This document shows positions 1-64,000 of a stretch of DNA of 64,000 bases, in pieces (position 1 is the stretch's first letter; each line of letters opens with the position of its first letter). Position numbers and translations under genes: made by a program. Under the pieces are notes generated by a model, which made no database searches, was not told the DNA's origin, and saw nothing but the letters and a program-made list of their open reading frames with translations. The DNA is from Octopus sinensis (lineage: Eukaryota): NCBI RefSeq assembly GCF_006345805.1, contig NC_043004.1, forward strand, positions 48,732,001 through 48,796,000. The letters run 5' to 3'.

Positions 1-689
1 GCAAGACCAGGACCTGCTCACTGGGTTTGTGGATCCAGCAAAGGTCTTCGAAATAACCAAGAAAGAAAGGGATCTTCTCTGAAACTTTAGTTGCTCGCCC
101 TAGTTTGTGACTAGTCTTACATTTCTACATTTCTGTAATGGCCTAAGTTACTGTTGTTGAAGGGCAGAAATCTGAACCCAGATTCGGGTATAACTCTGTG
201 CTGGCTCCTGTCTTGTGAGTCACTCACTCCTTCCTCATTCTTTTGTGAATCAATGTTAAGCAGATGGATAGAAAGGAGAAATGCTAGTCACTTGTAACTA
301 CTGACTCGATGGAAACTTTTTCAATATCAGAAAGCTGCCATCATCAAGTTCAGATCTGAACGTGTCATTGAATAACAGTTATTGGCTAAACTGGCAAAAT
401 GACCATTCCAAAATACAACAATATATGTTGATGACTGCCCTCTATAGCCTTCACTCAGGAAGACTTTCAAGCCATAATTTCATTCACGCACAGCTTCGAT
501 ATTCAGAGTGGTCTACCTCCTGAAAATGTCGATCGTATTATAAATTTCTAACTAAAGGATTCAATTTTGCATTAATATCTGGTCCTAGATAGATAGAGAG
601 GGTGGGGGAGTAAATAGTAAGAGAGAGAGAGGGAGAATAGTATTAGGTCATCCCTTAAATAGTCCAGCTTTTAATACTTCTTTTATTTT

Positions 690-1510
690 TCAAAATTTAG
701 ATAAAGTTATTTTTTTAATCTAAAATACACACTCCTTCATTTTCTACAATGCTCTTCAATCTATCTTGTAGACTTGCAAGGCCCCTCTTCCAAAATTCAC
801 TTGTCTGTGATGAAAAATCTCCTCCAGTACTGTCCTGATATTAAAATCAAAGATGGTCGTTTTTCTTCTAGTGCTGACTTAAGCCGCTCAAGCTGCTCGC
901 AGTAGATCTCCTTTGTTATCATTTGGTTTGGGTTTAAAAGTTCAAAGTGGACTAAACCTTTCATATCCCACCAAACAGAAAACAACACCTTACATGGGTG
1001 AAGACCTTCTTTAGCCTGGGGGGTGCTGGTGTTTCTCGTTTACCAACCTACTGTCTTAGGTGCTTGACATTTTTATAGAGAAGCCATTTCTCATCACCAG
1101 TCACTATTCAGTCCAAAAAAGGTTCATTTGTGAGACGTGACAGCAAAGTAGAGCACACATTCACTCTCTGCGCACAATTAGACTTGGAAAGTTTGTGAGG
1201 ACCCAATTTGCTGACTTTTCTGATGGCACGCAGGTGTTGATGAATGGTTGAATGACCAAATCCAAGCTTCTCTGCTAGTTCCCCAAAAGTTACGATGGGA
1301 TTTTGTTCCACCAGGATTTGCAGGACGTCCTCGTCGAGCTCTACAGATCTTCCAGGACGAGGCTTGTGTTCTTGGCTGTAGTTCCCGGTTTGGAATTTCT
1401 GGAAACACCATTGACACTAGCTTACGCTTATTACGATCCCCATGTACTGCATTAATATTCCTCGCACTTTCCGTTGTAAAATATGCCGAATATGCCCCTT
1501 TGTCACTTCC
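690..1510 (-). pseudogene. mariner transposase pseudogene
   Basis: Minus-strand pieces: N-terminus EVTKGHIRHIL; HTH ELAEKLGFGHSTIHQHL; KLGPHKL (WVPHEL-like); GDEKW; HPCKVLFSVWWD; C-terminus EFWKRGLASLQDRLKSIVENEG. Frameshifts present; the HDNA..YSPDL catalytic region appears deleted. Confidence 0.9.
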
Positions 1511-1575
1511 TTTATAGTTTTGAAAAAATAACTGAAAATCGAATAGCACTGTTCAAAACTTGCACTAAGAATAAG

Positions 1576-3169
1576 TAACTTTTAATTACCCACAAGGGGC
1601 TGGTATAGAGGGGACAACACAAAAACGTGGGGACACATAACATGAAAAAAATAAAATAAAAAAAATAAAATTTAAAATATGGTAACATGAATGATACATG
1701 AAAATGAAACATGAAAGTGAGTTGCTTGCCTCACCTCAAGTAGCAAAACTTATTTCCTTCTGAATCCCAAGTCCTTCAAAATGTCCAATCCGAATTTTTC
1801 TCAGTTCTTCATATTCTACTTTTACCGGTATCCTTTACAGGTTCACATCAGTCTTCCAATATTTACAACCTTTTTTATATTTTGCAATCACTTCCTTCAG
1901 GCTCTGAGACACGTGTACACACATGTGCCAACCCACAACATTCGTGTATCCCTCCACATCCACAAATTTTGCTGTCTTCCTCCTTGTTACCTCATTTATT
2001 AGTTCCTCGTCTACATCCTCTCTCAACACACATACATAGCTATTTTCACAGGGGTGGCGGTGTATTTTGTGTGTTTTGTGATGTCTGTTTCTCTCTTTTT
2101 TTACATTGTGAAGGCAGGGAATGGGTGGGTTTGGTGTCTGTGGGGAGAGGGTGGGTCTCAGAGGTTATGGATGGGGATGGCTTGGGGTTCCACATCACAC
2201 TGTCCTTTCTTCCTTCTGCAACTGTCCATAATTCTTCCTTTTTCCTTTCTTCCATCTGTACCTCCTCTTGCTTCTTCTCCAACTCTTTATCCACTTTTTC
2301 CAGACTATGCTTCTGCGGAGGGCAGTGTGCTCTAATGTGGGCCTTTTGGCCACATTTAAAACAGCGAGGGATTCTTCTCTCCACTCACACTCTCAAGATT
2401 ATGTCTCCCACAGTCACCGTCTCCGCCAAATCTTCCAAGGATTATACTTCAGCCTGAACAAGAAGTTCTAATGTTTTTCCTTTCCACATCATCTCCTCCG
2501 TTTCTGTGACTTGGAGGACAGCCACTTCCTCCTCACTTCTGAGGAGGACAGCCGCCGCAACCCAAGCCATATCTGTGTCTGGCAAGATTCCCTCTACCCT
2601 GATCTTGGATGTCCTTCTTCCAAGATACATGAGTAGAAGGACCACTTTATTCGACTTCACCGTGTTTACAGCCAGCCTCCTTGCTACTTCCTCCATCTTA
2701 AACTGGACCACCACCGTCCCATATTTGCTTCGTCTTGCCAAAAACACCATATCCTTAGATACCGCGCACAATGCCTTCTCAGTTGTTTCAGCTTCTACTA
2801 GGTCTACCTTTTTCTGTTCCACTAAATGAACATGCTTCATCATGTCCTCCATAACTTTCAGTGGAGATGATGACTTCATGTCACCACCTACTTTATGTGC
2901 CATTTTTTGATGTTCTTCCATTTCAGACAAGTCTATTTCATTCCTTTTTAACTCCAATTCCTCAGTGAAGCTCTTTTTTTTTTCCCCAACACATCTGTCC
3001 ATTCTGTTTACTGCCTTTACTAATTCCTTCTCTGAAGTGGACAATTCCAACCTGCTAAAGTTCAAATAGAACATTTTTCAATTAGCCATCGCTACCTCTC
3101 TGGGTAAACAGCTGCAAAGCAGCACAAAAATCGACACTTCAATACAACTCGATACATGTTAAAAAAATA
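1576..3169 (-). mobile_element. gag/ORF1-only retroelement unit A (Tx1/L1-type ORF1 with CCHC zinc knuckle)
   Basis: Broken ORF from ATG 3089 to ~1835 (track ORFs 2442-3074, 2046-2384, 1835-2029). Knuckle CFKCGQKAHIRAHC (CX2CX4HX4C) at 2322-2363. ~250 bp T-rich 3' UTR ending CCCCTTGTGGGTAATTAAAAG. No endonuclease or RT. Confidence 0.75.
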
Positions 3170-3189
3170 CGACTTGTACAAAGAATAAG

Positions 3190-4370
3190 TTGATTTTTTT
3201 ATTACCCACAAGGGGACATATAAAAACGGAAAAAAAAGGAAAAAATAAAAAATTAAAATGTATGATATACATGAATGATACAATGAAAATGAGTTATTTG
3301 CCCCACCTCATGTAGCCTCACTTGCTTCCTTTCATCTTTTAAATTCCGTGGGGTGGATATGGTATTGGGGTTCTACTTCACTCTGTCCTTTCTTCCTCTT
3401 CCTTTTTCTTCCTTCAGTCACCATCCACTGTTCTTTGTTTCTCTTTTCTTCCTGCTGCACCATCTCCAGCTCCTTTCCAACTTCCTCCTGACTTCTCTGC
3501 TTCTGTCAAGGGCAGTGTGACCTTTTTTTGGCCACATTTAAAGCAACGAGGGGTCCTGCCCTTCACCCACACTCTCAACACTACATCTCCAATGGTCACC
3601 ATTTCCACCACATTTTCTAGTGTTTCTGCAGTGCTCTGTATTATCAGGTCCAATGTTTGGCCTTTCTATACTGAATTTTCTGTTTTCGTGGCTTGGAGGA
3701 CGGCTATTTGTTCTTTACTTCCTAAAAAAACAGTCGCCGCATCCCAAGCTACATCTATTTCCGGTGGGATTCCTTCCACCCTAATCCTTCTTCCAAGATA
3801 AGTGGGTAGAAGGACCACTTTATCCAACTTTACTATGGTTACTCTGTGTTTTTTTGCTTTCCCTTCTGTCTTGAAATGGACCAAAATTGTTCCATATCTG
3901 CTTTCTCTGGCAAGATATGTTATGTCTAGCCAGACGGAGCACAACAACTTTTCTATTATTTCTGCCTCAACATTTTCAATTTTCCTTCCGTCCACTGAGT
4001 ACATCTTGTATATTACTGTCTTCTTTTCCATTTCTTCCAATACTTTCTGTGGCAGTGACAACTTAACGTCACCACCTATCCTACATGCCATTTTCTTGTA
4101 TTTCTCCATGTTTGTCAGGTCCACCTCCCTTTTTGTGACTTCTTTCACTTCCGCAAAACTTTTCTCCCTTAAGCACTTGTCCATTCTATCAACTGCTCAT
4201 ATGAGCTCTTCCTCCGAAGAGGACAATTCGGACCCACTAAGGTCCGAATAGAACATGTTTCTTACTGTTGACATTGCTGACCCTCCTCACGGCGGAGAGA
4301 AAGCACAACCAGAAAACCTCTTCAAAGCAGCACAACACACTCCTCAACAAAAAAACAATTCTCACAGAAC
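3190..4370 (-). mobile_element. gag/ORF1-only retroelement unit B, diverged paralogue of unit A
   Basis: ATG 4274; MFYSDLSGSELSSSEEEL aligns with unit A MFYLNFSRLELSTSEKEL. Both units share YLGRR.IRVEGI.P and RVWVKGRTPRCFKCGQK. Knuckle interrupted by a small deletion. The 3' UTR is homologous and ends CCCCTTGTGGGTAATAAAAAAA. Confidence 0.72.
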
Positions 4371-4412
4371 AAACTTGCAGTGAGAATAAGGACAAGGTAA
4401 AATTACTGCCTT

Positions 4413-4420
4413 CTTTTATA
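4413..4420 (-). promoter_or_regulatory. candidate TATA box of the mariner promoter
   Basis: TATAAAAG on the minus strand ~75 bp inside the 5' TIR and ~25-35 bp upstream of an Inr-like CTTATTCTCACTG. Confidence 0.5.
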
Positions 4421-4949
4421 GCAAGTTGATACAGGTAGTTTATCCCGTCCCCCTCCGAATTTTAGATCATGCATTATTTATGGGACGACCCAATATAAGA
4501 GACATCCAAGCACTATAACAAATGTAAAGAATTCACTCTTGTGGCACAATATTTGATGGGTCTTTGCAATGCCTATTTTCAAAATAAATTAGTTAAATTG
4601 TGTGATTTTGACATCCGTACACATTATGAAGCATCTGAGGTCGAGAGTAACAAATCCGCTGACTGCAGCTCTGCGAATTGACAGTGGTGAGTGACACGGA
4701 GCCAGAGAAAGAAAAAGAGGATTGTACGAAGTGTGAAGGAAATTTGATGGTGTCTCAAGCTTAAAGCGTAAAATTTGGTGTAAGAAAACTTAACACTAAT
4801 CTAGCATTTATTGCTATGAAATATTAGAATAATATATTTTGATCGGAAAAGAAGAAAAGAAAAGACGCAACATCTCTCCGAATGAAATATCATTTGATAA
4901 AATATCATTTCAAATGAAACCTTTTTCAAAAAAATTTGTTCTGAAATTA

Positions 4950-5500
4950 TGTTTCTTTCTCCTTTGTTTTACTTGCTTTGTGGGTGTGTATTTTTTTTTT
5001 ATACCTTTCAAATAGATATCACAAAGCAACTGTATCTATAGCAAGCCATCCATTAAAACCTCGTATTGATTCTCTAGCATTGACTAGCAACATTGCCTTG
5101 CAGTCTTCTATAGCAAGTTGTTGAGTGAGATTTTAATTTAAGAAAAATTCATGTTTAATGAATGATAGTAGATGAGAAGAAACGACCTGTTGGAAAGTAT
5201 CAGTGGGGCTGAAAAAGTAATTCATCTACGGCATTATATTCCTTAATTTCAGTGAACAGTGAGCGAATGAAATATGAATATTATACAGACTATGTAGTAT
5301 AAACTGATATTGTAAAAATAGACACAGTCATTGAAGAAAGGAGGAACAGTCATGGTTTGGTAATAATATATGAAAGCGACAAAACTATTCCGACATGCAT
5401 CTCTCTTAAAATTATTAGTGCTGTAGATGAGGAAGGAAATATAAATGTATTTAACACTGTTATCTTAATTCATAACTGTTTGTTTTTGTAATACTGTTTA
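4950..5500. repeat. unclassified dispersed repeat (second copy ~34020-34340 and 34720-34780)
   Basis: Clear colinear similarity by eye, e.g. GTATTGATTCTCTAGCATTGACTAGCAAC is identical in both copies. Confidence 0.75.
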
Positions 5501-6056
5501 TTTTGTTAATCTTCAGAAATTATTGTTTTACTCAGTGTAAAGCTATGCAATACGTTACAGATTATTTGTTTAAAAAAAATCTTTTCGTTAACATTTTGTG
5601 CCAATGTGACCCTATAATACATCATTCTACACAATCCTCCACCATTATAAAGTGGCTCAGAATGTTCCCAGAACTAAGATTTGGCAATATATGTGTGTGT
5701 GTATATATACACACATATATATACATATATATGTAAATATATGCATATATATGTATGTATATACATGAGTATATATATATACATATATATGTATATATAT
5801 GTGTATATATATATATACATATATATATATAAGTAAATGTATATATATATATATATACATATAAATATGCATATATATGTGTATATATATATACACATAT
5901 AATATGCATATATATGTATGTATATACATGAGTATATATATATACATATAAATATGCATATATATGTGTGTATATATATATATATACACATATAAATATG
6001 TATATATATGTGTATATATATATACACACATATAAATATGTATATATATATGTGTG

Positions 6057-6087
<31 letters not shown>

Positions 6088-6098
6088 AAATATGTATA

Positions 6099-6142
<44 letters not shown>

Positions 6143-6800
6143 TACATATATATATTAATGGATGAATGAATTATCCTTTGTTTACAGTTAACACAGAAAA
6201 TTCAGTAAACAATTACCAGGTTAGCAAAATTCACACAAGTAACAAGGATGTATCGACCTATTCAAAGGTAGAAACTCCGGGTTAATTTGCAGTAATTTGT
6301 ATAGTATAAGTAAATAAATGGAGTTGAATGCAGGTGTTATTCAAATTCTTTTACTTTCGACATATGTTTTGAAGACAACATTGTTTTTATCCCAAAGGAA
6401 TAAAACCAATGTTGTTGAAAGTAAAGGAATTTGAATAACACCTACGTTCAATTTCATTTATTTACTTATATATATATATATGTATATATGTATATATATG
6501 TGTATATATATGCGTATATATATGTGTATATATATATGTATATATATATTTATATATATGTATATATATATTTATATATATGTATATATATGTATATATA
6601 TGTGTATATATATATGTATATATATATGTATATATATATGTATATGTGTGTATATATGTATATTATATGTATATAATTAATTAATAGGGTGAGAGAATTA
6701 GATACTAATTTATAGTATATTATTCAACACCAAGTGGCCTAGTGCTACGAGAAACCTGGATTATTATAATATTTTATAACATATATAATATTTTTACAAA

Positions 6801-7212
6801 ATAAATATAAGAGAGTGGTCACTATATTGCTCACTCTAGCACCAGTTAATCCAAAAGGTTTCAACCACGAAAATACATGTTTCCCATGAAAGCCAGTACG
6901 ACCGTTAGCTCACACGGACAGGGCAAGTAAAAAATAACAAAAATACAGATTATTTTGGGACAATTGTTTCGCTATTAATGAATTAAATGTAATATTACTT
7001 ATTTTTTTTTTTGTAAGTATATTACATTTAATTCATTAATAGCGAAACAATTGTCCCAAAATAATCTGTATTTTTGTTATTTTTTACTTGCCCTGTCCGT
7101 GTGAGCTAACGGTCGTACTGGCTTTCATGGGAAACATGTATTTTCGTGGTTGAAACCTTTTGGATTAACTGGTGCTAGAGTGAGCAATATAGTGACCACT
7201 CTCTTATATTTA
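6801..7212. repeat. near-perfect ~200 bp inverted repeat with ~12 nt T-rich spacer
   Basis: Left arm ~6801-7001 is the reverse complement of right arm ~7014-7212, with only about two single-base indels seen, both near the arm ends. Confidence 0.95.
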
Positions 7213-7288
7213 TTTTATATATGTATATATATGTATATATATGTATATATATGTATATATATATGTATGTATATATATGATATATATG

Positions 7289-7327
<39 letters not shown>

Positions 7328-7489
7328 GTATATATATATGTATTATCTATATATGTATTATCTATATATGTATATATATATATGTATATATATGTATATA
7401 TATATGTATATATATATATGTATATATATGTATATATATATGTATATATATATATGTTATATATATGTAATATATATATGTATATAATG

Positions 7490-7520
<31 letters not shown>

Positions 7521-7781
7521 GTATATATATGTATATGTATATATATATATGTATATATTTGTATATGTATATATATGTATATGTATATATATATATATGT
7601 ATATATACATATATATGTATGTATATATATATATGTATATACATATATATATACATATATATACATACATGCATATATATATATGTATATATGTATGTAT
7701 ATATATATATATGTATGTATATATATGTATATATACATATATTATACATACATGCATATATATATATATGTATATATGTAT

Positions 7782-7815
<34 letters not shown>

Positions 7816-7980
7816 TGTATATATATTATATGTATATATGTATGTATGTATATATATATATATATATATTGCTTATTCTGATTATAATCACCCCACTGAT
7901 TTTTATGGATAACACCATTCAAAATTCTGGTGCATCTAAATTTAAGTACCATATTCATTTGAATCTAAATTTTTGCTGAA

Positions 7981-8029
<49 letters not shown>

Positions 8030-8103
8030 AATGTGACCATGTGTGTACCGTTGGTGATTTTTTTCCCTCCGTCTTCCCTTCTCTGGATCTTTCCTTTTCT
8101 TAA

Positions 8104-8138
8104 GTTTCTGACGAAGAGCTCCACTCGAAACGTTAAAC
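8104..8138 (+). ncRNA. minimal type I hammerhead ribozyme motif (Penelope-like element terminal repeat type)
   Basis: GTTT-CTGACGA-A-GAG ctcca CTC-GAAA-CGTT-AAAC: stem I GTTT/AAAC, CUGANGA core, stem II, GAAA, palindromic ACGT stem III, predicted cleavage after 8134. Confidence 0.75.
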
Positions 8139-8324
8139 CCTTCTTCCCTTCCTTCCTGAGCGTCCAATAATACTATATTTGTTCCACGTCCTCGCGTTGT
8201 TGTGTTTTCTCTTTGTGTTTTCATGTTTGGATTAACTATATATATTATATATATATATATATTATATATGTATAAGGGTGGAAAGGAATATATATATATA
8301 TAGGTTAGGGTTAGGGTTAGGGTA

Positions 8325-8355
<31 letters not shown>

Positions 8356-8358
8356 ATA

Positions 8359-8404
<46 letters not shown>

Positions 8405-8405
8405 G

Positions 8406-8500
<95 letters not shown>

Positions 8501-8504
8501 GCAC

Positions 8505-8547
<43 letters not shown>

Positions 8548-8868
8548 TATATATACATATACATATATATGTATATATGCATATATATATGTGTGTGTGT
8601 GTGTGTATATATATAACCGAGTTCATATTTTCTTCTCAAATTTCTTTACGCACTAATACTCTCTCATACACACACACACACTCTTCTCATACACACACAC
8701 ACACTCTTATGTTGGAGGGAGATCATTTAACCCTATTATCTCCCCTAATTTCGCTCTTGCATCTCACGTTTGATCTTTGACTTCTGGCCGAAATCAAATC
8801 GCCATGTTGATTCACTAGCCTCTGCACACATTTTTTCTCTCCTTCTTTCTGTGTTTCTTCTCTGTGTA

Positions 8869-8906
8869 TCTTTCTGTTGAAGAGCGTAGGCTCGAAACGT
8901 TAAAGA
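8869..8906 (+). ncRNA. minimal type I hammerhead ribozyme motif with variant core (CUGUUGA)
   Basis: TCTTT-CTGTTGA-A-GAGC gtag GCTC-GAAA-CGTT-AAAGA: 5-bp stem I, 4-bp stem II, palindromic ACGT. The normally conserved A6 is U. Confidence 0.65.
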
Positions 8907-9053
8907 CTTGTTTTATTTATATTTCCTGAGCGCCATACTAATACAATTGTTTGTTTGTATTCCACCTGCCTTCGTCTTTTGTTTATTTCCGTAAACCTGC
9001 CTTTGTCTTTTGTCTATTTTCATAAAGCTTCCCGTTATATATATGTATATATG

Positions 9054-9150
<97 letters not shown>

Positions 9151-9157
9151 ATATATA

Positions 9158-9190
<33 letters not shown>

Positions 9191-9399
9191 ATATATATGT
9201 ATATATGTATATATATATATGTATATATGCATATATATATGTGTGTGTGTGTATATATATATAACCAAGTTCATATTTTCTTCTCAAATTTCTTTACCTA
9301 TATTGTGTCATGTCTTCGCTATGTTATGAAATATGGAGTTCCAGGCAGGAGAAGGTAATCAGGGATTTTTTCCGCTATATGGGAGATGATCAGAGATGT

Positions 9400-11300
9400 T
9401 GGGAATGAGTACGCTTGATTAATATAACATGATTTGGTTTAGAAGGAACAGAATGTTACAAGTAGTTTGGTTTTGCTTTATATTTCTTTCAATGAGGTGA
9501 GTTTTCTTATTTAAAAATGTTAGAAATGGTTAAGTTTTGGCTTATATTTTTCAATGAAGTAGGTTTCCTTATTTACTCTAACTTGTGTTGGTGTTCCAAT
9601 GGCACATTGATAGAATGGACAGATTACAAATTTTGGTAGCAGTTGCTTTGCGCATTTCTCAATATGTTCACTAAAGGGTATCATTCTGTATTCTGGGAAT
9701 GCAATCTGTTGTCGATGCAGAGTGCATCTGCATCTGAGCAATAATCCCGTGGACCCTATGTAGTGTTGGCGGCAGCCTGAGCATCTTATGACATAAATCA
9801 GGTTTTCTGAAGTACAAGTAAAGTCAGATTTGATTTTGAATTTTTGTCACTCCTTGAAGAGGAATTCTGATCCTTCTAGAAGGTTTGGGCATGTTGTGCA
9901 ATTTGGTCTACCACATTTTTAAACTTTTGCGTCCGTTATTTTAGAAAACAATTTTGCCTTTGTGAGGATCTTTTTTAGTGATTTCGGTTGTTTGTAGCTT
10001 TTAATGATTTTATGTGTGTGTAAAATTTCCTTTAATTTGGAGTCCATATGTAGCATTGGTAAATTTTGGGTGATGATGGTGAAGGCTTCTTTGTTTCTGG
10101 GGTTGTATGTCGATATGTACGGCAGTATTTTCGGGGAAGGTGTGTTGCTGTGTTGAACTTTTCTTAAAGTTTCTATGTCGATTTCTGTTGCATGTCTGAT
10201 TCCACCCTCTATGAGTTGAATTGAACTGGGTAGTGTCTGTCAATTAGGGTGTTTTTGAGTTCTTGCAGTCTAAAGTTTCTGGTATTTTGTTCTGACGCTA
10301 TTGTGCATATCCTTCTTGCAAGGTTGAAGGGGATGTTTGTTTTGGTGTGTCTTCAGTGGCATGAATTAAATAGTAGATATTGTTTTGCGTCTGTGGTTTT
10401 GTAAAATATGTCCGTTTCTATTTTTAGGTTTATTTTTTTAATTAGTATATCTAAGAATGGAAGCTCCTTTTGGTTGTACTCCATTGTGAACTGTTTGTTT
10501 TGGTTGACGCTGCTCAATAGTCTTTTGAATTTCAGGAGTTTATCTGTGTTTTCATTCCAGAGTATGAAACAGTCATCTAGGAATCTTTTCCAATTTTCTT
10601 TTATGTATTGGGAAAGGGGGTTTCCAAAGGTAGATAGAGATTCCTGATATATTATTACCTCCAGGTAGCCCATTGTTAGGTTCACAATGACTGGTGCTGC
10701 CCTAATACCCATAGCAATTTCGGATTTTTGTTGGTAAAGCCTATTATCAAACATGAAGTGATTATTTTGTAGGATGAATTTAACCAATTTAGTTGTGAAT
10801 TCTTTACTGATCCTTTTTGATATTTCTTCCAGAAATTGGTCCAGCCAGAACTGAATTGCCTCTAGCCCATAATTATGAGGTATACTGGTATATAAATTAA
10901 CTACATCAAATGAAACCATGATTGTTTCTTCCTTGACTTTTTTGGAAGGTGATTTAACATATCCAAGTCATCTCTGATATGGCTATTGATGTGTTTAAGG
11001 AAGGGTTTCAGGATGATGTCCATAAATAGACAGTCTGTGTGTTTCACAGGCTGGGCCAGCTACAATGGGTCGTAGTTTTAGGTGCCCCGGGTTTTGTGTA
11101 TGTATGTACATCTTTGGTGATTTTTTAATGGTTTTATTTATAATCTGGCTTTTGTGTATTTTTGGTAGACCATAGAAAAGGCTAGGTTTGCATTTAAAGT
11201 TTGTTAGAAAGTCAGTCTTTTTGGTTGTCAGTTCATTTCCATGGGTTTAATTATTTTTTGCGGGATCTAGTTTGTGATTTTTTCATAATGTTGACTCTCA
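9400..11300 (-). mobile_element. Penelope-like element (RT + Cys-rich linker + GIY-YIG), decayed
   Basis: RT motifs VSFDVVNLYTSIP, IAMGIRAAP and WKRFLDDCFILW (10353-10919); linker KCGRPNCTTC; endonuclease LIYVIRCSGCRQHYIGSTG..HRQQI (~9520-9830). Confidence 0.88.
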
Positions 11301-12035
11301 TTGAGCATATGAAATAGATTACACCAAATCTAAAGATCACCCATACACTAAGAACAGAACACACCAACAACGTCCCAATACCAGGCATAACCACCCCATG
11401 ACAACATAAAACAACACTAGGATAAGAAACACACCACATTTCAGTGTCTTTTCTTTAAATTTTTTACCACCATGCTGACCATGATTGTTTTCTTATCTCC
11501 ATTAGCAAAAGAGTTATATACCTCTGGCCAGCAGGTTTGATGAGTTGCCTATATTGCCAAGAGCAATAATAGATGTGAAACCAATGGTAACTTTCTAACT
11601 GGTTATTGCCATTGTGTATGTCCGACACTGCTTGATAACCAGCGTTAGCTTGTTTACATCAGCATAACTTAGCGGCTCAGTAAAAGAGACCGATAGAAGA
11701 AGTACCAGGCTCTTAAGAAATGAATACTGGGATTAATTTGTTCGATTAGAAGCAACTATAAGAAATCCAAAAGCTTTTTATCAAAATTTTACGAAAGAGA
11801 AAAAAGAATAGCACATACAACAACCACGAGCAGATTATTGTTTGAATTTATACCAAAAATTTTGAGTTAAATATGTAATCTTTATATCTGAAAAATTTTC
11901 TTGAGTCCAAATATATGTTTGTTTGTGGTATCTACAAATTTTTGTGAAAAATAATAAATAAAATAATTGTCCAGCATTGTGATCTGATTGTTATCTAATG
12001 TTATGAACTTTTCTTCTTGAATTAATATATATATA

Positions 12036-12425
12036 GGCGCAGGAGTGGCTGTGTGGTAAGTAGCTTGTTTACCAACCACATGATTCCGGGTTCAGTCCCA
12101 CTGCGTGGCATCTTGGGCAAGTGTCTTCTGCTATAGCCGACCAATGCCTTGTGAGTGGATTTGGTAGACGGAAACTGAAAGAAGCCTGTCGTATATATGT
12201 ATATATATATATGTGTTTGTGTGTGTGTTTGTCCCCCTGGCATTTCTTGACAACCGACGCTGGTGTGTTTATGTCCCCGTTACTTAGCAGTTCGGCAAAA
12301 GAGACCGATAGAATAAATACTGGGCTTACAAAAGAATAAGTCCCGGGGTCGAGTTGCTCAATTAAAGGCGGTGCTCCAGCATGGCCGCAGTCAAATGACT
12401 GAAACAAGTAAAAGAGTAAAGAAAG
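12036..12425 (+). mobile_element. tRNA-head CORE-type SINE, full length (octopus OR-like family)
   Basis: Head GGCGCAGGAGTGGCTGTGTGGTAAG, B-box-like GGTTCAGTCCC, CORE-like CTTGGGCAAGTGTCTT, internal TA/TG microsatellite, (AAGAGT)n tail. Confidence 0.85.
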
Positions 12426-12804
12426 TATATATATATATATATATAATCATTACAGATATAGGGTGAAAGATAATTAATTTAATAAAATCAACGAATTTCA
12501 CCTAGTAGTATTTTGGTATGGAAAAGGACCATAATCGGTAAAAACTTATACAAAAAGTTTTTTTATATATAAATATAACAATAAGGGTTTAGCAACAAGT
12601 TGCTTGACCACATACCGAAAAAATTTTAGAAATAGCAGCCAAAGGACTACTATTTCCTTTTCCCACAAAAATATGTCTTCACAGACAACAATATTTCTAA
12701 AATTTTTTTGGTATATGGTCAAGCAACTTGTTGCTAAACCCTTATCGTTATATTTATATATATATATATAAAAGAAATTCCATTGTAAAATATGTGTCAT
12801 GCAC

Positions 12805-13132
12805 AGACATAGCTGTGTGGTAAGAAGCTTGCTTCCTAACCAAATTGTTCTGGGTTCAGTCCCCTTATGTGGCACCATGGGCAAGTGTCTTCTACTATAG
12901 CCTTGGGCCGATGAAAGCCTTGTGAGTGGATTTGGTAGACAGAAACTCAGAGAAAAAAGCCTGTCGTATATGTGTGTGCTTCTTTCGGATTTATGCTTTT
13001 TACATCCACCACATTGTTCCGGGTTCAGTCTGACTGCGTGGCACCTTGGGCAAGTGTCTTCTACTATAGCCTCGGGTCGACCAAAGCCTTGTGAGTAGAT
13101 TTTGTAGACGGAAACTGAAAGAAGCCCATTGT

Positions 13133-13219
<87 letters not shown>

Positions 13220-13425
13220 TATAGATATATATATATATGTATATGTTTCTGTCCCCCCAAAATCGCTTGACAACTGATGCTGGTGTGTTTACGCCCCTAT
13301 AACTTAGCGGTTCAGCAAAAAAGACCGATAGAATAAGTACTAGGCTTACAAAGAATAAGTCCTGGGGTCGATTTCCTCAACTAAAGGCGGTGCTCCAGCA
13401 TGACAACAGTCATACGACTGAAAAG
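12805..13425 (+). mobile_element. two adjacent CORE-type SINE copies (5' half at 12805-12975; near-full at 13008-13425)
   Basis: Colinear similarity to the 12036-12425 copy. Confidence 0.8.
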
Positions 13426-13431
13426 ATATAT

Positions 13432-15112
13432 ATCATCATCATCATCATCATCGCTTAGCGTCCGTTTTCCATGCTAGCATGGGTTGGACGGTTCTACTGG
13501 GGTCTGTGAAGCCAGAAGGCTTCATCAGGCCCAGTCAAATCTGGCAGTGTTTCTACGGCTGGATGCCCTTCCTAACGCCAACCACTCCGTGAGTGTAGTG
13601 GGTGCTTTTTACGTGCCACCCGCACTGGTGCCAGACAGAGCTGGCAAACGGCCACGAACGGATGGTGCTTTTTATGTGCCACCGGCACGAGGGCCAGGCG
13701 AGGCTGGCAATGGACATGAAACGGGGCGGTGCTGGCAACGGTCGCGAAACGGAAAGTTCTCTTACATGCCACCGGCACTGGTAACACATCTGCAATTTCC
13801 ATTGATCGATTTCGATTCTGATCGTCACTTGCCTCAACGGGTCTTCACAAGCAGAGTTTTGACATGCCACCGGCACTGGTAGCACATCCGCAATTTCCAT
13901 TGATCGATTTCGATTCTGATCCTCACTTGCCTCATCACGTCTTCACAAGTAGAGTTTTGTGTCCCAAGAAGGGAAGGTATGCATACGTAGGCTGGCTCCA
14001 TCCCATGTAGAAGGCCACGGGTTATGGACTCACTTGTCCTGCCGGGTCTTCTCGCGCACAGCACACTTCCAGAGGTCTCAGTCTCTAGTCATTTCCTCAG
14101 TGAGACCTAAAGTTCGAAGGTCGTGCTTCACCACCTCGTCCCAGGTTTTCCTGGGTCTGCCTCTTCCACAGGTTCCCTCAACCGCTAGGGTGTGGCACTT
14201 TTTCACACAACTATCTTCATCCATTCTCGCCACATGACCATACCAGCGCAAACGTCTCTCTTGCACACCACAACTGATGCTTCTTAGGTCCAGCTTTTCT
14301 CTCAAGGTACTTACACTCTGCCGAGTGTGAGTACCGGCATTACACATCCATCGGAGCATACTGGCTTCATTTCTAGCGAGCTTACGCATATCCTCAGCAG
14401 TCACGGCCCATGTTTCACTGCCATGTAGCATGGCTGTTCGTACACACGCATCATACAGTCTGCCTTTCACTCTGTGCGAGAGGCCTTTTGTCACCAGCAG
14501 AGGTAAGAGCTCTCTGAACTTTGCCCAAGCTATTCTTACTCTAGCAGTTACACTTTCAGCACACCCGCCCCCGCTGCTGACTTGGTCACCTAGGTAACGG
14601 AAACTATCAACTATTTCTAGTTTTTCTCCCTGGAATGTGACGGAAGTTGGTCTCAGAGCATTTTCAGTGTTTATTGTTCCTGAGCATCTGCCACATACAA
14701 AAACCATCTTCCTAGTTAGCCTTCCTTTGACATTGCTGCATCTCTTATGTGTCCATAGCTTACACTTGGTGCATCTTATAGAGTTTCTACCTACACCTTT
14801 TCTACAGATCGAGCAGGGCCATCTACCTGAAGGTGTTTGTGATTTGTCTACCTTCCTACTGATTACGACTTTGGTTTTAGCTAGATTGACTCTGAGGCCC
14901 TTCGATTCTAATCCTTGTTTCCACACCTGGAACTTCTCCTCCAGTTCTGATAGCGACTCAGCAATTAGAGCAAGGTCATCAGCATAGAGGAGCTCCCAAG
15001 GGCATCCTGTCTTGAATTCCTCCGTTATTGCCTGGAGGACTATGATAAATAGGAGGGGGCTGAGGACTGAGCCTTGGTGGACTCCTACCTCTACCCGGAA
15101 TTCTTCACTGTA
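13432..15112 (-). mobile_element. 5'-truncated RTE-clade LINE (RT C-terminus + 3' UTR + (GAT)n tail)
   Basis: ELLYADDL at ~14970-14995; ORF 14078-14926 with FRYLGD..YGSETW-like and GRGRPRKTW motifs; 3' UTR ends GCATGGAAAACGGACGCTAAGCGATGATGATG. Confidence 0.92.
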
Positions 15113-15640
15113 CTATATATATATATAAAGATATATCTACACACACACATATATATATATACACACTTGTGTTTTTGTCTATGTTCGTCTCCACCACCGC
15201 TTGACAACCAGTGTTGGTATGTTTATGTCCCCGTAACATAGCGGTTCGACAAAAGGGACCTATAGAATAAGTACCAGGCTTATCAAAAAAAAAAAAAATG
15301 AAGCACCAGTGTCGATTCATTTGACTGAAAATTCTTGAAGGTGGTGACCCAGCATAGCTGCAATCGAATGACGAAAACAATTATAAGAATGAAAAAATTA
15401 TTTCTTAGAGTGGTGCGTAGATCGACAGAATTGCTACGTCAGTATTTTTTAATTTTCTGGTTCTTTATGTTCTGAGTTCAAATCCTAGCGAGATCAATTT
15501 TATTAGTCATCCTTCCAAATATTGTTGAACAAACTTTCAGTTTTAATATACTTTCCCCGAAAGATTGCCGGAAATAACAAATCACTAAATTTCCCAAACA
15601 AACAAAATATTGCTTCGAAAGACATAATTAATCATATTCT

Positions 15641-16058
15641 TGGATCTTTTCGGTTTGAACGGCAGTTTTTAACCATAATTTCTTGGTAACTGAAAAATGT
15701 TAAACTTCGTATACTGGTAGAATGTGTTTATAAAACATCTTTTTCTCTTGGCTTTATTGAGAAAATTTTATTGTTTGTAAGATATTTGTTGTTTTTTTTC
15801 TTCAATTTCTGAAATTTCAACCAATCACTGACGTCTATTAAGGTAAAAAACATTCTGTGCCGTATGAATATGTCTCGTTTAAGAAACAGATTGGTTTTAT
15901 TTACATTTGTGAAGTAAAAAAGATACCCTTCCCCCCAGCCCTAACCCTAACCCTAAAACAGATTGAAATGCAATAGATCGATACTAGGGTCATAATTATG
16001 GGTGACAATTTCATATGACACCGCTAGAAAAAACTGCCGTTCAAACCGAAAAGATCCG
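15641..16058. mobile_element. MITE with ~30-bp TIRs, 6-bp TSD (TATTCT) and internal (CCCTAA)3
   Basis: TIR GGATCTTTTCGGTTTGAACGGCAGTTTTT / AAAAAACTGCCGTTCAAACCGAAAAGATCCG; TATTCT at 15635-15640 and 16059-16064. Confidence 0.88.
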
Positions 16059-16563
16059 TATTCTTTTTTTCTGTTTTAAGTATAAAATAGGTAATTGCAT
16101 TATATAGGTTTTATGCAATACAGAATGTTGGGGCGAAACTTCATAAACAGTTTCGGGCAGTACACGGTACATCAAATATTTTTTTGAGTCAACCAATATT
16201 TCCTTGTTTACGTTGCCTATGCAAAGTCATTACTATATTGAATCAAACATTACTATATCACATAATTTCATAATTTATACAATTATATATTTTATTGGTT
16301 GAAGATATTGAATAAATATACATATTTGGAATATTGTTTGTTTAGAAAAGTTTAACGACGTTCGTTTTTCGTAAATTAGTAATATTCTCTCATTCTGGTT
16401 TATGCGTTTTCTTTTGAGTTTACAGCTATAGTAGGAAGGATCGCCTTTGTTCTTTTATCTTCTCATTGTTCAAAATATTTTGTATTCGGTTCTTCTGGTT
16501 TAAAAACTATATTTTCTTTTAATTCTGGTTTCAAAAGAATTCATATTCTTAAAATACAACATA

Positions 16564-16874
16564 TATTTCTTTACTACCCACAAGGGGCTAAACACAGAAG
16601 GGGACAAACAAGGACAGACAAACGGATTAAATCGATTATATCGACCACAGTGCGTAACTGGTACTTAATTTATCGACCCCGAAAGGTAAAGTCTACCTCG
16701 GCGGAATTTTCTCGGAGTACAACAGGGGTGTCCCCCCCCCCTGCCGGAGGCTAGTAGAGCTCTTAGATGTTTTCGCTCAATAAACACTCACAACGCACGG
16801 TCTGGGAATCGAAACCGCGATCTTCCGACCGCGAGTCCGCTGCCTTAACCACTGGGCCATTGCACCTCCACCTA
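16564..16874 (-). mobile_element. chimeric SINE insertion (tRNA-like-head family fused to 3' part of a second SINE family)
   Basis: A-box TGGCCCAGTGG and B-box GGTTTCGATTCC in 16800-16870; junction near 16708; 13-bp TSD AAAATACAACATA at 16551-16563 and 16875-16887. Confidence 0.8.
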
Positions 16875-17594
16875 AAAATACAACATAACAGAATCAATAA
16901 TTACGTTAGTTGTTTCCAAGCATTTTTACCCTCTAGGATCTTTTAAATTAGCCGTGATTTTTGGCTTATTTTATTAATATGTAAATAATTTCTGAGTGTA
17001 TCGTTAACTCAAAACAAATATATGAACCCACTATTTTACATTTCCGAGATCTAACAGGACGAACTTAGGCACTGGAGGTCAATGTAAATGGAAAACTACC
17101 TTATCATACATAATTATAACTACAGGGTCTTCGTTTTTCAAAGTTAATCCGTTGATATCTTGTTAAGCTGTATGAAAGTTTACAGCGCATGGCCCTACTT
17201 TGTTCTGGCTATTTAATTAAATATTTTAATCAAAGGATCTGTTTTTATCTGAATGTCTGCAGCAACAGTAAACTCCATTTCAATATTTTTTTGCCAGAGA
17301 GTAAAATCAGAAATTCGTCAGCGCGTTTACAGTTATTGGTGAGATCAAAATACTGATTTTTTTCCGACTACTCCGATCGATAAATTTGTACTGACACCCC
17401 CACCATTCTTTACGGTCTACAAGTTTGTTTGATTATTTCATGCATGGCGTTCAGTAACGCGTTCATATTTTTCGTTCTTTTTCTCTTTTTCTGGAAGAAA
17501 TTGGGAGTTTTTCTCTTTCACTGTCCGTAAAGGTGATAACTGAACGTTAGTGTTAACCTGTTTCACACATATCAGTTTACACACAAATAGATAC

Positions 17595-18058
17595 TATTTC
17601 TTTAATACCCACCCACAAGGGGCTAAACATAGAGAGGACAAACAAGGACAGACACACGGATTAAGTCGATTACATCGACCTCAGTGCGTAACTGGTACTT
17701 ATTTAATCGACCCCAAAAGGATGAAAAGCAAAGTCGCCCTCGGCGGAATTTGAACTCAGAACTTAACGACGAGCAAAATCCCTATTTCTTTACTACTCAC
17801 AAGGGGATAAACACAGAGAGGACAAACAAGGGACAGACAAACGGATTCGACCCCGAAAGGATGACAGGCAAAGTCGCCCTCGGCGGAATTTGAACTCAGA
17901 ACGTAACGATGAGCGAAATCCCTATTTCTTTACTACTCACAAGGAGATAAACACAGGGAGGACAAACAAGGGACAGACAAACGGATTCGACCCCGAAAGG
18001 ATGACCGGCAAAGTCGACCTCGGCGGAATTTGAACTCAGAACGTAGCGGCAGACGAAA
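17595..18058 (-). mobile_element. tandem trimer of the GGCGGCGAGCTGGC-head SINE family (5'-truncated units), one insertion
   Basis: Three head-to-tail units containing GCCGAGGTCGACTTTGCC..TCATCCTTTCGGGGTCGA; 16-bp TSD ACACACAAATAGATAC at 17579-17594 and 18059-18074. Confidence 0.88.
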
Positions 18059-18074
18059 ACACACAAATAGATAC

Positions 18075-18956
18075 ATGTACGCTATGTTATTAATTTTATC
18101 TTTATTATTTTCCAACATGTTTTCTGCCTTCGGTTGGTCCTATGACCATCCCGAGCTTTGGGCAGACATATTTCCAAATTGCAATTTGTCTGCTCAAAGC
18201 CCTGTCAATATCGAGGTGGACTATGCTACATATGTTGACTGGTGGGGAACTGTAACGTATTTTAATACGAAGAACAACAGTAAAGTGGAATATTTTTTGT
18301 TTATCAGCGAAAGTGTTTTGAAAGTACAAATATATGGGAATTTGGTATTAGATAGCAGAAGTCTTCCGGTGATTTTTCAAACTCTTCAGCTCCATTTCCA
18401 CTGGAGGAATAACAATATCACACATGGATCTGCACATTATATTGATGGCAAAGGATTTCCACTCGAAATGCAAGTTATTAATAAAAATTCCTACTACAGA
18501 GATTTAACCACCGCAGTACATTATCCGGATGGTTTCGCAATAATGGCATTTTTCTTTGAAATAGAATTTCATGATAACCCCTTGCTCAATAAAATTATTG
18601 ATCTTCTTCCTAATTTAGGTTCAAGATCAATGCAAGTGGAAGGCTTCAATCTAAGTGAATTAATGCACGAAGGACTCAGAAAAAACCATTTCTTTCAGTA
18701 CAACGGTAGCATACCAATTCCTCCTTGCAACGAGTGTGTCATCTGGATCATTGTTAAGAATCCTCTTTCGATATCACAAAGACAACTCAAGAAAATCTGG
18801 AAATTGAGCAAGAGAGTTGATATGTTTGATACTAACGTCCGTCCAGTTCAACCAATTTACGAGCGATTAGTTTGGAAGAATTTCTCAGCCGCTGATAAAG
18901 CCATTAGTTCTTGCTTTTTGTCTCTTATTTCTTACAATATCATGTATTTAACTTGA
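18075..18956 (+). CDS. intronless alpha-carbonic-anhydrase-related protein, secreted/possibly GPI-anchored, predicted acatalytic (293 aa)
   Basis: Signal-like MYAMLLILSLLFSNMFSAFG, then WSY, LWADIFP, C..QSPVNI, QLHFHW, GSAH, FPLEMQ, PDGFAIMAFF, YNGSIPIPPCNECVIW and NVRPVQP, followed by a hydrophobic C-terminus. Whole domain lies in one uninterrupted frame. The 15 upstream codons of the track ORF come from the SINE/TSD. Confidence 0.9.
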   Translation: MYAMLLILSLLFSNMFSAFGWSYDHPELWADIFPNCNLSAQSPVNIEVDYATYVDWWGTVTYFNTKNNSKVEYFLFISESVLKVQIYGNLVLDSRSLPVIFQTLQLHFHWRNNNITHGSAHYIDGKGFPLEMQVINKNSYYRDLTTAVHYPDGFAIMAFFFEIEFHDNPLLNKIIDLLPNLGSRSMQVEGFNLSELMHEGLRKNHFFQYNGSIPIPPCNECVIWIIVKNPLSISQRQLKKIWKLSKRVDMFDTNVRPVQPIYERLVWKNFSAADKAISSCFLSLISYNIMYLT

Positions 18957-19260
18957 AAATATTTAATATCTTTGCTTTCCAATGTATTCACTTCTTGTGG
19001 AAAAAGGAATATGAAAAAAGAATAACTTTTTTTTTTTTTTTACATTGGGCAAGTTAAAAAAAAAAATCATTTTATGTTTTTAAAAAAGTTTTCCCATTCT
19101 TTGATGATGACTTTTTGAATTTTCTTCTTGTTGAGTAAAAACTGTATTTGTATTTTGTTCATTTTAGAGATGGTTATTCATAGCCAAAGCTGTATATAAT
19201 TACTAAATTGGTGTAATTTGAAGTTATTTTTGTTGTTAGTTTTACCGCTAATTGTAAAGT

Positions 19261-19266
19261 AATAAA
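19261..19266 (+). terminator. candidate polyadenylation signal for the CA-like gene
   Basis: AATAAA ~300 bp after the stop codon in AT-rich sequence; could occur by chance. Confidence 0.3.
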
Positions 19267-19473
19267 AAGATATTAAAGGAAGAGATTTGCAATCGACATT
19301 CATTAATCAAGATGTTAATGAAGACTGAAATATTTCTGGGACCACTTACTTTTTTCTATCAGTTATAACTTCTTTTTTTTTTTTTTTTAATGTTATTTCA
19401 AAATAAGTGTATGTGAGGCATGAATCTTAGGTTGTTAGAACTTACTTCAAATTTCAATATTAATCCTTATGTT

Positions 19474-19715
19474 AGGGCGGCGAGATGGCAGAATCGTTAT
19501 CATGCCGAAGGCGGCGAGCTGGCAGAATCGTTAGCACGCCGGGCGAAATGCTTAGCGGTATTTCGTCTGCCGCTACGTTCTGAGTTCAAATTCCGCCGAA
19601 GTCGACTTTGCCTTTCATCCTTTCGGGGTCGATAAATTAAGTACCAGTTATGCGCTGGGGTCGATGTAACCGCCTTAATCCCTTTGTTTGTCCCCTCAGT
19701 GTGTAACCTCTTGTT
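19474..19715 (+). mobile_element. GGCGGCGAGCTGGC-head SINE with duplicated ~35-bp head
   Basis: GGCGGCGAGATGGCAGAATCGTTA repeated at ~19475 and ~19510, then the standard body; tail runs into a MITE. Confidence 0.85.
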
Positions 19716-19902
19716 TGAATGGCAGTTTTTTCTAGCGGTGAAAAAAAACAACAACAAATATCTTACAAACTATAGAATTTTCTCAATAAAGCCAAGAGAA
19801 AAAGATGTTTTATAAACAACATTCTACCAATATACGAAGTTTAAAATTTTTTAGTTACCTAGAAATTATGGTTAAAAACTGCCATTCAAACTGAAAAGAT
19901 CC
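19708..19902. mobile_element. internally deleted copy of the CGGATC-TIR MITE, opposite orientation
   Basis: GTTTGAATGGCAGTTTTTTCTAGCGGTG ... AAAAACTGCCATTCAAACTGAAAAGATCCG. Confidence 0.75.
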
Positions 19903-20637
19903 GAACCACTTAATCTCCAATAGCAATAAAACAGTCCATTTCCCTCTTATAACTTTTGTAATTTACCCATTTATACCTTTGTCATATTCTCAGTATGAAG
20001 CTAGTGCAGAATTTCACCTATGAAATCTCTTTTGAACCAAGAAATACTTCAGCTTCTAACAACTAGTAACCCTCTACAAAGTTCGAGTGAGACTCATAAT
20101 GGCTTAGTTTTGTTGTTTCACATTCTGGAGCCCCTTCCAAAGAAAAACCCTCTTGATTGATTAGCATTAATTCTTTCAGAAGCACACACTAACCTTTAGT
20201 TCAAAAGACATCCTGTTTTCTTTCTCTGTCTCTCCCCCCTCTCTCTCTCTCTTCCATGACCACTATTGTAGCATCATATCCTTGGATATGTCTAGTCTCT
20301 AGTCAACAACACTTAGGCATTCCTGACACACCTGTGCCTCCTTCTCTCAATCACACATATTGTGTTTCCACAAGTTTTTCTCTCACCACTCTTCTCAGGA
20401 CCCAACTACACAGTACTTCGGTCTGGTGCACGGAGAATCAAAGAGAAATCTGTAATATAAAATGTCTTCAAATTTGAGGAATTAGTTGATATTTCAGATA
20501 TTTGGGACTTCTGTGAATTTTATTTATTTGTTGGTCTCTTTATATTTTTAAAATTATCTTTACCAGGAATTAACATTTTTACTTTAGAATGATAACTTAG
20601 CATGGGATTATCAATTTCACTGAGATAACACATTTTT

Positions 20638-21048
20638 CGGATCTTTTCGGTTTGAATGGCAGTTTTTAACATAATTTCTAGGTAACTGAAAAAATTTAAA
20701 CTTTATATACTGGTAGAATGTTGTTTATAAAACATCTTTTCCTCTTGGCTTTATTGAGAAATTCTAGAGTTTGTAAGATATTTGTTGTTTTTTTTCTTCA
20801 ATTTCTGCAATTTCAACCTATTAATGACCTCCATTGAGGAAAAAACATTCTGTGCTGTATGAATATGTCCCTCATTTAAGAAACAGATTGGGTTTTTTTA
20901 CATTTGTGAAGAAAAAAAAGATATCCTTCCCCCACCCCTAACCCTAAACAGATTGAAATGCAATAGATCGATACTAGGGTCATAATTATGGGTGACAATT
21001 TCATATGACACCGCTAGAAAAAACTGCCGTTCAAGCCAAAAAGATCCC
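20638..21048. mobile_element. second full CGGATC-TIR MITE, 6-bp TSD (ATTTTT), internal (CCCTAA)2
   Basis: Colinear with 15641-16058; ATTTTT at 20632-20637 and 21049-21054. Confidence 0.88.
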
Positions 21049-21217
21049 ATTTTTCTACCTGAAAAATTGATTAACTCCTTTAATAACAACCTGCCTGTCC
21101 TTGGTTCTATAATACAAAAACTTACTGCTTTAAAGGAATCTAAATTAAAACTTTCCATCAAAACTTAATGTTAATTTATTTTACAAACACTAGCTTAATA
21201 ATGATATTGTTGATCAT

Positions 21218-22490
21218 TATCATCGTTTAACATCCGCCTTCCATGCTAGCATGGGTGGGACAGTTTCACAAGCCAGCCAGGCAGTAGCCTGCACTAGACT
21301 TCTGTAAGTGTTTTGGCAGGATTTTTACAGCTGGATGCCCTTCCTGACATCAACCACTCAGCAGAGTGGACTTAGTGATTTTAGATGCCACAAGCACAGG
21401 CGATGTCAGTTTTGGCAAGGTTTTTACAGTTGGATGCCTTTCCGAACACCAACCACTTTACAGTGTGGACTGAGTGCTTTTAAGTGGCACCTGCACTGAC
21501 AGGGTCACCAAGTAGTTGCAAGACAAGAAAAAAAAAAACTTTCAAGAGGGGAGGAGGTGATCTTGTGTTGGATGATGAAAGGTGATAGTGAGACAGATAC
21601 AGGTGCCTTGCTGTAAAGGAAGTACAAAGTTACTTGGATAGAGAGAGAGAGAGATCAGGAATGGAGACAGATGTGCTACTGCAAAGGAAATACACGGTTA
21701 CTCAACCTGAGGGAAGTGCAGAAGAAGGAGAGAGAGAGAGTGGGTTACAGCAGGATAGAGATGGTGGCAAAATGCCAGGATTACTCACAAGGGATGGGGA
21801 TCAGAATATAAATGAGATATGAGAGAGATATAGGTGATGGCAAGTGCCTTGATGGTCAAATGTCATAAGTGGCAGGATATTGCAAAGGAAGTGTGATTAA
21901 AGAATGTGGATGTGGGGGAGTGAGTGGCGAAAACCTGGGTATATATAAAGTTGGCAGGGTGGCTACTGGATGGCAGTATACAGAAGAACAGAGCCGTGAG
22001 GACAGGATTGGGGAGTGAGAGTTAGGTATAGTGTATGAAGGAGGAAATGTGAGAAAGAGAAGAAATGTGGAGATGTAGATTGGGTTGTTGGGGTAGGGTG
22101 AAGGAAAAGTTTACTTGTTACATGTGGGTGGAACACACAGTTTGGGGGCTAGCAGAGAGTAATAATATAGTGAGATAGGGCATGCGGCTAGAACACTGGT
22201 TAGGGGTAAGCAGAGAGCAGTGATACAATGACACAGGGCCAAGAGGACAGGATTGGAGAGTGGGAGGTAAGCATAGTGCATGAAGTGGAAATGTGAGGAA
22301 GAGATGTAGAGACGTAGTTTGGTTTGTTGTGGTAGAGTGTGTGAGAAGTTTTCTTGTTAAGTGTGGGTGGGACACACAGCGCTTCTGGAACTCAGTTTCG
22401 CTGACGTAGGTGGGTCTTTTCAAGAACTTCATATTGCCAGACGTCACGGTCCATTGTCATTTCCTCTGTGAGGCCCAACTTCCTGAGATT
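21218..22490 (-). mobile_element. 5'-truncated RTE LINE: last codons of ORF2 plus a long pyrimidine-rich 3' UTR
   Basis: LRKLGLTEEMTMDRDVWQYEVLEKT at ~22400-22478 matches the C-terminus of the 13.4-15.1 kb RTE; same terminal GCATGGAAGGCGGATGTTAAACGATG motif. Confidence 0.75.
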
Positions 22491-23380
22491 TATTTTATTA
22501 AATTCTTCATTGTTTTGAAAATTGAAAACAAAGGCAATGTATTATCTCAACAAAAATATGGTCACAAAAGGCTTCATCATTAGGATAAATTATCACATGT
22601 GAACAACAATCATAATGTATGTCAGAGTTCCACCTTGGTTATAAATGTGTTTTTTTTAATGAGATTTTTGCTATTTAACGATACCATTTAACTAATATTT
22701 GTTTTTATAATTCAAGATACATTTATTTCTTCAGCACATTATAAAAGTGAAGAATTTAGATTGAATGAATAAATCAGCTTGTAATATGGCACCTATTTAT
22801 GACAAGGCATAGTCAAGTCATCGTCATTGGTAGAATTTAGCTTGAAATGAAATGAAATGTGTCTTGTACTCTCTTCAGTTTTATTTGGTCACTATTTACA
22901 AATTCTTCCTTGAATGTTATTGAGGATGTTTCAAGTTTATTATATTTACTGAATTTTAAATTAAAATATTTTTCACTTTGAATTCTTTCCGTTATTTTTG
23001 TTATTGTTTAATTTTTTGAATAGTCTAAAAACTGTCATTTATTTTTTTTAATTTTTAATTAATAATTTAAAGTCTGCGATATTCATAGTTAAATAGTTTC
23101 AAAAATGTCTATGTGACACTTCTACATTTAACAACCATTGTTTCATATGAAATTCACTGTTAGAATTAAATTGGACAAAAGACAATATTTTTTTTAATAA
23201 TTTCTAATTTCGTTTGGCTATTTCTAATTAATGGCTTTGGAATGGATAATAACTATTAGAAATTATTATTATTGATAATAGTAGAAACCTTACATTATGG
23301 TCAGATTAATTGTGTCAGATGATAAAGTCTGTGTCTTGTTCTCTCCATGTATTTGTCAACCTTCAATACATAATCTAAAG

Positions 23381-25295
23381 CAGTGGTACTCAAACTGAGG
23401 TCTGTGGTCCCCTAGGGAACCACAAAGTGATTTTAGGGGGATTGCAAAGGGATGCTGAAGTATCATGAAAACAGGTAGCTTGAGACAGTTAAAAAAATTC
23501 AAGACTTCCAGTTTTTTGCATGCCATCATCCTTTTTTGCCTTCGACTTCAAAACTCCATGCCACTCATACACACTCGTTTGCTAATCACACTTGGTGTAC
23601 TACAAGTGTGATTGGTTGATGGAAAAAATGCAGGTATAATGGTTGATTGTGCATATGCTGTCACTATTCTACACTCACATGATTCACCACTCCACTACTA
23701 CTAGCCCTGCATTTGCATGTCTCTCACTGTCATTTTCGTCACTGGTGCATGTTCTCGCATGACCTTGCCCTTTGCCAGACACATTTGCATCCTGCATGTT
23801 GGCAGGGCTTTATAAGCCATGGTTGTTTTTCGTGGCAATGTGTTCTGACAGAACTGTCATCTTAATGGTTATCAATTTACAGAGATTTATCTACAAAAAA
23901 ACATAAGCTTTGGATTTCTTCCACAATTAATAGTGAGAGGTAAGCTTTATTGCTAATTGGTACACCCAAAAAGCTAGCTACAATAAGGCATATATGCACA
24001 CCTATAGTATATGATAAATGCAAAATAAATATTCCATGTAGTTATATTAAATTTGTTTACTGGATTTCATCTTTTTTTCTCAATGTCTCTCAAAAAAAAA
24101 AATGTGATATGACAAATCTTATTTGAAATTCAATTTTACTGTGATAAAATCTGGTAGAGAAGAGAAACCACAATATGTTTTGTGCTCTGAAATTTTGGCA
24201 TCTACTTCACAAAAGCCCAGCAAGTTAAAGAGGTACTTTGAAACAAAGCATCCCAGTTCAATAAAGATGTCAACTTCTTCAGACATGAAGCTGACAGATT
24301 GACGACATCCAGACTTGATGACACAGGAGTGTTTTTGTTGGACATTACAACTGGTTTGAAAGCATTCTACAAGGTTTCAAGGAAAATAGCTGTTGCCAAA
24401 AAAATCCTACAATATCAGCAAAGAGTTGATATTGCTTTCCTGCAAGGATACCATATGGAATGTGCTGAGAAGTTCTAAACTTCAGAAGCTGTAGTATGTC
24501 TCTCTCTCTCTCTCTCAAACAATACTGTAAGCAGGTGAATACCATTAGCTGTCTGATAACTTTCTGTCGCAAGTGGTCTCGAAGATTCACAATTCACTTT
24601 TTAACTTTTTCATGATTTAGCTTGATGAAATGACAGATGTTGCCGACTTAGTCCAACTTTGCGTCTATGTACATTATGTACAATAACAATCACCTGGAAG
24701 ACAAATTCCTGTTTTGCAAATCCCTCAGCACCAAAACAACAGCAAGGGAAATATTAAACAAAGTGGACAAATTTTTTGAGGCACACGATATCAACTGAGA
24801 ACATGTCCCTGGTGTGTGCTCCAAATGGCACTCTGGCAATGCTTGGTTGCCATTCCGGTTTTCAGACTTTGGTGAAAGGAAAATCTCCAGCTGCTATTGG
24901 TACACACAATTGATCAACCCATATTTTTATGTGTATTTATTGTTAGGAAGGGCATCCAGCTGTAGAAACACTGCCAGATCAGACTGGGCTTGGTGCAGCC
25001 TCCTGGCTTCCCAGACCCCAGTCGAACCGTCCAACCCATGCTAGCATGGAAAGCGGATGTTAAACGATGATGATGATGATGATTGTATCGCTATGGGGTG
25101 TTGCATGGATTAAGTTGTGGTTTTCAGGGTTGTGGGTCTATGGGTAGTGTGGTTCATAGTCTGGAAAACACAGTACATGAATGTGTGTCATTTTTTCCAA
25201 GTTAATTATCCTACATTTTATAAGGGACTGCAAATCATTGAAAAACTGTAAGGGGATCGATGTGTAAAATTTTTTGAAAAGTTTGAGAACCACTG
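23381..25295 (+). mobile_element. hAT (Charlie/Buster-type) DNA transposon, internally deleted
   Basis: TIRs CAGTGGTACTCAAAC / GTTTGAGAACCACTG; perfect 8-bp TSD ATCTAAAG (23373-23380, 25296-25303). Transposase remnants YDKSYLKFNFT..EKPQYVLCSEILA..KPSKLKRYFETKHP and LDEMTDVADLVQLCVYV. An RTE-tail fragment is nested at ~24940-25085. Confidence 0.93.
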
Positions 25296-25359
25296 ATCTA
25301 AAGTGAGACAAACATGGGAGAAGCAAGGCACCAGTTTTATCTTCTGACACAGTTCTACT

Positions 25360-26060
25360 CTATCTTATCCTATCCCTTGACCATATGGTTGTTGGGGCAT
25401 TTAATGATGTTGCAACCAGATTTCACCACTTCTTTCAGCCTTCTGCTGCTCTGTGAGTTGTTGAAATTGAGGCCTGTCCACTCTTTGATTTTACAAGCCC
25501 ATCTTGTCTTTGGCCTACTTTGCTTTTGTCCACCTTTCACTGTGCCTTGCAGGATTGTCTTTGCAAGGCCAGAGCTTCTTGTGATATGGCTTTACCATTT
25601 CACTTTCCTTGTCTTTACAAATGTCAGCAGATCCTCTTGTGTGGTTCAATAGCCTGTGTTGTTCGCATCCTCACTTCGTTATTCATTCTTTCTATGAGAT
25701 TCTTAGAAGGTGTCTGTAGCATCTCATCTTCATTGCTCCTACTTTTTTTTTCCAGTTCCATTGTTAATGTCCAAGCCTCAAAGGTGTATAGAAAAATGGA
25801 AATCACGAGTGATCGCATCACTCTGACTTTTCTACAGAGCCTAATGTTCCTATCTTTTCAGATTTGCTTAGGTTTTGCAAGCACTGCCATTGCCTGTGCA
25901 ATTCGTGAAAGGATTCCTTGCCTGAATCCTTCATTGGTGATGATAGCTCCTTGGTATTTGAGCTTGCTGACAGTTTCTGTGTTTGTCCGTTCACTGTGGT
26001 GCATTCTGTGTTATTGTTGACCATGTTTTTGGTTTTCTCTGCTCTTATTTCCATGCTGTA
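25360..26060 (-). mobile_element. RTE/BovB-like LINE 3' fragment
   Basis: AEKTKNMVN, SLVISIFLYTFEAWTL; 3' end TGCCCCAACAACCATATGGTCAAGGGATAGGATAAG. Confidence 0.75.
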
Positions 26061-26993
26061 TGCTTTACACAGTTAGCCTGGTCATAATATCAAGTTTTTA
26101 GTATTATCAATAAGTTATTGATCCTGATACAACAAATTCTGACTGATTCCAGGACTAAACTGGAAACTTGAAATCAATGTAAAGATTTCAACAATAGGTG
26201 GGCAGTACTTTGACATTTGTCCATTACTTAAGCCAAAGCTTTTTCAAACTGAAATCATTATGAAATCTTAATGTAAATATACTTAAATAATTAAAAACTT
26301 CATAAGATGCAAGCATGGTTGTGTGGTGAGTAGTTCACTTCCCAAACACATGGTCCTGAGTTCAGTCCTGCTGCATGGACAAGTGTCTTCTATTATAGCC
26401 CTTGGCCAACCAAACCCTTTTGAGTTAATATGGTGGATAGAAACTGAAAGAAGCTCAGGATCCTTTGACAACAATGTAAACTTCATTTGATTGAGGTATC
26501 TTTGGCTTAACGAGTAGCTAGCAGATTACCCAGGTGTGGTCATCACTGAAAAATAAAAAAGAGTTCAAAGTCCTATGAATATGCATAGTCCTTTATACTT
26601 GTATAGTCAAGATCCATATTTTGTCTGATTCCTTGAACAAACATGAAATATAAGTACAACATTCATAAATTAGGAAAATAAAGTCAGAATATAAAAAAAT
26701 TATTTGGTACTGTTTATAATTCAATCTTTTCTCTATGTACATTCAATCAAACATCATAAATGAGTTTTGTATTAATGTGTATATTGTATATTTAGCTGGA
26801 GGTCACTCTGTAGGATATATTTTTCTTTTTCTTGCTTGCTTGAATACGATAATTCAAAAGAGATCTTTTTCACCAATTACTTTGCTAAGTAGCTACATTA
26901 GATATCTTTCCTAATCAGTGGTAAAATGGTTCTAGTATTCTTTCTCGGCTATATATAAGTTCTATAAGAACAATTGTTGTCAAAATCCCAATG

Positions 26994-27027
<34 letters not shown>

Positions 27028-27299
27028 GATCATTTATGGAGATGAGTATCACATTATTAACGTTGGAGCCACATACAGAAACGACAGTAACAGTGTACTG
27101 CAAATGTCTTCTCTTCATCCGTCATCGTTAGTATTAAAAAAAAATAATAATAAAATGGTAAAATGATCATGAAGAAGCTTTTTTGACAGACACCAACATC
27201 ATCTAGCATACATTGATATCACTTTACATGGTATGTGAATATGGTTAGATAGCAATATAGTCTTCATTGGAGCATTCATTTGCATTATTTTTCCCTAGT

Positions 27300-30200
27300 C
27301 GTATTAGCTGGGTACAGCGTTTGTGAGAGTTAACCATGTAATGTTCATAGTTTGTTTCATTTGGATGGGTGTTCATGCATACTGTCTTTGTTTCTCTTCC
27401 CTTTTTTCTTTTTTTTTTTTTTTTTGGACAAAATGTAGTTCCTCTACTTCTCTTTCAAACATTTAATTTTGGAGAGAATTTTTTGATGAAGTGTAGTTCC
27501 GTTGCTTTTCGGAATTTTGGGTCATCTCTTGAACATTTGTAAAAAAGGAAAGATTTTGAACTTTCCTTCACCACATATTTCTAGATTCTTGCTCAGTGGA
27601 ATCTTCTGCAATTCCTCTTGTCAGATGTGTTGTCTGTGGATTCTTGCATGTTGGTAGAGGGAATTGTTAGTTTCATCAATATAGTTTTCCTTGCAGTTGG
27701 GGCAACAAATGCAGTGTACAAGATTCTGTGTCTTGCAATTCATATTCGCATTCACTTTGAACAAGAATCTATTCTTGAATTTTATGTGGAAACAACTTTC
27801 TAAATATTTGAAGTTGTTGTTGTTGCATGTTCCACATCTGCTTTCTCCAGTCTTTTACAGAAAATCCTGATTCATTCTCTGATGTGAATTTTATTCTTGT
27901 GGGGTGTTTTTGAGATTTTTTGGTTGACATCTACTGTTTTGTAAGGGGTCTTTATCAATCAGAATTTTCATTCTGCTGCTTTGTCAACGTATAGGTAGGT
28001 TTGATTTTATGGCATGAAAGATGTTGGCTACCCCAGGATTGTGCATATTGATAAATGGAATCGTGTGTTCATTAATTTCTTCCTTTGCTGTCCTTAGTTG
28101 TGTGATGCTCAGCTTCATCACCTTTTTAATTCCATCATTTATTAATTCTAAGGGGTATTTCTGTTTTGTTAGGAAGTCTTTGAGCTCATTGAGTCAGATT
28201 TTGGTGTACAATCACTATACTACAGATACATCTTGCCATGTTGTATGGGATGTTCCTTTTGATGTGTGAGGGATGGTAAGAGTAGAAATTCAAATATTGG
28301 TGTGTATGCATTTTTTTGTAAAATATGTGACTGTGGAGTTGTGTATTTTCATGTGAATATCCAGGCATGGTAATTCATTGCACCTGAATTCTGTCATGAA
28401 TTTGATGGATGAGTGTGTTGAGTACATTATTAAATATTTGTAGGTCCTCATTTGATTTGTCGCAAAAGATGAAGTAGTCATCAAGGAAATGTTTCCACTT
28501 TTTAATGATGTATTTCTTTCAATCATGATTAAAACCTCTCTCTACCTCCCCATAAAGCTTTTCTTCCAAGTATCCCATGACTAGGTTAGCACATGCGGGT
28601 GCAAACCATGTCCCCATAGCCATGTCCTTTATCTGTCGATATGTTTTATTATCGAATCTGAAGGCATTTTCTTCTAGCACCAGGTATGAGACCTTGGTAA
28701 TGATGTCAGTTTTGAAGCATTCATTTATCTGTACTCTGTGTTTCTCTACCTTGTGTTTGACTGCTTCCAGGCCCCAAAATATGAAGTATATTGGTATAAA
28801 GATTGGTGATATCAAAGCTTGTAACTATAGTACCTTCTGGGACAATGGGTGGTATGTGCTGGAGGGAATCTATGCCATCCCATATATATATCTGGGTATC
28901 GATGGACATAGAGGTTTTAGGAGTATGTCAAAAAAAATGTCTCACTTGTTATGTTGGTGCTTGAGGTCCAGCAACTATTGGTCTCAGTTTGGCGTCAGTA
29001 GGTCTTAGTAGTTTTATGTATTTGTTCTCTGCTCATTTATGGCTCTCTGTATTTCAGAACTTTTATGGGTTTTGGGTAATCCAAAGAAATTGCTCTCCTT
29101 CATTATAGAGTTGCATAAATAATCTTTCTCCTTGTCTGTGAAGGAATCTTGGTACTCATTTTTTTGTGTTTTGATTTTATTCCTTATTGCTTCTTCCTGG
29201 TGCCTTGGTTCTTCCTTGTAGTACGTTTGGTCTCTTTACTCTTTACTCTTTTACTTGTTTGTCATTTGACTGCGGCCATGCTGGAGCATCGCCTTTTAGT
29301 CGTGCAAATCGACCCCCGGGACTTATTCTTTGTAAGCCCAGTACTTATTCTATCGGTCTCTTTTGCTGAACCGCTAAATGACGGGGACGTAAACACACCA
29401 GCATCGGTTGTCAAGCAATGCTAGGGGGACAAATACAGACACACAAACACACACATACACATGCATATATACATATATATATATATACATATATACGACA
29501 GGCTTCTTTCAGTTTCCGTCTGCCAAATCCACTCACAAGGCATTGGTCGGCCTGGGGCTATAGCAGAAAACACTTGCCCAAGATGCCACGCAGTGGGACT
29601 GAATCCTGAACCATGTGGTTGGTTAGCAAGCTACTTACCACACAGCCACTCCTGCGCCTATTAGTCTGTTAGACTTTCTAATATTTTATCTTTATACTAG
29701 TCTTTGTCCATGGTTACTATCACGCCTCCCTTATCGGTTTCTTTTAGGATGATTGACTTGTCATTCTTCAGTGTTAATAAAGCTTCTTTTTCTTCTTCAC
29801 AAAGGTTTTATTTTTGCATTTCCGGGTGCTTAGGGGAAATTTTGAAATTGTGTCAGTATATGCATCTAAATGTTTGTCCCCTTGCAGTGGGGGAAGTGGG
29901 ATTTATTTCTGACAAGTGATTCGTCATTTATATCCTTATTGCCAAAGAATTCTATAAGTTGGGGGTGGCAGTTAAAATGCTCAGTATCAGCTTTTAGTTC
30001 AATGAATATTAGGGGTGGGTGTCGGGGTAAATTCGAAACTTTACAATAGGAGATTCATCTCATTCTTGTTGAGGTTTCTATTTGACAAATTTATGGTTTT
30101 CGGGTCAATTATTTCTGTGTGTTCAATAAAATTTTCTGTCTGTTGCATTGGGTCTGATGAGTGATTGTGGTATTTTCTCCCTAAAAAGGGAATTGTATTA

Positions 30201-30400
30201 CTGTATTTCCATTTTTTGTTGTTTCTAGGGTTCTGGTTCCCTCATAGAAGAGGGGATGGTCCATGTTCTTTGTACATATTTCATTGTCTAAAGGTTCTGT
30301 CTTCTTCCCAACTTCAATGTTTATCGGGCCATTCAGGATGTATTGGATTGTTGGTCATAAATCGTAGGTTTCTTCAGTTTCCAACATGATTATTCATATT
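27300..30400 (-). mobile_element. second Penelope-like element, decayed, interrupted by a CORE SINE
   Basis: RT VTSFDITNLYTNI, MAMGTWFAPACANLVMGYLE and LPCLDI; GIY-YIG QNLVHCICCPNCKENYIDET..IHRQHI at ~27620-27770. Confidence 0.85.
29232..29658 (-). mobile_element. full-length CORE-type SINE
   Basis: Reverse complement nearly identical to the 12036-12425 copy. Confidence 0.88.
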
Positions 30401-30679
30401 ATGGTTTCTGTGCTGTGCATATTTTACTTGTCTTTCATCCATCTAGAGTACTTGGTATTATGGGTTGGCGGTTGTTTGTATATTACTTGTCTTTCTTCTT
30501 TTTTCCCCTCATGTACTCATCCATCTAAGGTATCTGTTATTATGGGTCGATGGTTGTCTTCTATATTCCATGTGTTTGGTTATTGCAGTGTTATATTTTG
30601 GTATTGCAGAATATAGGTTTCTAGTCTGCACTTGGGGTGAACTGGAGGTCATCTCTGCATATATTCTTCTCAATCATCA

Positions 30680-31070
30680 TCATCATCATCATCATGTAAC
30701 GTCCGCTTTCCATGCTGGCATGGGTTGGACGATTTGACTGAGGTCTGGCGAACCAGACTCCAATCTGATCTGGCATAGTTTCTACAGCTGGATGCCCTTC
30801 TTAACGCCAACCACTCCAAGAGTGTAGTGGGTGCTTTTACGTGCCACCGGCATGAGGGCCAGTTTGGTGGTACTGGCAATGGCTACGTCCAAATGGTGCT
30901 TTTTATGTGCCACCTGCATAGGAGCCAGTCCAGCGGCACTGGAGACGACCTCGCTTGAATGTTTCACGTGCCACCAGCACAAGTGCTAGTAAGGCGACGC
31001 AGTATCGATCATGCTCAAATGGTGTGCTTAACGTGCCATCGGCACTAAGGCCGGCTTGTTGCTCTGGCAG
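30680..31070 (-). mobile_element. RTE 3'-UTR fragment
   Basis: (CAT)n tail plus GGATGCCCTTC..GCCAACCAC and GTGCCACCGGCA repeats. Similar fragments at ~32770-32950(+), 33445-33770(-), 35945-36110(-), 41860-42075(-), 47380-47762(+), 57240-57410(+), 61350-61450(+) and 63815-64000(-). Confidence 0.8.
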
Positions 31071-31914
31071 CAATATATATATATATATATTCATATTTAT
31101 ATTTATTTATATAAATATATATATATTGATTGATTGATATTTTATCTAGGCATAGCAATATTGATAACCTGGTTTTAAAGTTCACCATATATATACTTCA
31201 GAACAAAGTGTCTATTGAGTAGAGAGCAGTAATAAGGAATTGAAATAAAGTGCACTTCATGTTTGAAGCTCTGATGAAGCTATAAGGTGATACTCAAGCA
31301 TTCAACTATTGAGTGCATTGCATGTTGTGGCAGAAACAGATGTAAGCTAATGAAGTTCATAACATAATTGTTTATACCTTTGTCATTCTAATTCCTTTTA
31401 AATATATAATTTTACATCTACATGCACACAACTAGGCCCCACACTCAATCTACTCCTTTCAAACCTTCTCCATCATTCTTTTAACCCTGGCATTGTTCAG
31501 CCACTCTAATTTTATGAGAGCAGATCTGTGTATTTTGTACCCCTGGAACAATTTCCTCGTGTCACCCACTCCCCATTCTCAATATCATTTCATCCCAATT
31601 TATTCTCTGAGTCGTCACCACTTTGGTGCCACCTGTTATTTCTACCTTTTCCCCTGAGCTACATTTCATAATTGCAATATCTCATTCTTAACACCCTCTC
31701 GAATCTATAACAAATTACACCTCTTTGTTCACCACTCACTATATCTGCTTTTAAGTATTTCTGATCTCCATCTCTGTCACTGTACTTCTCTCTCTCTCTC
31801 TCTCCACAAACGCACTCCTTCACTCACCAACTCCAACATATCAACCCCACCGCCTTTTCACATTTACTTACAGCTTTTTTTTTATTCTACTGCTCTCCAC
31901 TTTTTTTATACTTA

Positions 31915-32146
31915 TTTCTTTATTACCCACAAGGGGCTAAACATAGAGGGGACAAACAAGGACAGACATAGATATTAAGTCGATTACATCGACCCCAGTG
32001 TGTAACTGGTACTTAATTTATCGACCCCGAAAGGATGAAAGGCAAAGTCGACCTCGGCGGAATTTGAACTCACAACGTAACGACAGACGAAATACCGCTA
32101 AGCATTTCACCCGGCGTGCTAATGTTTCTGCCAACTCACCGCCTTC
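31915..32146 (-). mobile_element. full-length GGCGGCGAGCTGGC-head SINE
   Basis: Colinear with 46155-46398; tail CCCCTTGTGGGTAATAAAGAAAT. Confidence 0.88.
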
Positions 32147-34785
32147 TATACTGCCACACATCACTGCTCCCCCCCTTCCTGAGCCTCTTCTATTTCATAT
32201 CCCTTCCCCGCTCAACTCATATTTACCTTTTTAACCATGCTGTCACTCTTATTCACCATTCACTTTTACTCCTATCTCTAACCAATTGTCCTGCCCTTCT
32301 CACACTCTTGCGAACTTATCTACACAACCTTTTCTACTTTCTGACACCTTATCATCACCATTTCGTCTCTCCTGCTACTCCTGTTCACTATTGTATTATG
32401 ATATTGCTAGCTATCTTGCTTGACCATCTAATAGTTCTATCAATCCACTGCCCAGGATTGGTACTATGAGGCTGTGAGTAAAAATCTATGATGATATGAT
32501 TATGTGTGTGTTTGTTTAGTAGTTTCTGAATACAAAGCAGACATAGATACAGAAAATTCTCTCATTCTTTCTCACACATGTACATATATTATAGACTGAT
32601 CTTGACTACTTGTCTTCCTAATCATTATGTCTTGCTGGACATGTAGTGATTGTTGCCCTGGATCAGACTACAGATGTACTATCTGCTCTCTCTCTCTCTC
32701 TCTCAATTCTACATAGGTTTTCTTTTTTTACTAGAATCAGTTGATCACATGTTACCTCCACTTGGGTTAGTCAAAGCACCCACTGCACTCATGGAGTGGT
32801 TGGCGTTAGGAAGGGCGTCCAGCTGTAGAAACACTGCCAGATCAGACTGGAGCCTGATGCAACCTCCTGGATTCCCAGACCCCGGTCGAACCGTCCAACC
32901 CATGCTAGCACGAAAAACGGATGTTAAACGATGATGATGATAATGATGATGAACTCCCCTTCATCAACCATCTTTTGTACATCCCTTCCCCATAGCCAAA
33001 CTTATCAAGAAGCCTGATCCTTCCGCAACAGAACATCAACCCTTTGGAATTTTCTCCTGGCTATTTATCTCCTGCAATCTTTAATATGCAGATTTTGAGA
33101 TGATGGTTACAGCCTATAACCAAACCTGCAACCCAAACTTCCAGCCAATGCCATTAAAAATGGCAGAGGGCCAAACAACTATGCAAGACTTACTTTCAGT
33201 TATGCCATGGTTTCATTTAACCAAGGGCCATACTGCATATTCCAGCAAGCATTATTGAAAAGAATGAGTGTGTTTGACAGTCTTGACATTATTTTCTTAC
33301 CATAAATGACAGAATACAAAGTTGAAGACAAAGGGGTCAATGAGTGTAACATACATTTGTTGAAAGCAGCAATACCGAACAAAGTGTTACAGGCCTAATA
33401 GATGTGACAAAGATTTAATGAGTGACACACTGCTAAGGAGCTAATGTCATCATCGTCATCATCATCATCATCATCATCGTTTAACGTCCGCTTTCCATGC
33501 TAGCATGGGTTGGACGATTTTGACTGAGGGCTGGCGAACCAGATGGTTGCACCAGGCTACGATCTTGACTTGGCAGAGTTTCTACAGCTGGATGCCCTTC
33601 CTAATGCCAGCCACTCTGAGAGTGTAGTTGGTGCTTTTTACATGCCACTGGCATGGTGGCCAGTCAGGCGGTACTGGCAACGACCTCGCTCGAATCCTTT
33701 TACACATGCCACCAGCACAGGTGCCAGTAAGGCGACTTTGGTAACGATCACGCTCGAATGGTGTTACGTAAAAAAGAAAAAAATCACTTGTACTCAAGCA
33801 GTATGCCCAAAATTTTAAGTTGATGTTTCAAGTTTAATGCTTGAGATTCAATAGAGAAAGACTTAACACTGATTCACTGCTCTGAAATACTAAAATAATA
33901 GATGTTGATCAGAAAGGAAAGAAAGGAAACAACATGATTTGATAAAGGATATTGATCAAATATATACACATATATATAATTTGATAAAATCTCATTTCAA
34001 CTGAAACATTTAAAAAAAAAAATAATATTCTGAAATTAGGTGTTTTTTTCTCTTTGTTTTACTTGCTCTGTGGGTGTCTATTTTTTTTATACCTTCCTAA
34101 TAGATATCACAAAACAACTGTATCTATGGCAAGCTATCCATTAAATCCTTCTAGTATTGATTCTCTAGCATTGACTAGCAACGCTGCCTAGCAGTCTTTC
34201 ATAACAAGTTGTTGAGTGAGATTTTTATTTAAAAAAAAATTCATATTCAACGAAAGATAGTAGATCAGCAAAAATTACCTATTAGAAAGTATCAATGGGG
34301 TTGAAAATGTAATTCATCTATGGTACTATACTCCTTATTGTGCAATGAGTTGGTGAAACATGTGTATTTAGGTTGTATGATGTTGTAATAACTCTTTCTG
34401 CTATAGGCATAAGGCCTGAAATTTCATGGAAGGGACTTAGTAACATTGACTTTGTTACTCAACTGGTAATTATTTTATCAACCCTGAAAGGCAAAGTTAA
34501 TCATGGTAGAATTTGAACTCAGAGCATAAACCCAAAAGAAATGCTACTAATTTTCTTTTTGTCTGCTGTGCTAATGATTCTGCTAGCTTGCTGCCCTCAT
34601 TGTTCTTTTAAAAACATATAGAGACATTGGTTAGGAAAAGGAGGTATAGACATGGTTTGGTAGATGATGTATAAAAGAGACATAGTTTTGCAGATATGTA
34701 TCTTTCTTTTGGACTCATTAACACTGTAGATAAAGAAGGAAATAAACCTAAAATGTCTAAGTCTGTTATCTTGGAGAGAGTTAGT

Positions 34786-35490
34786 TTAGATGGAGAGGGT
34801 CATAGCCCAACTAATTAGGGAGAGAGTCAGTTTAGATGAGATGCAGTTTGGGTTCGTGCCAGGGAACAGCACCACTGATGCTATATTTCTGGTAAGACAG
34901 CTGCAAAGGAAATACCTAGCCAATGATAAACCTCTGTACGTGGCTTTCGTTGATATGGAGAAAGCCTTCAACAGGGTCCCCCGATCCCTTATCTGGTGGT
35001 CAACGAGGAAGCTAGGGATAGATGAACGGTTGGTGAGAGCTGTGCAAGCCATGTACAGAGATACTGTCAGTAAGGTGAGGGTTGGCAACGAGTACAGTGA
35101 AGAATTCCGGGTAGATGTAGGGGTCCACCAAGGTTCAGTCTTCAGCCCCCTCCTATTTATCATAGTTCTCCAGGCAATAACAGACCTTGCTCTATATGCT
35201 GAGTCATTATGAGAACCAGACGAGAAGTTTCAGGTGTGGAAGCAAGGATTAGAATCAAAGGGCCTTAGAGCCAACCTAGCTAAAACCAAAGTCCTAGTAA
35301 GTAGGAAGGCAGACAATCCACAAATCCCTTCAGGTAGATGGCCTTGCTCAATCTTACCTCTGCTGGTGACAAAGAGCCTCTCCCTCAGAGTAAAAGGTAG
35401 ACTGTATGACGCATGCTACATGGCAGTGAAACATGGGCCATGACTGCTGAGGACATGCGTAAGCTTGCAAGGAGTGAAGCCAGATATGGT
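34786..35490 (+). mobile_element. RTE LINE RT fragment with internal deletions
   Basis: MQFGFVPGNSTTDAIFLVRQL, FVDMEKAFNRVPR, GVHQGSVFSPLLF; same family as 13432-15112. Confidence 0.9.
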
Positions 35491-37699
35491 GACAACTCTC
35501 GGCAAGCTTCCGTCTTATTAGACCCCTTCAGTGAAGTATAGTTATTCATGTGTCAGCTAGGTTAGTAGAGATGAAGGAATATTTATGCATATATGAAGAT
35601 TGTATATATGTTGGTTTAATTAAATGGCATTCAACTCAAGGGGAACATTATGATTAGCATGATAGCTTTAATATATTGAGATTGTACTCATATTCAGGGT
35701 ATGTGCGCACATTTAGTGGAATTTTACAGGGTGGATGTTTAACTTCAACCCTTGTGTACAAGAGGGTTATGGGAAAGATCATGTATGGAGAGAGCAAGAG
35801 AAAGAGATAGGGTAAGAATAAACAAAGAGAAACAAAGCATGTGAGAGAAATGATGACAAGGGAAAGGAGAGAGAGAGAGAGAAAGGCAGTTGGTCGAATG
35901 TGAGTGTGCGATGTAGAGAGAGTAAGTGATTGAGTCTGAGTGTTTCCATCATCATCATCATCATCATCATATATCCATTTTCCAACTGGCATGGGTTGAA
36001 CAGTTTGACAGGATCTGGTGAGCCACTGGGCTACTTCAAGCTCCATTATCAGCTTCGGCATGGTTTCTGTGGCTAAATGCTCTTCTTAAACCCCAACCAC
36101 TTTATGATGTGTAACTGGGTTCCTTATTTAAATTTTTTTTGTTTGTTTGTGACTGGTACTAGTGACATCACCAAATAACATGCAAGACAGGAAAAGAACA
36201 AAGAAAGGGAAAAAAAACCACCCTCGACTAAGTGGGGTGGGAGTATTTAAGAGGGTCACTGGTGGTTTTATACTAGATGTTGGGAACTTAAAGTATGATT
36301 AGGGGATAAGCGTAGCTGTCTTACTGTAGAGAAAATACGTGGCTACCTCTCATTATACAAGGATGTGAATGTGGGGTATATGTGACAGAGTGCATGTATG
36401 TGTAAATATGTGTGCACGTGCACACACACAAACACATACACACACACAAGTGTTCTATGTAAACATCTACATGGAGACTTCATAACAATTTAGATTTTAC
36501 AAAGTGCTTTGTTTTTGCTCCTAATAAATATTTAGATTATATTTTAGCATGGAACATAATGTCTTGGGGTTTTTTTTTTTTTCTCATTATTCTTTATCAG
36601 TGCTTCTAAATCTTCTTTACTTTGTAGTACAATGGAGATCAATCAAAAAAATTACTGGTAGTCTATATATGGAAAGTTTAAAATTGCTGGCTTATTTTGC
36701 ATAGAAAGTGTAAACAAAAACCATTGAAATTTAGGTGGGGTGGGGGAAAGAAACTTATTACTTACTTAGTTTTATTAATCAGGCATGGGTGTGGCTATGT
36801 GGTAAGAAGCTTGTTTCCTAACCACATGGTTCCAGGTTCAGTCTCATTGCGTGGCATCTTGGACAAGAGTCTTCTACTATAGCCTTGGACCAACCAAATC
36901 CTAGTGAGTGGATTTTTGGCTTTGTTTTGGTAATTTGTAAGTCATTCCTCCAAGTTTGCTGTGGACAGATTGTTTATCAAAATAACTATATGAATCATCT
37001 TATTTTATATTCTATCATCTTTGAGGATCACAGAAAGACAGAACTTGTAAGCTAAGAAAAATTTTCCATCATTCCATTGTACCTACCTAATACTAGATAT
37101 TCTTGATTGCTCAAAGTTAATTTGTTGATTTCTTACCAAACTCTATGCAAGTTTACAATGTAGAAACTTATTTTGTCATTTTTATCAATTAGTTTACTCA
37201 TCTAAAAACCATCTTTGCTTTCTAACTTTTCAGTAAATATGTTAATTGATGGATCCATTTTATCACAATGTCTGCAACTCACACAATGTAGATACCAAAA
37301 CATCACACACAGCAAGGAGAATTGTCTCAGTATTTTCATTAGAATAAAATCCAGAGATTTATACATGGCTAGGTGCAGGCATAGCTATGTAGTTAAGAGC
37401 TTGCTTGTGAACCACATGGTTTCGAGTTCAGCTCCATTGCATGGCATCTTGGGCAAGCATCTCTTACTAAAGCCTTGGGCCAACCACAGCCTTGTGAGTG
37501 AAAAATGCCTATCGTATATGTATGTGTGTGTGTGTGTGTGTGTGTGTGCATGAGTGTGTGTATGTTTGTGTCTCTTTGTCTTGATGTTGCATAATGTAAG
37601 TGAATGTCATTCATTTCTGCAAAAATATGTCTGACCAAGAAGAAATATTACTTTTCTGGGAACAGGTAATGGTTGACAACAGGAAGGACATCTGACTGT

Positions 37700-37738
<39 letters not shown>

Positions 37739-38299
37739 CATACTCATGAAGGCCAAAATGTAAACTAGTATATATGTAGTGGTACCAAACACTATATGTG
37801 CTGGTGTCAAGTTCTATAGCAAAGTACCTTACACACGCACACACATACACACACATTGATGTATGTATATATGTGCTGCTATCGAGATTTATGTACATTC
37901 TTATAAGCAGAACAAGCTAAATCTTTAGATATGGTCTGCACTAGACAGGATAATCAAGACCTTGTACTATGCGAGATAGTCAAGTTTTTACTTTAGACTA
38001 AAGAAACAAATCGCAGTAATGCCTCGAATGTAAACTTGCTGTTCTTCGTTAATAGTTTCTATTATTATCATTTGAGACAAACTGTTGGATGTAGTCAGCT
38101 ATTTATATCTAAAGCTGAAAAATAAGTTTTATGCTGTTGATAAAAATAATTGCCTTTGCATAATTTAATTTATCAAAAATTAGTATCAGCTGTGTGAGTA
38201 GATTTATTTCTAAAATGTTTTTAAATGCCATAGCAGGGAATGTTCAGTACCAACTGAGCCTAACAAACACACCAGACTTTTCCATGTTCACCAAAACTG

Positions 38300-40200
38300 C
38301 CATGATGATACCTTATCATTTTAACAAAATTGCTTCACAAACGAATACAGTTAATATTTCTATCTTCATTACATCCTGTTGTTTCAAGAGGTGCTTGTTT
38401 TGGTCTTTTTTGTTTCGTAAATGAAAGCTGTGTTGCTTCTGGTTTGACTCACAAGGTTTGTTATTCCCAGACTCAAACCATTGTATTTTTTTATGCTGCA
38501 TGTACCCATGGATGGAATAAGATGTGGTCAAGAGTGTATGTATCATTCTTTACCAATGTAGAAAAACTTGGTCTGATGTTAGCATGAGGAATTAACAGAA
38601 GACTGAGCAAAAATAACCCAATTTTTCTCTCTGGAGTGGGAAGCATTCCTGTAACCTCTTTTAGTTGTTCATGCTATTTATTCTAGTATTCTATTTCACC
38701 ATCGGTAATATAGAAACATTTTGAAAGAAACATAGCTAATTTTCTGTAGCCAAGAACAACCCCCCCCCCAAAAAAAAACCATCATTGTGAAATTTAAAAA
38801 AATGTCTGACTCCAAAATTTTGGCATACCATTTTTAGAGAAAGTTACTTGAAACAGTTTCTTTATGGTTGAGCTCTTCATATCAACACTTCTTGGCTAGT
38901 CTGTAAAAGAATCCACAATAACAAGCTGCACTCCAGTGACATTAGCAAGGGTATGATCCATGTGTAGATGACTTGAGGAATCTAATCTCTTTGGAATATG
39001 AGTGAAGCTTGTTACCATGAAATTTCTTTTTGTCTCTACACATTTAGGATATCTACGATTGTAGTTTTTGACATAGCATGAAAACCAAGCCAACATTGCT
39101 CAAGCTTTAGATGCTTGCATAATGGATATCATTATGAATACTTCAAATAATTAACCTTTTAGATAATTCAGACAATGAGATCACAATTTAATTTGTATAT
39201 AAGGTGTCTCAGTATTGAAGTAGTTATTTCAGATTTTTTTTGTTTTTACTTTGGGAAATGATTTTGTTTTGTGTCAAATCACACAATGTTTTTCAAACTA
39301 ACGTAAAGAAATCAGTTCCTCTCCAGTGTATGAAATTATAGTCAACATTATTCAAATTAATATCTTGGAATAGTTTTAAATTTAGTGGAGAAATAGCTTC
39401 TAAATTAAATACTGTCAGCTATAAGGCCTACCCCAGTAACATAACCCTTGAGAGTTTATTGTATACAAAATTCCTGAAGTTTCTATCTCAATAGCTGAAT
39501 AATTAAATGCAGCTGCAGTTAACCTCCTCAATAAATATAGCATTGGGTGGTTATCCTGCAATAAAATTCCTGATATATTGGCTACTAACATCATTGTCAA
39601 CATGACATTTTTGTTGACATCAAATATACACCCAGCAGTAACATAACTCCCTTCAGTAATTGTTCCACACATCCCACACTTTTCATTTTAAAACCTCAAA
39701 CCAACTAAAAGTGTTTCCTTTTGCCATACAACTAGCATATCTTTCAAAATGCTGGACCATTCACTTTAATATATATGTGTGGGTGTATGTTTGTGTTGAT
39801 GTTTGTCCTCCTCACCACTTGATAACCAGTGTTGGTTTGTTTACATCCCCATAACATAACAGTTTAGCAAAAGCAACAGAATAAGTAAATAAGTATTGAG
39901 GGTTGATTTGTTCAACTAAACCCTTTAAGGCAATGTTCCAGTATGGCCACAGTCCAATGACTGAAACATGCAAAAAATACTATTTAACAATGACTCCTAT
40001 AAGGAACATTTATACAACAAAGAAATCCTGATATCTAACTAAAGGTTCAATACGCTGTATATCAGGCAGGGGAAACCTTTTCTGAGAAGCAGGCTGCATG
40101 AGATATAATTCATCATCAGGCTGCACTACTAAAAGAAAAAAATATTCAAGCAAGGTAATTGTTGGTGTACAATTCAAAAAGTGTGCTGTTGTTTGCTCAT
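38300..40200 (-). mobile_element. decayed Ty3/gypsy pol (RNase H + integrase)
   Basis: RNase H-like ISGILLQDNHPMLYLLRRLTAAAFNYSAIEIETSGILY..YWGRPY (39415-39672); integrase-like LVIVDSFT..P..VDMKSSTIKKL..FSKNGMP (~38820-38930). RNase H precedes integrase, which is the gypsy order. Confidence 0.65.
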
Positions 40201-41247
40201 GACTGCTGAATGTCAAAACAGTCTCACTAACTATTTCAAGTTAATTAATCAATTTACCTGTCAATCTGTACACCTTTCTATCTTCATGGCCACTTAACAT
40301 TAACTGTTCAAGGTACACTATTTGCTACATGCATACACACATGCAGTGAAGTATAAAGAGGAGTTTCTTCATCACAATAGTTTCATATTTTTACTATGAC
40401 ATTATATAACACCAGTGTCTTTACAGTTTTGTTATATTAACAGAAAATTAATACCATCTGTCAATCTAATAGCTATCTGTAAACAGCTCACCCCTCTCTC
40501 GCTGACGACAATCAATTAATATCTATTGTGACTGACACTGATTGCAAACCAAATATGATTAACGATTGATTTTGTCTTGTGTGTAAATCATCAGTTAAAG
40601 ACAAGTCGACATTGCTCTATGAGCAGAAGACAGTGTGCTGTGAGAGTATAATTAACCTCAACAGGGAGTAAAATTATTTTATTACAAGCTCGTACTAACA
40701 GACCAATTAAATTGCTGTCGACTTTAAAACAATCAACTTTTCCCAACTTAAATGTTGAACAGCTTTTATTGTTGGGCAATTGATTCTTTTTTGTTGAGTT
40801 AGTGTGAGATTTTCTTTAATTATTGTTATGGCAAAGTAACAAACACAAAACAAAAGTAAGAAAAAGAAAAGGCAATTAAAAACAATTATTGTATCTGATT
40901 CATCAATAACTCCTAATGAAGAGAAAATTGCACATAATTTAATTACATCAAATAGCAATATCTTATTTGTTTGTTTAAAAGTATTCATTCACTGAATTTT
41001 CATTTTTTTTTTTTTCATTTTTTTTTTTATCAGTCTTTTGATCAATCATTAATTTCTTGAGATTCCCCATAGATTGCTATTTGGTATATTTGTCTTAATC
41101 TTGTAGCTAATATTACTTATGTTCTTTTATTATTTAAATTTTTGTCTTTATGTAAAATAATGCATTCACTGATAAGTTTCTGAGTAAGTCCACTTGAGAT
41201 ATACATGTGAATTTGGAATTATTTAATCGTAAACTGTTTGATATATT

Positions 41248-41295
<48 letters not shown>

Positions 41296-41559
41296 GTGTG
41301 TATGTGCGTACATGATGCCATGGCTATGTACTGACATGGTTTCATATTCAAGAAGTCTGCTTCTTAACCAACCACATGGTTTCAGGTTCAGTCCCACTCC
41401 AAGGCACCTTGTGCAAGTATCTTCTACACCAGCCTCAGGCCAACCCAACACCTTGTGAGTGGATTTGGTAGAAAGAAATTGGAAGAAGCCTGTTGTGTGT
41501 GTGTGTGTGTGCATGCGTGTGTGTGTGTGTGTAAACCCAAATATCTATGCTGAAGATCG

Positions 41560-41790
41560 GTCTGGAACCCTGACAACAGAGGAAAGCCATCAAGAAGATA
41601 GCCATGGCAACTGAAACCAGTTCAGGGTGACTGGTTGACAAGAGACCATAGGTAGGATCCTTCTACCATCAAATACTTATCGAGTCCTTGCTGCCCCCAA
41701 CAGGAATGGTGTACAAACTAAGGGATAAAATGCTTTTGACCTTTGGATACCATTTCTGCTGATGATACAGAAGGGTCCCAACAATGTGAT
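41560..41790 (+). mobile_element. possible R2/Hero-type non-LTR 3' fragment
   Basis: RKAIKKIAMATETSSG*LVDKR resembles the C-terminal AEKASRWLWLKR motif. Confidence 0.4.
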
Positions 41791-42521
41791 GGATTCAGAA
41801 GAAGAGCTTGCAATGCCTCTGAGTAGCTCCTGCAGTTTCTGCATGATGCAAAGCATTTTTGTTTTCCATGCCGGCATGGGTTGGATGGTTTGACCAGAGC
41901 AGACAAGCTGGAGAGCTGCACCAAGTTCCGGTCTGATTTGGTTTCTACAGCTGGACACCCTTCCTGATGCCAACCACTTCACAGGGTGTGTTAGGTGCTT
42001 TTTACCTGGCATCAGCACAGGCACTTTTACATGATGCTGGCTTGGGTGCTTTTTATGTGGCACCAGCACAGGTGCTCTTCATAAGGCAGGAAGTAGCTTC
42101 ATACTGCTTTTATTGCTGACACAAGTCAGCATTAGGTATCAGTATCAGGGACCTGCTGTTGTATGTCAATGAAATGTAGGCAGTGGATGTCGAAGATGGA
42201 GTAAAATAGATGAAGATAAATGAGGTTTAGCGGTAATTTAATGCCTGAGAGTCAGAGTCAGAAGAGCAGTGATAGATCTGTTCAAGAGTCATGACTGATC
42301 TATGTAACTTAAATAACTGAACTAGTAAAAAGTGATGCTGTGAAATGATAGTAGAAAATGGCAGGGTTGCTGTATGGAAGAGATGCGAGATGATGGTTGT
42401 CATTGCCCCTTTTGATACCACTCCCCAATGAAACCACCCCTGGTTCTATGGCATAAATTCCCTGTTTTAAAATGATCTGAATTAAAACTTTTCATCTAAA
42501 TTCCATCTTTTATCTTGTACT

Positions 42522-42900
42522 TGTTTCAGACATTTGACTGTGGCTGTGCTAGGGCACCGTTTTGAAGGGTTTTAGTTGAACAAATTGACCCTAAGACTTA
42601 TTTTTTTGAGCCTAATATTTGTATTCTGTCAGTCCCTTCAGCTGAACTGCTAAGTTATGGGGACATAAAGACACCAGCACTAGTTGTCAAGTGGTGGTGA
42701 GGGACAAAGACATACACACATAGATATATATACATATATATATATGATGAGTTTCTTTCAGTTTCCATCAATGAAATTCACTTGCAGGGCTTTGGTCAGC
42801 TCGAGGCTATAGTAGAAGACAGTTACCCAAGTTGCCATGCAGTGGGACTGAACCCAGAGCTGTATGGTTGGGAAACAAGTTTCTTACCACACAGCCCACA
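42522..42900 (-). mobile_element. older CORE-type SINE
   Basis: Diverged but colinear with the 12036 copy. Other partial copies at ~11600, 15165, 26312, 36782, 37372, 39765, 41318, 45535, 53530 and 56345. Confidence 0.75.
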
Positions 42901-42935
42901 CCTGCATCTTGTTAATTTATATTCCAACTACCAGC

Positions 42936-43164
42936 TTAACCCTTTCATTACCGTATTTATTTTGAGAATCTCTGTGTTTCTTTCAATTACTTTAAATATA
43001 ACAAAGAATTTAGTAAAATAACTTAGTTATCATTAAGCTAGTGTTTGGAACATAAATTATGACTAAGGTTTGGTGGAAGATTTTAATTCAAAACTTATGA
43101 AAACAAGACATTTATACTACAGACCCAGAGACGGTTTCAGCCGGGTTGGTATCAAAAGGGTTAA
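42936..43164. mobile_element. piggyBac-type MITE
   Basis: TTAA-CCCTTTCATTACC ... GGTATCAAAAGGG-TTAA. Confidence 0.75.
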
Positions 43165-44053
43165 TAATCACCATTATTTTAATAAATTCTTTATTATTTT
43201 CAAAATTAGTTCAAGCAGAAATATGGTAACAAAAGGGTTAAGTAAGACTTTAAAAACTTGGGCTCCCTACAACTGAAATCACACAATGCAACCACAAAGG
43301 GTAAGAATTCTTCCAACATACTTCATCACAAAAATTGGACAATAAGTATGATGATGATGATGATGATGCATCTGGTAATGATGGCACCATAAAAAAAGAA
43401 AAAAATATTTATATTTTTCTCTTATTGTTTATTCCTTTTTAATGTAATTTCTAAGGTACAGATTTATGGTGAAAAATGAAATTCTGTGTGCAAATACAAA
43501 ATCAATCAGTGCTTATAGGAATCTTAATTTAAGGATCAATCATGGAAAATTTCTCTTTCTCTCTTTCCTTCTCAGATATATATATATATATACTACAGAC
43601 CCAGAGACGGTTTCAGCCGGGTTGGTATCAAAAGGGTTAATAATCACCATTATTTTAATAAATTCTTTATTATTTTCAAAATTAGTTCAAGCAGAAATAT
43701 GGTAACAAAAGGGTTAAGTAAGACTTTAAAAACTTGGGCTCCCTACAACTGAAATCACACAATGCAACCACAAAGGGTAAGAATTCTTCCAACATACTTC
43801 ATCACAAAAATTGGACAATAAGTATGATGATGATGATGATGATGCATCTGGTAATGATGGCACCATAAAAAAAGAAAAAAATATTTATATTTTTCTCTTA
43901 TTGTTTATTCCTTTTTAATGTAATTTCTTAAGGTACAGATTTATGGTGAAAAATTGATAATTTCTGTGTGCAAATACAAAATCAATCAGTGCTTATAGGA
44001 ATCTTAATTTAAGGATCAATCATGGAAAATTTCTCTTTCTCTCTTTCCTTCTC

Positions 44054-44075
<22 letters not shown>
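43115..44075. repeat. ~476-bp near-identical tandem duplication
   Basis: TACTACAGACCCAGAGACGG starts at 43115 and 43591; copies differ only by a few indels. Confidence 0.95.
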
Positions 44076-44131
<56 letters not shown>

Positions 44132-44364
44132 TATAAAGTGATGTGTGTAAAATATTTCACTATGTTATGCACAGAGCTTGAAGTATTAAAACTGCAATAT
44201 TGCTGAGATTTCTGCAGCATATGCAACTAGTTTGAAAGAGGAAATGATCATTAAAAGGACTACTGCTACATTCTACTTTGCTCTTGAGAATCTCATACCT
44301 CACCTTTCACAGTTTATATATATACATGCACATGCACACGTGCACACATGTGCACACACACACT

Positions 44365-44600
44365 AATAATAATGATAATAATAATAATCCTTTCTATTAA
44401 AGGCACAAGGCCTGGAATTTGTAGGGAGGAGTTTAATCAATTACATCTGCCCTAGTGTTTTACTAGTACTTATTTCATTGACCCTGAAGGGATGAAAGGC
44501 AAAGTCAGTCTCAGTGGAATTTGAACTCAGAACATAAAGACAGACTAAATGTCACTGAGCATTTTGCCCAGCATGCTAACGATTATGCCAGCTCATTGCC

Positions 44601-44636
<36 letters not shown>

Positions 44637-45274
44637 GTAATTCTTTTTATTGGCCACAAGGGCTGACACACATGATTAATAATAATAATGATAATAATAA
44701 TAATAATAATAATAATAATCTTTTCTCCTATCAGCACAAAGCCTGAAATTTGTGAGAAGGGGGCTAGTCGATTACATTGATCCCAGTGTGAGACTGGTGC
44801 TTATTTATCAACCCTGAAAGGATGAAAGGCAAAGTTGACCTCGGCAGAATTTGAACTCAGAACGTGAAGACAGATAGAAAGCTGCTATGCATTTCGCCCA
44901 GCATGCTAACAATTCTGCCAGCTCAATTTCATCTGAATCCATCCTGTGGTTCTTGAGATATCTTGTCCAGACAAACACAACTGAAAACAATACCTCCATC
45001 TTCACTAAGGCAGAGGTAATAATGTTAAAAGTAGTAATAATTGTTTCAAATTCTGGCACAATGCCAGTGATTTTTTTTTTTTTTTTTGTTAGGAGAGAAT
45101 GGTAGTCAATTGCATCCACTTCAGTACATGACTAATGCTTTGTTTTATCTCCTTTGAAAAGATGAAAGGCAAAAGTTGATCTTGGTAGTGTTTGAACTCA
45201 GAATGTAAAGAACTGAAAGAAATTCTCTGTAAGCATTTCGTCTGATGTGTTAATGACTCTGCCATTTTGCTACC

Positions 45275-45319
<45 letters not shown>

Positions 45320-45530
45320 GTTTCAAATTTTGGCACAAGGCCAGCAATTTTGGAGGAGGGATAAATCGATCACATCAACCCCAGTGTTCAACTGGTACTT
45401 GCTTTAACGACTCTGAAAGGATGAAAGGCAAAGTCGACCTGTGGTGGAATTTGAACTCAGAATGTAAAGCCAGAAGAAATACTGCTAAGTATTTTGTCTG
45501 ACATGCTGAGAATTCTGCCAGCTCACCACC
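44365..45530 (-). mobile_element. cluster of four co-oriented older SINEs (same head and body as the GGCGGCGAG family, different 3' tail, mostly ending in (ATT)n)
   Basis: Units at ~44390-44600, 44720-44925, 45050-45280 and 45320-45530, each with GGATGAAAGGCAAAGT..GAATTTGAACTCAGAAC. Confidence 0.8.
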
Positions 45531-46154
45531 TCAGTCATTTGACTGTGGCCATGCTGGAGCACCAACTTGACAAAGTTTCATCAATCAAATCAATCCCAGT
45601 AGTTATTTTTAAAGTCTGGTACCTAATCTGTTGGTCCCTTTTGCCAAACTGCTAAGTTACAGGGGCATAAACAAATCAATACCAGTTGTTAAGCACAGAG
45701 ATAAACACAAAGACACACACACACACACACACACACATACACACTCTCTCACACACACAGTGAGCTTCCACACAGTTTCTGCTTACCAAATTCACTCACA
45801 AGGCATTGAGCTCCCTTATAATATATACAATTTAATATATTATATGATAATATATAATGTATAACATGAAAATGTATAATATAATAATATATAATATAAT
45901 AATAATATATAGATGGTGAAATCTAATCAACAGTGGCAAAAAACCCCACAAAGAACCAACCAGAGATTTCATTACCTTTGTGTACTCAGATCCGTTTGAA
46001 GAAGAAGAAGCTTCCTGTGAGTGATGAAAAGTAGAACAGTTACTGGGAGGCGGCTGCAGATATGCCAGGGTGTCAAGGATTCTTTCCCATTCTAGTTATA
46101 AAGAAACCAGATATCACCATGTGTGAAAAAGAAAGTGGTAAATCTAGTTAACTA

Positions 46155-46400
46155 AGGCGGCGAGCTGGCTGAAACGTTAGCACGCCGGGCGAAATGCTTC
46201 GCGGTATTTCGTCCGCCGCCACGTTCTGAGTTCAAATTCCGCCGAGGTCGACTTTGCCTTTCATCCTTTCGGGGTTGATTAAATAAGTACCAGTTATGCA
46301 CTGGGGTCGATGTAATCGACTTAATCCGTTTGTTTGTCCTTTGTTTGTCCGTTTGTTTGTCCCCTCTGTGTTTAGCCCCTTGTGGGTGGTAAAAAAAAAC
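46155..46400 (+). mobile_element. full-length young GGCGGCGAGCTGGC-head SINE with 16-bp TSD
   Basis: TSD GGTAAATCTAGTTAAC at 46137-46152 and 46402-46417. Confidence 0.92.
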
Positions 46401-46419
46401 AGGTAAATCTAGTTAACAT

Positions 46420-47015
46420 GTTGCTCATGAAGATAACGTAGATGCTACTCAGGCTCAAAAGATTGAATGTTATGAAAACCTCCTTGAGGAATGTGAATAT
46501 GCAGGCTGGAAAGCAGAGCATTTTCCAATTGAAGTCAGATGTAGAGGTAACTGTTGTTATCGTTACTCCCGACTCATTGTAAAGGAAATACCACCATTAG
46601 TGATATTCAGGCTCCAGTGGAAAAGGCAAGCCACTGGATCTGGTTAAAAAGAGATGATGAGCAATGCCTAGAACAGTGGTTTTCAACCAGGGTTCCGCCA
46701 GTACAGTCCAGGGGTTCCGCAAGAAGTTACAAAACTGCTAAAATCGGCAGTAATTTTTAATTCTCCTGTGCAGATATTTGTGCATAAAACTATTAAATTA
46801 TTGCACAGGGGTTCCTCGAGCCTGTGGAATGTTTCCTTGGGGTTCCGCTCCAGCAAAAAGGCTGAAAAGCACTGGCCTAGAATATTGAGTGAAACCTGGT
46901 AACCAGTTGATCTAGCAAGTGGGGCCTCATTGCAGTGAGTGGGGCCAGCGCACAATGATGCTATCAAGAGGTACGCCCCGAAATGGTACAAATTCTTTCC
47001 TGATGATCCCATAAA
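46420..47015 (+). mobile_element. R2/Hero-type non-LTR retrotransposon 3' fragment (restriction-like endonuclease end)
   Basis: HEDNVDATQAQKIECYENLLEECEYAGWKAEHFPIEVRCRG..VEKASHWIWLKR. Confidence 0.7.
46674..46874. mobile_element. hAT MITE (201 bp) nested in the Hero-like fragment
   Basis: TIRs CAGTGGTTTTCAACC / GGCTGAAAAGCACTG; perfect 8-bp TSD GCCTAGAA (46666-46673, 46875-46882). Confidence 0.92.
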
Positions 47016-47764
47016 CTTGCTAGCATCCAGTATGTGGGGCTTTCGACTGCTAGCACTTGCATCTGCTAGTTGTTTGCAAAAAAATCATAAAGGTATGAGT
47101 GAAAGGGATATGCATTGTTTAACTAATTCTTACTCTGTTGTAAATATTTGTGTGTATGTACTTATAGTGTAGTCATTGAACTACCTTTTGGTGTATATAA
47201 ACATATACAATCTGTGTGTGGAGGGAGAGAATGTGGTCATCATAATTTTTACGTTCACTTTCCATACTTTCACAGGTTCTATTCATGCTGAGTGTTTGGC
47301 GCTTTTTTATATAGCTGTCATCTTCTATATGCATCATATGCCCATTGCAATACAGTCTTCCATTTGCATATTACATCTGACAAATCAAAATCAAATCAAA
47401 ATCAAAATCGATCAACATCAATGGAAATTGTAGCTGTGATACCAGTGCCGGTGGCACATAAGAGAACCATCCGAATGTGGCCGTTGCCAGCGCTGCCTCG
47501 ATGGGCCTCCCTGCCGGTGGCACGTAAAAAGCACCATCCGATCGTGGCCGTTGCCAGCCTCGTCTGGCACCTGTGCCAGTGGCACGTAAAAAGCACCCAC
47601 TACACTCACGGAGTGGTTGGCATTAGGAAGGACATCCAGCTGTAGAAACATTGTCAGATCAGACTGGGCCTGGTGCAGCCTTCTGGCTTCTCAGATCCCC
47701 GGTTGAACCGTCCAACCCATGCCAGCATGGAAAGCGGACGCTGAATGATGATGATGATGATCTG

Positions 47765-48060
47765 ACACCTCTTCTCAGTCCCCTTGAATTCCGTCAATCC
47801 TGTACTCTAACATTACACATTTAGCAAAGCATTCTCACTCTATTATTTCTTTCTAGTTTTTGTAGATCCTCAATATTCAAGGGCCATGTTTTTCTGCTTC
47901 CATGTAGTATCACACTTCATACACAAGCATCACACAAATTGCCCTTCACTCTGTGGCAGAAGCCCTTTGTAGCCAGCACCTCCATAAACTTTCTCCAGCC
48001 TTTCTTACTCTGATTATTCTACTTTTAAAACACATGCCTCCTCAGCTAATTGGATCACTT
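47765..48060 (-). mobile_element. old RTE RT C-terminal fragment
   Basis: VLATKGFCHRVKGNLCDACV*SVILHGS matches LLVTKGLSHRVKGRLYDACVRTAMLHGS of the younger copy. Confidence 0.65.
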
Positions 48061-48859
48061 AAGTAACAGAAGCCATCAACTACATTTTGGCAGTTTTAGA
48101 GCATTTTAGAGAATCTGTTTTCTGTGTGCTCTTACTGCTTATTGTCTGTGTGTACCTACTACATATAAACTCTATTTTCTCTGTTAATGATTCCATTACA
48201 TCTCTTGTGAATCCATCGTTTATACTAGACATACCATATGGAATTTTCTGCCTTTTCCTTTTCTGCATGTTGGCTATACCCATTTCCCTGACAGTAGTAG
48301 GGTCTTGTCTGCTTTCCTACTTATGAAAAACTTTAATCATTTCAATATTAACTTCTGTTTATTTTCCTTTCAATTTTATATTTTATTTTCATATCTGGAA
48401 TTTCTTCTTCACATCTTATACACATTCTGGTATTTGACCACTAGAATTACATCAAGAGGAGAGCAACTGCCATGCTAGTGACTTTCCCCATTATTAATGA
48501 GGACCAACTCAATTCTGCAAACATGGAATTAGCAAAAGCATCAGCATTGCAAGAAAGCAAACTTTTTTTTTATAACAGAGGAGGAGCTGCACCAATATGG
48601 TTTCAACAGGCAGCAAAGTAGTTATTTATCTGGCAGTATGTAGATAAAATTTCACATTCTAATATTAACATATCTAACTCAGACAACTTAATGCATTTTT
48701 TTAAAAAAATGTCTATCAAGCATTTTCAGTGTTATTGTTCTAACGAGGACAACTAATGCACACAGCATGCACACACACGACATGCATGCAGACTCTATAC
48801 TCAGATAATGTATGCATACACGTCAACAGTCTACACTACATATGTATGTATGTATTTTT

Positions 48860-49150
48860 TTTATGAGCCCTTTTCAAGCCTAGCCAGGCTCAGGGCCCGG
48901 TTTCCTGGTTTCTATGGTGTATGTGTTCCCCCCAGCTGGACGGGATGCCAGTCCATCGCAGTGTTACTCAAGAAGCAGGAAGAAAGAGCGAGAGAAAGTT
49001 GGGGCAAAAGAGTACAACAGGGGTTGCGAACCTCATGGAGCTTTAGGTGTTTATGCTCAATAAACACACAACGCCCGGTCTGGGAATCGAAACCGCGATC
49101 CTCCGACCGCGAGTCCGCTGCCCTAACAAACTGGACTATTGCGCCTCCAC
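48860..49150 (-). mobile_element. tRNA-like-head SINE, third family
   Basis: Same head as 16800-16870 (GCAGCGGACTCGCGGTCGG..GGTTTCGATTCCCAGACC); body with CTGCGATGGACTGGCATCCCGTCCAG; A-rich tail. Confidence 0.8.
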
Positions 49151-49709
49151 GTATGTATGTATGTATGTATGTATATATGCATTTGTATATGTAATATATG
49201 TGGAGATGTGTGGCTTAGTGGTTAAGGGTGTTGCATGCTTGATCATAAGCTTGTGGTTTCGATTCCTGGATTGGGCAGTGCATTGTGTTTTCAAACGTCA
49301 TTTTCTGTTGCTCGAGTCCACTCACTCAGATGGCAAAAGCAAGGAATACTGTGATGGACTGAAATCCTGTCCAGGAGGGAATATACACACTACAGAATCC
49401 AGAAAACCAGCCTTATGTATCTATGGCTCCAGAAGGGTCAGGTGCATGCATGACAGTGTGTTAAGAAGTTTGCTTCTCATTCATGTGGTTCCATGTGCAG
49501 TTTTATTGCATGCATCTTGGGCAAGTATCTTTTACCATAAGCCCAGGCTGGGCAAAGCCATATCTGACCATGGGGAACTATTACATTGCTTCAAAACTGG
49601 TGAGGGTTGGCAACAGGAAGGTCATTTGGCCATGGAAAATCTGCCTTAAATAAACGAACTCATGCAAGCATGGAAAAGTTGACATCAATTGATGATGATA
49701 ATATATATA

Positions 49710-50540
49710 TATGAGGTGGTATCAAAAAGTTCCTGGATTAGTTCTGTTGTGTGCCAACAGATGGCAGCATATATTTACATGCACAATGAGAGCTAGTAGT
49801 GACCTTCATGAGGCAGTGTGCCTAGTGACATCACTATTTACTTTGCAAGTTGTGAAATTTGTGTTTTTGTGATCACATGTATGTTGTAGTCTGCAATTTT
49901 GTCATGGACAGGAACAAAGAGCCAATGCGAAATTTTGCATTAAACTTGGGAAGTCTGCTACAGAGTCATTGAGCATGCTTTGGCAAGCTTATGGCAATGA
50001 GGCAATGGGTTGTACACAATATATTGAGTGACACAGGCACTTCAAAAGCTGATGACAATGAGCGATTTGGAAGACGTACCATGAGTGTTGCCTCTGGAAA
50101 TGTGGTATTGTGTATCAAAAACTCATCCTCCAGAGCCAAACTGTCAATCGAAAGTTCTACTGTGATGTTAGAAGTGTTTGAGGGAGGACATTTGGCGAAA
50201 GTGACCAGATCTATGGAGCACGACGAATTGGATTCTTCACATTGACAAGGCACCCTGTTTGCCAGATTAAGCATATATGGACTTCCAGCTCTTCCCCAAG
50301 ATGAAAATGCAGTTCACAGGTCACCGTTTTAAGACTGTTGGGAAGATCCAGATTGAACTGCAGAAGGTTCTCAACTCACTTATAGAAAACAACTTGTAGG
50401 CCAGATTCCAAAAGTGACAGCAATGCTGGGACTGGTATTTTGTTGTGCAAGGTAACTGTTTTGAAGGAGATGATGTTAAAACTTTGGTAAATAAGTTATT
50501 TTTTATTAAACATAACTAGTCCTGGAACTTTTTGATACTA
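49710..50540 (+). mobile_element. second mariner family, internally deleted
   Basis: TIR cores GTATCAAAAAGTTCCTGGA / CCTGGAACTTTTTGATAC; N-terminus EQRANAKFCIKLGKSATESLSML; C-terminus LFPKMKMQFTGHRFKT..QGNCFEGD. Confidence 0.88.
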
Positions 50541-50552
50541 AATATATGTATA

Positions 50553-50967
50553 GGCGCAGGAGTGGCTGTGTGGTAAGTAGCTTGCTAACCAACCACATGG
50601 TTCCGGGTTCAGTCCCACTGTGTGGCATCTTGGGCAAGTGTCTTCTGCTATAGCCCCGGGCCGACCAATGCCTTGTGAGTGGATTTGGTAGGCGGAAACT
50701 GAAAGAAGCCTGTCGTATATATGTATATATATATATAAGTGTGTGTGTGTGTACATGTTTGTGTGTCTGTGTTTGTCCCCCTAGCATTGCTTGACAACCG
50801 ATGCTGGTGTGTTTACGTCCCCGTCACTTAGCAGTTCGGCAAAAGAGACCGATAGAATAAGTACTGGGCTTACAAAGAATAAGTCCCGGAGGTCGATTTG
50901 CTCGACTAAAGGCGGTGCTCCAGCATGGCCGCAGTCAAATGACTGAAACAAGTAAAAGAGTAAAGAG
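50553..50967 (+). mobile_element. full-length young CORE-type SINE
   Basis: Nearly identical to the 12036 and 29232 copies. Confidence 0.9.
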
Positions 50968-51269
50968 TATATGTAAGTATGTATATTTTCATTCACTGCC
51001 TGTTTTCCTATGTTAGTATGTTAGACTAATTTATTATTGAGACTGTTTTACAGCTGGCTCTCCTTCCTGTTGCTGACTCTTATCTCTTGTTTCAAGTAAA
51101 GGATCTCTTTTCTCGTATCTTTGAAGACATGAAGTGAGTGGAATTTCTTCACTCCTGATTCAGCTAGAAGTGTACTATAAGCATACAAAAGTTCCTGTAG
51201 GCAGCTGTTGAATGGGAACCCCAGTTTGCTGTTATGGCTATAGAACCATGATAAATAGAAGGAAGCTGA

Positions 51270-51780
51270 GAACTGAACCCTGGTGCACCTCAACCTGCAT
51301 ACTAAATTTGTCACTGCATTTAGTGCTCACATTTTGTTGACAGCATCTCTCTGTACAAGGTTTATACTGCCAGCGTAAGCTCTTCATCTACTAGCTCCCT
51401 TAGTGATCACTAGTTCATAGAATAAGGAACATTGTCAAATGCCTTTTTCATGCCTATGAATACAAGGTAATGTGGATTATTCCATGCTAAGTAATTCTCA
51501 CTAGAAAGATGGTATCAATAGTACTTCCTCCTGGCATGGAGCTGAACTGCATCTCATGTAAGCGGACTCTCTTTCTCATCAGTTGGGTTATAATACTTTC
51601 TGCAGTTTTCATAACCTGGTTCCCTAATTTGATACTTTTGTGATTTCCTCTCTCTGGCATGTCTACGTTGACTTTGCAGCACTCAACAAAGCTGCTACCA
51701 TGGCAGTTATCAGGCATGACACTTTCTTGTACTACCTGAGTGACAATGCTTCCGACTAGCCCATCGCTATTAAAGCATCT
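51270..51780 (-). mobile_element. old RTE RT fragment
   Basis: MRKRVRLHEMQFSSMPGGSTIDTIFLVR. Confidence 0.7.
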
Positions 51781-51868
51781 CAGTAGTAATCCATATCCTT
51801 CATTGCTCTATTTACCATACAGCTGTCAACATGAATGGTAGGTCCTTCCATTGGGTCTACTTGAAGTA

Positions 51869-51906
<38 letters not shown>

Positions 51907-52177
51907 CAAAAGTCTCTTTTACTAGCATTTGAATGCCACTTTCTTTCTAGCATTAGTAAGAACAAGTATTTTCTTATCATTCTGTGCACACTGCTCCCCA
52001 AAGTTGTGTGCACTTTGATTCTGTCTAGGACGTTGCCTGGCTATCAAAGCATCACATGCCTCTGGTCCTCACATTACAGAACATGTGGAAACTGATTTAT
52101 TTTTTTGCCTCTTCCCTGGTTATATGCATCTGGTGTCTAACTTCTTTTCTAGTTATTTGATATTGTACTTTTCTGCC

Positions 52178-52239
<62 letters not shown>

Positions 52240-53693
52240 CATATACATACGTATGTACGTGTGTGTGTCATGCACACACACACACACACTGTTGTGATCT
52301 GTACATCCATGTTGTTGAAATCAGTCTCTCATCTGAATATAAAACCAAAAATTTGCAGAATTTAAATAAAAAAATTATTCCTTGTTCTTTTTATTCTGAT
52401 GGAGAAGGGGTGGGTACAATGCCTATTGCTGTTTCAAGTGTGGATGATTCTGGTTCTGAAAAACAAAGATTGGTAAAATATGTTGATGGCAGAAGCTGGT
52501 GGTAGTTGATGTAGTTGTTTAACCCTGATCTGGAGTACCTATGATGAAAGATATCCCTTCCTCTCATGACCATCCTATTTTTTATTCAGACAACAGGGTA
52601 TTTGCTGTTCAGAAGAATGTTTGTAGTTTTTGGATATGATCCAAAATATGCATGCTTTTTGGTGAGTTCTCTAACACATTGGTTACTGAACTAAAATATA
52701 GGAGTAATTTTTATTCAGTATTTTTAAAGTTTGTTTTGATTTAATGTTAAATTGTCTCTTCCAGCTAAGCACAGACAACTTTTATTGGCCATGGACAAAT
52801 AGAAGATAGTTTGCAATATTTGTGTGAACTAAGTCCTTTTAAGCATGAAATGGTAACAAAGTGGAAGACTTTATGATACAACACTCATGATATAATACTT
52901 CCCTTCCTCTCGTAATAACTTCATAATTCTCTTTGAAGTTCATTATAAAGGCAAACTCAGTTAATTACTTTTGAATTGTCTGCTAAATCTGACACCCAGA
53001 ACTAGTAAAATGTTTGAATCTTAACAGTTGTAAAACATTCAAGTTTTAACGACAGTACAGGAGGGAAAGTGTAAATGCTGTAGAGTGAAGATAAATTGTT
53101 GTAAGCAATATAAACTCAATATTCAATTGAACAATTTCCTTTCATTTACTCCTGACCCTGCCGTTTTTTTCCACAGTCAGTATCATGAAGAAAATTGACC
53201 TAGAACTTCAATAATCCAGGCTTATAACATTTTTTTCATTTTTGCAGGAGTAAATCAGTAATTTGGAAGGATGCTAAATTTGATAGTATTTTCATTAATA
53301 TTAATAATTCATCTTAACCAACTTTGGGTGTGTTTTTGTTTAACCTTAGGTTAGCTTTGATCAAACTGAACTATGGTAAAAATCATTCCACCTGTCACCA
53401 GCCCATCTGTTTCTCAGATATAATGCATCTAGAGCGAGTTAATCAAATGCATCCTCTCCTTTTTAAGGAAGATTTAGCTGCTATTTATAGCAAGTTGAGT
53501 GACCATTTTTCATCTTTTACTTGTGACAGTCATTGGACTGCAGCCATGATGACGCACTGCCTTACAGGATTTAGTCAAGTAAATTGAACCTAGTACTTAT
53601 TTTCAAGTCTGGTACTTATTGTGTCAGGCTCTTTTGCCAAACCACTTAGTTATGGAGATATAAACAAACCATTCACTGGTTGTCAAACACAAA

Positions 53694-53730
<37 letters not shown>

Positions 53731-55399
53731 TATACGATGGGCCTTCACAGTGTTTTCATCTATCAAATTCACTCACAAGGCATTGGTCAGCTCATGGTTA
53801 TAATAGAAGATAGTTGCCCAAGGTGCTGTGCAGTTGGATTGAACCCAAAACTATGTGGTTTCAAATAGAGCTTCTAAACCATGTAGCTATTCCTGTACCT
53901 ATACAAAGGTTGTTTTTATAATATTTAACCTAGTTATGATTGAGGTTGGGTTCTAATAAATTCCTACAAAGAATCTATTGATCCTTTGTATCAATATAAG
54001 TCTGCTTGGCATTAGACAATTTTATAATTCATTAATAAATGGATCTTTGCTGTTTTCAATGATTAGTTTTCAGTTGTTTGGTCAACTGAACTACAGTTTG
54101 TACAATACCGTCAAATGTTAAGGATTTCTGCCATTTTTAACAGTTACGAGTCAATAAACTACTTGTTTAATTTGCTTGTAAGTGTTTGGGTATTACCACA
54201 GACATATGTACCCTTAATATTGTTCTCAACTGGAATCAGTGTGACGCAGTTAATCAAGGCTGGACCTTTAAATTACTAGTACAGTCCATCAGGTGGGCTT
54301 CCAGATGGTGATAGTACATTCTTCATATCCGAAGATCATGAGGAGGAACAACATGCCCTCAAGAATCTATGTAAACCATGTAAGCCTTGTGGAGGTTCCT
54401 TCCTTGGTGCCGCTAGGCTTTTTCTTCCTACCTTCACTTAGCAGTCATAAAGTGGGAGTCAGTCCACTCAATCTGATCCCCCTCTTTAGACTTGGGGATC
54501 TGATCACTGTGACTCAGTAGGCTAAGATGACTGCAGTGACCAGCAAGCTGTTGGTTTTACATTGGGTTGGCTTCCTCCAAGGTGAATTGCCTGATAAGGT
54601 TAGGGAGCCCCATCTACCATGGAGTTGTTGGAGGGTGTCAAAGAAGACAACAGACCATCTGAGTGACTCCACTTCTTGATCTGCTGTTGAGGCTGACTTT
54701 CCTAGCCTTTTCCTTTCCCAAGACACTCATGTAACAGTGAGGGTTTGTGCTTCGAGTTTCTTACATAACAATCTAATTAACTCATAGCTGTGACCTGGAC
54801 AAGTGCTACTACATTGAGTCAGAATAGGTCTGGGAACAGTAGTGACAAAGAGGTGGTTCCCACACACTTCAATACCCTGGAATGGCCAAACCAGGGCCCG
54901 ACTGTCAGATGCAGTTTTTAAGACAACTTCCAGACAGTTCAACACTGTCATCAAATGACTTGTGCCCATCTAACTATCAGCTATACTGGAAGATACTTTG
55001 ATTTAAGGATTTTGTAACTAATGTTTCCATCATCAATTGGCCATATAATGAAGCTTGAGTGCCTCTCCCAAGAGAGCACTACTTGCCCCTCTCTCTCCTC
55101 TTTCCTCTTTCTTTCCCTCTTTTTCTTTCTCTCCCCCCCTCTTGTTTCAGCTTCTCTCCTCTCTACGTTTATTAAACAATTTTTTTTCACTGGCCCCCAA
55201 AGAAAAAAAAATTATTAAAACAAATAAAACATTCGCACAATCACACACATATACACACACATTAATCAATACATCAATCACACACTCGTATATAAATCAC
55301 ATAGGCACACACAAATATATTTTCTACTTCAAACTTCAATATTGATTTCTATAATTCCTCGCTTATTGATCTCTAATATTTCTCTTAGTCTAACAGGTA

Positions 55400-55851
55400 C
55401 CACCACCATCACCGAAACCACCACCACCACACCACTACTACTACATCAGGTAGATGACTACTATTTCTATTACCCCTCCCCCACTACCACTAACATAACC
55501 ATCTCCACCATCATCGTCGCTACCACTATCACTACTACCCCTACCTCTATAGTTTCCACTACTATTACTATCATCACCGCCACTACTATAATAGCACTAC
55601 TACCACTGTCATGACTACCACCACTACTATGATCACCGTTACCATCATCACTTCCTCTATCACCACTCACTTTACAACTACCACCTTCTCTGCCACCATT
55701 ATGACCACCATCATCATCACTATTATCACCATCACCACCACTACCACTATCACCACGACAACCATTTTCTGTTACCATCACTCTGCTCTCCATTATCTCA
55801 ACACCACCACCATCATTTCCTCCTCTTTATCCTCCTCTTCTACTAAGACCG

Positions 55852-55917
<66 letters not shown>

Positions 55918-55955
55918 ATACTACCACCACCACCACTACTACTACTACTACTTTA
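55400..55955. repeat. degenerate trinucleotide microsatellite (ACC/ACT/ATC/GCT)
   Basis: Mixed triplet runs ending in pure (GCT)n(ACT)n. Confidence 0.9.
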
Positions 55956-56496
55956 TAGAAATTACAACACCAAAGGCTATAGTAAAAAGTGCAACAAGGG
56001 ACCCTCTATGTGGTCACTCTATCTGTTAGAAATAGCAGCCAAAGCACACCTGTGCATGTTTATAAAAAAAGGGACATATTGGTTCACGTAGTCCTAAATA
56101 CAGTTTGTTTGATGTAAATGTGGGAGAGTCATAACTGGAATACCTTTAATCATGCCTGCTGCTTGGATAAGGGCTGACTTGTTGCAAAACAAGAAAATGC
56201 AGTGAATGACAAGTTATTAGAGGATCAAGACTAAACGCCTTGTGGTATTTCCTTCAGCTCCCTGCACTGTGGTCCAAATCTGGCCGAGGCCAACTTTGCC
56301 TTTCATCCTTTCTGGCTAGCTAAAATAGAAGAACCACTCCAGCTATAAGTGTGGATGTGTGGTAAAAAGTTTGCTTCCCAACCACATATGTGGTTCCTTG
56401 GGCAAGTGTCTTCTGCTATAGCGCCAAGATGACCAAAGCCTTGTGAATGGATCTGGTAAGGGAAACTGAACGAAGCCCATTGTGTATGTATGTATG

Positions 56497-57017
56497 TTGC
56501 ACATGAGAAAGTAAGGAGGGATGTCAGGAAGGGCATCACTGTTACACTTCCAGATGGGAAATGTCTTCCTATGATGCTGACATGCAGTGTCTGTGCAAGA
56601 CCCTGCCTCAGTAAAGCTGGACTCAAGAGTCATCTTCGTAGTCATAAAGCGAGACAGATGAGTGACAACCTGGCCACTGGTGGTGGTGTAACACACCATA
56701 CTAATCATATCTATCGGACATGTGGAAGAGAGTGTAATTCGGCAGGAGGACTTAAACATCATGCAAAGGTACATGAAGCCCAGTTACAACTACAGCCGGC
56801 TATTGCCGGTAAAGGTTTTAGTTGCCAATTCTGTACAAGACATTGTAGATCTTTCGCTGGGCTAAAATGACACATTCGATTACAGCACCAGTAACAGTTA
56901 AGCTTCGTGCAATGGCCATACTCAATAACGAGGGGGCAGCCATAATGTATGTATGTATTAAGCTTTGTGCAATGGCCATACTTGATAACGAGGGGGCAGC
57001 CATAATGTATGTATGTA
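56497..57017 (+). mobile_element. LINE (RTE-like) 3' fragment encoding three C2H2-type zinc fingers, with duplicated 60-bp 3' end and (ATGT)n tail
   Basis: CSVCARPCLSKAGLKSHLRSH; (Y)RTCGRECNSAGGLKHHAKVH; CQFCTRHCRSFAGLK*HIRLQH. 60-bp units at 56898-56957 and 56958-57017. Confidence 0.6.
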
Positions 57018-57796
57018 CATACATTCATTTGTTCATTTGTTTGTTCTCTTCTGCTTTTAATCATTTGGATTCTTCCTCTGAAGAAGCTGATTTCTAACAA
57101 AAATACAATTTCCATTGTCAGAATGTATGTATGTATGTATGTATGTATGTGTTAGTGTGTGTGTGTATTCATGTCGTCTTGTCATGACATCATTTGATAG
57201 TTGTAAATGAGTGTCACTGCCATACAAGCTATCATTCATTTCCAATATTCTGCAAACAAGAAGATGTCTGGCCACAAGGAAAATAATGGCTAAGTTGAAA
57301 ACAGATGAAAGTTGGCAACAAGAAAGGCATTCAGCTATAGAAAATCTGCCTCAATAAAATCTGTCTGACTGTGCAAGCATGGAAAAGCAGATGCTAAAAT
57401 GATGATGATGACTCCAAGGCAGGGGATCGGTACAATTGTTACATTTTTGAAAAAGGTACCTTTTGCTCTGACCCTTTACATTCTGATATTTTGTGTGGTA
57501 GATTTATGCCATAATCTGATTTAACGCCAAAACCTAGTCCTTGAATGCCTTAAGCATAGTCCACTCTGTTGCAAGATTTTGAATAGGGTTTCTGGTTTGA
57601 AGAAATCTTCTCCTTCATCCTGCCAGTTTTTAAAGTCTTGAAAAAATAAAGGATCATAGATGCTGCCTATTCCTCTCTGACTACCCCTTTGTTCTTGTTT
57701 TTTTTAAAAATCTTTCCCTGATGACCCTTACTCCTGATTACTCTTTTTTTCCTAATTGCTCTTATCTCATTGATAACCTTGCCCTCAATGACTGCC

Positions 57797-60234
57797 GTTC
57801 TCTTCTAGACTGTCCTTCCCTTCTCGACAGTCTTTCTCTTCTAGACAGTCCTTCCCTTCTAGACAGTCCTTCCTTTCTAGATAGTCCTTCCTTTCTAGAC
57901 AGTCCTTCCTTTCTAGACAGTCTTTCCTTTCTAGACAGTCCTTCCTTTCTAGACAGTCCTTCCTTTCTAGACAGTCCTTCCTTTCTAGACAGTCCTTCCT
58001 TTCTAGACAGTCCTTCCTTTCTAGACAGTCTTTCCTTTCTAGACAGTCCTTCCTTTCTAGACAGTCCTTCCTTTCTAGACAGTCCTTCCCTTCTAGACAG
58101 TCCTTCCTTTCTAGACAGTCCTTCCTTTCTAGACAGTCTTTCCTTTCTAGACAGTCCTTCCTTTCTAGACAGTCCTTCCTTTCTAGACAGTCCTTCCTTT
58201 CTAGACAGTCCTTCCTTTCTAGACAGTCCTTCCTTTCTAGACAGTCCTTCCTTTCTAGACAGGCCTTCCTTTCTAGACAGTCCTTCCTTTCTAGACAGTC
58301 CTTCCTTTCTAGACAGTCTTTCCTTTCTAGACAGTCCTTCCTTTCTAGACAGTCCTTCCTTTCTAGACAGTCCTTCCTTTCTAGACAGTCCTTCCTTTCT
58401 AGACAGTCCTTCCTTTCTAGACAGTCCTTCCTTTCTAGACAGTCCTTCCTTTCTAGACAGTCCTTCCTTTCTAGACAGTCCTTCCTTTCTAGACAGTCCT
58501 TCCTTTCTAGACAGTCCTTCCTTTCTAGACAGTCCTTCTTTCTAGACAGGCCTTCCTTTCTAGACAGTCCTTCCTTTCTAACAGTCCTTCCTTTCTAGAC
58601 AGTCTTTCCTTTCTAGACAGTCCTTCCTTTCTAGACAGTCCTTCCTTTCTAGACAGTCCTTCCTTTCTAGACAGTCCTTCCTTTCTAGACAGTCCTTCCT
58701 TTCTAGACAGTCCTTCCTTTCTAGATAGTCCTTCCTTTCTAGACAGTCCTTCCTTTCTAGACAGTCCTTCCTTTCTAGACAGTCCTTCCTTTCTAGACAG
58801 TCCTTCCTTTCTAGACAGTCCTTCCTTTCTAGACAGTCTTTCCTTTCTAGACAGTCCTTCCTTTCTAGACAGTCCTTCCTTTCTAGACAGTCCTTCCTTT
58901 CTAGACAGTCCTTCCTTTCTAGATAGTCCTTCCTTTCTAGACAGTCCTTCCTTTCTAGACAGTCCTTCCTTTCTAGACAGTCCTTCCTTTCTAGACAGTC
59001 CTTCCTTTCTAGACAGTCTTTCCTTTCTAGACAGTCTTTCCTTTTAGACAGTCCTTCCTTTCTAGACAGTCCTTCCTTTCTAGACAGTCCTTCCTTTCTA
59101 GACAGTCCTTCTTTCTAGACAGTCCTTCCTTTCTAGACAGTCCTTCCTTTCTAGACAGTCCTTCCTTTCTAGACAGTCCTTCCTTTCTAGACAGTCCTCC
59201 TTTCTAGACAGTCTTTCTTTCTAGACAGTCCTTCCTTTCTAGACAGTCCTTCCTTCTAGACAGTCCTCCTTTCTAGACAGTCCTTCCTTTCTAGACAGTC
59301 TTCCTTTCTAGACAGTCCTTCCTTTCTAGACAGTCCTTCCTTTCTAGACAGTCCTTCCTTTCTAGACAGTCCTTCCTTTCTAGACAGTCTTTCCTTTCTA
59401 GACAGTCCTTCCTTTCTAGACAGTCCTTCCTTTCTAGACAGTCCTTCTTTCTAGACAGTCCTTCCTTTCTAGACAGTCTTTCCTTTCTAGACAGTCCTTC
59501 CTTTCTAGACAGTCCTTCCTTTCTAGACAGTCCTTCCCTTCTAGACAGTCCTTCCTTTCTAGACAGTCCTTCCTTTCTAGACAGTCTTCTTTCTAGACAG
59601 TCTTCTTTCTAGACAGTCCTTCCTTTCTAGACAGTCCTTCCTTTCTAGACAGTCCTTCCTTTCTAGACAGTCCTTCCTTTCTAGACAGTCCTTCCTTTCT
59701 AGACAGTCCTTCCTTTCTAGACAGGCCTTCCTTTCTAGACAGTTCTTCCTTTCTAGACAGTCCTTCCTTTCTAGACAGTCTTTCCTTTCTAGACAGTCCT
59801 TCCTTTCTAGACAGTCCTTCCTTTCTAGACAGTCCTTCTTTCTAGACAGTCCTTCCTTTCTAGACAGTCCTTCCTTTCTAGACAGTCTTTCCTTCTAGAC
59901 AGTCCTTCCTTTCTAGACAGTCCTTCCTTTCTAGACAGTCCTTCCTTTCTAGACAGTCCTTCCTTTCTAGACAGTCCTTCCTTTCTAGACAGTCCTTCCT
60001 TTCTAGACAGTCTTTCCTTTCTAGACAGTCCTTCCTTTCTAGACAGTCCTTCCTTTCTAGACAGTCCTTCCTTTCTAGACAGTCCTTCCTTTCTAGACAG
60101 TCCTTCCTTTCTAGACAGTCTTTCCTTTCTAGACAGTCCTTCCTTTCTAGACAGTCCTTCCTTTCTAGACAGTCCTTCCTTTCTAGACAGTCCTTCCTTT
60201 CTAGACAGTCTTTCCTTTCTAGACAGTCCTTCCC
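57797..60234. repeat. 18-bp minisatellite (TTCTAGACAGTCCTTCCT)n, ~135 units
   Basis: Continuous tandem array of ~2.44 kb with a few recurrent variants and occasional 17-bp units. Confidence 0.98.
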
Positions 60235-60254
60235 TCAATAATAATAATAATAAT

Positions 60255-60445
60255 GGATCTTTTCCTTTTCAACAGCAGATCGAGAAATTAATTTTTTGTA
60301 ACTAAACACTTTCAAACTTCGGACACTGGTAGAATGTGTCATATAAAACATCTTTTACTCTTAGTGTTGTTGAGAAAAGTTTATATTTTCAAAGTTATTT
60401 CATGTTAAATTTGTTGTATTTTGATAATTTCAACCAATCAATGAC
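60255..60445. mobile_element. diverged left half of the CGGATC-TIR MITE
   Basis: GGATCTTTTCC..ACTGGTAGAATGTG..ATAAAACATCTTTT..CAACCAATCAATGAC colinear with the 15641 copy. Confidence 0.6.
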
Positions 60446-60458
60446 TTGTATTATTATT

Positions 60459-60493
<35 letters not shown>

Positions 60494-60877
60494 TATTATT
60501 ATTATTATTATTATTAATTTTTTTTTTTCAAAAACGGACAAAACCCTTTGTAACCTTTCGTCCTGTTTTGTCCCTTTATGTTTAATAATCATGTGTGTCA
60601 GCCCTTGTGGCCAATAAAAAAGAATTAATTATTATTATTGGTGGTGATGGTGGTAGCAGTATTGATTATCATAGTCTATAGACATGTTTTTTTTCTATAA
60701 GGTCTGACTTGTGCTTGCGAATTTCTTTGTGGTTTACTAAACTTTCTCCTTCAATGGTGAAATACAATGGAATAATTTAACAAGTGGAGTTTATTTTGTA
60801 ACAAAATTAATGATGAGGGCTGGGTTTCTTTTTGACATTTTGCATTTTCTCTTTGGTGATTTTTAAACAATGGCACC

Positions 60878-60914
<37 letters not shown>

Positions 60915-61479
60915 TTAATAATAATAATAATAATAACCAACAAGAAAATCCCAGTACAGCATTCAAAGGCGAAAATGATAAACATTAAACAAATGAACAT
61001 TTCTGATGGAATAAATGAAGAAGCCATTTTGTTGTCTCTGCAAAACACACATGAAAATGTAAGCACAATGAAATGAGGAAGGAAAAAAAAAAGGACTTTT
61101 ATTAGCAGTAACAGTACATACACACATTCACTCATTCTGTCTGTCTGTCTGTCTCTCTTACAAAGTGGTGATGCTTTATTTTTGATAATGGTTATTGTCT
61201 TTCTTTTTTTCTTAATGGGACTAGTACAAGACAAACTGTGTATGTATATGAACTACAAGAAAAGAGGTCAATGTGACAAAGTTGTTCATTTTACAGCCTT
61301 TGATGAAAACATTTCTGGTCTAGGGGAAAAATAATGCTTTGTTTGGAAACGGATGAAGGTTGGCAACTGACAGGGCATCCAGACAGAAAATCTGCTTCAG
61401 CCAAATTCTGTTTGACCCATGCAAGCAGGGAAAAGTAGACATTAAAATAAGGATACCACTGTTAAGGAGATTTAGTTAG

Positions 61480-62555
61480 AAAGTTAGATGAGGCACTTAG
61501 GACAGGCATCGTAACTGATGTGTTGGTGGTGAGATTGCCCTTCAACCAATTTTTCAACGCCAAACACAAAGGCTGCGTTGTCAGAGCTAAGGCATGTTCA
61601 CTAAGCGGGGAGGGAATGAAAGAGTCATGATGGGCCCACATGGTAGAGGTGAAAAGTGGCAATAAAGCCATCATTTGGTCTTTGGTGAACCAAAACGGAT
61701 GCATGGTGTTTGAGCCGAAATAGATGTGTGTGGCTTTTCAGATGTGTGAGGCTTTGCTTGATTGTTCGGGATGAATGGTAGGACAGATAACAGGGCAAAC
61801 TCCGGTGTCTACCCAGACAGCCTGGCACAACTCTCAGCGAGTGAGACAGAGTGCAGCGAAAGTCTGATAACAGCCACGGAGATACAGGAAGCGATGAAGA
61901 GTTGCACTAGATCACTGGGTTTGGATGGTCTGCCCTATGAGCTTTATATTTCAATGCCAGATTTGTTTGCGGGCCTGTTAGCAAACGTTTATTGCAACTA
62001 GCAGCAGAATGGGAGAATTCTCACTTTTGTCTGTCAAGGGGCAGTGTCACTGCTGAGAAAGGACTCAAACAAGGGGAACGTTATAGAGAATTTCAGGCCC
62101 ATCACTCTGCTGAATGCAGAGTTGAAGATTTTGGCCAAGGTGTTAGCCAAGAAGTTGGCACTTGTCGTGGACAAACTGGTTGGCGAGGCACAAACATGTG
62201 CCATCCCAGCCAGGAGTATTCACGATAACCGCCATCATAGAAAGATGGGTAATGATGCTGGCATGGGTGGGGCTCTGATCAGTTTTGATCAATCTAAAGC
62301 CTTTGATAGGGTCGACCATCAATACTTGGCAGCTGTCCTCAAGGCAGCTGGTTTTGGTCCTGTTTTCCATGGTTGGATTGCTGCTTTGTACAGCAGCATT
62401 TGCTTGGTTGTTCGGGTGAATGGTCACCTGTTGGAGCCATTCAGCATCTTGCATTCGGTGCGTCAAGATTGTCCTCTCTCTTCTTTTCTGTATGTACTCA
62501 CTCTTGAGTCATTACTGTGGAAGTTGGAGGTTTTGAGGGGTATCCTGAATGATCT
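61480..62555 (+). mobile_element. L1/Tx1-clade reverse transcriptase fragment
   Basis: KGCVVRAKA linker; GLDGLPYELY; FRPITLLNAELKILAKVL; AQTCAIPARSIHDN; DQSKAFDRVDH; VRQDCPLS. Confidence 0.88.
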
Positions 62556-63060
62556 AGGATGTGGAACAGAGGAATAGTGATGGCTGTCAGTTCCAAAAGC
62601 AACATCTCTGTGGATGGAATGCCACGTCATGTCTTAGATGTTTTTAGGATTGTTGCTTCGTCAGATGATGATTGTGGAGAGGAGGAAGAGAATGAGATTT
62701 CCAGCTTAAGAAGATCACAACATGCAAGATGCCCACCTGGGTGGGTGTTAGATTTCGACATGGAGTGAAGTGAAGAGGGGATCTTTGAGATCACGGGGGC
62801 GTGTGGGGATGAGCTGGAAAAAGAGAGTCATGACATCAATGGTCAAGGGACTGACCAAAAGAGGAAGTGAAAGAGGGGAAGTGGGGTGAAAATTGGCCTC
62901 TTCTTGCCCACCAGAGGCATTGTGAAGGGATGTTAGGGAATTTACACCTGGGTTGGTCAGATAGCAGTTGCTTATATTGGGTGACAGGGTAGGGCAGGAT
63001 CGCCAGAGAGATTACTGCTAGACAGGCAAAGACGAGAGAGGAAGGGAGGCGAACCACTTT
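62556..63060 (+). mobile_element. gypsy-type 3' end: integrase C-terminal region, purine tract and probable LTR
   Basis: WNRGIVMAV..ISVDGMPRHVLD..RRSQHARCPPGWVLDF; ACGGGGGCG followed by TGTGG at ~62802. Confidence 0.6.
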
Positions 63061-63400
63061 TCATTTCCCATGCATGACAATTTCTTAGTTCCAATATCTT
63101 TCAGCCACTTAGGGAGCTGTTTAGGTGTTGTGCCAAGTGCACCAATTACCACAGAAACAAATGTCACGTTCGTCTTCCACAATCTATTCATCTCTCTGGC
63201 TAGGCCTTGATATTTCTTAATTTTCCTAATTTGTTTGATATCTACTCTGCTATCATATGGTATTGCAAAATCTGTAATTTTTCATTATTTTTTCTTTGTC
63301 TTCCTTGCTTCAATAATATATACTGTCTCCTTGCCATGACTTCATGTGCTAGTTATAAATGATTGTCTCTATCCTACAAGCAATGTCTTTCATTTCCAGT
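63060..63400 (-). mobile_element. R4/Dong-type restriction-like endonuclease fragment
   Basis: ITDFAIPYDSRVDIKQIRKIKKYQGLAREMNRLWKTNVTFVSVVIGALG. Confidence 0.75.
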
Positions 63401-63409
63401 CTTCTATGA

Positions 63410-63770
63410 AAATATGTCTGGTCTTGGGAAATATTACCATATTTCTCTTCCACCTTTCCACAATCATCATCTGACAAAGCGACAATCCTATGAACATCTA
63501 AGACATGACACGGCATTCCATCCACAGAAATGTTGTTTTTGGAATTGACAGCCGTCACTATTCCTCTGTTCCACTGAGTTGTACAGGGTCCCTTCAGTGG
63601 CTTGACCCATACTTCATCTTCCACCTCCACAAAGAAGGGTGCTCACTCTTCAACAGGACATCTTGATGGTTTATTTGGATGCCACCATTCATATTTGAAG
63701 CATGTGAGAGCTGGTAACAAGAAGAGCCCCCCTGCTGTTGAAAACTTTGCCTCAAAAGTTATGTTCATCC
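63410..63770 (-). mobile_element. second copy of the gypsy integrase C-terminal region, inverted relative to 62556-62700
   Basis: EVWVKPLKGPCTTQWNRGIVTAVNSKNNISVDGMPCHVLDVHRIVALSDDDCG. Confidence 0.7.
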
Positions 63771-64000
63771 CATGAAGGCACTGAAAAGTGGACAGTAAAC
63801 GAATCATCCTCTAATGCCTGTTTCCTATGCTGGCATGAGTTGGACAGTCTGACAGAAGCTGGCCAGCCAGGGAGCTGTCTCGACTTCAATTATCTGTTTT
63901 GGCATGGCTTCTACAACTTGATACCCTTCCTAATGCCAACCAAATTACAGTGTGCTGGGTACTTTTTACAGGCCACCAGCATGGGTGCATTTAAGCAGCA

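What the first reader, a model, noticed from the sequence alone, without database searches (positions are those of the whole stretch)
18075..18956. Intact carbonic-anhydrase-fold gene that has selectively lost its catalytic residues
Seen, by alignment to established human CA II motifs: His94 and His96 retained (QLHFHW); His119 to Gln (ELH -> EMQ); Glu106 to Ala (GSEH -> GSAH); Thr199/Thr200 to Pro/Ile (GSLTTPP -> GSIPIPP); no His at the His64 position. Structural features are all kept: WSY, QSPVNI, the N-terminal Cys / PPC disulfide pair of extracellular CAs, NxRPxQP, and six N-glycosylation sequons. The 293-codon frame is open while the surrounding TE ORFs are mostly decayed. Established: vertebrate CARPs and the RPTP-gamma/zeta CA domains are acatalytic and include His119Gln changes, but CARP VIII/X/XI also lose His94. 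Inference: an independently evolved extracellular pseudo-enzyme, possibly a CO2/bicarbonate or ligand sensor, an adhesion protein or a biomineral matrix protein.
Basis: partly seen in the sequence, partly recalled or inferred. Interest (0 to 1): 0.8.

Follow-up and report, generated by a model that had tools for sequence, protein, structure and literature searches.

The report
Fast-evolving dead carbonic anhydrase retrogene
An octopus gene made from a reverse-transcribed carbonic anhydrase message has lost its catalytic residues, yet three species keep it as an open reading frame while its surface changes unusually fast, so it is probably a non-enzymatic extracellular protein rather than an enzyme or dead DNA.

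Summary
Window 18075-18956 (+) is an intact 293-codon alpha-carbonic-anhydrase (CA) gene. It keeps His94 and His96, but carries H119Q, E106A, T199P/T200I and no His64.

New findings:
- It has no introns, whereas its closest catalytic relatives (octopod GPI-type "CA15-like" genes) have 7 coding exons. It is therefore a processed retrogene.
- Its O. bimaculoides orthologue (XP_052826225.1, named "carbonic anhydrase 2-like") sits at the syntenic site, inside an intron of an ATG10/ATG3-like gene. A third octopod copy also exists.
- E106A, T199P and NNGH->ISES are shared by all three copies. The zinc ligands are lost separately: H119Q only here, H96Y in another species.
Neutral decay is nevertheless rejected. 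No copy has a premature stop (simulated P about 0.04, 0.05 and 0.002 per branch). All indels in the CDS body are in frame, while 84% of flank indels are not. Variability follows fold conservation. The least-conserved third of codons has omega 2.2-3.0 (p = 8e-5 to 0.003).
- In this species a 464-bp SINE-like element with a 16-bp target duplication sits directly against the ATG.

Verdict: a lineage-specific, fast-evolving extracellular pseudo-enzyme. It is a new variant of a known kind. Its function and expression are untested.

The parts
18075..18956 (+). Single-exon CDS (293 codons plus TGA) of the acatalytic alpha-CA-like retrogene. An alternative conserved start lies at 18084.
   Evidence: The orthologous single-exon genes are O. 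bimaculoides L002:10001-10882 and L001:353-1264.
18075..18134 (+). N-terminal hydrophobic signal-peptide-like segment (aa 1-20, MYAMLLILSLLFSNMFSAFG).
   Evidence: Read from the sequence. AF2 predicts a helix at aa 2-15 with low pLDDT. It aligns with the signal peptides of the octopod CA15-like proteins. In-frame 3-nt and 9-nt indels fall here.
18135..18887 (+). Alpha-carbonic-anhydrase fold domain (aa 21-271).
   Evidence: Pfam PF00194 covers aa 25-270, E = 6e-55. Foldseek target-normalised TM is about 0.87 to CA II, IX-mimic and XIV.
18303..18314 (+). ISES (aa 77-80) in place of the NNGH motif (Asn61, Asn62, Gly63, His64). The proton shuttle is lost, and the replacement is identical in all three species.
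18393..18401 (+). HFH: zinc ligands His94 (H107) and His96 (H109) are retained.
   Evidence: His96 is Tyr in the L001 species.
18432..18434 (+). Ala120 (GCA) at the Glu106 gatekeeper position. It is shared by all three species.
18471..18473 (+). Gln133 (CAA) at the His119 zinc-ligand position. This change is specific to the window lineage (His in the other two species).
18714..18719 (+). Pro214-Ile215 at the Thr199-Thr200 positions. Pro199 is shared by all three species.
18888..18953 (+). C-terminal tail (SAADKAISSCFLSLISYNIMYLT). It is homologous to the GPI-signal-like tail of the catalytic octopod CA15-like proteins but only weakly hydrophobic.
   Evidence: The tail is read in another frame in O. 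bimaculoides (1-nt indel) and is extended by stop loss in L001.
17263..17594 (+). Ancestral upstream region (putative promoter or 5' leader). It is conserved in both other species and contiguous with the ATG there.
   Evidence: 92.9% identity to O. bimaculoides and 83% to L001. Alignment.
17579..17594 (+). Upstream copy of the 16-bp target-site duplication ACACACAAATAGATAC.
17595..18058 (.). A 464-bp SINE-like insertion specific to the window lineage. It contains a 140-bp unit repeated 2.4 times (17707-18045) and adds four upstream ATGs with short uORFs.
   Evidence: It is absent from L002 and L001.
18059..18074 (+). Downstream copy of the target-site duplication. It ends at position -1 of the start codon.
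19261..19277 (+). AATAAA and ATTAAA about 305-320 nt after the stop codon: candidate polyadenylation signals. They are conserved in O. bimaculoides but not in L001.

Best explanation
This is an octopod-specific processed retrogene. It was copied from the mRNA of an extracellular, GPI-type alpha-carbonic anhydrase (CA4/CA15-like) and landed in an intron of an ATG10/ATG3-like gene.

Before the three sampled octopod lineages split, it lost the proton shuttle (NNGH -> ISES) and both gatekeepers (E106A, T199P). It therefore cannot hydrate CO2 at any useful rate. That last step is inferred from published CA II mutant work, not measured here. With catalysis gone, the zinc ligands became dispensable and are being lost independently: H119Q here and H96Y in another species.

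The protein is still made and selected. The reading frame and the fold-critical residues are preserved, while the least-conserved, presumably surface, positions change faster than neutral DNA. The most likely mode of action is as a secreted or weakly membrane-tethered glycoprotein that uses the CA fold as a binding scaffold. Its partner would itself be changing quickly, so the protein could be a decoy or competitor related to its catalytic paralogue, which is also fast-evolving. This mode of action is inference.

In the window's species a recent TE insertion directly in front of the ATG may have weakened expression.
For: Retrogene origin:
- The CDS is one 882-bp exon here and in O. bimaculoides.
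- The closest catalytic relatives have 7 coding exons spread over 24-29 kb in O. vulgaris and Argonauta, and the Patella relative is also split into several exons over 8.3 kb.

Orthology and age:
- The window is colinear with O. bimaculoides CM046608.1 on both sides. Flank K2P averages about 0.086.
- A third copy exists at CDS K2P 0.27.

Loss of catalysis:
- All three copies share A106, P199 and ISES.
- H119Q and H96Y are each private to one lineage.
- 171 of the 197 nearest CA domains keep H-H-H-E-T.

Not a neutral pseudogene:
- The simulated probability of no stop codon is 0.04, 0.05 and 0.002 on the three branches.
- Flanks carry 93 indels per 11.5 kb, 84% of them not a multiple of 3. The CDS body has only in-frame indels.
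- Against L001 there are 17 indels in 706 bp of flank, but 4 in-frame indels in 858 bp of CDS.
- Variability among the three copies tracks conservation among canonical CAs (rho = 0.39, p = 2e-10; 23% versus 75% variable sites in the extreme quartiles).

Diversifying selection:
- ML omega is 1.2 overall.
- With codons partitioned a priori by canonical-CA conservation, omega is 0.76, 1.13 and 2.24. The variable third exceeds 1 with p = 8e-5. It is still 2.97 with p = 0.003 when each partition has its own synonymous rate.
- The ML estimator was unbiased in simulation.
- CDS divergence (K2P 0.144) exceeds flank divergence (0.086).

Family context:
- The catalytic CA15-like paralogue also shows omega about 1.5 between Octopus-level species, while its UTRs are about 90% identical.

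Remodelled cavity kept:
- I61, S62, S64, K67, Q69, A106 and P199, and the second-shell residues Q92, E117 and N244, are invariant in the three copies.

Fold:
- The AF2 and Foldseek results are given.
Against: - There is no expression evidence. The exact protein is not in the 15-billion-protein collection, and only one annotated orthologue and one unnamed Logan contig exist.
- Omega in the most conserved third (0.76) is not significantly below 1 (p = 0.26), so direct evidence for purifying selection on amino acids is weak.
- Much of the M1a/M2a signal (2dlnL = 32) disappears when site-to-site rate variation is allowed in the null model (2dlnL = 7).
- The C-terminal tail is frameshifted in O. 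bimaculoides and extended by stop loss in L001. It is only weakly hydrophobic here, so the mode of membrane anchoring is unclear.
- A SINE-like insertion with four uATGs lies between the ancestral leader and the ATG.
- Only three sequences were available, and the codon models are my own implementation.
- The binding or decoy mechanism is untested.
- Flank divergence comes from BLAST-selected blocks, so it may be biased low.
Confidence: 0.55

Rival explanations
1. It is an unconstrained retrocopy in slow decay. On this view it is a processed pseudogene, or a gene that lost its function in the common ancestor, whose frame happens to be still open. The catalytic and zinc-site losses, the tail frameshift and the TE insertion would all be steps of decay.
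For: dN/dS is 0.93-1.05 (NG86) and 1.2 (ML), not different from 1. Omega in the conserved third is not significantly below 1. Zinc ligands have been lost independently. There is a tail frameshift in one species and a stop loss in another. A TE with a target-site duplication abuts the ATG. No transcript-derived copies were found in the protein collection.
Against: The joint probability of three open frames under neutral substitution is about 5e-6 (product of the branch values). About 5-6 frameshifting indels are expected against O. bimaculoides and about 17 against L001, yet none is seen in the CDS body. Substitutions avoid fold-critical columns (p = 2e-10). One third of the codons evolve faster than neutral. 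The remodelled pocket residues are invariant. A very recent loss of function in the window species alone is not excluded.
Confidence: 0.2
2. It is still an enzyme, either a weak carbonic anhydrase or esterase or a catalyst of another reaction. It would use a His2Gln (or His3 in O. bimaculoides) metal site inside a remodelled pocket.
For: His94, His96, the second-shell residues Q92, E117 and N244, and most cavity residues are conserved. From my own knowledge, His-to-carboxamide variants of CA II at position 119 still bind zinc, though weakly. Solved H119N/H119Q CA II structures appear among the matches.
Against: Three separate parts of the mechanism are gone in all three species: the proton shuttle, Glu106 and Thr199. 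From my own knowledge, E106A and T199P each lower CA II activity by about three orders of magnitude. The structural studies of these variants are cited in PMC12069641. The zinc triad differs between the three orthologues (HHQ, HHH, HYH), which is not expected for a metal-dependent catalyst.
Confidence: 0.05
3. It has one of the reader's specific roles: a CO2/bicarbonate sensor, an adhesion molecule of the RPTP/contactin type, or a matrix protein of a calcified structure such as statolith or stylet.
For: Its architecture is extracellular: a signal-peptide-like N-terminus, the Cys23-Cys203 pair and sequons. CA-fold binding modules and skeletal CAs are known (PMC4981384; PMC6639325).
Against: A sensor of a fixed small molecule, or a partner of a conserved receptor, would be expected to be conserved, as the classical CARPs are (96-100% identity between human and mouse; PMC2873310). 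This protein is only 70% identical across about 9% neutral divergence. It has no repeat or acidic insert of the nacrein type. No cephalopod sequence falls in the nacrein cluster (PMC6639325).
Confidence: 0.08

Closest known systems
Octopod GPI-type catalytic alpha-CAs ('carbonic anhydrase 15-like' of Octopus vulgaris, P0186; Argonauta hians 'CA2-like', P0187; Logan transcripts P0066 and P0185)
   Same: These give the highest single-domain HMM scores outside the trio (207 bits). They have the same layout: a signal peptide, one CA domain with the Cys23-Cys203 pair, and a short hydrophobic tail ending in ...SYLS, compared with ...MYLT here. They also evolve fast (omega about 1.5).
   Different: They have 7 coding exons against none here. 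They keep all catalytic residues (NNGH, HHH, E106, T199). They are only 34-37% identical to the window protein, and the tree placement of the trio next to them is weakly supported (26-30% bootstrap).
Vertebrate and bilaterian CARPs (CA VIII, X, XI)
   Same: They have the alpha-CA fold and are made acatalytic by active-site substitutions. CA X and XI are secreted. Gln at position 119 occurs in the R-H-Q triad of CARP X (PMC4981384).
   Different: The window gene is not orthologous to them. It retains His94, whereas CARPs typically have Arg there. It is silenced through Glu106, Thr199 and His64 rather than, or before, the zinc triad. CARPs are among the most conserved CAs (PMC2873310), whereas this gene evolves at or above the neutral rate. 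It is intronless.
Lineage-specific secreted CARPs of cnidarians and calcareous sponges
   Same: They are extracellular CA-fold proteins that became acatalytic repeatedly and independently from secreted catalytic paralogues. The authors propose them as possible acatalytic competitors of those paralogues (PMC4981384; PMC4265532 listed).
   Different: Those proteins were defined by loss of zinc histidines and often arose by tandem duplication. The octopod gene arose by retroposition, lost the gatekeepers first, and comes with evidence of ORF-preserving plus diversifying selection.
CA-like domains of receptor tyrosine phosphatases RPTP-gamma and RPTP-zeta, and the poxvirus CA-fold attachment protein (named only)
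   Same: They are precedents for an inactive CA fold used purely as an extracellular binding module (knowledge; mentioned in PMC2873310).
   Different: Those are domains of larger proteins with conserved partners. This is a stand-alone 293-aa protein with a rapidly changing surface.

Membership tests
Alpha-carbonic anhydrase fold family (Pfam PF00194) | Full-length match to the family profile above the curated cut-off | tested here: met
   187 bits against a cut-off of 27, E = 6e-55, profile positions 2-254 of 254.
Alpha-carbonic anhydrase fold family (Pfam PF00194) | Predicted 3D fold superposes on solved alpha-CAs | tested here: met
   AF2 pLDDT 84.7. Foldseek E about 3e-24, target-normalised TM about 0.87, rmsd 2.3-3.0 A to CA II, IX-mimic and XIV.
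Catalytically competent alpha-CA | Three zinc-binding histidines (His94, His96, His119) | tested here: not met
   H, H, Q in the window. H, H, H in O. bimaculoides. H, Y, H in L001.
Catalytically competent alpha-CA | Gatekeeper pair Glu106 and Thr199 | tested here: not met
   Ala and Pro in all three species. The combination is unique among the 197 nearest CA domains.
Catalytically competent alpha-CA | Proton shuttle His64 (or an equivalent) | tested here: not met
   Ser80 within ISES replaces NNGH in all three species.
Catalytically competent alpha-CA | Measured CO2 hydration activity and bound zinc | not testable with these tools
   This needs recombinant protein.
CARP in the literature sense (alpha-CA lacking at least one zinc His) | At least one of His94, His96 and His119 is replaced | tested here: met
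   H119Q in the window protein. The O. bimaculoides orthologue would not meet this criterion although it shares the other lesions.
CARP VIII/X/XI orthologue groups | Closest relatives are CARP VIII, X or XI, with the R-H-Q-type triad and very high conservation | tested here: not met
   The nearest relatives are catalytic CA4/CA15/CA12-like extracellular CAs. His94 is retained. Identity is 70% across about 9% neutral divergence, against 96-100% between human and mouse for CARPs.
Extracellular (secreted or membrane-associated) alpha-CA class | N-terminal signal peptide and the conserved Cys23-Cys203 disulfide pair | tested here: met
   A hydrophobic N-terminus aligns to the signal peptides of the relatives. 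C36 and C218 are invariant in all 25 aligned sequences. No dedicated signal-peptide predictor was available.
GPI-anchored CA (CA4/CA15 type) | C-terminal omega site followed by a strongly hydrophobic tail | tested here: inconclusive
   The tail is homologous to that of the CA15-like proteins, but the best 12-aa Kyte-Doolittle mean is 1.60 here, against 2.9 in the catalytic relatives. The tail frame or length differs in the other two species.
Processed retrogene | Lacks the introns present in related genes | tested here: met
   There is a single 882-bp exon here and in O. bimaculoides. Six introns lie at conserved positions in O. vulgaris and Argonauta, and the Patella relative is also split into several exons.
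Processed retrogene | Poly(A) remnant and target-site duplications of the retrocopy itself, and an identified parent gene | tested here: inconclusive
   Only short A and T runs follow the stop codon and no flanking duplication was found. Attachment of the trio to the CA15-like clade has 26-30% bootstrap support.
Nacrein-like shell-matrix CA | CA domain interrupted or extended by an acidic or Gly-x-Asn repeat region | tested here: not met
   The alignment to ordinary CAs is continuous with no insert.

The most novel reading that the evidence does not exclude
Octopod extracellular CA-fold proteins, both the catalytic CA15-like enzyme and this dead retrogene, are caught in a molecular arms race, either host-pathogen or host-parasite, or reproductive conflict. 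The retrogene would have been retained as a catalytically silent decoy or competitor for whatever ligand targets the enzyme's surface. It would then be a pseudo-enzyme silenced gatekeeper-first and kept by diversifying rather than purifying selection.
Probability: 0.12. Interest if true: 0.75.

Novelty: new variant of a known kind. Interest (0 to 1): 0.45.

Why it matters
Acatalytic CA-fold proteins are a classic pseudo-enzyme family whose functions are still poorly understood. The known ones are defined by lost zinc histidines and are extremely conserved. This octopod gene differs in three ways.

First, catalysis was removed through the gatekeeper pair and the proton shuttle, and the zinc ligands eroded later and independently. 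A screen that looks only at the histidines therefore misses orthologues such as the O. bimaculoides protein, which is annotated as an ordinary 'carbonic anhydrase 2-like'.

Second, the gene arose by retroposition.

Third, it combines strict preservation of the reading frame with amino-acid change at or above the neutral rate. That pattern points to a binding role with a rapidly changing partner.

The locus also gives a compact natural test of which parts of the CA fold stay under selection once chemistry is gone. If confirmed, it would add a cephalopod case to the list of fast-evolving extracellular pseudo-enzymes.

Tried and rejected
- Second copies in the window: tblastn found none.
- Exons of the ATG10/ATG3-like host gene in the window or in L002: tblastn with a human ATG10 sequence recalled from memory gave only noise. 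The host-gene statement therefore rests on the O. bimaculoides gene call and on synteny.
- Compensated frameshifts as the cause of the hypervariable stretch at aa 47-66: the nucleotide alignment shows only substitutions and one 6-nt deletion.
- Standard M1a/M2a test as proof of positive selection: it is strongly significant (2dlnL = 32) but mostly absorbed by a null model with site-rate heterogeneity (2dlnL = 7). I therefore relied on an a-priori partition instead.
- Branch-specific relaxation in the window lineage: the free-ratio model is no better than one ratio (1.38, 1.12, 1.13).
- Shared hypervariable sites between the dead gene and its catalytic paralogue beyond general column variability: not significant within conservation strata.
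- Identifying the species behind the Logan runs: a literature search on the run accession found nothing relevant.
- Prior description of this gene: none found. One survey only counts 'at least 10' alpha-CA genes in O. bimaculoides.
- Resolving the parent gene by NJ phylogeny: the trio is a long branch and its placement is weak.
- Pfam scans of the neighbouring ORFs: these showed only TE fragments.
Full report
**1. What is there.**
Window 18075-18956 (+) is an uninterrupted 293-codon ORF, the longest non-repetitive ORF in the 64-kb window. It matches the eukaryotic-type carbonic anhydrase profile PF00194 end to end (E = 6e-55). Its best solved relatives are CA XII (2.6e-32) and CA II. An AlphaFold2 model built on 25 homologues is confident (pLDDT 84.7, pTM 0.81) and superposes on CA II, CA IX-mimic and CA XIV with target-normalised TM about 0.87. 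No second copy exists in the window. The surroundings are microsatellites, SINE-like repeats and fragments of reverse-transcriptase ORFs.

**2. The residue claims.**
I aligned the protein to human CA II, checking the numbering in the script, and to 197 near-full-length CA domains.
- His94 and His96 are kept.
- His119 is Gln.
- Glu106 is Ala.
- Thr199/Thr200 are Pro/Ile.
- The NNGH(64) motif is ISES.

The Cys23-Cys203 pair, Trp5, Tyr7, Gln92, His107, Glu117, Tyr194, Trp209, Asn244 and Arg246 are kept. Six sequons are present. Of the 197 domains, 171 carry the full H-H-H-E-T set. The E106A plus T199P combination occurs only in this gene and its two orthologues.

**3. Relatives and orthology.**
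Among 5.8 billion protein clusters, only two are close. One is the O. bimaculoides protein A0A0L8GUI8 / XP_052826225.1, named 'carbonic anhydrase 2-like' (70% identity). The other is an unnamed Logan contig protein (61% identity). An exhaustive profile search of 1.84 billion representatives found no further member. The next best single-domain score drops from 566 to 207 bits.

The O. bimaculoides gene is a single 882-bp exon on CM046608.1. It lies inside the span of a same-strand gene whose 214-aa product has an Autophagy_act_C domain. The window is colinear with that locus on both sides, with flank identity of 88-94.5%. The window therefore holds the orthologous locus of a closely related Octopus species. 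The exact window protein is not in the public collection.

**4. Origin.**
The nearest catalytic relatives are octopod 'CA15-like' proteins with a signal peptide, one CA domain and a hydrophobic GPI-signal-like tail. Their genes have 7 coding exons over 24-29 kb in O. vulgaris and Argonauta hians, with intron positions shared between the two. The Patella relative is also split into several exons over 8.3 kb. The window gene has none of these introns, so it is a processed retrogene. Its parent cannot be named with confidence. In an NJ tree the trio is a 100%-supported long branch that attaches to the cephalopod GPI-type clade with only 26-30% support. I found no poly(A) remnant or target duplication of the retrocopy itself.

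**5. Order of losses.**
A106, P199 and ISES are identical in all three species, so they predate the splits between them. The zinc triad differs:
- H-H-Q in the window.
- H-H-H in O. bimaculoides.
- H-Y-H in the third species.

The simplest reading is that catalysis was abolished through the gatekeepers and the proton shuttle, and that the metal ligands became dispensable afterwards. From my own knowledge, E106A and T199P each reduce CA II activity by roughly three orders of magnitude, while carboxamide substitutions at position 119 weaken zinc binding without abolishing it. The structural papers on these variants are cited in PMC12069641, and solved variant structures appear among my matches. 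The combined effect in this protein is an inference, not a measurement.

**6. Is it a pseudogene?**
It is 0.93, 0.95 and 1.05 for the three pairs by Nei-Gojobori and 1.20 by a one-ratio codon model. My ML estimator recovered true values of 0.3, 1 and 2 without bias in simulations, while Nei-Gojobori read slightly low.

Neutral decay does not fit the rest of the data:
- (a) Stop codons. Starting from the majority sequence and applying the observed number of substitutions, the chance of no stop is 0.04, 0.05 and 0.002 on the three branches.
- (b) Indels against O. bimaculoides. Flanking DNA carries 93 indels in 11.5 kb, 84% of them not multiples of three. The CDS body has only a 3-nt and a 9-nt indel.
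- (c) Indels against the third species. The flanks have 17 indels in 706 bp, while the CDS has 4, all in frame, in 858 bp.
- (d) Site pattern. Sites that vary among the three octopod proteins are those that vary among canonical CAs (Spearman 0.39, p = 2e-10). In the most conserved quartile 23% of sites vary, against 75% in the least conserved (Fisher p = 6e-7).

The exception is the last 15 or so codons. O. bimaculoides has a 1-nt indel that changes the tail frame, and the third species has lost the stop codon and gained 14 residues.

**7. Faster than neutral.**
Between the window and O. bimaculoides the CDS has K2P 0.144, dN 0.157 and dS 0.168, against a length-weighted flank K2P of about 0.086. 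The flank blocks were chosen by BLAST and may be biased low, but the two immediately adjacent flanks give 0.076 and 0.112.

A standard M1a/M2a comparison is highly significant (2dlnL = 32, 13% of sites at omega about 11). Most of that signal is absorbed if the null model allows a class of generally fast sites (2dlnL = 7). I therefore partitioned codons a priori by the entropy of the same columns in 22 canonical CAs. Omega is 0.76, 1.13 and 2.24 for the conserved, middle and variable thirds. Heterogeneity has p = 1e-7, and the variable third exceeds 1 with p = 8e-5. With a separate synonymous rate per partition the variable third has omega 2.97 (p = 0.003). Omega does not differ between branches.

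The picture is a preserved frame and fold core with a diversifying periphery. The evidence for purifying selection on amino acids in the core is indirect, because omega of 0.76 is not significantly below 1.

**8. A family trait.**
As a control I compared the catalytic CA15-like gene between a Logan transcript and O. vulgaris. It also gives omega 1.51 (bootstrap 0.95-2.58; 3.6% of replicates at or below 1). The UTRs are 89-91.5% identical, but coding exon 2 is only 72% identical. Against Argonauta, omega is 0.34 with saturated dS. Rapid change therefore characterises this group of octopod extracellular CAs, whether catalytic or not. This shows that omega near or above 1 is compatible with a live gene in this family. 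It also suggests that the selective agent acts on the protein surface rather than on catalysis.

**9. The former active site.**
Of 34 cavity or second-shell positions, 21 are invariant in the three species. These include all seven that differ from the catalytic consensus (I61, S62, S64, K67, Q69, A106, P199). The hydrophobic wall varies only conservatively. This was noticed after the fact and is only suggestive, but it fits a remodelled pocket that is kept.

**10. State of the copy in this window.**
A 464-bp SINE-like element (17595-18058) contains a 140-bp unit repeated 2.4 times with 94% matches. It is flanked by a perfect 16-bp duplication, ACACACAAATAGATAC, at 17579-17594 and 18059-18074. 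The second copy ends at position -1 of the ATG. The element is absent from both other species, where the conserved upstream region runs straight into the start codon. It adds four upstream ATGs with 10-13-codon uORFs.

Together with H119Q and a weakly hydrophobic tail, this leaves room for a recent impairment of this particular copy. Even so, its own branch is unlikely to have been neutral throughout. The chance of no stop is 0.04, and the chance of no frameshift is about 0.06 from flank indel rates.

**11. Comparison with known systems.**
By the literature definition (loss of at least one zinc His) the window protein is a CARP, but it is not a CARP VIII/X/XI orthologue. Those are exceptionally conserved (96-100% between human and mouse; PMC2873310) and typically carry R-H-Q (PMC4981384).

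The closest conceptual precedent is the repeated, lineage-specific invention of secreted CARPs from secreted catalytic CAs in cnidarians and sponges. The authors of that work suggested these could be acatalytic competitors (PMC4981384). The octopod gene differs from these in its retrogene origin, its gatekeeper-first silencing and its evolutionary rate.

I found no paper describing this gene. One survey merely counts at least ten alpha-CA genes in O. bimaculoides (PMC6639325).

**12. Verdict.**
The interpretation as an independently evolved extracellular pseudo-enzyme is supported at the family level, with the corrections above. The mechanism I commit to is a secreted or loosely anchored glycoprotein that uses a catalytically dead CA fold as a binding or decoy scaffold under diversifying selection. 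That the gene is retained as a non-catalytic protein rests on sequence evolution. How it acts is inference. Expression, metal content, activity and binding partners are all untested.

Noticed in passing
L003:139-1008 versus L006 exons (O. vulgaris OX597814.1, 98.50-98.55 Mb): The catalytic octopod 'CA15-like' GPI-type carbonic anhydrase, with all catalytic residues intact, also evolves very fast between Octopus-level species. It gives dN 0.20, dS 0.13 and omega about 1.5. The UTRs are about 90% identical, but coding exon 2 is only 72% identical. This may be positive selection on an active extracellular enzyme.
   Followed up: partly
L002:10001-10882 and L001:1222-1264, compared with window 18900-18956: The C-terminal tail is unstable between orthologues. 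A 1-nt indel in O. bimaculoides shifts the last 14 or so codons into another frame that is still hydrophobic. In the third species TGA has become TGG, which extends the protein by 14 residues.
   Followed up: yes
window 2442-3074 (-) and 3666-4184 (-): Two paralogous ORFs of 210 and 172 aa have similar sequences and no Pfam match. The region is conserved with O. bimaculoides (L002:73-1292, 67-87% identity). They may be an unclassified TE protein or a duplicated gene fragment.
   Followed up: partly
window 5600-8650: This is a very AT-rich tract (GC about 0.20) of compound TA/TATG-type microsatellites. It produces long spurious 'YIYIYI' ORFs on both strands.
   Followed up: no
window 57721-58545: A minisatellite with an 18-bp period can be read as (PSFLDS)n for 274 codons. 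It lies in a region of extreme strand composition skew (GC skew -0.48, AT skew -0.40).
   Followed up: no
window 14078-14926 (-); also 10353-10919 (-) and 62044-62577 (+): These are TE remnants. One is a 282-aa ORF with a weak PHD/C1-type zinc-finger match, and a copy of it lies inverted in the O. bimaculoides locus (L002:19329-20520, 88% identity). The other two are partial reverse-transcriptase ORFs (RVT_1, E = 3e-4 and 4.5e-16).
   Followed up: partly
L002 (O. bimaculoides CM046608.1:92286751-92307632) and the whole window by synteny: The retrogene lies inside an intron of a same-strand gene that encodes a 214-aa Autophagy_act_C (ATG10/ATG3-like) protein. I could not locate any exon of that host gene in the window.
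   Followed up: partly
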